A stretch of DNA of 45,335 nt from Minisyncoccia bacterium. Its GTDB lineage: Bacteria > Patescibacteriota > Minisyncoccia > Phycocordibacterales > Phycocordibacteraceae. Below, one piece after another: positions 1 to 45,335 of this stretch (the first letter of the stretch is position 1; every line of letters begins with the position of its first letter). The stretch spans positions 1 through 45,335 of the forward strand of contig JBFJWB010000002.1 in the NCBI GenBank assembly GCA_041623915.1, written 5' to 3'. Under the pieces are notes generated by a model. It worked only from the letters and a program-made list of their open reading frames with translations. It was not told the DNA's origin and did not search any database. Both the position numbers and the translations under genes were made by a program.

Positions 1-166
1 CTTCCACTACATCTAATTGATCTGCCTGTAGATTGTGTTTTTGCTCAATACTCTCAGTAAGCTTTTCAATAGACCCATTAGTGAGGTATGTCTGCAGTGC
101 TTGCGGTACAGTTTGGAAAACTCTCTTTAGAGACTCTATAGGGAAATCTTCTGGGGCTTCTTTCAT
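1..166 (-). CDS. hypothetical protein, 5' fragment (continues past the left edge)
   Basis: ATG (rc) at 166-164, 3 nt after the stop of the upstream gene (170-172). The frame stays open to the window edge (MKEAPEDFPIESLKRVFQTVPQALQTYLTNGSIEKL...). Fourth member of a tightly packed minus-strand operon. Confidence 0.4.
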   Translation of the reverse strand, partial: MKEAPEDFPIESLKRVFQTVPQALQTYLTNGSIEKLTESIEQKHNLQADQLDVVE

Positions 167-169
167 GGC

Positions 170-2272
170 TTAAGTTGGTTGGCTCGCATCTTTTTTATCG
201 TCACTTTCTGCTTCCGGTTCAGGCTTATTTTTTGTAGCAAGTCTCAAAGCGTCCAGTATAACATCAGCCTCCCGCTGATCTTTTGTCTTATTGGCATAAT
301 CATTTATCTTTTTCTTGGATTCACTCAAGCTTTCAGTTATGAAGACTTCAGGTACCCAAGAAGGCGTTAATCTGTCCGCATACTTTCTCTGTTCATGCGC
401 GGCGCTAGACGCTTTTTTGTTTTCTTTTACAATGGCGTCTAAATCTTTAGTGGCTCTGTCAAGTTCTGTAGAATGCTTTAATAATTCTGCAGTCGCAGTC
501 TCAATAGGCTCCTCAAGCTTTTCCAACTCCTTTTGAGCATCTTTAAGTGTGGACACTTGCTCATCTAGCTCAATGCGAGCGGTCTTGATAAGTCCTTCAC
601 GGTCTTGTGTATAAACTTTCTGTGCTTCTAACTGCTCTAGTTTTTCACGCGTCTCTTTAAGTTTTGTTGACCTTATATCCACTTTAGTTTTAACAGCTTC
701 AATACGGGCATTATTCACAGGGTCTGTTTTCAACCGCTCTAGTTTTTCACGCGCTGCATCATGTTCTTTCTCTTTTTTTGTCTTAAGGTCTGACCCCTCC
801 CTCTCTTTTTTTTGCTCCTCTTCGGTCAAATCACGATCTTTAAATGATTTTGCATAATCCACGCGACTTTCTATTGCTTTCTTTTCGGTCGCTACAAAGC
901 CACCCTTGCCACCTCCGCTACCAACAGTAAAGCCAGCCTGTTTAGAAAGTGTTTTATCAACTCCCTTTACGATACCAGAAGACCTTATGTCAAAACTTGC
1001 GCCAGCAACTTTGCCAAGAGTACTGGTTGTGAGCCGCCCTATAACAGGTTTAGAAGCCAGCTTAGATTTCAATGCCCAATTTTGGAGATATTTTGATCCT
1101 GCACCAAGGGTATTCCTTCCAACCAGTGCAGGCGCCCCAAAAGCAAGTGCAGACCCAGATAATTTGTTACCTAGAGTAATGGCTTGATTGGCGCCAAACG
1201 CAGATAGTTTTCGTGCCAATATTGTCACCATAAGCAGTAATCCCATAGCAACCAAGAATGAGAGCAGAATGCCTGCAAACGAACCGACATTTTCCGGATT
1301 AGGTACTGTAACCCAGTCGGTCCATGCATTTCCAGAGACACTAAAACTTTTAAGGAAGTTCACATCAGTAATTACCTTCAGAGCCACGTAGAGCATAAGC
1401 ATAAGTACTGGAGCGGTGATTGTCTGATCAATTAGTTTGCTCCACCACATTTTCGCTACCTTCTCCATTTTTGGCACAGCCATACCTACAAAACCAATTG
1501 GAGCAATAATGATTAGGAATATGAGTATTACAAATCGTGCTATTAAAATAAAAGCGAGCGAAAAGAACACAAACGTAGCTATACAAAAAAGTAGTATCGC
1601 CATAAAACCAGTAAGAAACGGAGACCCTGTTGTAAGCAGATCACCATTTCGGGCATCGCCATATATAGTTGTCATACCTAATTGGCTCATGACTTTGTTA
1701 GAAATCCCCTCTTTCTTTACGCTACCAAATCCCGGCGTTGCCGGAACGCCCCCATTTATTGCTGTATAAAATTGTGTTGCAAAAAGATTTCCCGTGTCAA
1801 TGATAGCTTCTGATATAAACAGCGAGAAGTTAAGAAACACAGCTGCGATAAGAAGTTTAGGTATCATCTTGGTACCAAATCCATATCGTTCAGTATTTAA
1901 AATTGTCATAATGCCAACGGCAAGAAATCCAAAAATCAGTACAATGTTGCCAATGTCGCGCAACACCGTCCACGCAGACTTAACAGACACAAGCCCGTGC
2001 GTGCTGTTCACAATTTCTCCCATACCAACAATTGTGTAATACACTGAGCTGTCTAAAATTACCGCCGAAGCTCCGAATAACCATGCAAACAAACTGGCAA
2101 TCTTGCCCATTACGCCATCTAAGTCGTTACCAGACCCAAACGTAGCAACGTTATTTAGGGACGCTTCACTTGCCCCCCGCGCCTGTGCATACAAAGGGTC
2201 GTGTCCTAAAGCTCCTACTCCAATGCCTGTGAGCAGTACTAACAAAAATAAAATAGGGACAAGACGTTTCAT
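170..2272 (-). CDS. polytopic membrane protein with a long K/E-rich coiled-coil tail; possibly TrbL/VirB6-like
   Basis: ORF 170..2290. The preferred ATG at 2272 (MKRLVPILFLLVLL, signal-like) forms an ATGA overlap with the stop of 2269..4131. Multiple hydrophobic spans in the N-terminal half, then a Gly-rich linker and a heptad-like tail (KLEQLE, KELEKLEE). The family call is pattern-based only. Confidence 0.7.
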   Translation of the reverse strand: MKRLVPILFLLVLLTGIGVGALGHDPLYAQARGASEASLNNVATFGSGNDLDGVMGKIASLFAWLFGASAVILDSSVYYTIVGMGEIVNSTHGLVSVKSAWTVLRDIGNIVLIFGFLAVGIMTILNTERYGFGTKMIPKLLIAAVFLNFSLFISEAIIDTGNLFATQFYTAINGGVPATPGFGSVKKEGISNKVMSQLGMTTIYGDARNGDLLTTGSPFLTGFMAILLFCIATFVFFSLAFILIARFVILIFLIIIAPIGFVGMAVPKMEKVAKMWWSKLIDQTITAPVLMLMLYVALKVITDVNFLKSFSVSGNAWTDWVTVPNPENVGSFAGILLSFLVAMGLLLMVTILARKLSAFGANQAITLGNKLSGSALAFGAPALVGRNTLGAGSKYLQNWALKSKLASKPVIGRLTTSTLGKVAGASFDIRSSGIVKGVDKTLSKQAGFTVGSGGGKGGFVATEKKAIESRVDYAKSFKDRDLTEEEQKKEREGSDLKTKKEKEHDAAREKLERLKTDPVNNARIEAVKTKVDIRSTKLKETREKLEQLEAQKVYTQDREGLIKTARIELDEQVSTLKDAQKELEKLEEPIETATAELLKHSTELDRATKDLDAIVKENKKASSAAHEQRKYADRLTPSWVPEVFITESLSESKKKINDYANKTKDQREADVILDALRLATKNKPEPEAESDDKKDASQPT

Positions 2273-4131
2273 ATTATATATATTCCGCAATGATTGTTCG
2301 TTTTGCTGTCAGCAGGTACTGGCGCAAATGTACCGTCCGGATAATATATCGTTTCATAATAGTATGGAAGGCTAGGTGTTGGCTCAACAGCGTCCGGTCC
2401 ATTAGTAAAACAACATAACTGTATTGTTGTAGACGCGCTTTTGTTTATAAAATCAGCTTGATCATAAAGTGTCCCGCCAAAAATATTATTAATTTCTCCT
2501 GGGGGTCTAAGGTTCGCACCGCCGAAAGGTTCCGCTTGAGACTTCATGTTCGTGACGGCACTTATTTGCGGAGGTAATGATATAAGTTTCTGAACGTCAG
2601 ATATGACTCTCCTCTCAATGTCAATATCATCAATATGCGTCTCTTGAAGCAAGTTTTCTGCGCTAGGCAATGTATCAATACCTACACCAAATACTTTGTT
2701 AGGCGCAATCTGCATATGAGACAATATATCTATACCAAAAGATCTTGAGACATCTATCTCAGCTTGAGCGTCGGTATAGTCATTAAGGATCGGCTGAATA
2801 ATCTTTGTAAGTGTAGCGCTTGCTGAGTCAGTGCCGTTACTTCCGTCACGAACAGTTACCGATGTAGCTTGAGGTAGATCGTTTATAAATGTGGTATCTA
2901 GATTTATAGTGCATGAACCATGCACAGAAGGATTAGGATTTTTACTTTTTGGCGTGTTATTTGGCCCAGCATCTACTCGCCCCTGAGTAATAACGTAACC
3001 ACGACCAAAAGCATCTTTAAGTGTGTTTAGATTATCTGACGCGTCGCTCGCGATCGTGTTAATTGTCTTCCAGCTTGTCTCATAAGTTTTTATATTCTCA
3101 GCAACATCAAGAAGAAGATTAATGACTGCCTCAAATCCACCAGAAGAATCGAACTCATAGGCAGAATTGACTTCGCCAACTGCAGCGACTCCACCAGAAC
3201 CATTCCCTCCTAATACATCTGTAACGAAACCAAGTGCAGCATTTAGAAGAGTCTCACTAATTTCATCAGCATTAACAATACGATCTACATTTGCACCCAA
3301 TACTTTTGATAACTGTGCTTGAATTACAATCCCCGGAGTTTGTACATTAGCAAAAGTACCATCTGATTTGATACAAGGATCAGAGTCTCCTCCGTCGCAA
3401 TTTGGCAAAAATCCATTACCAAACCCAAGAAGGCTTAATCGTGCATTTTCTGAGCTAGAGACTACATTTGCAAGTGTATTACGGGACTCTTGGTACTGAA
3501 GGTATGGATTGTTGTTTGGTTTAGTGGTGAGCGAAAACCACTGACTCCACCCGCCACGAGTGAAGTCCCCATCAAGAAATGCATCAACATCTTCAGGCGG
3601 TGTCTCATCGTATAGTGTGCATCGATTTCTTGCGAGTAATCCACCAAGACTTGTGCTCTGATCATAAGTTTCATTAAGAGCGTCAGCAATACCAGATGCA
3701 AATGGAGAAAAAGAAAATGATGAATTTACGTCCGTAAGTAAATTAATATAAGCATCTCTCTGAGTATCTCCTAACTTGCGAAGATGATTCGCTAAATCTC
3801 CGACGAATTGTGGTTCACCTGATACATTGCCGTTTACAAGTCCAAGAATAGAACTCGTCATTTTGTCTACTTGGTCTTGAGCAAGTTTCCATGCAAGACC
3901 ATCTAAAACAAGCTCTTTGAAAACAAAAGAGCTAGTAGCCTCAGTACTTATTGCTCCGTACTCTCCGCTAATTCTGTTCTCTATACTGTTTAGTATGTGT
4001 GTTGCGGCATTACCAACATCAACGACAGGAAGCCCGTGAGCTCGTTGTGGCACTATAAGAGAAGATACAGGAGCGATAATTATCAACCCAAATATAAGAG
4101 TGATGAGGCGCAATTGTGGAGATGGTGTCAT
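2269..4131 (-). CDS. secreted protein of unknown function (signal peptide; N-terminal VVDVGNAATHILNSIE motif reminiscent of TrbJ/VirB5)
   Basis: 620-aa ORF. Hydrophobic N-terminus LITLIFGLIIIAPVSS. ATGA overlap with the upstream gene at 4128-4131. No catalytic motif recognised. Confidence 0.7.
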   Translation of the reverse strand: MTPSPQLRLITLIFGLIIIAPVSSLIVPQRAHGLPVVDVGNAATHILNSIENRISGEYGAISTEATSSFVFKELVLDGLAWKLAQDQVDKMTSSILGLVNGNVSGEPQFVGDLANHLRKLGDTQRDAYINLLTDVNSSFSFSPFASGIADALNETYDQSTSLGGLLARNRCTLYDETPPEDVDAFLDGDFTRGGWSQWFSLTTKPNNNPYLQYQESRNTLANVVSSSENARLSLLGFGNGFLPNCDGGDSDPCIKSDGTFANVQTPGIVIQAQLSKVLGANVDRIVNADEISETLLNAALGFVTDVLGGNGSGGVAAVGEVNSAYEFDSSGGFEAVINLLLDVAENIKTYETSWKTINTIASDASDNLNTLKDAFGRGYVITQGRVDAGPNNTPKSKNPNPSVHGSCTINLDTTFINDLPQATSVTVRDGSNGTDSASATLTKIIQPILNDYTDAQAEIDVSRSFGIDILSHMQIAPNKVFGVGIDTLPSAENLLQETHIDDIDIERRVISDVQKLISLPPQISAVTNMKSQAEPFGGANLRPPGEINNIFGGTLYDQADFINKSASTTIQLCCFTNGPDAVEPTPSLPYYYETIYYPDGTFAPVPADSKTNNHCGIYII

Positions 4132-5138
4132 GGCTTTTGTGCTGGCTCAATGCTTGCAATAAGGTTCACAAAGCCAGATCCTTGTGCGCCAACTTCAATA
4201 CTGGAATTATTGATTATGTACATTTCAGATATTTTCTGAAAAATTTCAATCATATTGTCTATTGAGTCACGGTACTGTGCAAGAGAAAGCATTGTTGCGA
4301 TAGGATCGGTAGTTACTCGGGAGAAGTCTCCAATCTCATTTCCGATGCGGTAAAGCACATTAATGAGGTCAAGGCTAAGGCCAGACAAATCAGAAGGGAC
4401 AGCAATTGCAACAAGACCCATTGCACTATCAATATAAGCTCTAGAGAGTTTCTCAAGGTTATGAATTGCTTCAGAATCCCCATTTCTCAATGCTAAATCT
4501 AGGTAAAAAAGCTCACTTTCCGACAAATTTCCGCTGTGTGTAGAAAGCACCTCTTCGGCACTTATTGCATATTTACGTAACAGATCTGGTGAGGATGCGA
4601 TAATAGAAAGATCCTCTTTGGTTTTAAAGTTTGAAGCAGGTCTAACGCTCGCCATTAATTGTTGGCGCGCATTCTGGACCAAGGAACTTATTTGTTCAGT
4701 AGATAAATCACCTCCGTTTTCTTGTCTGGCTAAAATGTATTTAGAAAAGAGACTTTGTGCAAAAACGCTCGTGAGAGTGTTTTGAGCTGGCGATTCAGTG
4801 TCGTCAATCTCAACCTTATTTGTACTTATTGGCATGGGGACATTTGCTCGTGGGACAATAAGGCCTCTTGAAACAGCCTCCCCATCACTCATTCCTAACT
4901 GGCGCGTGTCGCGCTCGGTTGGATTTGTGCCATACAGTACCTCCTCCCAATCAGGAAGGCCATCTTTGTCAGTGTCGCGTTGTGCGATTACAGCAAGCAG
5001 TTCAGTTTCAGTTGATGCAACTGCAATTTTCGGAGTACTGGTGTTTTTTGCAAGAGCGTACGCGCCAAAAATTAGGCTTGTAGACACGAAGACAGAGAGT
5101 AAAATCCCAATCTTTTTTGAAATATATGACGCCACCAT
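4128..5138 (-). CDS. membrane-anchored protein with a thrombospondin type-3-like Ca-binding motif
   Basis: 336-aa ORF. N-terminal TM segment IGILLSVFVSTSLIFGAYAL, then DTDKDGLPDWEEVLYGTNP (DxDxDG-type motif common in CPR envelope proteins). First gene of the operon. Confidence 0.7.
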   Translation of the reverse strand: MVASYISKKIGILLSVFVSTSLIFGAYALAKNTSTPKIAVASTETELLAVIAQRDTDKDGLPDWEEVLYGTNPTERDTRQLGMSDGEAVSRGLIVPRANVPMPISTNKVEIDDTESPAQNTLTSVFAQSLFSKYILARQENGGDLSTEQISSLVQNARQQLMASVRPASNFKTKEDLSIIASSPDLLRKYAISAEEVLSTHSGNLSESELFYLDLALRNGDSEAIHNLEKLSRAYIDSAMGLVAIAVPSDLSGLSLDLINVLYRIGNEIGDFSRVTTDPIATMLSLAQYRDSIDNMIEIFQKISEMYIINNSSIEVGAQGSGFVNLIASIEPAQKP

Positions 5139-5206
5139 TAACTATAAGTATACCCGACTGGCAACATATATATAAAGGAGTGCGTGGGTATAAAACATCA
5201 GGATTA

Positions 5207-6004
5207 CTAGTGTGTATCTCTTAATATCTTAGAAAACTCCTTCCAATTTGCGAGTGAAACATCCTCCGCCCGAGCTTTTGGTGAAACATCAAGTGTGCTC
5301 ATTGCCTCCAGAACCTTTTCTGTTCTCGCTAGCGCAGAAAGATTGCCGGCAAGTTGCTTTCTTTTGTGAGCAAAACCAGCACGAACAAGTGAAAAGAAAA
5401 AAATCTCGTCTGATTCAGTGGAAAATGCCGAGTTAGAAATGTCTTCTATTATTAACACAGCTGAATCTACATTAGGAGCTGGCATAAAAGCTCCTCTTGG
5501 AACCGTAAACGCATAATGAGGTGTACCATAAACTTTTACAGAAAGCGACAAAAGGCTTTCTTTTTTACTGCGCGCGATGCGCTCCACAACTTCTTTCTGC
5601 ATCAAAAGTGTCATTGAGCGAGGCTTTTGTTTCGCTGTTAGGAATTGACGTAAAATCTCTCCTGTAATGTAGTATGGAATGTTTGCCACAAGCACATACC
5701 CCTTAGGTAGTTTGCTCATCTCAAAAGTCCTGATGTCTTCATGATATAACGTGAGTTTCCCTGTTGAAATTTCTTCAGAAAAATCCATGGAAAGTTTAGC
5801 AAATAGCTCCGCGTCAGCTTCTACCGCAATCACCGTACCAGCATAAGTAAGCAATTCTCTGGTGAGAATGCCAGTGCCAGGGCCAATCTCAAGCACGGTA
5901 TCTTCTTGTGTGATAGACGACACACTAACAATGCGATTAGCAATCGCTGAGTGCATAAGGAAATGTTGACCTAAAGATTTTTTTGCTACATGCGGGAAGG
6001 TCAT
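5207..6004 (-). CDS. rsmA: 16S rRNA (adenine1518/1519-N6)-dimethyltransferase
   Basis: Motifs LGQHFL, EIGPGTGILT (SAM binding) and ANIPYYIT. 265 aa. Confidence 0.93.
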   Translation of the reverse strand: MTFPHVAKKSLGQHFLMHSAIANRIVSVSSITQEDTVLEIGPGTGILTRELLTYAGTVIAVEADAELFAKLSMDFSEEISTGKLTLYHEDIRTFEMSKLPKGYVLVANIPYYITGEILRQFLTAKQKPRSMTLLMQKEVVERIARSKKESLLSLSVKVYGTPHYAFTVPRGAFMPAPNVDSAVLIIEDISNSAFSTESDEIFFFSLVRAGFAHKRKQLAGNLSALARTEKVLEAMSTLDVSPKARAEDVSLANWKEFSKILRDTH

Positions 6005-6006
6005 GA

Positions 6007-7956
6007 CTACATAATAACCATTTCGTTACCAGTGTCGTCATATTGGACCAACGTCTTGTCTATATCAGCAAGAAACGATGAAGGTTCTTGCAAGTAGTCA
6101 GTTCCGTAAATGTTTCGAACACGTGCTAATGTCATAAATAAACGTATTTTTGCACGTGTTATAGCAACATAGAAAAGTCTGCGTTCTTCTTCGTTGTCAC
6201 GATTTTTTTCGCCTATACCCTCATGTGGGAATAACCCCTCTTCCATGCCGACTATAAAAACCGTATCAAACTCAAGTCCTTTGGCTGCGTGAATTGTCAT
6301 AAGAGTAACTCCACCAGCTTCTTGCTTACGGTCGAGTTCATCTTGGTCGCTTGCAAGGGCTGTGTCAGCAAGAAAGCTCGAAATACCCTCTTCTCCTGCA
6401 ATGCTGTCGTAACGTGTTGCAAGTGCAACCAACTCTTGAATGTTTTCAAAGCGGTCACGCTCTTCTTCTGTTCCTTCTGCAAGAGCGCTACGCATCCCGC
6501 TTTTTTCTACAACACTCCTCACAAACGCAGAAGGAATTGCTGTGCGAGCTTCTTCAGAAAGCTCATTAATAAGATTCTCAAAAGCAGAAACTTTCTTCTC
6601 ATCAGAAGGACGAAGTTCTTCACGCTTCCCAGCTACAAGCTTTCCCAAGGTCGTCTTACCAATACCTCGTGGAGGAAATTGTGTTGCCCGCATACGATCG
6701 GCCTCGCGAGTTGGTTCTAGTGAGAGACGAATCCATGCCAACACATCTTTAACCTCCTTACGGTCAAAAAACCTTGTGCCAAGAAGTTTATACGGAACAT
6801 TTGAGTAAAGTAAAACCTCTTCAAGTGCGCGTGACTGTGCATTGGTGCGGAAAAGTATGGCAATGTCTTCAGGCTTACTACCTTCTTGAATTAACGTAGT
6901 TATCTTTGTAGCAACAAATCGCGCTTCATCTCCAGCATTCCCCGCCATGTGAATAATAATCGGATCTCCTTCCGGATTGGATGTAATAGAATGCTTCTCT
7001 TTCCGGTTCTTATTCTTCGCAATCACAGCATTAGCTGTGTCCACTAGGTTTTTTGAAGAACGGTAATTATGTTCTAGGACAATAGTGGAAGCGCCAGCGT
7101 ACTCCTTTTCAAACTGTAAGATATTTTCCATTTTTGCTCCACGCCATCCGTATATAGCCTGATCACCATCACCAACTACGAATATGTTGTTGTGCTTGCC
7201 TGCAAGTAGTTTCGCTAGACGAGCTTGTATAGTGTTCGTATCTTGATACTCATCAATGTGTATATGTGACCAACGATTTTGGACAATCTCTAGGATGTCT
7301 GGATGACCCTCTAAAAGTTCCAAAGGACGCACCAGCAAGTCATCAAAATCAAGAGATTTTTCTTTTTTTAATGTTGTTTCATACACATCCCACACATCTG
7401 CAGTAACACGATTTCCAAAACTACTTCGCCCATGACGCTCACGGAAGGTTACTGCTGAGAGCCCAGCATTTTTTGCTTTAGAAATACGACTCAATACGTT
7501 TCGTGGAGACAATTCTTTAGTGTCTACATCAAGCGACTTGAGTGCCTTGCTTACTATTCGTTCTGAATCACTACGATCACTGATTGAAAAGAAGCGAGGC
7601 ACGCCAATAGACCGTCCGTACGCCTGAAGTAGCTCTCTACCAAGCCCATGAAAGGTGCCAATAAAAGGCACGTCATTGCCAAAGTCTTCGCCAAGTAGAG
7701 ATCGAATACGTTCACGCATCTCGCGCGCTGCTTTGTTTGTAAAAGTAACCGCTAGAATATTTTGCGCCGGTATATTTTGGCGAATTAGGTGGTATATACG
7801 AGTTGTCAAAACTCGCGTCTTCCCAGAGCCGGCTCCAGCAAGTACTGATACCGGCCCGTTTGTATGTAATACAGCATCGCGCTGTGCGTCATTTAAATTA
7901 TTGAGATATGTCACCGACGTACTGTAGCATTTGTACACTTTTTTGACTGTCCACAC
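6007..7956 (-). CDS. uvrD: UvrD/PcrA-family ATP-dependent DNA helicase
   Basis: Walker A AGAGSGKTRVLT, DEYQDT, VGDGDQAIYGWRGA, TIHAAKGLEFD. GTG start at 7956; an alternative GTG lies at 7914. Confidence 0.93.
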   Translation of the reverse strand: MWTVKKVYKCYSTSVTYLNNLNDAQRDAVLHTNGPVSVLAGAGSGKTRVLTTRIYHLIRQNIPAQNILAVTFTNKAAREMRERIRSLLGEDFGNDVPFIGTFHGLGRELLQAYGRSIGVPRFFSISDRSDSERIVSKALKSLDVDTKELSPRNVLSRISKAKNAGLSAVTFRERHGRSSFGNRVTADVWDVYETTLKKEKSLDFDDLLVRPLELLEGHPDILEIVQNRWSHIHIDEYQDTNTIQARLAKLLAGKHNNIFVVGDGDQAIYGWRGAKMENILQFEKEYAGASTIVLEHNYRSSKNLVDTANAVIAKNKNRKEKHSITSNPEGDPIIIHMAGNAGDEARFVATKITTLIQEGSKPEDIAILFRTNAQSRALEEVLLYSNVPYKLLGTRFFDRKEVKDVLAWIRLSLEPTREADRMRATQFPPRGIGKTTLGKLVAGKREELRPSDEKKVSAFENLINELSEEARTAIPSAFVRSVVEKSGMRSALAEGTEEERDRFENIQELVALATRYDSIAGEEGISSFLADTALASDQDELDRKQEAGGVTLMTIHAAKGLEFDTVFIVGMEEGLFPHEGIGEKNRDNEEERRLFYVAITRAKIRLFMTLARVRNIYGTDYLQEPSSFLADIDKTLVQYDDTGNEMVIM

Positions 7957-8076
7957 ACATATTTTGAATGGGTTGAAAGTAGTTAATTACTAGGGTACAG
8001 TGTGGTCACTGACTGATACGATTGACTGAAATAAATGGCTTATATACGCCGTTTTTGTACCTGAAAGCACTGAAAA

Positions 8077-9231
8077 TTGCCAAGATTTCTTATAGAATTC
8101 AATTCGCACCTTTCCGACGCATCAAAAGCTACGTCCACTGCGCGGAATGCATATGTTTTACAACTTACTCTAACTGCAGTTGCGGTCGTGTTTTTTGCGT
8201 ACAGCTTTTTTTCACTAGCTCCATCACGAGCTATGGCGTTTTGGCCATTCTCCTCACAAGTAAATGCGCAATCTGTAAGTAGGGCTAGAATTATTCATGA
8301 TCCGTCTATTCGTCTACTTGTGGCCGCAGTAAATATTGATCCAAATCCTGTAAAAAGAGGCGATATTGGCACGTTCGTTAACGGCTCAGCTCTTATGGCG
8401 GGTGTTGGCCCCGCGGGAACACTTCTAAGCACGTCGGACGATACTTTTTCTCAAGATAAAATATCAGTATACGTTGTTCGTTATGGCGACACTCTTTCTG
8501 AAATAGCTCGCATGTTTGGAGTATCTGTAAACACTATAGTGTGGGCAAACGATTTAGGAAGTGACCGTGCGATCTCTCCAGGTCAAAGTCTAATAATCTT
8601 GCCGATATCTGGCATTGAGCACACTGTCTCTAGTGGCGACACGTTAAAATCAATCGCAAAGAAATATGGCGGTAATGCCGATGAGATTGCCGAATATAAC
8701 AATACTAGCGTTAGCGCTAAGCTTGCCGTTAATACTGTCTTAATTATTCCGGGGGGTGAGGTTTCTCGCCCAACCACTTCATCTGTAAAGACTTCCTCAC
8801 ATTCCCAACACGAGCATTACTTAGGAGGAAATGGTGTAGCTATAAATGGTTACTATACCAATCCAGTTGTAGGAGCAGTACTTACCCAAGGTGTGCATGG
8901 GTGGAATGCTGTTGATCTTGGAGCCAAAAAAGGCACACCTGTCTATGCTGCAGCTTCAGGAAAGGTCATCATTGTACGTTCAAATGGAGCTTGGAATGGC
9001 GGGTATGGAAACTACATAGTTATCTCACACGCAAATGGTACACAAACGCTCTACTCTCACATGTCTCGTGTGGCCAATATAACTCAAGGCTCTTTTGTTT
9101 CTGCCGGACAAACCATTGGTTATGTAGGGTCTACAGGACTTTCTACTGGAGCGCATCTACACTTTGAAGTTCGAGGCGCTAAGAATCCTTTTGCGTCGTG
9201 CCCCACACGAGCAGTGTGCCAGCCACAGTAA
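8077..9231 (+). CDS. LysM-domain M23 metallopeptidase (cell-wall hydrolase)
   Basis: N-terminal TM anchor. Two LysM repeats (YVVRYGDTLSEIARMFGVSVNTIVWAN; HTVSSGDTLKSIAKKYGGNADEI). M23 signature GSTGLSTGAHLHFEVR. TTG start at 8077 is uncertain. Confidence 0.88.
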   Translation: MPRFLIEFNSHLSDASKATSTARNAYVLQLTLTAVAVVFFAYSFFSLAPSRAMAFWPFSSQVNAQSVSRARIIHDPSIRLLVAAVNIDPNPVKRGDIGTFVNGSALMAGVGPAGTLLSTSDDTFSQDKISVYVVRYGDTLSEIARMFGVSVNTIVWANDLGSDRAISPGQSLIILPISGIEHTVSSGDTLKSIAKKYGGNADEIAEYNNTSVSAKLAVNTVLIIPGGEVSRPTTSSVKTSSHSQHEHYLGGNGVAINGYYTNPVVGAVLTQGVHGWNAVDLGAKKGTPVYAAASGKVIIVRSNGAWNGGYGNYIVISHANGTQTLYSHMSRVANITQGSFVSAGQTIGYVGSTGLSTGAHLHFEVRGAKNPFASCPTRAVCQPQ

Positions 9232-9234
9232 TCT

Positions 9235-10806
9235 CTATTCAAAGCCGAGAAGGCCTTTTGGACGATACAAGAGAGCTTCGTATACGTGTTCTGCAGTAAC
9301 CATATCTGCTTCAGCTAGATCAGCTATCGTGCGCGCCACTCGGAGTGTTCTGTGATATGCACGTGGTGAAAGATTAAGACGAGAAGCGGCTCCTACAAGA
9401 GCCTGCTTCGCTTTATTATTTACAAAGCTTTTTGTGTCTATATCACGAGACGATAATATAGCGTTATGTGCCCCCGCATTCCCTATTCGTTTGCAAGACT
9501 TTTCCCTTGCTTTCACTACCCTAGTTCGAACAGTTTCAGAAGTCTCACCATTACTAAGTTCGGCCAATGTTTCATGAGGGATTATCGGTACTGATACCCA
9601 AATGTCTAGACGATCTACAATAGGTCGTGATAGTTTTCGTGATTGTTTTAGCGCCTGCCGTACACTTACATCGGCGTTTGCTGATAACGTGTCTGCAGGG
9701 TTCATTGCAGCAACCACCATACAATCTGCGGGAAAAGTAACTCGCCCTCTGGCGCGAGAGACAGTCACTACTCGGTCTTCAAGCGGTTGTCGTAGAGCTT
9801 CTAAAGCGCGTGTGTCAAACTCTGGTAATTCATCTAAAAACAGCACACCTCTGTGAGCAAGTGTTACTTCTCCAGCGCTCGGATTAATTCCGCCACCAAC
9901 AATAGCCACATGTGAGACTGAATGATGTGGGGCGCGAAATGGGGGCCACTCAACTATCGTGTCTCCAGAAAGAAGACCTGCAGTGGAGTGAATTGCGGTT
10001 ACTTCGAGCATTTCTTCATGAGATAGTGCTGGAAGGATGCCTGGCAAAGCACGAGCCAACATAGTCTTGCCAGTTCCGGGCGGACCATAAAATACTATAT
10101 TGTGACGGCCAGCGGCCGCTATCTCCAAAGCGCGTTTTGCACTCTCTTGGCCTTTGATTTCTGATAAATCGCAAATAGGTGCCGGCGTTTGTTCTGCAGG
10201 TTCAGGCAATCTCCTTGTAAGTGCTACATCACCAGACAAATGATCAGTAAGCTCTTTTAGAGTTTTTGGTGTATACACACACATTCCACGTACTAAAAGA
10301 GCCTCTTTGGCATTTTCTTGTGGCACAAATACTTCTCTAATGCCACTGCGATGAGCTGCCAATACTTGCGGTAATACACCACGAACCCTCCGCAATGCTC
10401 CATTTAAAGCAAGCTCACCAACACATAATATTTGTTTTTCTGGCAATTTAACTTCGCCACTGGCTCCAAGATACGCAAGAGCAAGAGCAACATCATAATG
10501 TGAACCGTCTTTACGTAAATCAGCGGGAGATAAGGAAAGTACAATGCGTTTGTTTTGTTGTTTTGGAGAAGTGAATCCGCTGTGTCTTATAGCTGAGGAA
10601 ATACGCTCACGTGCCTCATCAACTGCCTTGTCAGCTAAACCAACAACAGAAAAAGAATGAAGACCGCGTACCAAATCTGCCTCAATTGTAACTAAAGTAG
10701 CTTCCGATCCTGATGGTTGAGAAGCAAATGTTTTTGCATAATTTCCTACGGATTGTTTAACCGAACTCCGCTTAGAACCACTCCCCTTTTTAGGATCCAC
10801 TGACAT
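9235..10806 (-). CDS. comM: YifB/ComM-family Mg-chelatase-like AAA+ protein
   Basis: Lon-like N-terminal domain, Walker [23 protein letters not shown]-terminal [16 protein letters not shown]. Confidence 0.92.
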
Positions 10807-11158
10807 GCTCTACGCAAGTGTCTGCTGCTGGGTCAGCATCAAGGCGTGCTGGAATGATTGCTTTATGGCACACGCTACACGTACCATAAGAATCATTCTT
10901 TATTCTGTTAAGCGCTTCTACCACGTTGTTGTAACGAGTCTCCAGATCCGCAACAATAGATGCGTTGGTATCAAATGTTGTAGATGCATCTGCAACATCA
11001 ATAGGGTCAGATTCAGAATTAGTTTCTGGCGGGAGCGGTTCCCAATCGGATGGATTGGTTGGATTTTGTCGCCCAAGACCCCTAAGTTCGGACTCCAGAA
11101 GATCCTTCTCTTCCTCAAGGCGCTTAGTAAGGGCAACGATTTTCATTGCGCTAAGCAT
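10790..11158 (-). CDS. DksA/TraR-family C4 zinc-finger protein
   Basis: Coiled-coil N-terminus, then C..C(x17)C..H-type finger [27 protein letters not shown]. Overlaps the comM start by 17 nt. Confidence 0.8.
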
Positions 11159-11201
11159 AACACGTACATTTTGGTCCAGTACGGTTAGTTGTGAGTATTG
11201 A

Positions 11202-12620
11202 TTATTTGGGTCCGGATTGTGATGCCCCTAGACGTCTACTAAGCTCTGTAAAGGCAGATTTGTCGCGCGCAATAATTAGAGTTAATGGATCCCAATAGCC
11301 ATACAAAAGTACACTATTTCCTTGTACGTCACGAAGAATACGTACATCTTTATTATGAATAACCTCATCTTGGAATGAGAGTTGTTTCGTGGCTATTGCC
11401 ACACTAGTGCTAGCTTCTTCTGGAGCATTTTCTATAACAATTTTTGGCGTAGGGTATAAATCATTCAGATCCTTTTCCATACGCGGTTCCCATTCAAGCA
11501 TCCCAGCAAATGTCTCTCGGTATGAAGAAACTCTTAAGATGAAAAATGGACTTGATGAATCGCCTGTATTTATTATTCCAGCAATACTTCCATTAGAGTC
11601 TATGTTGCGGAGCAGTATTTGCGGTGCAGGAAACGCAAGAGAGTAAAACACATCTAGAGTGCCATCTAACAAAAGTAACCGCACGTTGTTAGCAGAAAGA
11701 GGCTTAATCACTGAGGACTGAATATGCTGAAGTAGTGTGGACCCTGATCCAGACACTTTCTCACGCTCATCAACAAAAATAGGTGTCGTAGCAACCACCT
11801 TAGGTAATACAGTTTGCGGATTGTCCTCAAGAAATGAATATATAAAATACGTACTTCCTCCTGCTCCACCAAGTAGAACAAGCCCACCCAAAAGGAATGC
11901 CAAATTTTTCCCAGTGAAATGAAACGTTTTAGTTTCTGTACCTACCGTATTTGGACGAAATGGCGCTGCATCTTGCTCTGCAGCGAGTATTGTTGCTGGC
12001 GACGCTTTTGTTTTTTTAACATGGTCAGAGAAATCACTAGTGTATGTGTGAATTGGGGATGTGTCTTGTGAACTATTTTCATCTCCAACAAGTCTTTCTG
12101 CAGGTGGCGCACCAAGTTTCTGAGGAGGTGTCGACTCAATTGATTCAGGTGTTTTAATGCCCCCGCTCTTTTCTTGTCCAGAGTGACTAGCTACACGAGC
12201 TCTAAGACGTTCTAAGACCTCGTCACGACTCTCTTCAACAGTGTCTTGTGCAAGTAAGTTTCTAGGTGTTTGCAAGCGCTCTTCACGAGCAGTCTCTCTT
12301 AAGTCTCTTCTGTATGTTTTTAATTCACCAATCGCCTCTTTTGGCGATGGCAAGTCAATGTTGATTTCCTGCTGGCTTATTTTTGTTTCCAACTTCTCCG
12401 GTTTCTTCTGTAAATCAAACTTTTCTGGAGACGAAGGTGTTGGTTGCGCAGTTTTAACAAAAGGACTGTCTCCGCCACTTTCTCCAAATGGGACTAGGTC
12501 TGGATGTGCGCCACGCTTTACTGCCGTCGCGTCACCGTCAAACGTGCGGATATATCTCTTCGCATCATTCGTATTGATGTCTGTATCAGGCATTGTTATT
12601 TTGTTCGTCGGAGCGTCCAT
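11202..12620 (-). CDS. hypothetical single-pass membrane protein
   Basis: 472-aa ORF with a central TM segment LAFLLGGLVLLGGAGGSTYFIY. Duplicated I[RH]T[FY]xxD motif (YIRTFDGD, IHTYTSDF). Confidence 0.7.
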   Translation of the reverse strand: MDAPTNKITMPDTDINTNDAKRYIRTFDGDATAVKRGAHPDLVPFGESGGDSPFVKTAQPTPSSPEKFDLQKKPEKLETKISQQEINIDLPSPKEAIGELKTYRRDLRETAREERLQTPRNLLAQDTVEESRDEVLERLRARVASHSGQEKSGGIKTPESIESTPPQKLGAPPAERLVGDENSSQDTSPIHTYTSDFSDHVKKTKASPATILAAEQDAAPFRPNTVGTETKTFHFTGKNLAFLLGGLVLLGGAGGSTYFIYSFLEDNPQTVLPKVVATTPIFVDEREKVSGSGSTLLQHIQSSVIKPLSANNVRLLLLDGTLDVFYSLAFPAPQILLRNIDSNGSIAGIINTGDSSSPFFILRVSSYRETFAGMLEWEPRMEKDLNDLYPTPKIVIENAPEEASTSVAIATKQLSFQDEVIHNKDVRILRDVQGNSVLLYGYWDPLTLIIARDKSAFTELSRRLGASQSGPK

Positions 12621-12670
12621 GACTATTAAACATAGTACCGTATCGTGACTTATTCAAAAGAGCGATACGA

Positions 12671-12704
12671 ACAATGCCTGTACTTTTAAAAGTACAGGCA
12701 TTGT
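12671..12704 (-). terminator. 17-bp perfect palindrome hairpin downstream of the NYN gene
   Basis: acaatgcctgtactttt/aaaagtacaggcattgt, 17 nt downstream of the stop at 12722. Confidence 0.6.
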
Positions 12705-12721
12705 TGCTTACTGGCCTAAAG

Positions 12722-13237
12722 TTATCCTCGGTGTCCAATTGTAAACTTTTTAGGATCATCGCCCATATCTGTAAATGCTTGTGTTGCCTCTCTTAGTTTC
12801 GAAGATGAAGATTTACCAAATGAAATTACTTCAACCTGACACCCTTCGTTCATGTCTAGATATTCAATTAACGGAACAAAATCACCATCACCAGTAACTA
12901 ACACTATAGTGTCTAGTTTTGGAGCAAGCTTAACTGCGTCAACCGCAAGTCCAACGTCCCAGTCTGCTTTTTTGGCACCATCGGAAAATATTTGAAGATC
13001 TTTTACTTTCGTTTCAATGCCAATTTTAGTAAGTGCGTCAAAGAACGCACCTTCTTCACCACTTTCTGTCTTGATTACGTATGCGATAGCTCGGACAAGT
13101 ACTCGTCCACCAACAGCCTCATCAAGGATTTTAGCGAAATTAACGCGCGCATTATAAAGATTCTTTGCGCTATGGTAAAGGTTTTGCGTGTCAATGAAGA
13201 CGCCTACACGCTGAGCGGGATGTTTAATAACGGCCAT
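12722..13237 (-). CDS. NYN-domain (LabA/DUF88-like) protein
   Basis: VGVFIDTQNLYHSAKNLY, then LVTGDGDFVPLIEYL. ATG at 13237 is preferred over the TTG at 13273. Confidence 0.8.
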   Translation of the reverse strand: MAVIKHPAQRVGVFIDTQNLYHSAKNLYNARVNFAKILDEAVGGRVLVRAIAYVIKTESGEEGAFFDALTKIGIETKVKDLQIFSDGAKKADWDVGLAVDAVKLAPKLDTIVLVTGDGDFVPLIEYLDMNEGCQVEVISFGKSSSSKLREATQAFTDMGDDPKKFTIGHRG

Positions 13238-13356
13238 AAATAAAATGTTTGAAATATTGGAGCATTGCTCCAAGAATTATTAAAATCAGGTATCCATACA
13301 GGATACCCATACATGCTACCATTAATTCCACCAAAGTTAGTGTTTCGTGTGAAACG

Positions 13357-13623
13357 CTAACGCTTCAAGCCAAGCTTCTTTATCAGAGCGTTATAGCCAC
13401 GTTTGTTGTTAGTCTCTAAGTAGCGTAAATGCGTACGACGGTCAGCAACCATCTGCAAAAGACCTCGGCGAGAGTGAAAATCCTTAGCATTTTTCTTTAG
13501 ATGCTTTGCCAACTCATCAATACTCCGTGTAAGTACAGCAACCTGCACCTCTGGAGATCCAGTATCAGAATCATGGCGGGCCACATTCTTAATTACAGAA
13601 TTCTTTTTCTTCTTAGTAAGCAT
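13357..13623 (-). CDS. rpsO: 30S ribosomal protein S15
   Basis: 88 aa. TGSPEVQVAVLTRSIDELAKHLKKNAKDFHSRRGLLQMVADRR. Confidence 0.95.
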   Translation of the reverse strand: MLTKKKKNSVIKNVARHDSDTGSPEVQVAVLTRSIDELAKHLKKNAKDFHSRRGLLQMVADRRTHLRYLETNNKRGYNALIKKLGLKR

Positions 13624-13719
13624 GATGGAAGGTACTCTACCATGTCTTGACTAATACCGCAAGTGTATCCTAGGGATGCGTAATCCTTCTGTGGTTTAGA
13701 GCTGGTAGTATATAAACAC

Positions 13720-14487
13720 ATGAAAATAGTCTCTTGGAACGTAAATGGACTCAGATCACTCTCTAAAAACAACTATTGGGAGGATTTTTTGATGAATGTT
13801 AATCCAGACGTTTTTTGTCTACAAGAGACAAAGGCGTCTCCTGAACAACTTTCCGAAGATCTGCGTAGAGTCTCAAATTTCTCCTCGTTTTTTTCCTCTA
13901 GTAAAGTAAAGAAAGGATATAGTGGCGTAGCAATTTATACGCAGATTGAACCGATTTCGGTGCGCTATGGTATGGATATTCCTGAATTTGATGATGAAGG
14001 ACGATTTATCGCAGTAGAATTCCAAGAATTCTGGCTACTGAATGCATACTTCCCTAATGGAGGACAGGGGCAACATCGCTTAGATTATAAAATGCGATTT
14101 TACGACGCGTTTCTTGTCTTCGCTCAAAAGCTACGAGAACAGAAACCTGTTATTTTCTGCGGTGATGTGAACACTGCTCATGAGGAAATAGACCTTGCGA
14201 GACCGAAACAAAATGAGAACAACACAGGCTTTTTGCCAGATGAGCGTGCATGGATTGATGAGGTTATTGCTTCTGGATATGCAGACGTATACCGACATAT
14301 GTATCCAAGTCGTAAAGAGGCATATTCATATTGGGATATGTTTACGCGTGCGCGTGATAGGAATGTCGGGTGGCGTATAGATTATTTTTTCGTAGCAAAT
14401 GAATTCATGGGAAAGATTAAAAAAGCAGAAATCCATACTGACATTTACGGTTCTGACCACTGCCCCATTTCAATCACTCTAGGGTAG
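13720..14487 (+). CDS. xth: exodeoxyribonuclease III
   Basis: MKIVSWNVNGLRS, LQETK, NAYFPNG, GDVNTAHEEIDL, GSDHCPI. Confidence 0.94.
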   Translation: MKIVSWNVNGLRSLSKNNYWEDFLMNVNPDVFCLQETKASPEQLSEDLRRVSNFSSFFSSSKVKKGYSGVAIYTQIEPISVRYGMDIPEFDDEGRFIAVEFQEFWLLNAYFPNGGQGQHRLDYKMRFYDAFLVFAQKLREQKPVIFCGDVNTAHEEIDLARPKQNENNTGFLPDERAWIDEVIASGYADVYRHMYPSRKEAYSYWDMFTRARDRNVGWRIDYFFVANEFMGKIKKAEIHTDIYGSDHCPISITLG

Positions 14488-14506
14488 GAAATACATAAAG
14501 GACAGT

Positions 14507-14515
14507 TATCCACAC
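14507..14515 (+). promoter_or_regulatory. perfect DnaA-box consensus TTATCCACA
   Basis: Exact 9-mer 20 nt after the xth stop, preceded by ATAAAGGACA. That 10-mer recurs at 16867-16876. Confidence 0.5.
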
Positions 14516-14518
14516 AAG

Positions 14519-14542
14519 TGTCCTTTACACTGTCCTTTACAC
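14519..14542 (+). repeat. tandem 12-mer TGTCCTTTACAC x2
   Basis: 14519-14530 and 14531-14542 are identical. The reverse complement contains TAAAGGAC, shared with the 14496 and 16868 sites. Confidence 0.7.
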
Positions 14543-14676
14543 ACGTATTATAGACAAAGGCTAGATTGTTCTTTTGAGTTCTTTCACATCAGCGCGCTCG
14601 TGGCCCTGTTTACGGCCTCACGGCGTATCCGTGTCAAACATAGGACATGGTTCCACACAAAGCGCCCATCATTCTT

Positions 14677-14755
14677 AAGAGCCCCACTTCTCCTCGGAAG
14701 TACCACATCAATGCCCGCTCCTTATCCTCTTCCGGAATAAGGGGCTCTTTTGTTT
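14677..14755 (+). terminator. branched GC-rich hairpin structure followed by a U-tract (terminator or 3' end of an unassigned ncRNA)
   Basis: aagagcccc (14677-85) pairs with ggggctctt (14741-49). Alternative 9-bp stem gctccttat/ataaggggc (14717-25/14737-45). Followed by tcttttgttt. Confidence 0.45.
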
Positions 14756-14766
14756 CCCGTGTAACA
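14752..14766 (-). repeat. 15-mer TGTTACACGGGAAAC (inverted copy)
   Basis: The reverse complement of gtttcccgtgtaaca matches the copies at 14964 and 15010 in 13/15 positions. Confidence 0.6.
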
Positions 14767-14959
14767 TGATTTTGAACGATATAGAATAACTTTTTTACAC
14801 CCCCGCATCTCAAAATAAGTTGTATATTCTTCGTCCCTCTAAATTCTTAGGAAACAATGAACATACACCTTCCATCGCGAAGATTACGAAACAATAGGAT
14901 TTTATTTATATCTCGAAAATCAACAAAAGTACGTGTTTAAGTCACCGAATACACATATT

Positions 14960-15024
14960 TGTGTGTTACACACGAAACAGTAGTGAACAATATTTGACAG
15001 GAAAATGTGTGTTACACGCGAAAC
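14960..15024 (+). repeat. two direct copies of the palindrome-containing motif TGTGTGTTACAC(A/G)CGAAAC, 46 bp apart
   Basis: 14960-14978 and 15006-15024. The core GTGTGT-T-ACACAC is a 6+1+6 palindrome. The second copy abuts the cca stop codon. Confidence 0.6.
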
Positions 15025-15026
15025 GC

Positions 15027-16490
15027 CTAACAGACGTGGTGCTTTTCCATGATCTTTTTTACCTCTTCATCCTCCCTGCGTTCACGTTCTTTCTTTCCTG
15101 ATTCTCCTAACTCTTTTAAATCATTATCTGTAAGCGCAAGTAATTCTTCTGTTCGTTTGTCCATGTATTTATTGGTATTTAGATCAGGATTTTCTAAAAC
15201 TTCCTCAAGAAGAGCGTTTAGCACCCAACCTATTCTTGGTCCCGGTTTCGCGTGGAACATGTCCATAATGTGTTTCCCATCCGTTTCCAACATAGCTACT
15301 GATATAGGATCACGAAGAGCCTGTTCAACCATTGCGATGTATTTTCTAAGACGAAAAGGCTGCTCCTTTGGTCTGCCAGTGCCTATGCGGTCGCATACGC
15401 GCAGATTAAGCAGATCCCAAACGTTTTCTTGGCCCACGTTAGCAATCATACGTCGTACTGCCGATAGAGTAATGACATCAGGATCAGAGAAAAACATGTG
15501 CCAACGAACTAGCTTCACTACCTTTTCTATAGTTTCACGTGGAAAGCGTAGTTCCTCAAGAGCTTTTTTTGTTACACGTGAACCAACCACCTCATGGCCA
15601 TGGAATGTCCAATCATTCTTTTCTTTTGACCACCTTCTGGTTTCCGTCTTAGACACATCATGAAAGAGTCCAGCAAGGCGTACGTCAAAGTTCCAGTCCT
15701 TATCAGCTGCATGTTGCATCGTGCGCATGAGGTGTCCGAAAACATCGTATGAGTGCGCTTGGTTTTGATCTATGCCGACACCACGAGTAAGATCAGGGGC
15801 AATATACACAAGAATACCCAATTGCTGAGCAAGAACGAGAGCCGTCATTGGTTGCTTTGATTGTAGTATGCGCACAAGCTCATCCCGAACTCTTTCACGG
15901 GAAACATGGCTTAAATGCTCGCTGTTTTCTTTAATTGCACCTGCAGTTTCCGTATCTATGGCAAAAGACAGTTCTGCAACAAGGCGGATAGCGCGCATCA
16001 TGCGAAGAGCATCCTCATTAAATCGTTCAGATGCGTTACCAACGGCGCGTAGAACTTTGTCCTTTATATCCTCTTGTCCTTTATACGGGTCAACGAGAAT
16101 ACCGGAGTCTTCATTAAGGGCAATTGCGTTTACTGTAAAGTCACGACGAGCAAGATCATCTTCCAAGGAGACACCAAAGACTACTTTATCAGGACGACGT
16201 TTGTCGGAATATCCAATTTCTGTTCGATAAGGGGTTACTTCTACTATAGTGAGAGACTTGTCTTCAGAACCTGTTTTTATACCTACTGTTCCATAGTCGT
16301 TTTCATAGAAAGAATCTGGGAAGATGGCCTGAATGTCTTCAGGTTTTGCATTTGTTGTAATGTCCCAGTCTTTCGGAATCTTGCCTAACAAGATATCGCG
16401 CACGCAACCACCAACAAGGTATGCGTCAAAGCCATTCGAACGTAATGCTTTTGTGATGGAGGAAATCTCACTTGGAACGGGATAGTTCAT
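15027..16490 (-). CDS. cca: CCA-adding tRNA nucleotidyltransferase with HD domain
   Basis: YLVGGCVRDILLG, DWDITT, RDFTVNA, HD motif LFHDVSK. ATG at 16490 (MNYPVPSE) is preferred over the TTG at 16508. Confidence 0.9.
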   Translation of the reverse strand: MNYPVPSEISSITKALRSNGFDAYLVGGCVRDILLGKIPKDWDITTNAKPEDIQAIFPDSFYENDYGTVGIKTGSEDKSLTIVEVTPYRTEIGYSDKRRPDKVVFGVSLEDDLARRDFTVNAIALNEDSGILVDPYKGQEDIKDKVLRAVGNASERFNEDALRMMRAIRLVAELSFAIDTETAGAIKENSEHLSHVSRERVRDELVRILQSKQPMTALVLAQQLGILVYIAPDLTRGVGIDQNQAHSYDVFGHLMRTMQHAADKDWNFDVRLAGLFHDVSKTETRRWSKEKNDWTFHGHEVVGSRVTKKALEELRFPRETIEKVVKLVRWHMFFSDPDVITLSAVRRMIANVGQENVWDLLNLRVCDRIGTGRPKEQPFRLRKYIAMVEQALRDPISVAMLETDGKHIMDMFHAKPGPRIGWVLNALLEEVLENPDLNTNKYMDKRTEELLALTDNDLKELGESGKKERERREDEEVKKIMEKHHVC

Positions 16491-16561
16491 GAGCAAATCG
16501 TAGCACAATAGAGCTGGTTTTTTTACGCTGGTGGCGTACTATATTAGTTGTTAACTAATAT

Positions 16562-16634
16562 GCGCCCGTAGCTCAATGGATAGAGCACCTGACTTCGGAT
16601 CAGGGGGTTGTGGGTTCAAGTCCTGCCGGGCGCA
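16562..16634 (+). tRNA. tRNA-Arg (anticodon TCG), no encoded CCA
   Basis: Cloverleaf folded by hand. Acceptor gcgcccg/cgggcgc, anticodon loop cTTCGGa, T-loop ttcaagt. 73 nt. Confidence 0.85.
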
Positions 16635-16679
16635 CAAGAATTGATGAAAATGGAATACTGTGCAAAGATAAAACCCAAG

Positions 16680-16753
16680 GCGGATATGGTTTAGTGGTAA
16701 AACGCGTCCTTGCCAAGGACGAGTCGGGAGTTCGATTCTCCCTATCCGCACCA
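16680..16753 (+). tRNA. tRNA-Gly (anticodon GCC), CCA encoded
   Basis: Acceptor gcggata/tatccgc, anticodon loop ttGCCaa, T-arm gggag-ttcgatt-ctccc, 3' acca. Confidence 0.9.
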
Positions 16754-16783
16754 AAGGATTTAAATAAGGTGTCTGTAGGTGTT

Positions 16784-16822
16784 AAAACGCAAAATGGCTT
16801 ATATAAGCCATTTTTGCGTTTT
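16784..16822 (+). terminator. rho-independent terminator after the tRNA pair
   Basis: aaaacgcaaaatggctt-atata-agccatttttgcgtttt, a long stem with one bulge and a U-tail. Confidence 0.7.
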
Positions 16823-16840
16823 ATATGACATGTGTCCATA

Positions 16841-16874
16841 TGTGGATAAAGGTGTTAGTACTGTGGATAAAGGA
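16841..16874 (-). promoter_or_regulatory. two perfect DnaA boxes (TGTGGATAA = rc TTATCCACA), same orientation, 22 bp apart
   Basis: TGTGGATAAAGG at 16841-16852 and again at 16863-16874. Confidence 0.5.
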
Positions 16875-16929
16875 CATTTTTTGATGTTCTCCAGTTGTGA
16901 TCAGAAAGTCCTAAGAAAAGCCCAAATAT

Positions 16930-17346
16930 ATGCGTTATTCTTATAAGTCAATGGACGTTTCCTCAAAGACCAGAAAGGAGATTGGTGACTTCGGTGAGCG
17001 TGTTGCTGAAGCATATTTTGTGAGACATGGATTTGTTATTGAGGACAGAAATGTAGCTCGCAAGACAGGTGAGTTGGATAGGATTGTTCGTAAGGACGAT
17101 GTTATACATATTGTGGAAGTGAAGACTGTAGTATGTAGGGATTTTCCAGTCTCTATGCATGACGTTGGTGATCATGATCCTTCCATAAATCTGCATTCAC
17201 AAAAGTTGCGAAAGATTGCGCGCACAGCAGAGTGGTATTTAGCTGAGAGAAAATGGGAAGGGGAGTGGCAAGTGGACGGATTGCTTGTATGGGTCAGAAA
17301 ACACGACTGTATGGCAAGGGTGCGCTATTTGCCACAAATCTGGTAG
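16930..17346 (+). CDS. yraN: YraN-family (UPF0102) endonuclease-like protein
   Basis: GDFGERVAEAYFVRHGF..., GELDRIV, IHIVEVKT. An alternative start lies at 16951. Confidence 0.8.
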   Translation: MRYSYKSMDVSSKTRKEIGDFGERVAEAYFVRHGFVIEDRNVARKTGELDRIVRKDDVIHIVEVKTVVCRDFPVSMHDVGDHDPSINLHSQKLRKIARTAEWYLAERKWEGEWQVDGLLVWVRKHDCMARVRYLPQIW

Positions 17347-17358
17347 GATAGTCGAATA

Positions 17359-17429
17359 CGGGCTGTCGTATACCGGTAGTACGCGTCCTTTGGGAGGATG
17401 ATGACTGGGTTCGATTCCCAGCAGCCCGA
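17359..17429 (+). tRNA. tRNA-Pro (anticodon TGG), no encoded CCA
   Basis: Acceptor cgggctg/cagcccg, anticodon loop ttTGGga, T-arm ctggg-ttcgatt-cccag. 71 nt. Confidence 0.88.
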
Positions 17430-17463
17430 CTTGTTAAGTTCTGTATTTTAGCTTATTTAAACC

Positions 17464-18519
17464 ATGATTACAGCAACACTTGATTACTGGACAGCACAAA
17501 TATTTTTCGGTAATTCAGTTCAAGCATATCTTGTTGCTTTGGTGGTATTTGTGGTCGCTACCGTTGCGTTTGCAGTGCTCCAACGACTCGTTATTCGTAG
17601 ACTTGAGACGCTGTCTAAGCGCACGAAAAATAATATAGACGATGCGGTGGTTGCAATGGTTAAGAGTGTTCGTCCACACTTCTACTGGTTTATTGCGCTG
17701 TATTTGGGTTTAGCGACCATTACTTTGCCTGCATGGATTACAAAATGGTTAAGCATAATGCTTATGGTGTGGGTTTTGTATCAGGCTGTACGTGCCGGCA
17801 CAATTGCGATAGAGATACTTTTAGCAAAGCGCGGAGCTAAAGAAAGTGAAAAAGCCGCGAGGCAAATGTTGGTGAGTGTTGCAAAATGGGCGTTGTGGGT
17901 GACTGCAATAATGCTACTGCTTTCCAATCTTGGAGTGAACATTACATCACTCATTGCAGGCCTTGGTATTGGAGGTGTTGCAATTGCGTTCGCGCTCCAA
18001 AACATACTTTCTGATCTCTTCAGCTCATTTGCTATATATTTTGATAAGCCATTTGAAGTCGGAGATCTTATTGTTGTGGGAGACATTATCGGTACGGTTG
18101 ATCGTATAGGTATCAAAACGACTCGTCTTACTGCTCTTCGTGGCGAAGAGGTGGTTATTGCAAACAGAGAGCTTACTTCCACAAGTATTCAAAACTTCAA
18201 GAAGATGCAGGAAAGACGTATAGAAACAAAGTTTGGTATTACTTATGAAGTACCGCGTGCGACCGTTGCATCGCTATCTAAAAGGGTCCAAAAAGCGCTT
18301 GAAGCGATAGATGGTATTAGAGTAGATAGAGTACATCTATCTGGTTTTGGGGAATCCGCTATTGAGTATACGCTTGTGTATTACATAGCCTCTCCCAACT
18401 ACATGACTTACATGGATCTTCAGCAAGAAATAAATCTAGCGCTATTAGAATTGTTTGAAAAAGAGAAAGTCAGCTTTGCATATCCAACACGTGTTATTTA
18501 TACAAATCCATCCAGTTAA
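17464..18519 (+). CDS. MscS-family mechanosensitive channel
   Basis: N-terminal TM helices, pore helix region LIAGLGIGGVAIAFALQNILSDLFSS, beta-domain GDLIVVGDIIGTVDRIGIKTTRL. Confidence 0.88.
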   Translation: MITATLDYWTAQIFFGNSVQAYLVALVVFVVATVAFAVLQRLVIRRLETLSKRTKNNIDDAVVAMVKSVRPHFYWFIALYLGLATITLPAWITKWLSIMLMVWVLYQAVRAGTIAIEILLAKRGAKESEKAARQMLVSVAKWALWVTAIMLLLSNLGVNITSLIAGLGIGGVAIAFALQNILSDLFSSFAIYFDKPFEVGDLIVVGDIIGTVDRIGIKTTRLTALRGEEVVIANRELTSTSIQNFKKMQERRIETKFGITYEVPRATVASLSKRVQKALEAIDGIRVDRVHLSGFGESAIEYTLVYYIASPNYMTYMDLQQEINLALLELFEKEKVSFAYPTRVIYTNPSS

Positions 18520-19646
18520 TCTAATTCAAGTATACTCGCAAGAGTTGGTATAGCCTCTGCAAACACAGAAGCATACTCTATAGGAGAAGTTGACAGAAGA
18601 ATGTCTAAAGAAAGACCTGTCTCGCTAGTGTACGCTCTATGTATATATGATGCTGACAGGGCATTGACGTTTCTTGTGGAAGTATTACCTGTTATGGTGC
18701 TTGTGGTTATTATTCCTGCCAGTTTACCTGTCGCTGTTACAACACCTCCACCAGAAGACCCTTCCTGAGCGGCAGCTGACCCCCCAAGAGCTAGCACGTC
18801 TATCGTGCTTGTGGCAAAAGTAAACACGTTCTTCACAGATCCAAACACTACTGTAGGGAACAAGGATGACTGGATTTGTCCGGCAGACAGAAATTGTGCA
18901 GCATAAGTGCCAAGAATTACGGGATCACCTGACCTAGAAACATCAACATCTAGTGGAATATGAGGGAAATTTGTTGGCAATTCGTCTCGCGTCAGGCTTC
19001 CAGTGATGGCTAAAAAAGCAAAGTCATGCTCACCTGTCCCAACAGGTGACACTTGAGTTAAGGTTTTACTGTTTACAGAAAGCCAAAGCGGAGAAATATA
19101 TAGAAGTTTTGCCTCATATGTAATACGCGCAGGACTACCTGTACGCAGTGCGCAAGTCACTCCATGTTTTTCAAGTAGGAAATACTGCGCGACATGTGCA
19201 TTTGTAATTACAATGCCTTTCCCGTCTATAATTACACCGCTTCCGGAAGTGCCTTTTATGCGTGAACTATTTGGTGCGGTACATACAATGTTTACTAAGG
19301 CTGGACGTATTAGTGTAGCCGCTTTATCAAGGTCTGTTTGTGTTACTGCTGGACGAGGGGGATTGGTACTCTGTGTCTGCCTTGAGTCAGGAACAATATC
19401 CTCTATCTCTTCCGTGTAGTTTTCGGTACCTTCTTCAGGCAATTCTTCTTTTCCCTCTGTAAAGTCTTCATCCGAATGTGTAATTTCAACCACAGTATCC
19501 AGTGCGGCTACGTTATTTTTTGGAGTAGCCACTGTGTCAGGATTTTTTACAGGAGCAGAAACTTCATCAGGCACTATCCAAATAGTAAATAAAAGCACCG
19601 CCGATGCAATGATTCCAAAATACACAGAAATACGTACTAAATGCAT
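18516..19646 (-). CDS. membrane-anchored trypsin-like serine protease
   Basis: N-terminal TM segment. GSGVIIDGKGIVITNAHV (His) and QEGSSGGGVV (Ser). No PDZ domain recognised. Confidence 0.8.
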   Translation of the reverse strand: MHLVRISVYFGIIASAVLLFTIWIVPDEVSAPVKNPDTVATPKNNVAALDTVVEITHSDEDFTEGKEELPEEGTENYTEEIEDIVPDSRQTQSTNPPRPAVTQTDLDKAATLIRPALVNIVCTAPNSSRIKGTSGSGVIIDGKGIVITNAHVAQYFLLEKHGVTCALRTGSPARITYEAKLLYISPLWLSVNSKTLTQVSPVGTGEHDFAFLAITGSLTRDELPTNFPHIPLDVDVSRSGDPVILGTYAAQFLSAGQIQSSLFPTVVFGSVKNVFTFATSTIDVLALGGSAAAQEGSSGGGVVTATGKLAGIITTSTITGNTSTRNVNALSASYIHRAYTSETGLSLDILLSTSPIEYASVFAEAIPTLASILELD

Positions 19647-19731
19647 GATTAACTAACGCTACCGCAAAATGATACAAAACACACGTCACACCCTTCGCGT
19701 ATGACGTATTTTTTGGTATGCTCTTCTAATC

Positions 19732-19805
19732 GCGGGATTAGTTTAATGGTAGAACTTCAGTTTTCCAAACTGATAGCAGGAGTTCGATTCTCCTATCCCG
19801 CACCA
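19732..19805 (+). tRNA. tRNA-Gly (anticodon TCC), CCA encoded
   Basis: Acceptor gcgggat/atcccgc, anticodon loop ttTCCaa, T-arm aggag-ttcgatt-ctcct, 3' acca. Confidence 0.9.
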
Positions 19806-19895
19806 GAATTTGACTCAACGGTTTTTGACCGACGGGCGCATGGACGGCGCATAGCGCGTGGCATATCGTCATTTGTTTTGGAAATAGGTTAGAGC

Positions 19896-19924
19896 TTGAC
19901 AAACATTACTAAATGGTGTAGTAT
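19896..19924 (+). promoter_or_regulatory. sigma70-like promoter TTGACA-17-TAGTAT
   Basis: TTGACA at 19896-19901, 17-nt spacer, TAGTAT at 19919-19924. Confidence 0.55.
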
Positions 19925-20022
19925 TACATACGGAGTTTTCGGCTCAGGAAAGTAAGTATTAGAGCCGAGAAAATCGGGGAAGTGGACTCGCCCAATCTCG
20001 TCCACATTTGAGGGGAAATAAA

Positions 20023-20103
20023 ATGGCGTATTACGTGGATCCGAATGGCCTCATTTGGTTCTCATGGGAGGATTACTTGAAAGCCTTGAAAGGCTACAAG
20101 TAA
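20023..20103 (+). CDS. 26-aa aromatic-rich micro-ORF (MAYYVDPNGLIWFSWEDYLKALKGYK)
   Basis: SD-like gagggg at 20010-15, 7 nt before the ATG. About 90-nt leader with two hairpins (19939-68, 19982-20005). Its own terminator follows. Confidence 0.4.
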   Translation: MAYYVDPNGLIWFSWEDYLKALKGYK

Positions 20104-20113
20104 AACAATTCGC

Positions 20114-20149
20114 AAAAGACGGCACTGCAGTGAGTGTCGTCTTTATTTT
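20114..20149 (+). terminator. rho-independent terminator of the micro-ORF unit
   Basis: agacggcact-gcagtg-agtgtcgtct (10 bp, one G.U pair), followed by tttatttta. Confidence 0.7.
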
Positions 20150-20160
20150 ATATACAAACG

Positions 20161-20190
20161 AAAATAGCCACCTTTTCGGGTGGCTATTTT
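20161..20190. terminator. bidirectional terminator downstream of the orphan hup 3' fragment
   Basis: aaaatagccacc-ttttcg-ggtggctatttt. Confidence 0.7.
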
Positions 20191-20208
20191 CGTGAAAGAC
20201 GCACTGAT

Positions 20209-20305
20209 TATTTAACTGCGTCCTTGAGTGCTTTTGCGGCGCGGAACTTAGGAGTTCGTGTAGCAGCAATCTGAATAGTCTCACCAGTACGAGGGTTACG
20301 TCCTT
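20209..20305 (-). pseudogene. orphan 3' fragment of hup (last 31 codons); left copy of the 97-bp direct repeat
   Basis: 97/97 identical to 23114-23210. Embedded in the chimeric ORF 20208..20411, whose N-terminal 36 aa show no HU similarity. Confidence 0.85.
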
Positions 20306-20499
20306 TTGGCATGTGACTTATGAGAAATATTCTCACGAGGCCGTCTCGGCTCTGTTTCTTGATGGTGTACTCAAATGAACTTATGGAACGCCCGAACAAT
20401 CGCAAATCCATAGTGTGTTAGCAAGAAGGTTAATGTGTCATTGTGACGGAATGACGCGTCACATCAAGTGAAGAGATTGTGATAGAGGAGCTTCCCTAA

Positions 20500-21306
20500 T
20501 CAGATATTCTCTAGCTTTTTGCCACCTGCCCACAACAATTCAAAGATTGCGCTCATGGTTTGTCGTATCTCTATATTTTCAATAATAGTAGTAATCATGG
20601 GTTTTTTGAATGACGTGAGCGCTATCTTGTTTGCATAAATAATAATTTGCGCGGGGAGTGTGAATGTGTCGTCAGGATATACGCGTCGCTCAGTCAGGCG
20701 AGATCGATCGCGTTTAATGATTTCCGTATGAGAAAGAGTCTTGGCGCCTGTCTTTGGGAACGGGCCAATAATACGTGTATGGATACCGAGCGTTACTTGT
20801 TGTTGTATTTGATTCGACAAAAGCGTTAGTTGGTCTGGCTCAACATCATCAATGGCGGAACGAATTAGGTTTATATCCATTTTCTCATGCAGTATATCTT
20901 TATAAAGGTCAGTAAGGCTTGCTGTTCCCTGTAGGATACGTACTCCGGGTATTTGAGATGATGCAGTGTAGTCAGAGATAAGAGAGCCCATGACCCCTTG
21001 AATTGTGCTCTTTGAAATCTCCGCGCGCTCGAGTTGTTTACGTGCTAGCTCTTGAATAGCAAATGGATGGGTAGGTACAAATTGAGCTGGTTTACCAGGA
21101 AGCTCCTCTTTTGATACAAGGTTAGCGTCTATAAGACCTTCAAGGATTTTGTATATATAGGGGCGAGAAAGTTCAGTGATTTTAGCAAGGCGCCCAGCTT
21201 GCATGGCCCCCTTTCGGATAAGGGGCTCATACACAAGGACCTGTTCTTTGGTAAGCCCGGCCGCAGAAAGTGCTTGAAAATACAATGTGTCAATTTTTGC
21301 TGTCAT
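20500..21306 (-). CDS. TrmB-family winged-helix transcriptional regulator
   Basis: N-terminus LSAAGLTKEQVLVYEPLIRKGAMQAGRLAKITELSRPYIYKILEGLIDANLV is the TrmB-type wHTH pattern. 268 aa. GC is host-like. Confidence 0.7.
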   Translation of the reverse strand: MTAKIDTLYFQALSAAGLTKEQVLVYEPLIRKGAMQAGRLAKITELSRPYIYKILEGLIDANLVSKEELPGKPAQFVPTHPFAIQELARKQLERAEISKSTIQGVMGSLISDYTASSQIPGVRILQGTASLTDLYKDILHEKMDINLIRSAIDDVEPDQLTLLSNQIQQQVTLGIHTRIIGPFPKTGAKTLSHTEIIKRDRSRLTERRVYPDDTFTLPAQIIIYANKIALTSFKKPMITTIIENIEIRQTMSAIFELLWAGGKKLENI

Positions 21307-21408
21307 AAAATAGTTTACATTTTTAAGCTATAGTGAAAATATGCCCATTTCTATTCATTTTTTAGCATACAAAAGCCACAAATTAGTGTCAATAGATAAT
21401 ACCAAGTA

Positions 21409-21436
21409 TTGACTCTTACATAAAACCTGCTATGAT
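21409..21436 (+). promoter_or_regulatory. promoter TTGACT-16-TGcTATGAT (extended -10)
   Basis: Sits 35 nt upstream of the ATG at 21472. SD aagggag at 21458-64. Confidence 0.6.
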
Positions 21437-21471
21437 TAGTCTCAGACTCAGTTCAAAAAGGGAGTAGTACC

Positions 21472-21811
21472 ATGAAATATTTTGGCTTTGCGTTGGCGGA
21501 CTCGATGTTCGTCGGGGAGTGTGTTATCGTCCGCCGTAATCTTACGGTGGACGAGGTAAAGCTGGCGGTTCAGGAGGGTGTCGAGCCCTGTCTGAACCCG
21601 TCGCACCAGGCAACCATCAATGCCATGCGTTCGCGCTATGGCATTGATGTGGCGATCCCAGACGCTCCCCCCCCGGGTGTGTCTGGGTCACGGTGACTCG
21701 CTCATAGTTATGGGAGTCCGCGGCTTACCGCGGCTTACAAAAAGCCACGAATACAGCGATGAAGAGATCGCGGGAGCGACCTTCACATTCTCTCTGTACT
21801 CGGTCTCCTGA
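21472..21811 (+). pseudogene. DUF1874-like (STIV B116 / AcrIII-1 ring-nuclease family) gene interrupted by a frameshift in a C8 run
   Basis: ORFs 21472..21696 and 21620..21811 are in frames differing by +1. Removing one C from the run at 21667-21674 gives one 112-aa protein, ...CLNPSHQATINAMRSRYGIDVAIPDAPPRVCLGHGDSLIVMGVRGLPRLTKSHEYSDEEIAGATFTFSLYSVS. This follows the DUF1874 pattern (conserved His, GD-LIV strand, EE...F-F C-terminus). Confidence 0.6.
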
Positions 21812-21923
21812 GGTTAGCCTAGTCGGTGCCAGCCTGCCCGACGAAAAACCGCATATCACGGCACTCCATCAGTGAGTGAATCTGGCGCGGAACAGAAATA
21901 AAAGGTGAAACTGTTCCATATGT

Positions 21924-21985
21924 GGAAGTTTACTTCCCCTATCTATTGAGCGCTTAAACAAATGTTTGAGCTCTCATAGATACTT
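21924..21985 (+). repeat. 62-bp double-palindrome repeat, copy 1
   Basis: 60/62 identical to 22997-23058. Lies 31 nt upstream of the ATG at 22017. Confidence 0.85.
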
Positions 21986-22016
21986 TGTTCTTTTGCATTA
22001 AATAAAAGGAAAAAAA

Positions 22017-22712
22017 ATGAAAGAATTTTCTTTCAGTAGAAGGGGGCAGCGGCAGAGCATTCTGTTAGTTGACGTTTTTCGTATTGTGGGTGGAGAGCGA
22101 GTCCCGCTCGTCTACGATTCCATCCCGACAGAGGCTTTCTTCCCTGTTGTTTTCATCATCGGGCGCAATGTTAACAGAGCTCGCGCCCGAGCCGAGGATT
22201 TTATTAGCAAAAATCCTAGTTTTTCAGGAGGAGTCCTCTATGAGGACGATGGTTCGCTGTCATGTGGAGACAGCGCAACTCTCCTGCTCGTCAACCTCCC
22301 TGAAGTGGGGATGGTTGACGAGCCTCGTGTGATGAAAGCTAAGGCCGCAAAGACGGCCAAACAGCTTGCCGAGCGTGAGGAACAACTCAGGAAAAGTATA
22401 ATAGCCGGGCTCTCAGGACGATGGTTGTTAAACGCCCTGAGGGATGACAAGCACCCCTTCGTGCTGCTTATCGATCTGGTGGTCGGCTGCTCCACGGGCA
22501 CCATCTCGTGGAATACCTTACGTTCGGAAGAACGTAAGGTCGTAATTCAGCTTACTGCCCTAAACCAAAAGCTCGGGAAAGCATACATAGCCCTCTACTA
22601 TGGAAGCCCAGAGCTGCAGGAAGAACTGCGCAAGAACTTTCTTGCGGTGAAAGAGGAGGTGATAATGGCGGCAGCTGAAATTTCTTCTAACATAAAAACA
22701 AAGGAGAGTTAA
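22017..22712 (+). CDS. hypothetical protein (231 aa), high-GC orphan
   Basis: ATG preceded by aaaagga. Two-domain layout with a K/A-rich linker (KAKAAKTAKQLAEREEQLRK). No motif recognised. Confidence 0.6.
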   Translation: MKEFSFSRRGQRQSILLVDVFRIVGGERVPLVYDSIPTEAFFPVVFIIGRNVNRARARAEDFISKNPSFSGGVLYEDDGSLSCGDSATLLLVNLPEVGMVDEPRVMKAKAAKTAKQLAEREEQLRKSIIAGLSGRWLLNALRDDKHPFVLLIDLVVGCSTGTISWNTLRSEERKVVIQLTALNQKLGKAYIALYYGSPELQEELRKNFLAVKEEVIMAAAEISSNIKTKES

Positions 22713-22714
22713 GA

Positions 22715-22846
22715 ATGGACAAGAAAATGTCTAGGAGGACCAAGCATGGTGGGAAGACAGAACGGTGGGATACCCACCGTAACCTGAAGGTTGCGCGCAA
22801 GCGCAACCGGAAGAACGCACGTCGGATCGCCATTCTGGAGGGGTAA
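22715..22846 (+). CDS. 43-aa highly basic peptide (MDKKMSRRTKHGGKTERWDTHRNLKVARKRNRKNARRIAILEG)
   Basis: SD aaggag at 22701-06 inside the end of the upstream ORF. The ATG is 2 nt after the upstream stop, which suggests translational coupling. Below the ORF-track cutoff. Confidence 0.4.
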   Translation: MDKKMSRRTKHGGKTERWDTHRNLKVARKRNRKNARRIAILEG

Positions 22847-22996
22847 CGTCCCGATTACATCTCCAGAGTCGTTCTCTGGTAGCTCGAGAAAACCAACGAG
22901 TATAAATGTATGGTCGAGAGTTTGTATCACGGGTAGACACTCTCGTTAATAAAAAATCACACACGTGAGCCATTGAGGAAGCAGAGCCTCGTCGGG

Positions 22997-23058
22997 GGAA
23001 GTTTACTTCCCCTATCTATTGAGTGCTTAAACAAATGTTTGAGCACTCATAGATACTT
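22997..23058 (+). repeat. 62-bp double-palindrome repeat, copy 2
   Basis: Contains GGGGAAGT-TT-ACTTCCCC (22995-23012) and TGAGTGCTTAAACAAATGTTTGAGCACTCA (23020-23049). Confidence 0.85.
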
Positions 23059-23067
23059 ATTTTTTAA

Positions 23068-23098
23068 CAAAAGACCGCCAGCTTGCTGGCGGTCTTTT
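23068..23098. terminator. bidirectional terminator just downstream of the intact hup
   Basis: aaaagaccgccag-cttg-ctggcggtctttt. Confidence 0.75.
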
Positions 23099-23112
23099 GC
23101 GATAAGTAACGG

Positions 23113-23385
23113 CTATTTAACTGCGTCCTTGAGTGCTTTTGCGGCGCGGAACTTAGGAGTTCGTGTAGCAGCAATCTGAATAGTCTCACCAGTACGAGGG
23201 TTACGTCCTTGACGCGCTGGGCGTGCCTTTGTTGCGAAGATACCTAACCCTGCGATGGATACTTCCTCTCCTTGAGAAAGTGCCATAGTTACGTTCTCAA
23301 TAATTGTTTCAACAGCGCGCTCTGCGTCGGCCTTAGTCGAACCGAGCGTGTCTTGAACCTTGCTCACAATGTCTGCTTTGTTCAT
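23113..23385 (-). CDS. hup: HU-family DNA-binding protein
   Basis: MNKADIVSKVQ...[47 protein letters not shown] at 23385 is preferred over the extended ORF start at 23460. 90 aa. Confidence 0.92.
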   Translation of the reverse strand: MNKADIVSKVQDTLGSTKADAERAVETIIENVTMALSQGEEVSIAGLGIFATKARPARQGRNPRTGETIQIAATRTPKFRAAKALKDAVK

Positions 23386-23499
23386 GGAGTTTTTTTGACT
23401 ACTAAACCCCGCGGCCGATACGGAGGCGGGTATGGGGGCTAGTATACCTAGCCATTTCAATGGCTCAAGTGGTTGACATGGATAGGAAAGATGTCTTTA

Positions 23500-25029
23500 T
23501 TATCTGGCGAACTCCACGACACGATTCTCACGGATAACATTCACCTTAATTTCGCCAGGGTATTTGAGCTCATTCTGTATTCTCTCTGATATCGCACGCG
23601 CCAGTTTGTGCATAGCAAGGTCAGAAACCTTCCCGGGATTTACAAACACTCGTATCTCTCGGCCAGCAGAAATGGCATATGTCTTCTCTACACCATCAAA
23701 ACTCATTGCAACACGTTCCAGATCGCCAAGGCGGTCCAAATAGCGCTCAATGGTGTCCCTGCGCGCTCCAGGGCGACTTGCTGAAATAGCATCTGCAACC
23801 TGTACAATTACAGCCTCAGGAGTTTCAAATGGATGTTCTTCATGGTGTGACTGCATTGCCTGAATGATTTGCTTGTCCACGCCAAATTTTTCAAGAATAC
23901 GCCGACCAATTTCAACATGGGTGCCTTGCACCTCATGATCTACCGCTTTACCAATGTCATGTAAAAGGGCACCAGCACGTGCAATCTTCTGGTCCGCACC
24001 AAGTTCTGTCGCAAGCATCCCAGCAATATGTGCCATCTCAATTGAATGCTGGAGTACATTTTGTCCGTAGCTGGTACGGAAATGAAGACGTCCTAGAAGT
24101 GTAATTAGCTTAGGGTCTATGCCTACAACACCAGCCTCATATGCTGCTGCCTCTCCTTTTTTACGGATTATTTCCTGAACCTCATGCTGTGTTTTTTGTA
24201 CAGTTTCCTCAATCTTAGCGGGCTGTATACGGCCGTCTGCAATAAGCTTCTCTAGCGCAATTTTAGCAACTGCACGCCTAAGCGGATCAAAAGAAGATAG
24301 GGCTATTTTGTCAGGAGCATCGTCAATAAGTACGTCCACACCAGTAGCACGTTCAAACGCTTTAATATTTCGGCCTTCTTTTCCTATTATCTTTCCTTTA
24401 ACCTCTTCTGAGGGTATTGATACTGAAAGAGCCAATGTTTCGTTATTGACAGCGTTACCGAGGCGGTGAATAGCTGTTAGGAGTATGTTGCGGGCCTTGT
24501 CTTCAAGGCGCTCAGCACCTGCCGCCTCAAGTTTCTGTAATCTTAATAAAATAGCCTCCTCATCTGCCGCCTCAACTTCTTTAAAGAGTGCCTCTCGTGC
24601 CTGTGTTTCTGTTAGGTGCGCTACCCGAGCAAGCTCTCTTGTACGTCTTTTTGTTAGTTTATCAGCTTCGGTTTGTCGTCTGTTGGTCTCAGCCTCTCGC
24701 GTCTTTATTTCATCTACAGCATGATCTATATCACGCTGACGTTGATCTAAAAATTCTTCTTTTTTGCTCAAGCGACTCTCAGTCTTTTCTAGTTTATCCT
24801 CACGATCTTCAACGACAGCTAAACGTTCGGTCTCAATAACTTCACTGCGGTATTCTGCATCGGCAATTATCTTCGCAGCCTCTTCTTTTGCTTGAAGCAT
24901 CTTCTGCTTAATCTCAAGCTCCAAAGAACCTCTTTGACCAAGAGCAATAAGCCAACGGAGTACGTAGCCTAGGATAATTCCACCTGCACCAGAAAGCGCA
25001 AGCATTATAAGTATAATTTTCAGGGACAT
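23500..25029 (-). CDS. rny: ribonuclease Y
   Basis: N-terminal TM segment, coiled coil, KH motif GKIIGKEGRNIKAFE, HD motif GALLHDIGKA. Confidence 0.94.
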   Translation of the reverse strand: MSLKIILIMLALSGAGGIILGYVLRWLIALGQRGSLELEIKQKMLQAKEEAAKIIADAEYRSEVIETERLAVVEDREDKLEKTESRLSKKEEFLDQRQRDIDHAVDEIKTREAETNRRQTEADKLTKRRTRELARVAHLTETQAREALFKEVEAADEEAILLRLQKLEAAGAERLEDKARNILLTAIHRLGNAVNNETLALSVSIPSEEVKGKIIGKEGRNIKAFERATGVDVLIDDAPDKIALSSFDPLRRAVAKIALEKLIADGRIQPAKIEETVQKTQHEVQEIIRKKGEAAAYEAGVVGIDPKLITLLGRLHFRTSYGQNVLQHSIEMAHIAGMLATELGADQKIARAGALLHDIGKAVDHEVQGTHVEIGRRILEKFGVDKQIIQAMQSHHEEHPFETPEAVIVQVADAISASRPGARRDTIERYLDRLGDLERVAMSFDGVEKTYAISAGREIRVFVNPGKVSDLAMHKLARAISERIQNELKYPGEIKVNVIRENRVVEFAR

Positions 25030-25208
25030 AGCAGTCGGTGTATTAATTCGCTAATAGCGAAGATGAAGCAAAAACAAATTAAAGATCGTACAGTCAATCA
25101 GCAAAAGCAGGAGTGTCAGCGCAGGGTCAACATGACTCTATCACTTGAAGCGTTCTATAGCAAAAAGGCCGACACACGAAAAATGACCACCTTTTTTATG
25201 TTAAGTAA

Positions 25209-25811
25209 TTAGCCTTTATATACCTGATCAACTATTCCGTATTTCTTAGCCTCATCTGCTGTCATAAAGAAGTCACGGTCTACATCTTGAGCAACTTTTT
25301 CAATCTTCTGGCCAGTGGTTTTTGCCAATATTTTGTTTAGACGGTCACGAAGTGAAAGAATTCTCTTAGCGCTTATCTCGATGTCAGTAGCTTGACCCTC
25401 AACTCCTCCATGTGGTTGATGGATCATTACGTCTGCATTAGGAAGTGCAAACCTTTTTCCTTTTGCTCCAGATGCGAGAATAATAGAACCCATAGACGCA
25501 GCCATACCAACGCACACGGTAGAAATATCCGGCTTCACATGGTTCATGGCGTCTACAATTGCAAGTCCAGAATGCACATGTCCACCTGGCGAATTTACAT
25601 AAAAGTTAATATCTTTCTTTGGGTCTTCAGACTCAAGGAATAGGAGTTGCGCAATTACCAGATTTGCAACGTCATCATTTATCGGCCCGCCCAAAAATAT
25701 AATTCGGTCCTTCAATAAACGCGAATAAATATCATAAGAACGCTCGCCGAATTGAGATTTTTCAAGGACGATTGGGACAAACATAGAGCTTTTAGAATGT
25801 TGTGTAGTCAT
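25209..25811 (-). CDS. clpP: ATP-dependent Clp protease proteolytic subunit
   Basis: [21 protein letters not shown] (Ser), MIHQP (His). 200 aa. Confidence 0.95.
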
Positions 25812-25863
25812 GTGTGGATATTACAAAAAATGAATACATAAAGCAAAACAGAAGAAATTGGCA

Positions 25864-26067
25864 CTATTTTGCAGGAGATGTTAGCGTTTCCGGTACTATA
25901 ATGTTTTGTTCTGTGATGCGCTTCCCCCATGCATAAAATGCACCTATTACAATCATCACAACTATAATTATTATAGATATAAGCGCCCCCCAAGACTGTT
26001 GTTTGGGGGAAGGGTTTCCGAGTCCTGTTAAAGCTTCTGTAGTTTCTGTTTGTGCTTTTAGATCCAT
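25864..26067 (-). CDS. small single-pass membrane protein
   Basis: 67 aa with TM segment WGALISIIIIVVMIVIGAFYAW. Weak support. Confidence 0.45.
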   Translation of the reverse strand: MDLKAQTETTEALTGLGNPSPKQQSWGALISIIIIVVMIVIGAFYAWGKRITEQNIIVPETLTSPAK

Positions 26068-26109
26068 ACGTTAACTTAGTATATCAGCAAGAAGGGGTTC
26101 CACGCATTC

Positions 26110-26628
26110 TTATTTTTCTGCCATGTATAGCGAGCGAGCTCGCTCAAACGCTTTTTCGGCATCTGCTTTTCCTTTATACTCTCCAACAACAACATCTTTC
26201 TTTTGTATTTGTTTATATGTTTTAAAGAAATGAACAATCTCTTTAAGTGTATGTCTATTGATGTCAGACAAATCTTTGATGTCAGCAAAACGAGGATCGT
26301 CAGCAGGTACGGCGATTACTTTTTCGTCTGGCTCACCACCATCAATCATCGGCATAATTGCAACTGGTCGAGCACGCACCAAGATGCCAGGCACTAATGG
26401 GGATGTGGTGAGTATTATTACATCAAGAGCGTCTCCGTCATCCCAAAGTGTTTGTGGCACAAAGCCGTAATCAAATGGATAAGTTTGTGCTGTGTGCATT
26501 ACTCGGTCAAGAGCAATAAGTCCAGTCTTTTTATCAATTTCGTATTTGTTGTGAGAGCCACGCGGTATCTCTATGATGACATTCATCTGTTCTTTAGTCC
26601 CTGGATCAACATCGTGCAGTAAATTCAT
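26110..26628 (-). CDS. ppa: inorganic pyrophosphatase
   Basis: IEIPRGSHNKYEID, YPFDYGFVPQT, DGDALDVI. 172 aa. Confidence 0.94.
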   Translation of the reverse strand: MNLLHDVDPGTKEQMNVIIEIPRGSHNKYEIDKKTGLIALDRVMHTAQTYPFDYGFVPQTLWDDGDALDVIILTTSPLVPGILVRARPVAIMPMIDGGEPDEKVIAVPADDPRFADIKDLSDINRHTLKEIVHFFKTYKQIQKKDVVVGEYKGKADAEKAFERARSLYMAEK

Positions 26629-26686
26629 AAGTATGTATCATTAATCTTCGCACAATAACAATACAATGAAGAGAAAACAATATGAA

Positions 26687-26711
26687 AGGGGTCGTCTAGA
26701 AGACGGCCCCT
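26687..26711 (-). terminator. terminator of 26727..27185
   Basis: aggggtcgtct-aga-agacggcccct with a T-rich tail on the minus strand. Confidence 0.6.
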
Positions 26712-26726
26712 TGTTCTTGAGTATAT

Positions 26727-27185
26727 TTATTCTTTAAATTTCAGAATGACGGAGCATTCAGTTTTAGTTTGTCCGAGCATTGCCAGAAGCACTAAGTCAT
26801 AAGGTTTTTCCACAAAGTCAAAAGTATACTCTGCAATTAATAGATTTCTTCGTATACGTTCTTGTACTCGCTTCAATCTCTCGCCATTGTGTCGGATTTT
26901 GGAATCCAGCCACCGTATGTCTGCATTATTTTCGGCCATGTCTAGTGCCAACTGCTTATAGTATTTGTAATCCAGTGAGTACGACGCCATGTCTCTACAG
27001 ACTTTTGTCGTTGTACTCATGCTTCTTTCAAAGTATTCAGAGACATAGTTATCCCAAGAGATAAAGGGTGTATTCTCTACCAATTCAATGCGTGAAGCCT
27101 TTCTGGAAGTGTTTGAGTAACTTGCATCCACTTGCGTAATCAATAGCGTGCCGAGCACCAGAGCAATATTAATCATATTGTTCAT
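26727..27185 (-). CDS. secreted hypothetical protein
   Basis: Perfect SD aggagg 8 nt upstream. Signal peptide MNNMINIALVLGTLLITQVDA. A monocistronic unit between two terminators. Confidence 0.7.
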   Translation of the reverse strand: MNNMINIALVLGTLLITQVDASYSNTSRKASRIELVENTPFISWDNYVSEYFERSMSTTTKVCRDMASYSLDYKYYKQLALDMAENNADIRWLDSKIRHNGERLKRVQERIRRNLLIAEYTFDFVEKPYDLVLLAMLGQTKTECSVILKFKE

Positions 27186-27254
27186 GAGTATCGCCTCCTA
27201 AACTAAAAAGAATTATATCTATATGCGTTTATACTCTGATATCTGCATATATGC

Positions 27255-27285
27255 AAAACCACCTACATACAATGTAGGTGGTTTT
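27255..27285. terminator. bidirectional terminator after nusA
   Basis: aaaaccacctaca-tacaa-tgtaggtggtttt. Confidence 0.75.
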
Positions 27286-27303
27286 GAGAAACAGTAAGGC
27301 AAT

Positions 27304-28668
27304 TTACTTATCGTCTTTGTCTTTATCTCTACTTTCTGAAGCATCTGCGACTGTTTCATCAGAATCAGGCAACGCAGTAAGTTCTTCTTCTGCTGGAAGA
27401 GATGTTTTCTCTGGAGTGTCATCGTCAACAATTTCGTGCGATTCAGTTGGCATAATTCCTGCTTCCACAGACGGCTCTCCAGATGCAACCTCTTCAGGAG
27501 TGATATCAACTGATGTGCCATCGCTCTCTGCAATGTTTGAACCTCCTGCAGACACTATATCTATGTTCCATCCAGTCAATTTCGCTGCTAAGCGTACGTT
27601 CTGTCCACCGCGACCAATGGCTAGCGACTGCTCTTCCTCAGCAACAGTAACGGTCGCTCGACGCTCCTCATTGTTCATAATTACCTCAATCGGCTCCGCT
27701 GGAGAGAGTGCCTCTTTGATAAATTCTTCCGTATTCTCTGACCATTCAATTATATCTATGCGTTCTCCGCCAAGTTCACTCATTACCGTTGAAACACGTA
27801 CTCCTCGCTGGCCTACCAATGATCCTACTGGGTCAACATGTGGATCAAGCGAAAGTACTGCGATCTTAGTACGGCTACCTGCCTCACGTGCAATTGCTTT
27901 TATTTCAATGTTTCCAGCGGCAAGCTCTGGAGCTTCTGCTTCAAAAAGCTTAACCACAAACCTTGTATTTGCGCGAGATAAACGCAAGTATACGCCACGA
28001 AATCCCTCATCAACTGCCCATAACAAGGCACGAATACGCTCACCAGGACGGTAGCGCTCACCAGGAATTTGTTCCTCATATGGAATGATTCCAACAGCAC
28101 GTCCAAGATCTACAAAGATAGCACCACGCTCCATTCGCTGTACTACTCCACTAACAATGTCATCCTTCTTTTCGCCAAACTCTTTGAGCATGGATAGTTT
28201 TTCCGCCTCACGTACCTTCTGGATAACAACCTGCTTAGCTGTTTGTGCCGCAATTCGGCCGAAGTCGTCTTGTGGCTCAAGAGGGAACACAATTTCTTCA
28301 TTTAACGTAACATCACGCTTAATAAGTTTGGCATTTTCTATAAGCATGTGTTTTTCCGTATCAAAGCGTGGCAATTCGCCTTCAGCAAGTGCCTCCTCTT
28401 CATGATTTGGATGATGTACCTCTATAACCTCCTCACCTTCTTCCGGAAAACGAACCATGGATTCGTCCACGACAGTTTTTACTTGCTCAAATGAAACAGT
28501 GCCTGTATTGAGGTCAAGTTTCGCACGTACAACTTGTCCACGCTTACCGTATTCTTTTTTGTAAGCAGTGGCCATTGCCGTTTCAATAGCTGTAACCATT
28601 GTCTCGCGTGATATACCGCGGTCTTCAAATTCTTCGAGCACTAGGTTGATGGTTTTAAGGTCAATCAT
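27304..28668 (-). CDS. nusA: transcription termination/antitermination factor NusA with an acidic C-terminal tail
   Basis: N-terminus LEEFEDRGISRETMVTAIETAMATAYKK, S1 domain and KH repeats (GQRGVRV, IGRGGQNVRLA). Confidence 0.93.
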   Translation of the reverse strand: MIDLKTINLVLEEFEDRGISRETMVTAIETAMATAYKKEYGKRGQVVRAKLDLNTGTVSFEQVKTVVDESMVRFPEEGEEVIEVHHPNHEEEALAEGELPRFDTEKHMLIENAKLIKRDVTLNEEIVFPLEPQDDFGRIAAQTAKQVVIQKVREAEKLSMLKEFGEKKDDIVSGVVQRMERGAIFVDLGRAVGIIPYEEQIPGERYRPGERIRALLWAVDEGFRGVYLRLSRANTRFVVKLFEAEAPELAAGNIEIKAIAREAGSRTKIAVLSLDPHVDPVGSLVGQRGVRVSTVMSELGGERIDIIEWSENTEEFIKEALSPAEPIEVIMNNEERRATVTVAEEEQSLAIGRGGQNVRLAAKLTGWNIDIVSAGGSNIAESDGTSVDITPEEVASGEPSVEAGIMPTESHEIVDDDTPEKTSLPAEEELTALPDSDETVADASESRDKDKDDK

Positions 28669-28828
28669 ATTGGTTGTGTATGTAGCACTTTTATAAAGAA
28701 AGTCCGCAAGGCGGACATTTCAGATACTTTGAAGAATACCAGTATCTAGTGTGTGCGTCAATGTCTCCAAGTTTGTCCACGTTTCATATATGCCGAGAGA
28801 GCATGTAACACGCTATACTCTATATATT

Positions 28829-30574
28829 ATGCACGTTTCGGAAAGCGAATTGAAAGAGTTTGTCTTGGACTCTGGACTTGTCGCTAGAAAAGATATTGAC
28901 GCGGCTGCAAAAGAGGCAAAGAAGTTAGGACAATCGCTTGGTAACGTTCTCGTTTCAAACGGCTCTATTACAGAGGATGCCCTTCGCCGTATTCAAGCAT
29001 ATGTTCTCGGTATCCCTTTTGTGAACTTGAAAGGATTGCGTGTCCCTGTTGAAGTACTAGCACTCATTCCTGAGCCGATAGCAAGAACACATAATATTAT
29101 TGCTTTCAAAAAAGAGAGTGACTCACTAGAAGTTGCAATGCTTGATGTGGATGATCTGGCATCTATAGATTCTGTTCGCAAAAAGACTGGTCTTAAAATT
29201 CTACCGCGCTTGACTGATACAGATTCTATTAAGCACGCACTACTTCAATACCAGAAATCTCTAAAAGATGAGTTTGGCGATATTATTTCCGCAGAAGCTG
29301 GAAAGTTGAGGCTTGTGCAGGGAGCAAAAGATCTGTCTCATGAGGATTTGAAGAAGATGGCAGAGGACCTTCCAATAGTTCGTATCGTGGATACTCTTTT
29401 GCGTCATGCAATTGTTCAAGACGCCTCTGATATTCATATTGAACCAATGGAACAGGAAGTACTAGTTCGATACCGAATAGATGGAATATTACATGACGCC
29501 ATGACGCTTCCAAAATCTGCCACAGCAGGTATCGCTGCTCGCATAAAAGTACTTGCTAACCTAAAGTTAGATGAGAAACGTCTCCCACAAGATGGTCGTT
29601 TCAAGATGGAAACAGATTCAGAGAAAGTATCTTTTCGCGTGTCCGTTCTACCTACTTTTTTCGGTGAAAAGATAGTAATGCGTCTTTTGCGGGAAACAGG
29701 AGAAGGCTTCACTCTTGATGCTCTTGGGTTTCATGGCATTAACTTAGAACGCATACACGCGGCTCTAAAACAGAAAACAGGAATAATTCTTGTTTCTGGA
29801 CCAACAGGAAGTGGTAAAACGACCACTCTTTATACTATGTTGGATATTTTAAATACACCGGACGTTAACATATCCACAATTGAAGACCCAATTGAGTATC
29901 AAATGAAACGTATTAATCAGACGCAAGTGAATCCACAAATTGGCTTCACTTTCGCATCAGGATTACGTTCTTTGGTACGTCAGGATCCAGATATAATAAT
30001 GGTTGGAGAGATCCGTGACAGCGAAACAGCAAGCCTCGCCATAAATGCCGCACTTACTGGGCATCTAGTGTTATCTACCATTCACACTAATAGCGCAGCT
30101 GGCGCCATACCACGCCTTATAGACATGGGCGTAGAGCCATTCTTGCTTGCGTCCACTATTCGCGTAATTGTAGGTCAGCGTCTTGTACGTCAATTGTGCG
30201 AAGAAAAAGAAGCATATGAATTTACCAAAGAAGCTCGTTCCAAGGTTGCTATAGATGAAGCTTTTGACCGAGCGCTCAAGGCGCTTCATGAAGAAAAATT
30301 GATAAAGAAAGATATAGATTTTGACAATGTTCCTTTTTACAGACCTACACCTTCCGGTGAATGTGAAGATGGTTACAAGAGTCGTATTGGGATTCATGAA
30401 GTACTTTCAATATCCTCTGCAATTAGAGAAACAATGTTGCACCAAAGCACGTCAGACGCTATTGAAGATCAAGGAAAGAGTGAGGGAATGTTGACAATGT
30501 TGGAGGACGGAATATTTAAAGCGGCACGTGGCATCACCTCTATGGAGGAAGTATTGCGTGCAGTATCAGAATAA
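28829..30574 (+). CDS. pilB: type IV pilus assembly ATPase (PilB/GspE family)
   Basis: GSPII_E N-terminal pattern, Walker A SGPTGSGKTTTLY, Asp box, MVGEIRD, tetracysteine-region remnant. ATG at 28829 is preferred over the GTG at 28751. Confidence 0.92.
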   Translation: MHVSESELKEFVLDSGLVARKDIDAAAKEAKKLGQSLGNVLVSNGSITEDALRRIQAYVLGIPFVNLKGLRVPVEVLALIPEPIARTHNIIAFKKESDSLEVAMLDVDDLASIDSVRKKTGLKILPRLTDTDSIKHALLQYQKSLKDEFGDIISAEAGKLRLVQGAKDLSHEDLKKMAEDLPIVRIVDTLLRHAIVQDASDIHIEPMEQEVLVRYRIDGILHDAMTLPKSATAGIAARIKVLANLKLDEKRLPQDGRFKMETDSEKVSFRVSVLPTFFGEKIVMRLLRETGEGFTLDALGFHGINLERIHAALKQKTGIILVSGPTGSGKTTTLYTMLDILNTPDVNISTIEDPIEYQMKRINQTQVNPQIGFTFASGLRSLVRQDPDIIMVGEIRDSETASLAINAALTGHLVLSTIHTNSAAGAIPRLIDMGVEPFLLASTIRVIVGQRLVRQLCEEKEAYEFTKEARSKVAIDEAFDRALKALHEEKLIKKDIDFDNVPFYRPTPSGECEDGYKSRIGIHEVLSISSAIRETMLHQSTSDAIEDQGKSEGMLTMLEDGIFKAARGITSMEEVLRAVSE

Positions 30575-30578
30575 TGTA

Positions 30579-31793
30579 ATGAAGTACAACGTAACCATTC
30601 ACAAAGAGGGTGTAGAGAACACAAAGAAGGTTATAGAAGCCCCTTCTCGCTTTGCGGTTTATGAGAAGGTAGAAAAAGATGGGGGCACAATTGTTGCGCT
30701 TATGGAAAGTAAAAAGGGATTACACATGCCTCGCTGGACTAGTATAACTATTGGTACTGGTATAAAACAGACCGAGATAATTACACTAGCCCGCAACTTA
30801 TCCGCAATGTTAAATGCAGGGCTCTCGCTCTCCAGAGCATTATCTGTGCTTGAGCGTCAATCTAAAAACAAGTTTTACAAGCGATTAATTACAAAACTTG
30901 AAGAAGCGATTAAAAAAGGATCCTCATTCAGTGACGCTCTTGCAGCTAACCCAAAGATATTCTCAAGTCTTTTCATAGCCATGGCGCGCGCTGGAGAAGA
31001 GTCAGGATCACTTTCAGGATCACTTACAATAGTGGCGCAACAGATGGAGCGAATGCATGCGCTCATTCGTAAAGTTCGTGGTGCAATGATCTACCCTGCA
31101 GTCGTAGTAACTGCAATAATTATTGTTGCAATTCTGATGCTTATGTTTGTTGTGCCAACGCTTACAAAAACATTTGCTTCGCTCGGAGTCGCGTTACCTC
31201 TCTCTACACGAATTATCGTTGCGATTTCTGATTTCCTTGTAGCTTACACAGTGTGGGTGTTGCCATTATTTATCGCATTTTTCTCGGCGCTTATTATGTT
31301 TGTTCGTTCAAAGACAGGTGGTTCTATGATTTTATGGTTAGCATTAAGAACGCCGGTCATTGGAGAATTAGTGCGCGAGACATACTCTGCTCGCGCTGCC
31401 CGCACAATGTCTTCTCTTTTAATGTCTGGAGTGCCAGTGCTTAGCGCTCTTGATATTACAAAAGACGTTGTGCACGCAAAAGTGTTTGCAAACGTTATAG
31501 ACGAAGCAAAGGTATATGTAAAAAAGGGAGAACCACTATCTAAAGCCTTTATAGAAAACAACAAATACTACCCAGTGTTTATGGGTGACATGCTTGCTGT
31601 TGGCGAAGAAACAGGAGGTGTTGCAGAAATGCTCAAACAAGTCGCAGAGTTTTATGAAGAAGACGTTTCAGAAAAAACTAAAGATCTGTCTACAGTTATT
31701 GAGCCGATACTAATACTCATCATTGGTGTATTTGTAGGTGTATTCGCAGTATCAATGATAGGTCCGATATATTCAATCTCATCTGCTATCTAG
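30579..31793 (+). CDS. pilC: type IV pilus platform protein (PilC/GspF family)
   Basis: Two GspF repeats and three TM segments. ATG at 30579 lies 5 nt after the pilB stop. Confidence 0.9.
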   Translation: MKYNVTIHKEGVENTKKVIEAPSRFAVYEKVEKDGGTIVALMESKKGLHMPRWTSITIGTGIKQTEIITLARNLSAMLNAGLSLSRALSVLERQSKNKFYKRLITKLEEAIKKGSSFSDALAANPKIFSSLFIAMARAGEESGSLSGSLTIVAQQMERMHALIRKVRGAMIYPAVVVTAIIIVAILMLMFVVPTLTKTFASLGVALPLSTRIIVAISDFLVAYTVWVLPLFIAFFSALIMFVRSKTGGSMILWLALRTPVIGELVRETYSARAARTMSSLLMSGVPVLSALDITKDVVHAKVFANVIDEAKVYVKKGEPLSKAFIENNKYYPVFMGDMLAVGEETGGVAEMLKQVAEFYEEDVSEKTKDLSTVIEPILILIIGVFVGVFAVSMIGPIYSISSAI

Positions 31794-31806
31794 AAGAAGC
31801 ATAGTA

Positions 31807-33075
31807 TTAGTTCGGGATAATAACGTACGTTCCTCGGTCTACTGCCCATGCGCCACTTGGGCCATTTGAAAATCCGGCGTTTTGAAGTCCAGCAATGTAC
31901 ACAATTGTTGCATTATTTTTCAATTCAATGGCATAGCCAGTAATTTGATTAGCGGACGCATTGTTTCCTATTTTTACAGTGCCATATGGAGCGTAAAGCA
32001 ATACACTGTTGGCATTGTTGTTCATGACAATAGCGTCAGTACTGCTACTCATTGAAAGCGCCATAGGGAAGCTGTTGGGGTTGCCATTACCAGCTATTGT
32101 TATGTTGTTGGATAAATCTATAAGCCCTTGCGTTGTTCGGTTAGTTGGTACATCAGCAATTAGTACAGCGCCACTCGTGCCAGCGCTAGCGTCTACGAGA
32201 AAATAAGAATTGTTACCAAAGTCTACGTCACCCTCCACCCAAATTGGTCCTGCTATACGTAGTTTTGCACCGACTCCAATAATAAGGTCCCCTTCAATTT
32301 TTACGGGACCTAGTGTTTGGTCTCCTGTGATTGTGTATGTTCCAGTAATAATGCTAGTAGACGAGGCAATGTTTTCCCACGCTAAGACTTGCTGGTCAGA
32401 TATTGGCATAGGAAGAGCTGGAGCGTTTGGCACACCGCCAGTACTGCCAAGTAATGCTAAGCATGTAGATGAAACTTCATAACTCGCTTGACCAGTTACT
32501 GTGCAGTTATACATGGAGTATGCCTGCGCATCTCCGCCTATAGCTATATCGGTAATTGTGGATGACGCCGCAGCTGTTGCGTCACCTGAGATTGATCCAC
32601 CGCCTGATATAGGGCCGTTGGAATAAACACTTCCTTGGACATTAGAGCCGTTATTCATAATAATGCCACCATCACCTACCTGAAGTCCGTAATGAAATGA
32701 AATTAGACTGTTATTAATACTTACTGTGGCTGTGATTGTTTTTGAAGCTACAGGAGAATGTCGGTCGGGTATGTGGCTGGCAACAGTGATCCGGCGCGTA
32801 TAATTGTTAACTGGGATTGCCGTAACAGTAAAAGTTCCTTTTCCTAGTGGTGTGTCAATTTCACCTATGTATGCAGGTGATTTGTTAAGTTCTGAGATTG
32901 CTTTGTCCATGCCCGCCTCCGCAATGGCTAACGCGTCCACTTGTTGGTATGTGTGGCGCTCAAGTTGGACTAAGCTAACCACGCGATTTGCCAACCCTGC
33001 TGTAATAGCGAAAAATGTGGCGCCAACTACGAGTGTGAAAAGCAATACAAATCCTTTGTTTGTGTGATTTTTCAT
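31807..33075 (-). CDS. PilX-like minor pilus protein with a Gly/Asn-rich probable beta-helix
   Basis: N-terminus KGFVLLFTLVVGATFFAITAGLANR (PilX_N-like, no Glu5). ATGA overlap with the upstream pseudopilin. Repeats GGxISGD / IAIGGD. Confidence 0.7.
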   Translation of the reverse strand: MKNHTNKGFVLLFTLVVGATFFAITAGLANRVVSLVQLERHTYQQVDALAIAEAGMDKAISELNKSPAYIGEIDTPLGKGTFTVTAIPVNNYTRRITVASHIPDRHSPVASKTITATVSINNSLISFHYGLQVGDGGIIMNNGSNVQGSVYSNGPISGGGSISGDATAAASSTITDIAIGGDAQAYSMYNCTVTGQASYEVSSTCLALLGSTGGVPNAPALPMPISDQQVLAWENIASSTSIITGTYTITGDQTLGPVKIEGDLIIGVGAKLRIAGPIWVEGDVDFGNNSYFLVDASAGTSGAVLIADVPTNRTTQGLIDLSNNITIAGNGNPNSFPMALSMSSSTDAIVMNNNANSVLLYAPYGTVKIGNNASANQITGYAIELKNNATIVYIAGLQNAGFSNGPSGAWAVDRGTYVIIPN

Positions 33076-33629
33076 ATATTGCTATTTCGCATATAAATGT
33101 GGGCACGCACATGCGTTTCTATTGGCGTGATACTGGTTTGCGCAGTAGTTGTTGCATCTACAAATAAGCTTTTTGTTGTGGATATATTGGGACTATCGTA
33201 CTCAAAAGAAAGTTCAGATAGAGATTCTGTTAATAAAAGCGTGCCAGCTGTGCGTACACTGCTTGGTGAGCTGTCTGTAAGTCTGTACGCCTTAGTTCCA
33301 GTCGCATGAATACCAATATAATCATAATACCCACTTATCAAATTGCCTGACCTGTCTATAGAAGGAAGTTCAAAGATCACAGTTGTTGTTCCAGTTGTGT
33401 AAGATGTGCCCAGAAAATAATGAGAAGACACAATGCGCGTTGCTTGCAGTCCAGCATAACGTGTTTCGCGAGTGATAGCGCTACCGCCTTCTGTTACAGC
33501 AACAGAAGCTCGTAAGTGGTTTGATGCTGTGTTGTATTGTCCGTACACATAAGCGACAGCAGAGCCAATAACGGCAGTCAGCGCCGTCACTATGACAATC
33601 TCAATTAATGTAAAGCCACGTATTTTCAT
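33072..33629 (-). CDS. prepilin-type N-terminal cleavage/methylation domain protein (pseudopilin)
   Basis: MKIRG/FTLIEIVIVTALTAVIGSAV. ATGA overlap at both ends. Confidence 0.85.
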   Translation of the reverse strand: MKIRGFTLIEIVIVTALTAVIGSAVAYVYGQYNTASNHLRASVAVTEGGSAITRETRYAGLQATRIVSSHYFLGTSYTTGTTTVIFELPSIDRSGNLISGYYDYIGIHATGTKAYRLTDSSPSSVRTAGTLLLTESLSELSFEYDSPNISTTKSLFVDATTTAQTSITPIETHVRAHIYMRNSNI

Positions 33630-34006
33630 AACCCACCAACGTCAGTTATCAGTGTTGTAAGTGATATGTAGCGCTCATTTGAAGTGTTGGTTGTCCATGA
33701 AACTCCCACCAATACTTCTTTTACAGAAGCACTATAGTTTGTGATGGTTGTGCTCGCAGTACCGTTGGGTAGCTTGAAAAGTAATGGGTCTGTAAATGGC
33801 CCGCTTGTCGGCATGGCCACTTGTCCGTCAGCACGGATCGTGTCTAATTTAGTGTGCGCAATTGTAAGAGCAATGTTTGCATGTTTTATACCGTTTGCGT
33901 TTTGAATTAACACACCGACAGCAACAAACATGAGCATCGCTACACCAAGCATAAACAAAGAAACAACAACTTCAACAAGTGTAAATCCTCGTGTTGGACG
34001 ATGCAT
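33626..34006 (-). CDS. prepilin-type N-terminal cleavage/methylation domain protein (pseudopilin)
   Basis: MHRPTRG/FTLVEVVVSLFMLGVAML. ATG at 34006 is preferred over 34066. Confidence 0.82.
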   Translation of the reverse strand: MHRPTRGFTLVEVVVSLFMLGVAMLMFVAVGVLIQNANGIKHANIALTIAHTKLDTIRADGQVAMPTSGPFTDPLLFKLPNGTASTTITNYSASVKEVLVGVSWTTNTSNERYISLTTLITDVGGL

Positions 34007-34049
34007 TATATGTAGTATACCCGAGTCAAGAGCGTGTATACTGGAGAAT

Positions 34050-34787
34050 ATGCTTATAGTCGCCAACTGGAAGGCCTATGTAAATGATGTTGATGTTGCT
34101 AAAACACTAACTACCCACGCAAAGAAGATTTCAGCATCAAGTGATGCAAAGATAATTATTGCGCCACCATCACCACTTCTCGCACTGCTTTCAAAAGGAA
34201 ATAGATCAAAAGTGTTTTTTTCTGCACAGGATGTATCACTTGAAGATGTAGGTGCGCACACAGGAGAAGCAACAGCAACGCTAATAAAAAACGTTGGCGC
34301 GCAGTATGTAATTGTTGGACATTCGGAAAGGCGTGCCAACGGTGAAACTGTAGAGGATGTATCAGGTAAATTAAAATCCAGCCTAATAGCCGGTCTCACT
34401 CCTATTTTGTGTGTTGGTGAGAGTGTCCGTGATAAGGAGGGTGCATATTTAGCCATGTTGCGCGGTCAGATTGTTTCGGCACTAAAAGATCTTTCTAACA
34501 AAGAGCGCGCACAAGTCGTTGTTGCGTACGAGCCAGTCTGGGCAATAGGGAAGAGTGCAACAAGCGCAATCACGCCGACAGATCTTGCAGAAATGGTACT
34601 TTATATAAGAAAAGTAATTGCAGAAATGGTACCAGGTACAAAAAGTGCACGTATGAAGATTCTTTACGGTGGGTCGGTAGAGCCAGAGAATGCTTCAGAG
34701 CTTGCGAATGGAGTAGACGGTTTCCTTATAGGGCACGCATCAATAACTCCGGAGTTATTTGCCGGCATATGCAAGGCAGTCGCATAG
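34050..34787 (+). CDS. tpiA: triosephosphate isomerase
   Basis: SD ggag at 34043-46. MLIVANWKAYV, VIVGHSERR, VVAYEPVWAIGKS, LYGGSV. Confidence 0.93.
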   Translation: MLIVANWKAYVNDVDVAKTLTTHAKKISASSDAKIIIAPPSPLLALLSKGNRSKVFFSAQDVSLEDVGAHTGEATATLIKNVGAQYVIVGHSERRANGETVEDVSGKLKSSLIAGLTPILCVGESVRDKEGAYLAMLRGQIVSALKDLSNKERAQVVVAYEPVWAIGKSATSAITPTDLAEMVLYIRKVIAEMVPGTKSARMKILYGGSVEPENASELANGVDGFLIGHASITPELFAGICKAVA

Positions 34788-34800
34788 TATAGTGTTTATT

Positions 34801-35958
34801 ATGAAGTCGTTGCATGACATTCCTGTGTTACAGAACATCCCAGTTCTTGTACGTACAGCAATGAATGTACCAATTGAAAATGGTGTAGTAACAAACGATT
34901 ATCGTTTGCGTCAAGCGCTACCAACAATACAATACTTAAGTGAGCGCGGTGCTCGGGTAGTGTTAATTAGTCATATTGGAGAACAAGGCACAGAAACATT
35001 AAGGCCAATAACAGAAGCGTTGGCGCAACTTATTTCAAATGTATCTTTTTGTGACGTTACGACAGGTGAGAAGGCTCGTAAGGCGGTGCGAGATCTTTCT
35101 TCAGGAAACATACTTGTACTGGAGAATTTACGTAGAAATATAGGAGAAACTAAAAACGATCCTGCTTTTTCAGCAGAGCTAGCAGAGCTAGCAGACATTT
35201 TTGTACAAGATTCATTTGATACTTGTCATCGTTCACACGCATCAATTGTTGGCGTACCTGCGCTTTTACCAAGCTATGCTGGATTATTGCTTGAACAAGA
35301 GGTTGCAGAACTTGGTAATGTTGTTCGCCCAGAACACCCATCACTCGCTGTTATAGGAGGAGCTAAATTTTCCACGAAAGAGCCAGCAATCAAAGCCCTA
35401 CTAGGTACTTATGACCATGTCTTTGTAGGAGGCGCGCTGGCAAATGATTTTCTTAGAGCGGCTGGAAAAGAGATTGGCAAGTCTGTCATATCTGGAGCTC
35501 CACTTGATGTAATAGAAACACTATTAAAAAATGAGAAACTTTCACTCCCTGAAGATGTGATTGTTGCTCCTAAGGATGTATTCGGCGCTCCAGATGCACG
35601 GATGCACGTACGTACATCACTTATTGATTCTGTCCGTAAAGATGAAATCATTCTTGATATGGGCCCCACTACTGCAGCAGTGCTTTCTGCGCGAGTAACA
35701 AATGCAAAGACAGTACTTTGGAATGGGCCATTAGGTAATTATGAACATGGTTTTACTGACGCAACAAATGCACTTGCCAGAGCAACAGCAAGTTCTGCTG
35801 CCCACACAGTTATAGGTGGTGGCGATACCATAGCTGCTATAGAGACGCTTGGTATACTGCACCGTTTTGATTTTGTATCTACAGGTGGCGGAGCAATGCT
35901 TGACCTTCTAGCTTACGGCACTTTACCGGGTATATCTATTTTATCAAAAGACGACTAA
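34801..35958 (+). CDS. pgk: phosphoglycerate kinase
   Basis: VLVRTAMNVP, VVLISHIG, VLENLR, WNGPLG, IGGGDT. ATG at 34801. Confidence 0.93.
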   Translation: MKSLHDIPVLQNIPVLVRTAMNVPIENGVVTNDYRLRQALPTIQYLSERGARVVLISHIGEQGTETLRPITEALAQLISNVSFCDVTTGEKARKAVRDLSSGNILVLENLRRNIGETKNDPAFSAELAELADIFVQDSFDTCHRSHASIVGVPALLPSYAGLLLEQEVAELGNVVRPEHPSLAVIGGAKFSTKEPAIKALLGTYDHVFVGGALANDFLRAAGKEIGKSVISGAPLDVIETLLKNEKLSLPEDVIVAPKDVFGAPDARMHVRTSLIDSVRKDEIILDMGPTTAAVLSARVTNAKTVLWNGPLGNYEHGFTDATNALARATASSAAHTVIGGGDTIAAIETLGILHRFDFVSTGGGAMLDLLAYGTLPGISILSKDD

Positions 35959-36365
35959 GACAAGCTCTTGCGAATAGAGTCGGCGACCTTCTTTGCTTCT
36001 CCTTTCGGGTACGGGGTCCCTTCCCAAAGTTTGTAGCCGTCGTTTGAAAAACGTGGGATGAGGTGTACATGTAAATGAAACACGGCCTGCCCAGCTTCTT
36101 TTTCATGGTTTGAGTATATATTCATGCCATCAGCACCAACTGCTTTCCGTATAGGTTTAGCGAGTATGCGCACTGTCTCCATTACATCTGCAAATGTCTC
36201 ACTATCAACATCAAAAATATTCCTAAAAGGTTTTTTCGGAATAACTAGTGTATGCCCAGGATTGTTTGGAGTGATGTCTAGAAAGGCGAGAGTCTTTTCA
36301 TTCTCGTATATTATCTCCGCAGGTATTTCTCGTCTGAGTATTTTCCCAAATATTGTGTCTTCCAT
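35955..36365 (-). CDS. HIT-family (histidine triad) nucleotide hydrolase
   Basis: CIF-less N-terminus TIFGKILRREIPAE and triad HLHVHLIP. Confidence 0.9.
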   Translation of the reverse strand: MEDTIFGKILRREIPAEIIYENEKTLAFLDITPNNPGHTLVIPKKPFRNIFDVDSETFADVMETVRILAKPIRKAVGADGMNIYSNHEKEAGQAVFHLHVHLIPRFSNDGYKLWEGTPYPKGEAKKVADSIRKSLS

Positions 36366-36413
36366 TAAACGTATGATACGCGTTTACAACACCTGTTACA
36401 ATGCAGGGCACCT

Positions 36414-38135
36414 ATGTTTCAACTTTACAAATCACTTGACGTGTCTGTGCGTGAGTCATTGAAAGAATACGATGATCTTACATCTGCACTGCTGGCTCGT
36501 CGCGGTATTACAAATGCAGAAGATGCGAAGTCATTTTTAAATCCTTCATACGACAAACATATACACGATCCGCTCTTAATGAAAAACATGCAAATTGGAG
36601 CTGAACGATTGACGCGGGCAATTCTCAAAAAAGAACATGTTGCTGTATGGAGCGATTATGATTGCGATGGTATTCCGGCTGGCGTACTTTTACACGATTT
36701 TCTTAAAAAGATGAAAGCGGATTTTGAAAATTATATTCCGCACAGACACAATGAGGGGTATGGAATAAACAAGAATGGGATAGCAAAACTAATTGCAAAT
36801 AACACATCGTTAATCATTACTGCGGACGTTGGTATTACAGATGTAGATGCAATTGCTTATGCTCGTGAACAGGGTATAGATGTAATTGTCACAGATCATC
36901 ATCTTCCAGGAGAAGTGCTTCCTGACGCTATTGTTATTGATCCAAAAGCTCACACAGACGAAACCTATCCATTTAAGGAATTGTGTGGAGCAGGGCTTGC
37001 TTGGAAGTTATGTACAGCTGCTCTTTCGGTCTCACCAGAATTACGTAGTCGTGCGTCACAAGGATGGGAAAAGTGGTTACTGGACATGGCAGGACTCGCG
37101 ACTATTGCAGATATGGTCCCACTAACTGGAGAGAATCGCGTCATTGCATCATACGGACTTCGTGTTTTGCGCAAATCTCCGCGTATCGGATTGCAAAAAC
37201 TATGTCGCTCAATGCGCGTCAATCAATCAACCTTTAGAGAAGATGACGTTGGTTTCATGCTTGCTCCACGAATAAATGCAGCATCACGTATGGGAGAAGC
37301 AGGCGACGCTTTTGAATTATTAACAACAACAGATGAGTCTCGTGCAGAGGTTCTTTCCAAAAAACTTGAAAAATTAAATCGTGAACGCAAGGCACAGGTC
37401 GGCGCAATAACTCGAGCGTTGCATACAAAACTTAAAGAACGAAAGACTATACCTCGTGTTATTGCACTCGGAGATCCAGTGTGGAGACCGTCCTTGCTTG
37501 GACTTGCAGCAAACACAATTTCAGATGAATACGGATGCCCAGTTTTCTTGTGGGGACGTGATGGCGATAACTCTGCAAAAGGCTCATGTCGCTCAGGGGA
37601 CAGTTCAAACTTGGTGGAATTAATGCGTCTCGCGGAAGAAGTGTTTGTTGGGTATGGGGGCCACGCTGCGTCAGGAGGGTTCACTGTAAAAGAAGAAAAG
37701 ATATTTGTTCTGGAAGATGTACTGAGCAATGCACACGAGCAAATGATTTCCAAATCAGAAACAGAAACATCTTCACAGTCAGCAGATGCAGAGATACCAA
37801 TTGAAAGCATTACATTGTCTTTTCTAAATACTTTGGAGCACATGGCACCTTTTGGTGAACAAAATCCCAAGCCAGTATTTGCACTTCGTGATTTAGCTGT
37901 AGGGGATGTTTCCCGTTTCGGAAAGTCACATGAGCATGTAAAGATCTCGTTTCACGATGAGATTGGACGACATCGCACAGATGGAATTATCTTTTTTGTA
38001 AAAGGTGCGCTACTCAAAAAGATAGATCAACTTGTTACAGGAGGGAACGCAAACATATTAGCTCATTTAGAACGCGACCCGTTTTCTCGTGCGCGACCAG
38101 TCCGTTTGCGCATACTTGATGTGTCCTTGGTATAG
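36414..38135 (+). CDS. recJ: single-stranded-DNA-specific exonuclease RecJ
   Basis: DHH motifs SDYDCDGI, ITADVG, VIVTDHH. DHHA1 motif GGHAASGGF. Confidence 0.92.
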   Translation: MFQLYKSLDVSVRESLKEYDDLTSALLARRGITNAEDAKSFLNPSYDKHIHDPLLMKNMQIGAERLTRAILKKEHVAVWSDYDCDGIPAGVLLHDFLKKMKADFENYIPHRHNEGYGINKNGIAKLIANNTSLIITADVGITDVDAIAYAREQGIDVIVTDHHLPGEVLPDAIVIDPKAHTDETYPFKELCGAGLAWKLCTAALSVSPELRSRASQGWEKWLLDMAGLATIADMVPLTGENRVIASYGLRVLRKSPRIGLQKLCRSMRVNQSTFREDDVGFMLAPRINAASRMGEAGDAFELLTTTDESRAEVLSKKLEKLNRERKAQVGAITRALHTKLKERKTIPRVIALGDPVWRPSLLGLAANTISDEYGCPVFLWGRDGDNSAKGSCRSGDSSNLVELMRLAEEVFVGYGGHAASGGFTVKEEKIFVLEDVLSNAHEQMISKSETETSSQSADAEIPIESITLSFLNTLEHMAPFGEQNPKPVFALRDLAVGDVSRFGKSHEHVKISFHDEIGRHRTDGIIFFVKGALLKKIDQLVTGGNANILAHLERDPFSRARPVRLRILDVSLV

Positions 38136-38143
38136 TAGAGCAT

Positions 38144-38560
38144 ATGCAGTATACAATTTTTGCTGATGGAGGAGCGCGAGGCAATCCGGGTCCAGCGGGT
38201 GCTGGAGCTGTTGTTAAAAATTCTACAGGCGAAAACGTAGCGCGTGTTTCTGCATTTCTTGGTCACCGTACTAATAATTTTGCAGAGTACGAAGCTGTTA
38301 TTCGCGCATTTGAATCATTAGGAAACATTGTGAAAGAAAAAGCCGATACAGTTGATGTTGCAGTTAATCTAGATAGTGAATTAATTGTAAAACAAATGCG
38401 TGGTGAGTATAAAGTAAAGCATCCGGTATTGAAGGAACAACACTCGCGCCTTCTGCAATATATTGGCGCATATAAAACAGTCGTATTCACTCACATACCT
38501 CGTGCACAAAATGCTGAAGCAGACACTCTTGCGAATGAGGCAATGGATGCAGGAGAGTAG
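38144..38560 (+). CDS. rnhA: RNase H type-1 family protein
   Basis: IFADGGARGNPGPAGAG, NNFAEYEAVI, DSELIVKQM, NAEADTLAN. Confidence 0.88.
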   Translation: MQYTIFADGGARGNPGPAGAGAVVKNSTGENVARVSAFLGHRTNNFAEYEAVIRAFESLGNIVKEKADTVDVAVNLDSELIVKQMRGEYKVKHPVLKEQHSRLLQYIGAYKTVVFTHIPRAQNAEADTLANEAMDAGE

Positions 38561-38565
38561 TCGCT

Positions 38566-40080
38566 ATGAATATTTTGATCGCGATCGTTGCCGGCTTCAG
38601 TGCCGGCGTTTTTATTAGGTCAGTGTATGTAGTTGGGTTAGCTACCGAGATGTTTCTTTTATTTGTGTCGTGCGTACTTCTCATAGGAGCTTATACATTT
38701 CATAGAAAGATTTATGTTGTATCAGCAATATTTTTCTTGTGTGTTGCTGGCGGTATTGTGCGCACTTCATTGGTGGACACTCCTCCTCCAGAACCGTTTT
38801 TTGCACAAGTAGGTCAACGTGTTGCGTATTATGGAGTGGTGCGTGATGTTGATGTGCGTGATGCACACGAGCGTATTACGATTTCTATTGAAGAAAGTGG
38901 TGTGTCAACACGAGTACTTGCTATAACTGATCGGTACACTCTCGTACCAGTTGGCGCTCGCGTGCGCGTATATGGCACACTCGAGATACCCAAATCATTT
39001 GAAAGTGATGGCGGTCGTACGTTTAGGTATGATGCATACTTAGCAAAAGATGGAATACGTTTCCTTTTGAACTACGCAGTATTGGAAGTTAATTCTCCAG
39101 CGCCGTGGTATTCAATAATGGCGCGACTTTCCGAAGTAAAGAGAATATTTACAGAAGGATTGAATACAGTTTTGCCAGAGCCATATGCATCACTCGCTGG
39201 CGGTATAACAGTAGGAGGTAAACAAGGATTAGGAACTTCTTTGGTTGATGCGTTTACAGTTGTGGGACTTGTGCACATTGTTGTTCTTTCTGGGTACAAC
39301 GTTATGGTGATCGCTGATGCTGTTATGGCAGGATTTACGCGCGCGCGTTTTTCGCGGAGGCGTGCAGCTTTTATAGGTGCAGTGACTATCGGATTATTCG
39401 TGCTTCTTACGGGCGCGGGGACAGCTACATTGCGCGCTGGACTCATGGCACTTATTGCTCTTTTTGCTAGAGCTACCAATCGTACTTATGCAGCAAGTCG
39501 TGCTCTTTTGGTCGTGGCGCTCATAATGCTTATGTGGCATCCGATGTTGCTTGTGTACGATCCTGGGTTTGTTTTGTCATTAATTGCAACCGCAGGACTT
39601 ATTTGGCTCTCACCATTTATTGAAAAGTCGCTGTTGTGGATTAAAGGTAAGTTTGTGCGTGAAATCCTAGCAACAACAATTTCTGCACAAGTAGCAGTAA
39701 TGCCTTTTCTTTTATACCAAACTGGCAATCTATCTTTCGTCTCACTTATTGCAAATGCTCTTGTGTTACCAGTCGTTCCAATTGCTATGGCGCTTTCTGC
39801 AATTGGTGCGATAGCAGGAATTTTTCTCGCTCCATTCTCGCTATTCTCTGCTCTTATTATTGCTTATCCGGCCTATCTTGCTACGGCATACATGGTATTG
39901 GTGGCCGAGATTATTGCAGCGCTACCATTTGCGAGTATGACAGTACCAGTATTTCCGTTTTGGATAGTAGTGGTTGCGTATGTTCTCATGGGGTGGTTGC
40001 TAGTTTGTATATATAAAAAAAGAGTAGTGAACGAATCGTCCACTACTCCAAATGCGCCACTTTGGCGACAGATTGCTTAG
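38566..40080 (+). CDS. comEC: ComEC/Rec2 DNA-uptake channel protein: OB/DUF4131 plus competence TM domains only
   Basis: LAGGITVGGKQGLGTSLVDAFTVVGLVHIVVLSGYNV plus about 10 TM segments. Ends before any MBL domain. Confidence 0.88.
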   Translation: MNILIAIVAGFSAGVFIRSVYVVGLATEMFLLFVSCVLLIGAYTFHRKIYVVSAIFFLCVAGGIVRTSLVDTPPPEPFFAQVGQRVAYYGVVRDVDVRDAHERITISIEESGVSTRVLAITDRYTLVPVGARVRVYGTLEIPKSFESDGGRTFRYDAYLAKDGIRFLLNYAVLEVNSPAPWYSIMARLSEVKRIFTEGLNTVLPEPYASLAGGITVGGKQGLGTSLVDAFTVVGLVHIVVLSGYNVMVIADAVMAGFTRARFSRRRAAFIGAVTIGLFVLLTGAGTATLRAGLMALIALFARATNRTYAASRALLVVALIMLMWHPMLLVYDPGFVLSLIATAGLIWLSPFIEKSLLWIKGKFVREILATTISAQVAVMPFLLYQTGNLSFVSLIANALVLPVVPIAMALSAIGAIAGIFLAPFSLFSALIIAYPAYLATAYMVLVAEIIAALPFASMTVPVFPFWIVVVAYVLMGWLLVCIYKKRVVNESSTTPNAPLWRQIA

Positions 40081-40127
40081 TCAAACCAAAATAAACAACA
40101 TTGCACAATGTACTTCCTTGCCCTGTT

Positions 40128-40160
40128 CTTTCTGTAGAAGGTCAGACCATCTACAGAAAG
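40128..40160. terminator. 11-bp hairpin between convergent genes
   Basis: ctttctgtaga-(11 nt)-tctacagaaag. Confidence 0.5.
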
Positions 40161-40165
40161 TTGTC

Positions 40166-40480
40166 TTAATCGAACCAGTCGTCCGTCCGTTTGCCGAGCT
40201 CTAGATAAATTTCCTCTGAAGTACTGATCAGCATATAGATAGCGAATGGGACGCACCAAGGTGATAAGACTACCGTAAGATAAACGAGAATTGAAGAAAA
40301 AATACTCGATATCATTGCAGGTGGCCCAAACAATGCGCTAAATGAGAAGAAGGCACCAAGCAGAGTCGCGAAGCAGGCCAATTCTGCCAATAAGAGTAGT
40401 AGTAATTTCCCGCTGAGGACATTTGCCAAGTTTTGAGTTCGAACCAGCATGGTGGAATGAAATATCCGAAGAGTATTCAT
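40166..40480 (-). CDS. small membrane protein (3 TM)
   Basis: 104-aa ORF with hydrophobic spans LLLLLLAELACFATLLGAFF and ISSIFSSILVYLTVVL. Confidence 0.5.
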   Translation of the reverse strand: MNTLRIFHSTMLVRTQNLANVLSGKLLLLLLAELACFATLLGAFFSFSALFGPPAMISSIFSSILVYLTVVLSPWCVPFAIYMLISTSEEIYLELGKRTDDWFD

Positions 40481-40585
40481 TTAAATAACCTATTTTATGA
40501 GTCCGAGATTAGAGTAGCATGTATTTTAAGTTGACTAAAACAAGCGTTGCAAGTAGGCTCTCTCTAGTTTTGTACGGAGAGGCAA

Positions 40586-40798
40586 ATGGCCATAATTCGG
40601 TGTTTCTGGGCTGGAATTCTTGTGAAAAAGGAAGAGATACCTGCAGAGCGAGTATCAGAGTTTCTCAAGGAAATCGAGAAGCATATGCGTATCAAGAATA
40701 TGAAACACACATCCTGTGGTGTTACGCACACGCTTGATAAATTGTGTATTGATGTGGTGCACGAAGACGATACTGAGTTTCTTGCGTTGTCTGTATGA
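40586..40798 (+). CDS. hypothetical 70-aa protein
   Basis: SD-like ggagagg 4 nt upstream. Followed by the terminator at 40809-40834. Confidence 0.45.
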   Translation: MAIIRCFWAGILVKKEEIPAERVSEFLKEIEKHMRIKNMKHTSCGVTHTLDKLCIDVVHEDDTEFLALSV

Positions 40799-40808
40799 CG
40801 ACTAAATT

Positions 40809-40834
40809 GAAAGCGCCATCATGTGGCGCTTTTC
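40809..40834. terminator. bidirectional terminator (sod / 70-aa ORF)
   Basis: aaagcgcca-tcatg-tggcgctttt. Confidence 0.7.
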
Positions 40835-40835
40835 T

Positions 40836-41429
40836 CTATATTTTTGCGTCCGTAAGACGTTTTTCAATCACACTCCAGTTCAAGTTTTCAAAAAAGGCGT
40901 CAATGTAGTTCTTCTTTTCAGCCGGTACGTAATCAACCATGAAAGCGTGTTCCCATAGATCAAGTGCAAGCAAGATGGAGAGTCCGGCGAGTTGACCAAT
41001 TTCATGATCTGCTACGAAAGTGGAGTGAATCGTGTTTGTCATAGAATCGAAGTACACAACAACCCAGCCGACACCTCGAGTGCCGGCTACTTCCTTGATG
41101 TGTTTCTCAAGACCTGACTCGCCGTACTTTTCTTTTGCCATAGTCGCAAGAGTTGAGTTCGGATTCATTTCCACAAATCCTTTCTCAAATTGAGAAAAGT
41201 AGTACTCATGCATGCGCATACCATCAAATTCAAAGGAAAAACGACGACGAAGCTCAGCGACTACATAAGGATCCATTTCCACCGCACCGTTACGCGTTTC
41301 AGCGAGCTTCTTGATAATAAGGTTCACATGCTTCACATATCCTTCATAGAGTCCCAAGTGCACGGAAACTTGTTTTTCCGAGATACCTTTTAAAATAGGC
41401 AGGTTAAATATTTTTGTTTCGTATACCAT
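40836..41429 (-). CDS. Fe/Mn-family superoxide dismutase
   Basis: C-terminal signature DLWEHAFMVDY and mid His in GMRMHEYYF. The N-terminal HH..HH region is reduced to a single His (SVHLGLYEGYV). Confidence 0.78.
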   Translation of the reverse strand: MVYETKIFNLPILKGISEKQVSVHLGLYEGYVKHVNLIIKKLAETRNGAVEMDPYVVAELRRRFSFEFDGMRMHEYYFSQFEKGFVEMNPNSTLATMAKEKYGESGLEKHIKEVAGTRGVGWVVVYFDSMTNTIHSTFVADHEIGQLAGLSILLALDLWEHAFMVDYVPAEKKNYIDAFFENLNWSVIEKRLTDAKI

Positions 41430-41453
41430 AATGTGAATACTCTACCATGCTCC

Positions 41454-42278
41454 ATGATTACTCACGGATACATATATAGGTACGCTCCTCTGATAGTGGC
41501 AGTTTTTCTTGTAACTACTCTAGTGATGTTTTATGTCGCGCGTACGACACGAGAACTCACAGTCTCATTTCTTGATGTTGGGAATGGGAGCGCAGTATTA
41601 GTGGAATCACCTTCAGGCACTGTAGTACTCATAGGTGGAGGGCCAGACGCCAGTGTGCTTAGAGAACTTGGCAGAACGCTTCCATTTTGGAAGCGCACCA
41701 TTGATATGGTCATGGTACCAAGCAAAGCTAGTGGCGTTGTGGGTGGCTTGCCGGAAGTGGTAGCACGTTACAAAGTGGGTGCTTTAGTTGCACCAGAAGC
41801 TATTGATACTCGTGCTGGGGAAGTTCTTTTCGAACGGTTTTCAAGTGAGTATGTTGATGTAAATACTTATGTTGCTAGACGCGGTATGCGTTTTGATCTT
41901 GGTAGCGGTGCTTATATAGACACACTTGCACCAGACGTGTTTCGTTTAGCGTATGGGGATACAGTCTTCATGTTTTCTGGCGACCTCTCACAAAGGAGTT
42001 TAGAGAAGCTCATTACGCTTGATGAATCATTTGGTCTCTTGCGTGCTGATGTGGTGGCCATTCCTCACGAAGGAAAGACAAGCGAAGCTCTAGACACATG
42101 GCTCGCTCTTTTGCGAGCACATTGGGCTGTAATCTCCGTAGCTAACTACAATCGGTATAACTATCCGAGCACAGATACTATTGCAAGTATTGTTAAGCAC
42201 AGCATGAAACTTGTGCGTACGGATACATCTGGACGCGCTGTATTTGTGTCAGATGGCGAGCGTGTCGTGCACAAATAA
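41454..42278 (+). CDS. ComEC-type MBL-fold domain protein with degenerate metal-binding motifs
   Basis: TM segment plus VSFLDVGNGSAVLVE, FSGDLSQRSLEKLI, DVVAIPHEGKTSEAL, NRYNYPS all parallel the ComEC C-terminal domain. The HxDxDH position reads VPSKASG. ATG at 41454 is preferred over the GTG at 41433. Confidence 0.7.
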   Translation: MITHGYIYRYAPLIVAVFLVTTLVMFYVARTTRELTVSFLDVGNGSAVLVESPSGTVVLIGGGPDASVLRELGRTLPFWKRTIDMVMVPSKASGVVGGLPEVVARYKVGALVAPEAIDTRAGEVLFERFSSEYVDVNTYVARRGMRFDLGSGAYIDTLAPDVFRLAYGDTVFMFSGDLSQRSLEKLITLDESFGLLRADVVAIPHEGKTSEALDTWLALLRAHWAVISVANYNRYNYPSTDTIASIVKHSMKLVRTDTSGRAVFVSDGERVVHK

Positions 42279-42387
42279 AGTCCACGATACCAAATCGCAA
42301 CAGTTTTTTGTTTGCAATAGAGAGATCTTCTCCTAGTGAGTGTTACAATTACTGAAGAAATCTCAAGGCTTTCATAAGGAGGGAGTC

Positions 42388-42663
42388 ATGATGGGCGTTG
42401 TACGTTTTTTGTTTGCTCACGCTAAGATTATTTTACTTACCCCATTGGCCGTATTCTTTGTTTATGTACCGTGTATATTTATTGCTTTTGGTGTATATCC
42501 AGAACTGATTGTAAAAGTGCCGTGGGAAGATGTTGAGTTTGCAGTGATTGAACTTGTGGGTCTGGGCCTCGGAATATTAGTTGGCATAGAAATGTTCTTC
42601 GGATTAGTTCTCTTGCTTGTAAAGATGATCCAGATGGATTACGAAACAAGCGTTATCTTGTAG
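42388..42663 (+). CDS. small membrane protein (3 TM)
   Basis: Strong SD aaggaggg at 42377-84. Begins MMGVVRFLFAH. Confidence 0.6.
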   Translation: MMGVVRFLFAHAKIILLTPLAVFFVYVPCIFIAFGVYPELIVKVPWEDVEFAVIELVGLGLGILVGIEMFFGLVLLLVKMIQMDYETSVIL

Positions 42664-42676
42664 GCAAAGTATAAAT

Positions 42677-42704
42677 TAAAAGCCTCGGCTACTCGAGGCT
42701 TTTA
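42677..42704. terminator. bidirectional terminator (rpmB / small membrane ORF)
   Basis: aaaagcctcg-gctact-cgaggctttt. Confidence 0.75.
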
Positions 42705-42720
42705 ATTTTCAGTAGAGTCT

Positions 42721-42963
42721 TTAAATAACACCAGCTTTCTTGAATGTTGCGTACGCACCATTCTTTTTTACAGAGCGGAGACCTTGAGCAGAGATATCTA
42801 CGATAATAGTCTTCTCAAGCTCAGGAATATAGAATCTGCGACGTTGTAAATTTGCCTTTCGGCGCACCTTGCCTGTAGGGTTGAATTGAGTAGCACGCGT
42901 GCGGTTTGAGTACCGTCCGCCTACTTGTGTGCTTTTGCCAGTTACGCTACATGTGCGTGCCAT
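42721..42963 (-). CDS. rpmB: 50S ribosomal protein L28
   Basis: MARTCSVTGKSTQVGGRYSNRTRATQ. Confidence 0.93.
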   Translation of the reverse strand: MARTCSVTGKSTQVGGRYSNRTRATQFNPTGKVRRKANLQRRRFYIPELEKTIIVDISAQGLRSVKKNGAYATFKKAGVI

Positions 42964-43006
42964 AGTGTGCGCATGGTAGCATGAGATACGAAAGACGCAA
43001 TACTAT

Positions 43007-43636
43007 ATGGAAGCCATCCTCATTCTAATCGTACTTATATTTTCAATTATCGTGCACGAAGTAGCGCACGGGTATGCTGCTTATACCCTTGGTGACCCTA
43101 CCGCAAAACTGGCTGGTAGACTTACTCTCAACCCAGTGCCTCATATTGACCCAATGGGCTCAATATTCTTGCCTGCATTACTCGTGTTTACGCACTCGCC
43201 GATTTTTTTCGGGTGGGCTAAACCAGTACCGTATAATCCATACAACTTAAGGAATCAGCGGTGGGGAGAGGCGTTTGTTGCAATTGCTGGCGTTGCAACA
43301 AATCTGTTTCTAGCTGTTATTTTCGCAGGATTTGTACGACTTGCTTCCGCGGGGTTGATTCCAGAGACTGCAGGCGCATTTGCAGGTACTGTTGTGTTTG
43401 TGAATCTGTTTTTAGCACTTTTCAATTTAATACCATTTCCACCGCTAGATGGCTTTACTTTCTTAAGAGGAATACTTCCGTTTCAGTACGCACGTCACCT
43501 TGTTGAGATAGAACACAAGGTGCAGTCTTCTGGGTTTGTAACGCTTATTCTCTTCTTGTTAGTCTTCTCATACTTTTTTGCACCACCATTCTTTAACTTT
43601 GTATTCTGGGTAGCAGGGCTTTTGATGGGTGTATAG
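43007..43636 (+). CDS. site-2-protease-family (M50) membrane metalloprotease
   Basis: HEVAHG in the first TM segment, later NLIPFPPLDG. 209 aa. Confidence 0.88.
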   Translation: MEAILILIVLIFSIIVHEVAHGYAAYTLGDPTAKLAGRLTLNPVPHIDPMGSIFLPALLVFTHSPIFFGWAKPVPYNPYNLRNQRWGEAFVAIAGVATNLFLAVIFAGFVRLASAGLIPETAGAFAGTVVFVNLFLALFNLIPFPPLDGFTFLRGILPFQYARHLVEIEHKVQSSGFVTLILFLLVFSYFFAPPFFNFVFWVAGLLMGV

Positions 43637-43637
43637 G

Positions 43638-43666
43638 TTGCATTCTTTCGGGTTCTCCTCTATAGT
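43638..43666 (+). promoter_or_regulatory. promoter TTGCAT-17-TATAGT upstream of rpsL
   Basis: TTGCAT at 43638-43643, TATAGT at 43661-43666. Confidence 0.5.
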
Positions 43667-43673
43667 CATGAGC

Positions 43674-43692
43674 GACCCCGATGGGGTCTTTT
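43674..43692 (+). terminator. hairpin plus U4 placed 10 nt before the rpsL ATG (M50 terminator and/or rpsL leader stem)
   Basis: gacccc-gat-ggggtc-tttt. Confidence 0.5.
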
Positions 43693-43702
43693 CATTCAAA
43701 GC

Positions 43703-44116
43703 ATGGCAACCATAAATCAGCTTACGAAGAAGCGACGCACGGACAAACAGCGCAAATCAAAGGTGCTGGCACTTGGTCGTGGTTTCAACTCACTCAAAAA
43801 CAAACCATCTTTCTATGAGTCGCCATTCAAACGTGGCGTATGTACTAAAGTGACCACAAAGACCCCACGTAAACCAAACTCAGCTATCCGTAAAATAGCT
43901 CGTGTGCGTCTTTCTAATGGCATGGAAGTCACTGCGTACATACCTGGCATGGGACATAATTTGCAAGAACACTCAGTTGTTTTGCTTAGAGGTGGTCGTG
44001 TGAAAGATATCGGTGTGCAATACACTGTTGTGCGCGGTAAGTTAGATGCGTCTGGTGTGGACACGCGTCGAAAGGGTCGCTCACGTTACGGTGCTAAACG
44101 CCCTAAGGCCGACTAA
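43703..44116 (+). CDS. rpsL: 30S ribosomal protein S12
   Basis: MATINQL..., [31 protein letters not shown]. Confidence 0.96.
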
Positions 44117-44130
44117 TTTTTATAATAAAT

Positions 44131-44595
44131 ATGCGTAGACCACTTAAAAAGAAACGAACATGGCGTCCAGATCCGGAATTCAAGTCCGAGGATGTTACTC
44201 GCTTTGTAAATGCCATCATGCTTGATGGCAAGAAAGATACCGCCCGTAAGGTTGTATACGGTGCCTTCTTTAAAATAAAAGAAGAAGGAGCTGATCCAGT
44301 AGAAACATTTGAAGCAGCTATCAGGAACGTGTCACCACTTATGGAAGTGCGTTCTCGTCGCGTGGGTGGTGCAAACTATCAAGTACCACGTGAAGTACCT
44401 CAGAACCGTCGACTTGCTCTCGCATACCGATGGATCATAAATGCAGCTCGTAACAAGAAAGGACGCCCGATGGCCGAAAAGCTTGCAGACGAGATTAAGT
44501 TTGCCGCAAATAACGAGGGGGATGCTATTAAAAAGAAAGAAGAGATGCATCGTATGGCAGATGCCAACAAGGCCTTCGCCCACTTTGCTTGGTAA
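44131..44595 (+). CDS. rpsG: 30S ribosomal protein S7
   Basis: FVNAIMLDGKKDTARKV, EVRSRRVGGANYQVP, AFAHFAW. Confidence 0.95.
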   Translation: MRRPLKKKRTWRPDPEFKSEDVTRFVNAIMLDGKKDTARKVVYGAFFKIKEEGADPVETFEAAIRNVSPLMEVRSRRVGGANYQVPREVPQNRRLALAYRWIINAARNKKGRPMAEKLADEIKFAANNEGDAIKKKEEMHRMADANKAFAHFAW

Positions 44596-44615
44596 ATAAG
44601 AAAATTCCGCAGAAT

Positions 44616-44646
44616 AAAGCCTCGCGAATGCGAGGCTTTTATTTTT
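44616..44646. terminator. terminator after rpsG
   Basis: aaagcctcg-cgaatg-cgaggcttttattttt. Confidence 0.8.
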
Positions 44647-44656
44647 GTATGACGTC

Positions 44657-45019
44657 CTATGCTTTTAAGACAAGTGCTATGTTCCTTGGCATTGAGATCA
44701 ACAATAGAATTAAGCAAAAAAGCAATTGCACGATATAGAGCAATGAGATACCCGCAGCTAGTAAAGTACTTCCAAGCACGGAACATGCACACCCTACGAA
44801 GCCCCACGATTTTCTCTCTTGAAGCCTGACGTCTTCCGAGGATTGTTCGCATAAATATGACGGGAACAAAGCAAGCAGTAAGAAAAAGAATCCTAAAATA
44901 CGAATTGTAGCGTACTCATGGTCTAGATCCATAAGTTGCGCCAATACCAATTCACTCAAGAAGGACATGCCGATTGTCAAGATGATACAGAACACAATAA
45001 ATAAAAATCTCCATGCCAT
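44657..45019 (-). CDS. small membrane protein (4 TM)
   Basis: ORF 44657..45190 has a GTG start with no SD. An internal ATG at 45019 (MAWRFLFIVFCIIL) has tagggg upstream and covers all the TM segments. Confidence 0.5.
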   Translation of the reverse strand: MAWRFLFIVFCIILTIGMSFLSELVLAQLMDLDHEYATIRILGFFFLLLALFPSYLCEQSSEDVRLQERKSWGFVGCACSVLGSTLLAAGISLLYIVQLLFCLILLLISMPRNIALVLKA

Positions 45020-45335
45020 TAGAGTACCCCTATTCGAATCCAGATAAATAAAAGCACAATTTGGGACGAATAACAATTTCAAATACTCCATCAAACATGA
45101 GGGACTCAAGGATCCTATATTGCCCATATGTCCTATGTTATTGTTTCTCTGGACCGGATAAAGGTTGATTAGATACCACCTTGAATGCACTTAGGATATG
45201 CCAATATGCATAGAAGAGACATTCTTCAACGCGCAACAGCTTGTTGGTGGAGTGACGGCTCACCAAGGCAACGACGTGCGATGCAGAACGTGATCCCAAG
45301 GGTTGATGAGTTCATGTGTATTCGCTTGATGCTCC

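Follow-up and report, generated by a model that had tools for sequence, protein, structure and literature searches.

A 2.9-kb accessory unit bounded by copies of the hup 3′ end, with no recognisable recombinase, in a Patescibacteria genome

Introduction

The CIMEs, known from the fda 3′ end of Streptococcus thermophilus, are bounded by att-type direct repeats, carry no recombination or transfer genes, and are thought to need help to move; in related strains, the parent ICEs can be recognised and share their att site. Integron cassettes and the Xer-dependent dif modules, or IMEX, are small, promoter-poor units of one to three genes with no recombinase of their own and with structured repeats between them, and the additive flexible genomic islands and minimal mobile elements are exchanged by transformation and homologous recombination. 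The tycheposons of Prochlorococcus occupy fixed hotspots in streamlined genomes, where each new insertion displaces earlier ones further into the island, with incomplete target copies remaining along it (bioRxiv 10.1101/2020.12.28.424599). The element e14 (and likewise phage 21) in the icd gene of E. coli K-12 supplies a replacement 3′ end, with icd remaining intact and an orphan C-terminal fragment, icdC, left at the far end, and its excision recombines the two copies (PMC13626634).

The locus considered here lies in a stretch of 45,335 bp of contig JBFJWB010000002.1, referred to below as the window, from a small genome of the Patescibacteria (CPR).

Repeats and layout of the unit

The longest repeat across the entire window is a pair of direct copies, hereafter R, which match at all 97 positions (Table 1) and have sharp edges, the 40 nt that flank each copy being without similarity. 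R comprises the final 31 codons of hup and the TA of its stop codon, and identity breaks inside that codon, which is TAG in the intact hup and TAA in the orphan copy. The right-hand copy completes an intact HU protein of 90 aa (Pfam PF00216, E 4e-31), and the left-hand one is an orphan that covers only the end of the HU profile. This structure had been noticed in the original prediction, together with two hairpin terminators that are likewise present, and had been read there as the attL and attR of an element; the repeats indeed behave like attachment-site copies at the edges of something inserted at the hup 3′ end, with the gene kept whole and given a new terminator by the insert. The 2.9-kb unit, with its two repeats, represents a real recombinational insertion scar.

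Table 1. Features of the unit and its boundaries (window coordinates)
Feature	Position	Strand	Basis or remarks
Intrinsic terminator t1, behind orphan hup end	20158..20193	-	Terminator scan: 15-pair stem, then T tail
Orphan hup end (attR-like)	20209..20305	-	97/97 to 23114-23210; HU profile positions 59-90
Spacer, TrmB-like stop codon to orphan end	20306..20499		194 bp; no similarity to hup or any related locus compared
TrmBL2-like regulator, wHTH + C-terminal PLD-like domain	20500..21306	-	PF01978; PDB TrmBL2 profile and Foldseek matches
Divergent promoter region, AT-rich	21307..21471		GC 30%; back-to-back promoter-like sites at 21364-21392(-) and 21409-21436(+)
DUF1874-like gene (AcrIII-1/Crn2 ring-nuclease family by homology)	21472..21811	+	688 homologues; frameshifted
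D2a, 69-nt repeat	21924..21992	+	24 nt upstream of 231-aa ORF
231-aa ORF (p231), near-orphan	22017..22712	+	Four remote relatives; no Pfam, PHROG or PADLOC match
43-aa Arg/Lys-rich (basic) ORF (p43)	22715..22846	+	ORF list; starts 2 nt past 231-aa ORF; GC3 0.70
D2b, second 69-nt copy	22997..23065	+	93% identical to D2a
Bidirectional terminator t2, cargo operon / intact hup	23068..23098		A-tract, 9-10-bp GC stem, T-tract; strong predicted hairpin
Repeat copy ending intact hup (attL-like)	23114..23210	-	97/97 identity; hup 23113-23385(-)

The insert between the repeats is a mosaic of 2,808 bp (2,905 bp for the unit with one R), which in the orientation of hup reads R, bidirectional terminator, p43, p231 and the DUF1874-like gene, then the divergently arranged TrmBL2-like regulator and the spacer, after which come the displaced copy of R and t1. 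The latter is probably the original hup terminator and now serves as the sole terminator behind the TrmB-like gene, there being no other on the minus strand from 20499 to 20194. The promoter region between the two divergent genes contains, at 21389-21398, the 10-mer TCAATAGATA, which is common to both D2 copies and whose three exact copies in the window all lie inside the insert.

An exact 28-mer of R has zero matches in the metagenome and viral collections, and no record elsewhere was found for the proteins of the window; neither a circular form nor an allele with the site empty came to light. By eye, R contains a weak 6+4+6 palindrome. Since searches of database, metagenome and viral collections returned no independent contig that confirms the arrangement, it has to be considered whether the assembler joined an empty chromosomal site (hup-R-t1) to a separate 2,905-bp circle carrying R. 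The de Bruijn graph would be the same for circle plus empty site as for the integrated form, and L085 and L086 are repeat-bounded unitigs of a related module in public assemblies. Such a mis-threading is nevertheless improbable, given that the length of 97 is fixed by the sequences and not by k, that maintenance of a free replicon would call for a Rep or partition gene, which the insert does not have, and that relatives have equivalent integrated structures with diverged repeats. Moreover, all four junction sequences must occur in the reads, so that an element with a hup end exists either way, and the only realistic alternative, a circle plus an empty site, amounts to the same biology.

Regulator, cargo and composition

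The regulator carries a TrmB-type wHTH at its N-terminus (PF01978, with an E of 5e-12 that clears the curated cut-off), and its residues 22-185 match the sequence profile of TrmBL2 (PDB 5bpd, E 1.3e-6). Its structural model (pLDDT 82) aligns over the full length, approximately 270 columns, with 5bqt/5bpd (Foldseek E 4e-14 to 2e-13), the architecture being that of full-length TrmBL2, with a wHTH, a long helix and a PLD-like domain, and without the sugar-binding subdomain. The C-terminal domain also resembles NucT/Zucchini (Foldseek, ~1e-5) and is devoid of the catalytic His; H80, the sole invariant His of the family alignment, lies outside it.

The assignment of the divergent gene to DUF1874 is tentative and comes from homology, in that many of its 688 homologues (~113 aa, 70-75% identity) carry a precomputed PF08960, and not by a Pfam match of its own. 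The gene is shifted by +1 in a run of eight C at 21667-21674, and dropping one C yields a protein of 112 aa, which likewise has no PF08960 match at E<=1. The family profile matches AFV3-109 (2j6b) weakly (E 0.057), with the invariant His of the family (SH.AT) aligning with the GHQAT of AFV3-109. DUF1874-like genes of this kind are found in phages too. The 231-aa ORF found only itself in a word-indexed search, and a search of 1.84 billion representatives gave four remote relatives; it has no match in Pfam, PHROG or PADLOC, was not found in IMG/VR, and its model (pLDDT 79) matches no fold in the PDB at E<=0.001. The 43-aa ORF similarly has no family match in Pfam, PHROG or PADLOC.

These last two ORFs are bracketed by the D2 pair, which the original prediction did not include. 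Each D2 consists of a 14-nt palindrome and one of ~40 nt, followed by a T-rich tail, and two of the differences between D2b and D2a are at positions that pair with each other in the long hairpin. The D2-flanked unit was considered as an integron cassette and rejected as such, there being no IntI in the insert or, by eye, on the contig, and D2 being without the outer R″/R′ boxes (RYYYAAC / GTTRRRY) of attC; its AAACA/TGTTT motifs sit at the centre of the palindrome and not at its ends. As judged from sequence, the cargo would form an operon under the control of the regulator, with the ring-nuclease-like (DUF1874) gene at its head, and would possibly be concerned with defence or counter-defence, and the frameshift in the C8 run suggests that it is at present switched off or decaying.

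Sampled lines of the cassette had been given as 58-62% GC, a range that does not hold throughout: its genes individually have 50-58% and its 100-nt windows at most 63%, versus 43% for the window. The idea of a foreign insert is retained for the GC-rich segment 21472-22996, where the DUF1874-like gene has a GC3 of 0.62-0.67 and the cargo resembles related high-GC Paceibacteria, and not for the unit as a whole. The regulator (GC3 0.38, versus 0.30-0.35 in neighbouring core genes) and R (in-frame GC3 0.32) are host-like, which suggests that the unit has cycled within this lineage.

The hup|tRNA-Gly interval and similar scars in relatives

Comparison of the hup locus across 80 related Paceibacteria loci shows that the hup|tRNA-Gly(TCC) interval is a hypervariable hotspot, the distance between the two genes ranging from 223 to 8,822 bp in 33 relatives, with 223-565 bp in the shortest, “empty” ones. 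Subtraction of one 2,905-bp unit from the window leaves hup, approximately 406 bp and tRNA-Gly, which resembles these empty relatives. A TrmB/DUF1874 module lies behind hup also in L087, which is distantly related (58% identity in rny), and L084 has a TrmB module there, both in the position and orientation seen in the window and with no hup repeat in either. The insert is a recurrent hotspot module rather than a single foreign arrival. The pair of TrmB and DUF1874 genes also occurs in L102-L104 and L128, and elsewhere in the chromosome in L014 (between pilB and nusA) and L081 (upstream of nusA), with repeats similar to D2 behind the DUF1874-like genes of L014, L081 and L102. The regulator with its divergent, exchangeable small cargo genes is thus an accessory module that occupies different hotspots in different genomes.

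The presence of the module behind hup in L087 and L084 without a repeat makes vertical residence with turnover of cargo possible. It could accordingly be proposed that the module is an old resident of hup|tRNA-Gly whose cargo was swapped with that of relatives through homologous exchange, and whose hup fragment arose in a local duplication or illegitimate event and has no role in mobility; the restriction of high GC to the cargo, with TrmB and R host-like, and the cargo turnover within the module indicated by the inner D2 repeat would agree with that. We consider this improbable, since a perfect 97-bp repeat at a spacing of 2.9 kb is recombinogenic and should be young, and since its edges match exactly the ends of the whole module and the hup-serving terminator, which a random duplication does not predict. 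In addition, the interval lacks the module in most of the 80 relatives, the module sits elsewhere in L014 and L081, and the same type of scar recurs with other genes.

The latter is evident in L025, L005 and L014, where 3′ fragments of rny (54-106 nt, 77-89% identity) bracket hicBA/hicAB and other cassettes, and in L081, where inserts are flanked by duplicated trmB-like 3′ ends (94 and 38 nt). Because these diverged orphan ends bracket cassettes in four relatives, the type of scar is real in the clade and no artefact of assembly. L005 contains three orphan rny fragments in series, one of them abutted by a TrmB-like gene similarly to the window; adjacency of the TrmBL2-like gene to an orphan end is thus seen in both. 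The orphan rny repeats measure 54, 60, 66, 66 and 106 nt, and this variation for one target disfavours a single fixed crossover core. Some orphan rny ends match the rny of other species better than they match the resident gene (in L014, 77% to the resident versus 88% elsewhere; in fragment 1 of L005, 79% versus 89%).

Search for a recombinase and origin of the unit

The absence of an integrase from the insert, noted originally by inspection, was upheld by HMM searches, in which 0 of the 34 insert ORFs of at least 30 aa matched recombinase, transposase or Rep families at E<=0.01, and PHROGs and PADLOC searches of the insert gave no recombinase either. Its two largest products are the TrmBL2-like DNA binder and the 231-aa protein, for which no known fold was recognised. 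Inspection of the 45-kb contig by eye revealed no integrase; candidate ComEC, ComM-like, PilB/PilC and RecJ ORFs were noted there in the same way. In a screen of 134 larger ORFs (approximately 245-487 aa) taken from the variable intervals of relatives, which small serine recombinases would escape, a conserved housekeeping Xer-like gene gave the sole integrase-family matches; TrmB-like genes are frequent in this set (12/134). No autonomous related element with a hup end was detected among the 80 related loci (integrase screen of ORFs of at least ~245 aa).

It is possible, if rather doubtful, that the unit is nonetheless integrase-dependent and mobilised in trans in the manner of a CIME or satellite, R representing the attL/attR of a site-specific recombinase (tyrosine or serine type) whose gene lies at another place in the genome or on a helper phage or element, and the unit carrying attP and a replacement hup end. 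Its geometry is identical to that of gene-3′-end integration with restoration of the target, as for e14 and icd/icdC (PMC13626634), its DUF1874-like gene has phage-borne counterparts, and the serial orphan rny ends of L005 look like tandem accretion at a single att site, comparable to the partial tRNAs of tycheposons. Proviruses of Firmicutes in IMG/VR, from hosts unrelated to Paceibacteria, have hup at the provirus edge with a convergent tyrosine integrase directly after it, which implies, as far as gene adjacency goes, that integrase-bearing elements use hup ends, and which weakens the original view of hup as an unusual att target. Against an integrase in trans stand the searches just described, with no integrase in the insert or on the contig, no island-type integrase in the relatives' intervals and no autonomous relative with a hup end, and the range of 54-106 nt among orphan rny fragments of the same target.

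We therefore tentatively favour, with a probability of roughly 45%, a Campbell-type element with a portable hup 3′ end that is moved by host homologous recombination, an integrase acting in trans being a close second. The only “integration function” of the unit would be its portable duplicate of the end of a conserved host gene. A crossover between the two R copies would release the unit as a circle of 2,905 bp, in which one bidirectional terminator would serve both convergent transcription units, and recombination of the R of the circle with a chromosomal hup would re-insert it without damage to hup. The enzyme would be encoded outside the unit, being that of host homologous recombination, with uptake of DNA via the putative competence apparatus on the same contig. 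It has to be noted that homologous recombination covers the upkeep and spread of the unit and leaves the first attachment of a hup fragment unexplained, and that, by analogy, the ending of all the repeats at or just past the stop codon, exactly as in target-restoring integrase elements (e14/icd), is a point against the Campbell-type reading.

A broader and speculative proposal, which we regard as unlikely in its full extent, is that Paceibacteria shuffle accessory cassettes without integrases, portable 3′ ends of housekeeping genes (hup, rny, trmB-like) providing the homology by which a cassette, once taken up as DNA, would be directed to its site for RecA-type Campbell insertion and could also be excised as a small circle. 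If true, such homology-addressed cassettes would explain how hotspots are built in reduced, transposase-poor genomes. In a bolder variant, the TrmBL2-like protein, whose PLD-nuclease-like domain is degenerate, may itself take part in the reaction.

Comparison with known systems

The unit has the target-derived direct repeats that are found at both ends of prophages, ICEs and IMEs, and lacks the recombinase that these have beside att. As with e14, the 3′ end of a housekeeping protein gene is targeted, the gene is restored and an orphan fragment remains on the far side; e14 differs in its size of 15 kb, in its own integrase and in icd ends that diverge at several positions, compared with 2.9 kb, no recombinase and 100% identical copies in a CPR host here. 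The combination of att-type repeats with an absence of recombination and transfer genes is that of CIMEs and decayed att-flanked islands, although in this case no autonomous relative was found among the related loci or in IMG/VR.

Like tycheposons, the unit places cargo at a fixed hotspot, and the three serial rny ends of L005 invite the same comparison, but tycheposons employ tyrosine or serine integrases and tRNA targets, whereas protein-gene ends (hup, rny, trmB-like) are the targets here, where no integrase of an element was observed. With integron cassettes and IMEX it shares small size, the want of a recombinase and structured repeats (D2), and it differs from dif modules/IMEX in that the outer repeat is a gene end rather than a 28-bp recombinase site. 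Like the flexible islands, it occupies a fixed tRNA-adjacent interval between conserved genes in which the cassettes vary by genome, with competence-type genes recognised by eye. Double-crossover exchange leaves no duplicated flanking gene end, so that a single-crossover (Campbell) or site-specific event is required to account for the 97-bp repeat. Set against these systems, the recombinational-insertion scar is a well-known pattern, to which the absence of a recombinase adds a modest new twist.

Duplication of the hup end

The two copies of the hup 3' end are identical at all 97 nt, with abrupt edges on both sides, and they constitute the longest repeat anywhere in the 45,335-bp window, which spans the entire contig; a chance origin of a 97-nt repeat is excluded. 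On the right, the repeat forms the terminus of an intact HU gene; on the left it is an orphan that covers only positions 59-90 of the HU profile. The identity extends to the first two bases (TA) of the stop codons, which read TAG at the intact gene and TAA at the orphan. The original prediction of two identical, sharply bounded hup ends, one completing a 90-aa HU, the other an orphan fragment, and each followed by a different hairpin terminator, was confirmed in each of these respects. The hup end has undergone an att-like duplication, in which the target gene is restored with a new terminator. A comparison meant to tell the native terminator found no similarity in 80 relatives (~78% rny identity) to the sequences downstream of either hup copy.

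Features of the hup-end insert and of comparable repeats in related loci (window coordinates unless a locus is named)
Feature	Coordinates	Strand	In-frame GC3	Remarks
Terminator behind orphan hup copy	20158-20193	-		15 pairs and a T tail
97-nt repeat, orphan copy	20209-20305		0.32	
TrmB-like gene	20500-21306	-	0.38	268 aa; TrmB-type wHTH, PF01978, E 5e-12
TCAATAGATA, first copy	21389-21398			TrmB/DUF1874 divergent promoter region
DUF1874-like gene	21472-21811	+	0.62-0.67	Divergent from TrmB-like gene; two overlapping ORFs
Inner repeat behind DUF1874-like gene	21924-21992 / 22997-23065			69 nt
TCAATAGATA, second and third copies	21940-21949, 23013-23022			One per inner-repeat palindrome
231-aa ORF	22017-22712	+	0.55	Near-orphan
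43-aa ORF	22715-22846	+	0.70	Basic; directly after 231-aa ORF
Terminator behind intact hup	~23068-23098			A-tract/GC-stem/T-tract hairpin, predicted able to act both ways
Intact HU gene	23113-23385	-		90 aa; PF00216, E 4e-31
97-nt repeat, intact hup copy	23114-23210		0.32	
Neighbouring core genes			0.30-0.35	
Repeat behind DUF1874-like gene, L014	5760-5826 / 6319-6386			
Repeat behind DUF1874-like gene, L081	2961-3076 / 3775-3891			
Repeat behind DUF1874-like gene, L102	4807-4868 / 5239-5299			

The insert (20306-23113, 2,808 bp) is compositionally mosaic. The earlier description of it as foreign applies to the GC-rich 21472-22996 (GC3 0.55-0.70) but not to the TrmB-like gene and the repeat, both of which are host-like; because the GC3 of these two matches that of the core genes, only 21472-22996 looks, by its composition, like a recent import. 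The composition of that stretch matches high-GC relatives of the organism. A foreign origin of the repeat was dropped on the same GC3 grounds, and there is no systematic 5'/3' difference in GC3 within the hup genes of relatives. The contig as a whole has a GC content of 43%, as against 53-57% in the relatives nearest to it by RNase Y (77-82% identity), which is a large compositional shift inside a shallow clade. The spacer that excision would leave holds a 31-aa ORF (20008-20103, plus strand) with its own promoter-like site (19896-19924) and terminator (20115-20144) and a weak PHROG match (E 0.046), possibly a real small gene.

It had also been considered that an exact 97-nt overlap might be a k-mer artefact, a suspicion that can be set aside, as the length of the repeat is fixed by the sequences and not by k. 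Since an assembler cannot invent junctions, those between spacer and repeat and between repeat and the terminator of the intact gene must occur in the reads, and the molecule joining the hup end to the module is real. The de Bruijn or overlap graph is identical whether the sample contains the integrated form, a 2,905-bp circle alongside an empty chromosome, or a mixture of the two. The same ambiguity affects two Logan contigs (L085 and L086, 2.73 kb) of the module at the related locus L084, which give no evidence for circles; they were judged to be repeat-bounded unitigs because their end overlaps of 12 and 17 nt equal 2(k-1) minus the repeat length at k=31. An exact 28-mer of the hup-end repeat had 0 matches in metagenome and viral collections, with neither an empty site nor a circle found there, and exact look-ups of HU, the 231-aa ORF and TrmB in a contig index returned no record.

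Genes and regulatory elements of the insert

The TrmB-like protein resembles the archaeal chromatin protein TrmBL2 over its full length, both by sequence profile against the PDB (E 1.3e-6) and by its structural model (pLDDT 82; Foldseek E 4e-14). Its C-terminal domain holds an invariant K, TT and N in the family alignment and, by Foldseek on the model, has a PLD/NucT/Zucchini fold (E ~1e-5). An active PLD nuclease was considered and rejected: the fold is present, but the sole invariant His, H80, lies outside the domain. We read the protein as a DNA-binding regulator rather than a nuclease.

The divergent DUF1874-like gene is interrupted at a C8 run (21667-21674), where deletion of one C fuses both ORFs into a 112-aa protein; intact homologues would need C7, C8 being a +1 frameshift. 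As the remaining large genes of the contig do not look frameshifted, this one is either genuinely a pseudogene or switched on and off by strand slippage. The corrected protein has 688 homologues (~113 aa, 70-75% identity), many with a precomputed assignment to PF08960 (DUF1874), which we take to be the AcrIII-1/Crn2 ring-nuclease family. The corrected protein itself has no Pfam match at E<=1, and the family profile aligns weakly with the structure AFV3-109 (E 0.057), with the conserved His aligned.

For the 231-aa ORF an indexed search returns the ORF itself alone, and four remote relatives were found among 1.84 billion representatives; it was dismissed as a hidden recombinase, having no Pfam, PHROG or PADLOC match and no PDB fold match and being absent from viral contigs. 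The expected absence of a recombinase, transposase or Rep protein was upheld by a profile screen of all 34 insert ORFs of >=30 aa, none of which matches such a family. In an Rfam search of the insert region at E<=1, only tRNA attained a family threshold.

The inner repeat (93% identity) brackets the 231-aa and 43-aa ORFs and is predicted to fold as a long imperfect palindrome. The 10-mer TCAATAGATA, part of one of its arms, has exactly three copies in the 45-kb window, all within the insert, and their recurrence in both inner repeats and in the divergent promoter region suggests a shared operator, which may be that of the TrmBL2-like regulator. In four genomes, the one or more genes immediately following the DUF1874-like gene lie between structured direct repeats of 60-120 nt, those at the related loci L014 and L081 having in common a hairpin TTTCTTTCAGAG...TTTCTGAAAGGAA with variable loops; the arrangement resembles an array of cassettes in which leader/terminator elements recur.

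The hup-tRNA-Gly hotspot and the module in other genomes

CPR/Patescibacteria have tiny genomes and few recognisable mobile elements, yet differ at fixed hotspots. By its RNase Y, HU and ClpP the contig belongs to Patescibacteria/Paceibacteria (Kaiserbacteria-like; best RNase Y identity about 78-82%), and the gene order clpP-rny-hup-variable interval-tRNA-Gly(TCC)-trypsin-like protease is kept across 80 related loci. Over 33 loci, hup and tRNA-Gly lie between 223 and 8,822 bp apart, and the rny-hup spacer is mostly 90-300 bp, reaching 4-5 kb in some; the locus is a hotspot. In the window the former distance is 3,311 bp, which less one 2,905-bp unit becomes ~406 bp, similar to the shortest relatives. 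Duplicated tRNAs were discarded as att sites, the 72-nt 'repeats' of three relatives (L019, L043, L064) being tRNA-Gly(TCC)/tRNA-Gly(GCC) paralogues by ARAGORN.

In L087, a distant Paceibacteria locus (rny 58% identical), rny and hup are followed by genes for a radical SAM protein, a SAVED protein, two further ORFs and a DUF1874-like gene, all convergent to hup, and by a divergent TrmB-like gene; position and orientation are as in the window, with other cargo and without a hup repeat. The DUF1874-like gene there heads the operon (L087:6001-9625), an arrangement suggestive of a signalling module that uses cyclic oligonucleotides and has a ring nuclease of its own. At L084 this interval holds a TrmB orthologue (49% identical) divergently paired with another gene (PF27247), the unit being bracketed by a 48-nt terminator repeat (98% identical). 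The TrmB/DUF1874 pair lies between pilB and nusA in L014 and upstream of nusA in L081, and also occurs in the metagenome loci L102-L104 and L128; the pilB-nusA gap of the window is just 82 bp (nusA end 28668, pilB start 28751). Given these different sites and cargoes, the module is accessory and relocating, with its cargo turning over.

The DUF1874-like proteins of the window and L087 are 74% identical, above housekeeping proteins (RNase Y, 58%), and copies with 60-72% identity occur in phage-like and IMG/VR contigs of 30-107 kb, eight of them from IMG/VR (copies at L087, L091-L094 and L142-L149). The comparisons point to a highly conserved small protein that moves horizontally. Just downstream of the DUF1874-like gene of L081 (3897-3951, minus strand) there is a match to a type III hammerhead ribozyme (RF00008, E 8.4e-7; 42.6 bits, below the gathering score of 48.5) with a canonical CUGAUGA...GAAA core. 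A possible second, inverted copy, 83% identical and 3.4 kb off (7351-7402, plus strand; no cmscan call), completes a pair that flanks the DUF1874-TrmB module.

Orphan gene ends in relatives

Orphan rny 3' ends sit between rny and hup in three relatives. That of L025 follows a hicBA pair (54 nt, 87% identity), and that of L014 has 60 nt with 77% identity. In L005 three serial orphan ends part small cassettes, one being a hicAB pair, and the last end, 106 nt long with 89% identity, directly adjoins a TrmB-like gene at its stop codon. L081 has two trmB-like genes whose ends (the final 94 nt and the final 38 nt) recur, with 91-92% identity, on the far side of inserts of 2.0 and 2.3 kb. All of these repeats finish at the stop codon or a few nucleotides past it and, because the copies have diverged, they cannot be assembly artefacts; they suggest that further conserved genes of the clade bear this kind of scar. 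For the single target rny the fragment lengths vary (54, 60, 66, 66 and 106 nt). Certain fragments are nearer to rny ends from other species than to that of their own genome, so either the fragments or one of the two ends has moved between lineages. An attempt to tell the host-derived rny copy by relatives failed, these being too distant (~80% DNA identity). The cassettes between the orphan rny ends (L005:11490-13200; L025:11506-12005; L014:11534-12819) hold, by eye, mostly toxin-antitoxin/defence-like pairs, namely a nucleotidyltransferase, hicAB/hicBA, and an ATPase-like protein with a small partner protein.

Mechanism and comparison with known systems

Here, a unit without a recombinase lies at a hotspot, carries an accessory, relocating module, and belongs to a clade with recurrent orphan-end scars. 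The unit would be a Campbell-type element. Its circle would form a compact, self-consistent whole: transcription would start from two divergent promoters and both converging transcripts would stop at a single bidirectional terminator, with the repeat placed between the TrmB-like gene and that terminator. The favoured reading, with a probability of about 0.45, is that the cell takes up DNA naturally and that its own homologous recombination acts on the gene-end homology of 97 bp or a similar length; candidate ComEC, ComM-like, PilB/PilC, pseudopilin and RecJ proteins are among the window ORFs by eye. Such recombination would leave the first capture of a gene end unexplained.

A site-specific recombinase acting in trans is the main rival and a less probable one. 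The layout exactly matches e14 in icd (PMC13626634), and integrases adjoin hup in Firmicutes proviruses. Three IMG/VR Firmicutes-isolate proviruses (L150:1-1507, L178:1-1412, L199:1-1525) have hup at the very edge, with a convergent tyrosine integrase directly after it, and hup-adjacent integration therefore exists in other phyla; in the one such contig examined for a second hup-end copy there was one exact match only. In the clade itself, the one tyrosine recombinase observed at related loci, used as a tblastn query, retrieved just conserved syntenic Xer-like orthologues, with none in the window. A Pfam scan of 134 larger ORFs (~245-487 aa) from the variable intervals of relatives gave 3 integrase matches, coinciding with the coordinates of those Xer-like genes, versus 12 TrmB-like ones. 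Literature searches turned up no report of hup as an att site. Were the unit instead a decayed integrase-type island, it would be an ordinary one.

That the clade has an integrase-free, homology-addressed cassette mobility is improbable on present evidence. Movement of the unit without a recombinase of its own, if true, would point to a cheap means of gene flow suiting naturally competent, reduced genomes. The locus is a clean, recent example of cargo entry: the repeat is perfect, the target gene intact and the 2.9-kb unit complete. The cargo comprises a DUF1874-like gene of the ring-nuclease family, highly conserved and shared with phages, under a TrmBL2-like regulator. Because one relative joins such a gene to a SAVED-domain gene, there is a hint of cyclic-oligonucleotide defence or counter-defence in CPR.

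Among known systems, the unit is not an autonomous integrative element, since it lacks a recombinase, nor an integron cassette, there being no IntI and no attC boxes here. In structure it works like e14 in icd and like CIME-like att-flanked islands without their own integrase, and the hotspot behaves additively, like the tycheposon islands of streamlined genomes with their scattered partial tRNAs (bioRxiv 10.1101/2020.12.28.424599). What is new here is the end of a nucleoid-protein gene as target, the very small unit, the CPR host, the perfect repeats and the regulated, ring-nuclease-like cargo.

Follow-up and report, generated by a model that had tools for sequence, protein, structure and literature searches.

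The DUF1874 ring nucleases are known from archaeal viruses, from some phages and from a handful of type III CRISPR loci. Those of the AcrIII-1/Crn2 type are homodimers that enclose cA4 and cut it to A2>P. The structural founders of the family, STIV B116 and AFV3-109 (2J85, 2J6B), are crenarchaeal virus proteins. In AcrIII-1, the viral cA4 ring nuclease (SIRV1 gp29; 6SCF/2X4I), the catalytic general acid is H47, R85 of the lid locks the closed dimer, and further side-chain contacts are made by N8, S11, N13, S49, T50, R66 and Q81 (10.1101/778746). Crn2, represented in the PDB by Marinitoga Csx1-Crn2 (8Y7F/8Y7G), is defined by its residence in a type III CRISPR locus or by fusion to Csx1, and one survey found it in only 7 prokaryotic genomes (PMC12409355). 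On the role of the viral proteins, a study of SIRV2 gp37 in its native system casts doubt on an anti-CRISPR function of viral DUF1874 proteins in vivo, and attributes to gp37 another activity, the inhibition of a host lysine methyltransferase (10.1101/2023.01.10.523387). CRISPR-Cas, finally, is reported as largely absent from CPR bacteria (PMC4742961).

Here we describe a DUF1874-like gene from such a CPR setting. The explanation that best fits the whole of the evidence, and which we regard as probable while well short of certain, is that it is a divergent DUF1874-fold gene belonging to a CPR clade, that it is putatively a ring nuclease carried by small mobile elements as anti-defence cargo, and that the copy found here is broken as assembled.

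A split DUF1874-like gene

In the 45,335-bp stretch of DNA analysed here (hereafter the window), two open reading frames, at 21472..21696 (+ strand, 74 aa) and 21620..21811 (+ strand, 63 aa, next frame), overlap around CCCCCCCC, a run of eight C at 21667..21674 (+ strand) that forms the junction of both. Coordinates and frames are as the original prediction, made from the letters of the sequence, had them. The C8 run is the sole G/C homopolymer of at least 7 nt in the window, the next longest G/C runs being of 6. Removal of one C yields a 112-aa ORF (MKYFGF...SLYSVS), the fusion that had been foreseen, and this repaired protein has 688 database matches of about 112-115 aa, over 97-100% of length, at 65-75% identity and E ~1e-47. 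An alignment of 45 relatives places the frameshift inside the family-invariant motif P63-x-x-P66-P67-R-V69. Given these nearly full-length alignments to 688 proteins and a junction that falls within an invariant motif, the fusion of the two frames is not a product of chance. The position of the junction in that motif also makes GCT CCC CCC CGG (C7), the codons that the family reading A-P-P-R-V needs, the ancestral state, and C8 therefore a +1 insertion. With a C7 tract the gene, at 21472..21811 (+), comprises 112 codons, whereas the assembly splits it.

Membership in DUF1874 had been proposed in the original prediction, and sequence searches with the protein itself gave it no help. A Pfam scan of the repaired 112-aa sequence, which the prediction had called for, returned no match to PF08960 at E ≤ 1 and did not reach the gathering threshold; the PHROG, PADLOC and NCBIfam collections yielded no significant family for it, and phmmer found no match to it among PDB sequences. 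The relatives are more informative: 29 of the 45 match PF08960 below threshold (best E 6.4e-4), and some database relatives carry a precomputed PF08960 label. A narrow family alignment gave no hhalign match to the single gp29 sequence because its profile was too little diverse, and the narrow profile A1 searched against the PDB found only AFV3-109 (E 0.027). A broad profile, A2, comprising 64 diverse members and searched against 177,635 PDB sequences, had as its top five 2j6b (AFV3-109, 8e-4), 2x4i (SIRV1 ORF114, 2.3e-3), the Csx1-Crn2 entries 8y7f (0.037) and 8y6z (0.058), and 6scf (AcrIII-1 H47A, 0.068). This profile-level relationship to the solved DUF1874 members is weak but consistent.

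Predicted structure is in agreement. An AlphaFold2 monomer model on the family alignment (pLDDT 87.8, pTM 0.80) was compared with the PDB by Foldseek, and the top 16 matches were all DUF1874 structures (E 3.6e-6 to 3.5e-4, TM 0.67-0.78, probability 1.00), namely STIV B116, SIRV1 ORF114/AcrIII-1, AFV3-109 and Marinitoga Csx1-Crn2; the next match had E >0.3. Among viral models (BFVD), the top matches include an uncharacterized protein of phage THSA-485A, which may be a further AcrIII-1 homologue, a Stygiolobus rod-shaped virus protein and STIV B116. On the strength of the sub-threshold PF08960 matches of the relatives, the searches of the PDB with the family profile, and the AlphaFold model, placement of the window gene as a divergent member of the DUF1874 (STIV B116/AcrIII-1/Crn2) fold family is supported, and the resemblance named in the original prediction has been borne out by A2, by BFVD and by a structural comparison in which the only structures matched were of DUF1874.

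The distance from the described members is nevertheless considerable. The repaired protein resembles AcrIII-1 in its length (~110 aa), in its fold (TM 0.70-0.78) and, as a clade, in occurring on mobile DNA that includes viral contigs, but its identity is only about 18-20% and it stands below the PF08960 gathering score. The founders provide the best single matches (2j85 by Foldseek, E 3.6e-6; 2j6b by profile, E 8e-4), but again at an identity of only about 18-21%, and they come from crenarchaeal viruses. With Crn2 it shares the fold (TM 0.67-0.70), an aligned His and a cellular genome, but it is a stand-alone protein with no cas genes within 45 kb.

A large clade, mostly in CPR bacteria

The window gene is one of many. 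HMMER against 1.84 billion representatives retrieved 323 clusters (50% identity) at E ≤ 1e-3, and 73 species genomes carry the gene, mostly of Saccharibacteria or other CPR, with a few of Bryobacterales, Melainabacteria, Gammaproteobacteria and cyanobacteria. Five IMG/VR contigs also carry it, one of which has an anti-restriction gene immediately downstream as well as a primase and a helicase, while three Planktothrix plasmids carry distant relatives. Public records name the clade proteins 'hypothetical protein', no NCBIfam model exists for them, and a full-text search found no mention of AcrIII-1 in the 15 top-ranked papers on Patescibacteria, Saccharibacteria or the 'candidate phyla radiation'. 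By homology, then, this is a large, unannotated DUF1874 branch, mostly of CPR/Patescibacteria and also of some viral contigs and plasmids. Here the DUF1874 fold with its catalytic His spans at least 323 clusters at 50% identity and 73 species-level genomes, mostly CPR. An active clade would prompt one to ask on which cyclic-nucleotide signals ultrasmall epibionts, and the mobile elements they carry, depend. The window copy itself adds little to this picture beyond a broken or mis-sequenced gene and a tidy, very small, repeat-flanked insertion.

The genes have a distinctive composition, being GC-richer than their flanks in 68 of 69 loci, by a mean of 13 points, with a GC3 across the 69 loci of 0.70 vs 0.47 for the neighbours. 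Their surroundings vary (SpoU methylase, radical SAM in four loci, housekeeping genes), apart from a TrmB-like regulator discussed below. PADLOC on 104 neighbour representatives gave scattered defence-like matches, with no type III CRISPR gene, CARF effector or CD-NTase among the matches listed.

State of the window copy

As assembled, the stop codon follows residue 67 and seven out-of-frame residues, and the resulting 74-aa product should be inactive, since four parts of the model are missing from it: strand 4, the lid, helix 3 and the C-terminal strand. In the reading that we consider the most serious competitor, at clearly less than an even chance, the extra C is a sequencing or assembly error at the homopolymer, and a true C7 tract leaves the gene intact and expressed. 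Past the shift the frame stays open to the end, with none of the family-invariant residues lost. Divergence is not raised past the shift, identity to the consensus being 0.87 before it and 0.85 after, and the 2 deviations of the window copy at the 59 columns that are ≥90% conserved fall in the normal range (0-6 in other members). The C8 tract is, moreover, the longest G/C run of the window.

Against an error stands the general quality of the assembly. Since 55 A/T runs of at least 6 nt and 13 G/C runs of 5-6 nt read intact inside the long, unbroken ORFs of the window, homopolymer errors are not a general trait of this assembly, and no further split gene was noticed in the ORF table of the window. 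As its only long G/C run, however, the C8 tract gives the window no calibration of the error rate for such tracts. Disrupted copies in other genomes bear on both sides. Truly decayed copies, which count against an error, do occur, as in L082, with several frameshifts and an insertion, and in L084, with a 12-codon deletion and a shift. L083, in contrast, has a single shift and comes from an MFD-series MAG, which we take to be a long-read assembly, so that it speaks rather for error. (A further apparent disruption, L055, was discarded as merely a run of N.) A C7 tract is also a mutational hot spot in itself. No independent copy of the allele was found: the TrmB-like protein of the window, sought by exact match in other assemblies as a way to read the C tract there, had no entry, and exact patterns for the window allele with C6-C10 found none among JGI metagenome contigs. 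Because the gene and its island are otherwise without signs of age or decay, the extra C is either a very recent mutation or an error, and we judge a real, very recent slippage mutation to be somewhat likelier than a consensus error.

Active site and predicted activity

The original prediction expected a conserved His after the second strand. The His is present and aligns with the catalytic residue, while its placement differs: in the model H45 stands at the start of a helix (43-56), after a third short strand (38-40). H45 is invariant in 45 of 45 close relatives, although a few distant clade members are without it, and in the HMM alignment its column holds H47 in 2x4i, a His in both 2j6b and 8y7f, and Ala in 6scf, the H47A construct. 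AcrIII-1 likewise has its His at the start of helix 2, and two more of its residues are conserved in the clade by the same alignment, T50 as T48 and the lid residue R85 as R87 of an invariant LPRL. Finally, the four conserved blocks of the clade (FGFALADSMF, NPSHxAT, PPRV and MGVRGLPRLTDRHEY) coincide with the four ligand-contacting segments of AcrIII-1. Given the retained His, Thr and Arg and this coincidence of blocks, a nucleotide-binding, His-dependent site at the AcrIII-1 position is plausible.

Other contacts have changed. In the HMM alignment, N8 and Q81 of AcrIII-1 are not kept, being replaced by F6 and G81, respectively, in the window protein, while N13 aligns with S11, S11 with A9 and S49 with A47; R66 aligns two positions off the family residue R68. 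With N8/Q81 and S11/N13 so aligned, the ligand could differ from cA4, and for the clade as a whole it need not be cA4. The clade further differs from AcrIII-1 in its longer, strictly conserved lid motif, a region in which confidence of the model is lowest (pLDDT 75-77), and the window copy has K90 and S91 in the lid loop where D occurs in 96% and R in 98% of relatives.

By extension from the solved enzymes, intact members would be homodimers holding a cyclic oligoadenylate, be it cA4 or a related ring, beneath a mobile lid, the conserved His would cleave the ring as general acid, and cleavage would switch off cOA-dependent immune effectors. The gene would then be anti-defence cargo of small mobile elements, its expression would probably be governed by the TrmBL2-like neighbour, and the +1 C would inactivate the window copy. 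It is in this sense, from homology and a model, that we infer a ring nuclease of the DUF1874 fold and an anti-signalling function for the window gene.

A different function for the same fold is possible but rather doubtful. The protein could be a DUF1874-fold member that is not a cOA ring nuclease and that acts on another nucleotide, makes protein contacts, or serves as a regulator together with the TrmB-like protein. The Pfam model was matched only below threshold, several cA4 contact residues are replaced, and the lid carries extra invariant residues (R83, D90, R91, H92, E93 and Y94) unlike the aligned residues of AcrIII-1. A precedent is offered by SIRV2 gp37, with its reported methyltransferase inhibition. 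Type III CRISPR linkage is also lacking in lineages that are mostly without CRISPR (PMC4742961): the 45-kb window has no Cas10, CARF effector, cyclase or other type III CRISPR/cOA gene, and no cas, CARF or cyclase genes were seen in four annotated homologue contexts. Still, the clade keeps the catalytic His, a Thr that follows it by two to three residues, and the lid Arg, the conserved blocks are those that contact the ligand in AcrIII-1, a SAVED-domain protein, a type of cyclic-oligonucleotide sensor, lies on one syntenic island (see below), and on a viral contig the gene sits beside the anti-restriction gene. The predicted ring nuclease thus remains our preferred reading. The same want of CRISPR linkage, in CPR that are mostly without CRISPR-Cas (PMC4742961), argues against a Crn2-like housekeeping role.

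A small island at the HU gene

That the genome is CPR-like, as had been predicted, agrees both with the gene content of the window (type IV pilus genes, ComEC, RNase Y, ClpP and NusA) and with its RNase Y, which is 75-76% identical to homologues from Saccharibacteria/Patescibacteria MAGs. The 'small island' proposed for the DUF1874-like gene is likewise real, and is bracketed by perfect 97-bp direct repeats 2,905 bp apart. The right repeat (23114..23210, − strand) is the 3' end of an intact HU gene (23113..23460), and the left repeat (20209..20305, − strand) is a remnant, the displaced last 32 codons of HU. The first base of the repeat is base 2 of the HU stop codon. A terminator hairpin accompanies each copy, at 20158-20193 on the left and at 23068-23099 on the right, and the two hairpins differ. 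A tRNA-Gly(TCC) gene (19732-19805) adjoins the insertion.

The island carries a TrmB-like gene on the − strand (20500..21306, 268 aa), the divergent DUF1874-like gene, a 231-aa ORFan (22017..22712, +) and then a 43-aa basic ORF (22715-22846). A hairpin-plus-palindrome element of 69 nt lies between the DUF1874-like gene and the 231-aa ORF (21924..21992, +), and a second copy, 93% identical, lies after the 231-aa and 43-aa ORFs (22997..23065, +). GC3 is 0.66 for the DUF1874-like gene and 0.55 for the 231-aa ORF, vs ~0.35 for host genes and 0.38 for the regulator; the two former genes are thus compositionally foreign and the regulator is host-like. No integrase or replication gene was recognisable on the island and no viral genes were found on the 2.9-kb insertion. 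The 231-aa ORF was considered as an integrase or replication protein and set aside: it has no homologue among 5.8 billion proteins, and its single-sequence AF2 model is unusable (pLDDT 42.7).

This arrangement resembles that of 3'-end integrative elements with att duplication, in that the 97-bp repeats span the last 32 HU codons with the intact gene restored, the original terminator has stayed with the displaced fragment, a tRNA gene adjoins and the cargo is foreign in composition. The island differs in being only 2.9 kb and in having no recognisable integrase or replication gene. Integration of the island at HU is likely from these sequence features; as its route we conjecture homologous recombination or the action in trans of a host recombinase. 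An exact-pattern scan of JGI metagenome contigs found no empty HU site, and blastn of the island against plasmids gave no match.

A related genome supports the chromosomal setting. In a Saccharibacteria MAG (L003/L013) the backbone order is shared with the window (NYN, CCA-adding enzyme, UPF0102, then HU, RNase Y, ClpP), and at the same place stand a DUF1874-like gene (74% identical) and, divergent from it, a TrmB-like gene. The cargo that comes after this pair is not that of the window; it includes genes for a TM-SAVED protein and a radical-SAM enzyme. That one chromosomal site carries unlike islands with such a pair points to a hot spot for these cassettes.

It is unlikely, in our view, that the island is instead a 2.9-kb circular element that shares 97 bp with HU and was threaded into the chromosome by the assembler. 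Such an episome would fit with repeats that are perfect and shorter than typical read lengths and with an element that has no integrase; the duplicated HU 3' end was also seen in no other locus examined, there being no second such duplication in related loci. An episome does not readily account, however, for a repeat that sets in within the HU stop codon, at its second base, with a terminator of its own at each copy, which is what 3'-end integration with restoration of the gene would leave, nor for the same gene pair at the same chromosomal site in the related genome. If the island were episomal, its circular form would have the junction ...CGATAAGTAACGGC + 97 bp + TTGGCATGTGACTT.... As regards assembly, an episome with the same junction would yield an identical assembly graph.

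The TrmBL2-like neighbour

The island brings with it the one recurrent neighbour of the clade. The protein encoded at 20500-21306 has an N-terminal TrmB winged helix (PF01978, E 5e-12), and its profile matches the TrmBL2 structures 5bpd and 5box over residues 22-185 (E 1.3e-6). A role for this partner as a cOA sensor (CARF/SAVED) was rejected, as the protein is TrmBL2-like and only its HTH resembles Csa3/CasR. Across the 73 loci, a TrmB-like gene is the only recurrent neighbour of the DUF1874-like clade, lying within 6 kb in 31 of them (median offset -921 bp), with the two genes side by side in roughly a dozen loci. Those TrmB-like proteins that are most similar to the window's own are not encoded next to a DUF1874-like gene, and the pairing therefore holds at the level of the family and not for strict orthologues.

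Within the window the two genes diverge from the intergenic region 21307-21471. A consensus scan recovers the extended -10 promoter that had been predicted for the DUF1874-like gene, a sigma-70-like site at 21409..21436 (+) with TTGACT, a 16-nt spacer and TGcTATGAT (10 of 12 matches with TG, a consensus match only), and a Shine-Dalgarno GGGAG (21460-21464, +) stands 7 nt 5' of the ATG, also as predicted. By the same kind of scan the TrmB-like gene has a promoter-like site on the opposite strand (21364..21392, −; TTGACA, 17 nt, TATGCT), such that the -35 boxes of the two sites stand back to back. The TrmBL2-like neighbour probably controls expression of the DUF1874-like gene.

Less likely readings: a distinct enzyme, or a switch

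The clade's departures from AcrIII-1, which also include its residence mainly on CPR chromosomes beside a TrmBL2-like regulator and an activity that is so far a predicted one, invite a bolder proposal, to which we grant an outside chance. The clade would be a distinct DUF1874 enzyme with a remodelled lid (MGVRGLPRLTDRHEY) and a changed pocket, carried on small mobile cassettes under a TrmBL2-like repressor, that degrades a non-type-III signal (for example of SAVED/CBASS type, or of the bacterium that hosts the epibiont), and the C tract would be an off-switch in the window strain.

Anti-defence genes, like defence genes, could plausibly be subject to on/off switching. The original prediction had left three options for the frameshift, that the gene is inactivated, phase-variable or mis-sequenced. 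The first and last have been weighed above; the second, in which the C tract is a contingency switch working by slipped-strand change between C7 and C8, by transcriptional slippage or by a +1 ribosomal slip on CCC-CCC, is very improbable, for while the tract does lie inside a coding region of a suitable kind of gene and a tRNA-Pro that slipped by +1 between two overlapping CCC triplets would give A-P-P-R-V exactly, the window has no second tract or switch-like feature and all eight relatives inspected have a C run of at most 5 at this site. A conserved programmed frameshift or phase switch is rejected on that last ground, as the eight relatives are without the C tract. Because the relatives encode P-P-R in mixed codons, the C tract is best regarded as a lineage-specific accident of codon choice and not as a conserved device.

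Boundaries of the island and the genes within it

The 2,905-bp insertion that carries the DUF1874-like gene is bracketed by two copies of the 3' end of the HU gene, which form a perfect 97-bp direct repeat (20209–20305 and 23114–23210) covering the last 32 HU codons. The terminator hairpins (20158–20193 and 23068–23099) differ between the repeat copies, no recognisable integrase was found in the insertion, and no comparable duplication of the HU 3' end was seen in the other homologue loci examined. The displaced HU C-terminus, together with 35 novel N-terminal residues, makes up a chimeric 67-aa ORF on the reverse strand (20208–20411), and a weak promoter-like site (20306–20333) lies on the strand opposite to it.

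A second, shorter repeat lies inside the insertion. This 69-nt element, composed of a GGAAGTTTACTTCC hairpin and a palindrome with arms of ~20 nt, is present in two copies that are 93% identical (21924–21992 and 22997–23065), with no further copies elsewhere in the window. Placed like cassette boundaries, the two copies enclose a 231-aa ORF (22017–22712) and, after it, a very basic 43-aa ORF with its own Shine-Dalgarno sequence (22715–22846). The 231-aa ORF was without a homologue in 5.8 billion proteins and without a Pfam, PHROG or PADLOC match, and its single-sequence AF2 model had a pLDDT of 42.7. Four large reverse-strand ORFs in the window (706, 620, 336 and 472 aa; 170–5138 and 11202–12620) gave no Pfam or PADLOC matches.

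Neighbours of the homologues in CPR genomes, a viral contig and plasmids

In the syntenic Saccharibacteria island (L013, the same locus as L003, 10480–13616), the cargo that comes after the DUF1874-like gene includes unknown ORFs, a 189-aa TM-SAVED protein and a radical-SAM enzyme that weakly resembles pVip. Four loci, drawn from different CPR phyla, have this radical-SAM gene 0–3 kb downstream of the homologue; it is 61–81% identical among three of them (L013, L034, L053) and about 40% identical in the fourth (L057). Around the Kaiserbacteria homologue (L029, 9596–11621) there are four copies of a 39-nt repeat, TCTATTCAGCTCGCGAAATGTCGTGGGTTGATCGAGTTA, one of which stops 26 nt ahead of the start of the homologue's tblastn match (locus position 10001).

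Homologues were also found on a viral contig and on plasmids. On a 68-kb IMG/VR viral contig (3300036971_000112; L088, 10001–11321), the gene directly after the homologue encodes an anti-restriction protein (phrog_7245, E 7e-68), with a phage primase and a helicase nearby. A distant homologue (35% identity) is carried by three Planktothrix plasmids, among them P. agardhii plasmid p2 (L092, 5698–6099), where its surroundings include small unknown genes (ASCH, DUF6876, DUF2997, DUF1257), and an HU gene and a parA-like pair are close by.

Composition, leaders and disrupted copies

The DUF1874-like genes are GC-rich at synonymous sites, with a GC3 of 0.70 vs 0.47 in neighbouring genes across 69 genome loci (L012–L084), and exceed their neighbours in 67 of these. 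This high GC3 persists although the homologue proteins are only 50–75% identical to that of the window; the cause could be frequent transfer or nucleotide-level selection. In many of the homologues, a short GC-rich hairpin also directly precedes the Shine-Dalgarno sequence. Compared with the leaders of neighbouring genes, the 55-nt leaders of the homologues (68 loci) form more stable folds (mean MFE −10.3 vs −6.7 kcal/mol, Mann–Whitney p 5e-8), with a lower folding z (−1.36 vs −0.83) and a higher GC content (0.46 vs 0.38). The leader hairpin of the window's own DUF1874-like gene (21417–21461) is weak.

Disrupted homologues occur elsewhere: one with several frameshifts and an insertion (L082, 1280–1700), one with a 12-codon deletion and a frameshift (L084, 9950–10340), and one with a single frameshift (L083, 9950–10380) in an MFD-series MAG, which we take to be a long-read assembly.

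Follow-up and report, generated by a model that had tools for sequence, protein, structure and literature searches.

The locus analysed here raises the question of what a pair of near-identical 62-nt direct repeats is doing around two small orphan genes that lie next to an Acr-like gene; the first-pass annotation had offered operators for a dimeric regulator or recombination sites of a nested cassette as the possible answers. Throughout, the window is the whole stretch of 45,335 nt from a Minisyncoccia (Patescibacteria) contig. The repeats themselves are much as first described: the copies at 21924-21985 and 22997-23058 are identical at 60 of 62 positions, the similarity reaches 69 nt at 93%, copy 1 ends 31 nt ahead of the ATG at 22017, and these two copies, both located in the insert described below, are the only ones in the 45 kb. 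Each carries the palindrome called P1 (GGGGAAG-TTTA-CTTCCCC in copy 2, shortened to GGAAG..CTTCC in copy 1) and a second palindrome, P2, which is real and proves to be part of a 43-nt hairpin, TATCTATTGAGTGCTTAAACA-AA-TGTTTGAGCACTCATAGATA, that contains a single bulged T and a single G.T pair. The only two substitutions between the copies (21951 C / 23024 T and 21972 T / 23045 A) fall, as had been noted, on the two partners of one P2 pair, a coincidence with a chance of 24/1891 = 0.013, and copy 1 carries a C.U mismatch because both partners are struck.

Table 1. Features of the insert and its flanks (coordinates in the window).
Feature	Coordinates	Strand	Remarks
Terminator beyond displaced HU fragment	20158-20193		terminator scan
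Displaced partial copy of HU 3' end	20209..20305	-	last 31.7 codons + 2 nt of stop; PF00216 profile positions 59-90
Left copy of 97-nt perfect direct repeat, att-like	20209..20305	-	100% identity to 23114-23210
Inserted segment	20306..23113	.	2905 bp counted with one repeat copy
TrmB-like winged-helix regulator, 268 aa	20500..21306	-	PF01978, E 5e-12
Divergent promoter region	21307..21471	.	facing -35 boxes GTCAATA-N13-TATTGAC
10-mer TATCTATTGA	21389-21398	-	inside TrmB/DUF1874 divergent promoter region
DUF1874-family gene (AcrIII-1/Crn2-type ring-nuclease family)	21472..21811	+	two ORFs, 21472-21696 and 21620-21811
Hairpin 1, element copy 1	21924..21937	+	GGAAG-TTTA-CTTCC; stem down to 5 bp; -7.7 kcal/mol
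Hairpin 2, element copy 1 (P2 of the first-pass annotation)	21939..21983	+	one C.U mismatch; 25.7 bits, E 1.8e-4
231-aa ORF (orf231)	22017..22712	+
43-aa Arg/Lys-rich ORF (orf43)	22715..22846	+	16 K/R; AAGGAG SD; start 2 nt past orf231 stop; GC3 0.70
Spacer, orf43 to element copy 2	22847..22993	+	mildly structured, z = -2.4
Hairpin 1, element copy 2	22994..23012	+	GGGGGAAG-TTTA-CTTCCCC, terminator-like, then TATCTATT; -18.3 kcal/mol
Hairpin 2, element copy 2	23012..23056	+	fully paired, then CTTATTTTTT; 27.7 bits, E 5e-5
Bidirectional terminator	23068..23099	.	15-bp perfect stem, A/T-run flanks; between element copy 2 and HU stop codon
Intact HU gene	23113..23385	-	PF00216, E 9.5e-31; last 97 nt (23114-23210) = right repeat copy

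The whole region is enclosed by a longer and perfect direct repeat (97/97 identity) that is absent from the first-pass annotation and corresponds to the 3' end of the HU gene. The ORFs of the segment between its copies are the TrmB-like gene, the DUF1874 gene, orf231 and orf43, and together they form a mosaic, the TrmB gene being host-like and the others foreign, with higher GC3. Comparison with 42 relatives gives HU / tRNA-Gly / protease as the ancestral layout, with an HU-to-tRNA gap that ranges from 66 nt to 8.8 kb, and on such sequence comparison the HU/tRNA-Gly site of the Patescibacteria chromosome is an insertion hotspot. Two hallmarks of a site-specific integrative element, direct repeats of the target's 3' end and a restored target gene, are seen here, HU being intact; the third, an integrase inside the element, is missing, inasmuch as a Pfam scan of the window found no recombinase domain in the ORFs of the insert or among the neighbouring genes. 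The duplication of the HU 3' end could equally stem from the Campbell-type homologous insertion of a circular fragment. From integration logic we infer that the bidirectional terminator next to the HU stop codon is element-derived. Look-ups of the exact HU and TrmB proteins returned no record.

The assignment of the two neighbours of the cassette as a TrmB-like winged-helix regulator (PF01978) and an Acr-like gene of the DUF1874 family stands, the latter by way of the relatives of its homolog in locus L014 that carry PF08960. A TrmB-like gene adjoins DUF1874 in about 20 loci (with 40% identity in L151, L152 and L162) and is its partner gene in many islands; the divergent region 21307..21471 contains a palindrome, AGTCTCAGACT, that is common to L151. 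The DUF1874 gene of the window (56.8% GC) is frameshifted by one extra C in a C8 run at 21667-21674, which splits it into two tblastn segments in different frames and had not been mentioned before. It is 63-67% identical to the intact 127-aa protein of L014, for which 615 relatives were found, many with PF08960, and with its frame broken at the C8 run the window copy itself gives no match to that Pfam family even when both frames are joined. The DUF1874 family includes AcrIII-1 (bioRxiv 10.1101/778746).

As for the cassette, the 231-aa ORF, the coupled 43-aa ORF and the 150-nt spacer are all present as annotated. The spacer, though, is only mildly structured rather than hairpin-rich, and the GC content that had been put at 58-62% measures 48.1% for the cassette, 50.3% for orf231 and 55.3% for orf43. 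Both ORFs are marked as foreign by their GC3, 0.55-0.70 as against 0.35-0.42 in host genes. Exhaustive phmmer searches place orf231 in a family of four members (with the distant relatives P0002, P0003 and P0005) that occurs only in Patescibacteria-like contigs; a word-indexed homology search returned the query alone, and a profile search added nothing further. A 2147-aa repeat protein that surfaced in phmmer was rejected as spurious, its match being made up of 11 weak stretches. The single-sequence AlphaFold model of orf231 was unusable (pLDDT 43), and the model from four sequences (pLDDT 79) predicts a beta-rich N-terminal domain followed by a C-terminal helical bundle. The comparison of its structure by Foldseek, which the first-pass annotation had proposed, was run against PDB and BFVD and gave nothing below E = 0.03, nor did a PDB profile search give a match. 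Neither orf231 nor orf43 matches anything in Pfam, PHROGs, PADLOC, NCBIfam, PDB or fold libraries; orf43 yielded no homologs and is not conserved beside the relatives of orf231; and blastn of the cassette against annotated phages and plasmids found no match. The idea that the two are anti-defence or addiction genes therefore draws no evidence from family, defence or fold libraries.

The repeats are not orphan sequences: each is one copy of a composite element family built of two hairpins. A covariance model of hairpin 2 (R1), constructed from 17 instances in other contigs with the window left out, has only two significant matches on both strands of the 45 kb, 23012-23056 and 21939-21983, the next best reaching 11.5 bits, and the window units align in register with 17 others. 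At 26-28 bits they score well under core family members (35-58 bits), and because the two are duplicates they amount to one independent event. In the consensus of hairpin 2 a variable inner stem-loop is enclosed by an outer helix, CTCTATT[C/G]AG ... [C/T]T[C/G]AT.GAG, that has one bulged T; the outermost pair in the window is A-U where the family has C-G, which is a compensatory change. Hairpin 1 is GC-rich, terminator-like and free to vary in sequence; it ends 0-2 nt ahead of hairpin 2, and it is found there in 32 of 34 family members (at or below -8 kcal/mol, with a median of -15) as well as in both window copies. The usual position of the element is 6-80 nt past one stop codon and some 10-40 nt before the RBS of the next gene, with an SD and start codon downstream at a median of 19 nt. 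In the window the SD/ATG of orf231 lies 33 nt downstream of hairpin 2 of copy 1, and copy 2, like 10 of the 34 members, is not followed by a gene.

That the structure is conserved as such follows from the pattern of substitutions in the family. One conserved pair is C..G in 12 instances and G..C in 5 (7 on another count), and mixed or broken in none; 93.5% of cells are paired, versus 83% in shuffles and 31-43% when the partners are slid; and double-sided changes occupy 25 cells where 7.3 +/- 2.2 are expected. In a set of 29 distinct sequences, with the alignment fitted to the model, double-sided changes occur at 12 of the 15 pairs, a result that none of 500 shuffles equalled. Another feature bears on the strand: a conserved pair is G.U in 13 of 19 sequences, and the structure therefore exists on one strand only. 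The orientation agrees with this asymmetry, 45 of 46 R1 matches lying on the strand of the DUF1874 gene, as do both window copies (128 nt and 1.2 kb downstream of it). The window units also fold better on the + than on the - strand, copy 2 at z = -9.4 against shuffles (-36.3 kcal/mol for the unit) and copy 1 at z = -5.7 (-25 kcal/mol). The distribution is no less uneven, since the 46 matches come from 0.555 Mb of DUF1874 loci (83 per Mb) and only 5 from 1.32 Mb of RNase Y-anchored loci (3.8 per Mb), a 22-fold enrichment in DUF1874/TrmB islands.

A search of Rfam 15 at permissive thresholds, CRISPR direct-repeat families included, returned only tRNA and rRNA genes and chance-level sub-threshold matches, and by its absence from Rfam this widely conserved element is apparently undescribed so far. 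The exact or degenerate P2 core had no match in viral, genome and metagenome collections, a null result that first suggested a unique sequence and was misleading because the inner stem is variable. Candidate copies in viral contigs were discarded: a gapped-pattern scan gave 19 single matches of 20-29 bits, where a rough estimate expects about 20 by chance. The window units are members of a two-hairpin family with a structure conserved by covariation, strand-specific, co-oriented with genes and enriched in islands, and within the 2.9-kb insertion at the HU 3' end they stand on either side of the orf231-orf43 cassette; the first-pass view of the repeats as conserved, functional delimiters of a cassette, and not chance repeats, is supported.

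Comparison among islands extends the picture from single units to the arrays in which they occur. The TrmB / DUF1874 / unit / ORF / unit order of the window recurs in locus L014, where both the unit and the ORF are different ones, and in L081 the orf231 homolog is flanked by a two-hairpin unit on either side, the upstream one of which also scores with the model. L151, L162 and L140 have the TrmB-DUF1874 module in common at 88-95% identity and are mosaics beyond it, with conserved intergenic blocks of 47-129 nt between unrelated genes; at a point where L140 has a different repeat once, L162 has it three times, the copies delimiting two additional segments. The frequency of direct intergenic repeats in island regions (7/27 and 7/38) is some ten times that in housekeeping DNA (1/38 and 1/38), and when homology breakpoints are set against repeat units under objective definitions, p = 0.06.

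On balance we think it somewhat more likely than not that the 62-nt repeat, a composite intergenic element that separates small, mostly uncharacterised genes in mobile TrmB/DUF1874 islands on the chromosomes of ultra-small Patescibacteria, acts in the transcript. A structure that is strand-specific and single-stranded is favoured, and RNA punctuation that also marks the junctions between cassettes is its most likely form. Under this reading hairpin 1 would terminate or attenuate transcription and hairpin 2 would be a site recognised by a protein or an RNase, with processing, stability or translation control as its possible outcome. The weak copy 1, with its 5-bp hairpin 1, its C.U mismatch and its -25 kcal/mol, would permit read-through from the DUF1874 promoter into orf231-orf43, and the intact copy 2 (-36 kcal/mol, with a second terminator after it) would close the unit and keep antisense transcription out of HU. 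The same conserved sequence at every gene boundary would, in addition, supply homology for the gain or loss of cassettes, and the presence of two near-identical copies around a foreign ORFan cassette may be explained by the homology that such boundary elements offer for cassette exchange. Hairpin 1 is picked up by the terminator scan, and the host's own terminators are long-stem hairpins. Against a terminator role, the CUCUAUU or UAUCUAUU that follows hairpin 1 makes a poor U-tract; the stretch from hairpin 1 to the next gene contains no promoter, and a strong terminator there would silence downstream genes. Against the RNA reading itself, folded single-stranded DNA would give the same covariation, G.T pairs and orientation bias.

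A bolder version, to which we assign a minor share of our belief, holds that hairpin 2 is the recognition site of a dedicated Patescibacteria cassette-handling system, be it an attC-like site with an unrecognised recombinase or an RNA signal bound by a protein (for instance the Arg-rich 43-aa peptide or some other product of the island) through which termination or translation would be controlled in all cassettes of an anti-defence island. If true, this would amount to a new, phylum-wide way to assemble and express ORFan arrays around the DUF1874 ring-nuclease gene.

In the first of the rival readings hairpin 2 would be a single-stranded DNA recombination site like the attC of integrons, served by a recombinase encoded in trans that inserts or excises cassettes of a single gene, and orf231-orf43 would be one of these, integrated at a pre-existing site. 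The build of the hairpin (conserved ends, a bulged T, an inner stem of variable length and an orientation that is constant with respect to the small, co-oriented ORFs) suits such a site, as do the tolerance of folded DNA for G.T pairs, the near-identical pair of copies around an ORFan cassette of foreign GC3 and the cassette mosaics with conserved junction blocks in related islands. The integron boxes RYYYAAC / GTTRRRY are nonetheless absent; no tyrosine or serine recombinase is found among the neighbours in the window or among the 10 larger ORFs of the element-rich islands L151, L140, L162, L050 and L105; the breakpoint test is weak; and the tight coupling to a terminator-like hairpin upstream and an RBS downstream better suits a role at transcript level. 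We therefore regard a DNA recombination site as unlikely.

The proposal that P2 is a double-stranded palindromic operator, bound by the TrmB-like or another dimeric regulator that would co-regulate the genes downstream of each copy, fares worse, and we consider it improbable. In its support, TrmB-like genes co-occur with the element in many loci, and the 10-mer TATCTATTGA, which each of the two units contains, has a third exact copy in the window that overlies the -35 of the TrmB promoter, a coincidence with p ~0.02-0.03 only. The TrmB/DUF1874 intergenic regions conserve TTGACA/TGTCAA boxes and a different palindrome, not P2; a promoter scan and inspection by eye found no promoter-like site in or beside either unit; and the G.U pairs of the hairpin would be half-site mismatches in duplex DNA. 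The arms of the conserved helix are 18-31 nt apart across the family, with a variable spacer, and this variation, together with the compensatory changes and the fixed orientation, describes a folded single strand, so that the operator role put forward in the first-pass annotation is disfavoured.

Likewise improbable is the deflationary view that the units have no specific function, being either a terminator region that was duplicated upon acquisition of the cassette or the product of mis-assembly across short repeats. The window contains two copies only, the P2 core has no exact match in the collections searched, and a wrong assembly join is conceivable since 62 and 97 nt fall short of typical assembly k-mers plus read length; but a model trained elsewhere recognises both copies, which have the hairpin-1 and RBS context of the family, and the same two-hairpin layout recurs in independent contigs from many samples. 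RNA anti-CRISPRs exist, and hairpin 2, which at 37-50 nt is partly palindromic, conserved in sequence and CRISPR-repeat-like, might be conceived as an RNA decoy that mimics a CRISPR repeat (as an RNA anti-CRISPR or a solitary repeat unit) beside a DUF1874 anti-CRISPR homolog around which it clusters, the TrmB wHTH being weakly like the HTH domains of Csa3/CasR and the DUF1874 protein weakly like Csx16; this is very improbable indeed, given an inner helix that varies freely, unlike that of CRISPR repeats, the lack of matches to Rfam CRISPR direct-repeat families, the lack of a CRISPR array in the window, and the many copies per island, one per gene boundary with an RBS directly after, which better suit punctuation.

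Transcript punctuation at gene boundaries thus remains our preferred reading, and its relevance lies in the organisms concerned. Much of bacterial diversity belongs to the Patescibacteria (CPR), yet very little is known of their mobile DNA, gene regulation or anti-defence biology; a structured element backed by covariation, and the working covariance model that goes with it, provide a concrete handle on all three. The element marks the boundaries of small genes in islands around a TrmB-like regulator and a DUF1874 (AcrIII-1-family) gene, and it can be used to delimit cassettes, to find such islands in metagenomes and, through transcript-end mapping, to learn how streamlined genomes express horizontally acquired genes. 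The analysis also documents that protein-coding genes (HU, RNase Y) can receive insertions at their 3' ends with no integrase resident there. The element further allows one to ask whether genes are gained in general by the shuffling of cassettes at conserved regulatory hairpins, a process demonstrated to date in T4-type phages.

Several known systems share traits with the locus. Repeated intergenic hairpins in co-directional arrays are familiar from the REP/BIME intercistronic palindromes and from the RNase III sites of phage T7 early genes, both of which act in the mRNA (stability, processing, partial termination) and lead to differential expression of cistrons; REPs are dispersed genome-wide in hundreds of copies. 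The likeness resides in repeated structured hairpins between co-directional genes. Unlike REPs, the element keeps to island segments: housekeeping-anchored loci have 3.8 per Mb and the 42 kb of host DNA that flank the insert have none, so that the generic dispersed REP-like repeat which the first-pass annotation had envisaged is not what these units are; nor was a RAYT gene seen.

With integrative elements that use the 3' ends of genes (att-flanked islands, CIME-like remnants) the insert shares the 97-nt HU 3'-end repeat that flanks its 2.9 kb, the restoration of an intact HU gene, a displaced fragment that retains the original downstream terminator, and the status of the site as a hotspot among relatives; analogous duplications of the RNase Y 3' end are found in L005 and L014. 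It differs from them in having no integrase or excisionase inside or nearby, and 2.9 kb is too small for the autonomy of such elements. The attC sites of integrons likewise are imperfect palindromes conserved in structure, with an extrahelical base, a variable centre and a strand-specific function (putative here), and they mark off ORFan cassettes that are small, co-oriented and often devoid of a promoter; as distinct from attC, hairpin 2 has neither the R''/R' boxes nor an AAC...GTT frame on either strand, is fused to a terminator-like hairpin upstream and abuts the next RBS, and, as distinct from integrons, neither an integron integrase nor another recombinase was found within the limited contig flanks.

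A further comparison is with the PeSLs (promoter-early stem-loops), regulatory cassettes of T4-type phages (PMC2839356, PMC4122927). Those carry a strong sigma70-like promoter, whereas the units here have none and the 18-31 nt between their arms is incompatible with a -35/-10 geometry; what is conserved, in place of promoter boxes, is a helix that covaries and has a bulged base, and the host is an island of a Patescibacteria chromosome rather than a T4-type phage. The resemblances concern architecture: in both cases a short, repeated, composite intergenic motif with a terminator or attenuator stem-loop (predicted here) and with G-T pairs in its stems flanks ORFans in hypervariable regions, here between DUF1874, orf231-orf43 and the end of the insert. 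Recombination between PeSL copies produces indels or mini-circles, to which the repeat-bounded, two-segment indel that distinguishes L162 from L140 may be likened (breakpoint test p = 0.06), and PeSL copies are the exchange points at which related genomes come to differ by motif-bounded cassettes, in mosaics similar to those of the Patescibacteria islands.

The two 62-nt units of the window, 21924-21985 (copy 1) and 22997-23058 (copy 2), which bracket the orf231-orf43 cassette, belong to a conserved family of structured composite elements; these are strand-specific and stand between small genes in islands carrying TrmB-like and DUF1874-family genes. Their near-identity, already pointed out in the first-pass annotation, is borne out at 60 of 62 positions, with similarity reaching 69 nt at 93%, and the whole window holds these two copies and no others. 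Each unit carries, as had been described, the palindrome P1 (hairpin 1; GGGGAAG-TTTA-CTTCCCC in copy 2, shortened to GGAAG..CTTCC in copy 1) and the palindrome P2 (hairpin 2), which is real in both units and had been understated in length, being a 43-nt hairpin, TATCTATTGAGTGCTTAAACA-AA-TGTTTGAGCACTCATAGATA, that contains a single bulged T and a single G.T pair. The substitutions at 21951/23024 and 21972/23045 do fall on the two partners of one P2 base pair (chance 24/1891 = 0.013), which is a C.U mismatch in copy 1 and U-A in copy 2. These sole differences between the copies leave pairing unrestored, the commonest pair at this place in the family being C-G; compensation may have stopped halfway, or selection may have favoured a weaker copy in the internal position. 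As + strand RNA, copy 2 folds at -36.3 kcal/mol (z = -9.4 versus shuffles) and copy 1 at -25.4 kcal/mol (z = -5.7), and both units fold better on the + than on the - strand.

The motif was recognised from the flanks of the orf231 homolog in locus L081 and from its recurrence in L119, L140, L151 and L162. It consists, in order, of a GC-rich hairpin of arbitrary sequence, directly followed by CTCTATT[C/G]AG, a variable stem-loop and [C/T]T[C/G]AT.GAG; one pair covaries perfectly in 17 distinct instances (12 C..G, 5 G..C, 0 mixed), with which the window's P2 aligns in register, bulged T included, its outermost pair being A-U in place of C-G. Across 19 sequences, paired cells amount to 93.5%, against 83% in shuffles and 31-43% with partners slid, and there are 25 double-sided changes where 7.3 +/- 2.2 are expected; among 29 distinct matches, whose alignment was fitted to the model, such changes occur at 12 of 15 pairs and no shuffle equals the observed value. 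Since one conserved hairpin 2 pair is G.U in 13 of the 19 sequences, only the + strand can form the fold. When a covariance model from which the window had been left out was run over both strands of the 45 kb with filters off, it matched the two units alone, copy 2 at 27.7 bits (E = 5e-5) and copy 1 at 25.7 bits (E = 1.8e-4); the next match reached 11.5 bits. In 0.555 Mb of DUF1874 loci the same model gave 46 matches, of which 45 share the strand of the DUF1874 gene; in 1.32 Mb of RNase Y-anchored loci it gave 5, several of these lying in variable or hotspot segments or flanking the orf231 homolog. No Rfam 15 family, CRISPR repeat families included, matches the element, and a pattern scan of viral contigs returned chance-level single matches only; the element-bearing contigs look like chromosomal islands, given that HU, RNase Y, ClpP, FtsEX, RF-2 and trigger factor adjoin.

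We infer that the composite element acts in the transcript. Of 34 distinct copies, 32 have a strong hairpin 1 (median -15 kcal/mol) whose end lies 0-2 nt ahead of hairpin 2, and in 24 a Shine-Dalgarno (SD) sequence and start codon come after the element (median 19 nt); an upstream ORF usually stops 6-80 nt short of the element. By its look in a terminator scan hairpin 1 would be an intrinsic terminator or attenuator, and long-stem hairpins are the form of the host's own terminators; the sequence-conserved outer helix of hairpin 2, its bulge and its position beside the RBS suggest a site that a protein or RNase would recognise in transcript processing, stability or the control of translation. 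The stretch from the element to the next gene holds no promoter, so downstream genes must rely on read-through, which renders the strength of each copy meaningful: copy 1, with orf231-orf43 next downstream, is weakened by its 5-bp hairpin 1 and its mismatch, and copy 2, which is intact and has a second terminator behind it, is turned towards the convergent HU gene. In the host's intergenic regions, terminators have unusually long, perfectly paired stems of 12-16 bp, and their A-run and T-run flanks make them apparently bidirectional.

Among other readings, an attC-like single-stranded DNA site fits the architecture of hairpin 2, but integron boxes are absent, no recombinase gene lies within the insert or among its neighbours, and none was found among the larger ORFs of five element-rich islands. 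The duplex operator proposed in the first-pass annotation is disfavoured: a 10-mer common to the units and the TrmB promoter (p about 0.02-0.03) is its sole support, whereas variable arm spacing, covariation, G.U pairs and fixed orientation argue against it, and the features conserved in TrmB/DUF1874 promoter regions are others, not P2. For a CRISPR-repeat decoy only the DUF1874 neighbourhood speaks; sequence gives it no support. Functionless duplication is contradicted, and mis-assembly made less likely, by the recognition of both units with a model built independently of the window.

The window is a Patescibacteria chromosome, Paceibacterota/Kaiserbacteria-like, and its RNase Y reaches no more than about 80% identity with those of species representatives. 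The gene order in 42 related genomes is ClpP, RNase Y, HU, tRNA-Gly(tcc) and trypsin-like protease, the tRNA being convergent in nearly all of them, and the HU-to-tRNA distance varies from 66 nt to 8.8 kb, so that this interval is an insertion hotspot; removing 2905 bp from the window yields the compact HU / tRNA-Gly / protease layout of its relatives. The insert, comprising the TrmB-like gene, a divergent promoter region, the DUF1874-family gene and the cassette, is enclosed by a perfect 97-nt direct repeat of the HU 3' end, whose identity begins at the second base of the stop codon and behind each copy of which stands its own terminator. The GC content of 58-62% once given for the cassette was wrong, the values being 48.1% (cassette), 50.3% (orf231) and 55.3% (orf43), with 43.2% for the window; by GC3, DUF1874 (0.67), orf231 (0.55) and orf43 (0.70) stand apart from the TrmB-like gene (0.38) and host genes (0.35-0.42). 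Between tRNA-Gly and the displaced HU fragment there are a promoter-like site, two back-to-back terminators and a 31-aa ORF for which homologs were not found. In L005 and L014, where no integrase was seen, inserted DNA is likewise surrounded by duplicates of the RNase Y 3' end, which have diverged (60-89% identity). That DNA includes toxin-antitoxin-like, Fic and radical-SAM-like genes, and the L005 TrmB-like gene ends directly before the duplicated RNase Y fragment, mirroring the window's TrmB-then-HU-fragment order.

Coordinates of features in the window and in the compared loci
Feature	Locus	Position	Strand	Remark
Interval, tRNA-Gly to HU fragment	window	19806-20208
Promoter-like site	window	19896-19924
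31-aa ORF	window	20008-20103
Displaced HU fragment	window	20209-20305		97-nt repeat copy
TrmB-like wHTH gene	window	20500-21306	-	PF01978; in insert
Promoter region with TTGACA/TGTCAA boxes	window	21307-21471
DUF1874-family gene	window	21472-21811	+	in insert; broken at C8 run 21667-21674
Intact HU gene	window	23113-23385		PF00216, E 9.5e-31; includes repeat copy 23114-23210
Long-hairpin host terminators	window	12670-12705, 16791-16814, 27254-27286, 20158-20193, 23068-23099
RNase Y 3'-end duplications	L005	11425-15472
	L014	11471-12915
TrmB-like gene	L005	14554-15366
DUF1874 protein	L014	5192-5572
Promoter regions with TTGACA/TGTCAA boxes	L151	4551-5001
	L014	5042-5191
	other TrmB/DUF1874 intergenic regions
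Promoter-leader-RBS units	L165	397-540, 1369-1513
	L112	4746-4942, 5509-5706
	L128	959-1007, 2150-2205, 2504-2577
32-nt unit TTCAACTCAAGCACCACCGGGCAGTGGTCAGA	L162	4828-4859, 5383-5414, 6494-6525
	L140	3739-3874		corresponding place, with one copy

The window's DUF1874-family gene is 63-67% identical to the intact 127-aa L014 protein, which has 615 relatives, many with PF08960 (DUF1874), to which the viral ring nuclease AcrIII-1 belongs (10.1101/778746). The frame of the window gene is broken into two overlapping ORFs by an additional C in a C8 run, where homologs read ...PPRV...; the gene could be a pseudogene, or the run could be phase-variable or a homopolymer sequencing error. About 90 loci have a DUF1874 gene, with a TrmB-like gene adjacent or close in about 20. 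In the divergent promoter regions of the window, L151, L014 and other TrmB/DUF1874 pairs there are two to four TTGACA/TGTCAA boxes, inverted or direct, which exceeds the need of two promoters, and a GAGTCTCAGACTC-type palindrome lies just upstream of the DUF1874 RBS in both the window and L151; boxes and palindrome are candidate sites for the TrmB-like regulator. Weak matches of the TrmB-like wHTH to the CasR/Csa3 HTH (E 2e-4 to 6e-4, below cut-offs) and of the L014 DUF1874 protein to Csx16 (E 4e-3) were also seen, a hint that the conserved gene pair may relate to cyclic-oligoadenylate signalling.

The 231-aa and 43-aa ORFs are present as first described. orf231 has no match in Pfam, PHROG, PADLOC or NCBIfam, and a word-indexed search of 5.8 billion proteins returned the query itself and nothing else; exhaustive phmmer over 1.84 billion representatives yielded P0002 (41%), P0003 (46%, over the N-terminal domain alone) and P0005 (26%) as its three true relatives, and one further match, to a repeat protein, that was spurious. 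Most genes neighbouring these relatives are unannotated, and the long contigs (P0003, P0005) look Patescibacteria-like. A usable AlphaFold2 model from the four-sequence alignment (pLDDT 79.4, pTM 0.55) predicts a beta-rich N-terminal domain and a helical bundle, with nothing below E = 0.03 in PDB and BFVD. The Arg/Lys-rich orf43 starts 2 nt past the orf231 stop with a good SD; its homologs were not found, and it is not kept beside the orf231 relatives. The anti-defence role once proposed for both ORFs is backed by no result of our analysis.

Small genes are commonly bracketed by intergenic direct repeats: DUF1874 loci show this in 7 of 27 cases and hotspots downstream of HU in 7 of 38, against a single case in 38 for either of two housekeeping controls. 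Some of the bracketing units are promoter, leader and RBS modules, others hairpins. In other DUF1874 neighbourhoods, a TTGACA-17-TATAAT promoter, structured leader and RBS recur before successive small genes. L014 repeats the window's layout (TrmB-like gene on the - strand, DUF1874 on the +, two-hairpin unit, small ORF, unit again) with a unit of other sequence and an unrelated ORF. The TrmB-DUF1874 module is 88-95% identical in L151, L162 and L140, which beyond it alternate short conserved intergenic blocks with unrelated genes; three copies of the 32-nt unit bound two extra segments in L162 where L140 carries the unit once; between these related islands the indel is bounded by repeats. An objective test of homology breakpoints against repeat units gave p = 0.06, suggestive at most. 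That the composite element is a junction for cassette gain and loss is plausible.

In behaviour, the composite element comes closest to the PeSL cassettes of T4-type phages, in which a promoter joined to a terminator stem-loop is repeated beside ORFans and brings about modular shuffling (PMC2839356, PMC4122927); their defining promoter is, however, absent here, and the element is therefore not a PeSL. Neither is it a dispersed REP, and while attC sites are similar in architecture, it departs from them in sequence and in integrase. As far as Rfam 15 and a limited literature search tell, the element family is undescribed, and we class it as a new form within a kind already known, repeated structured intergenic punctuation and cassette junctions.
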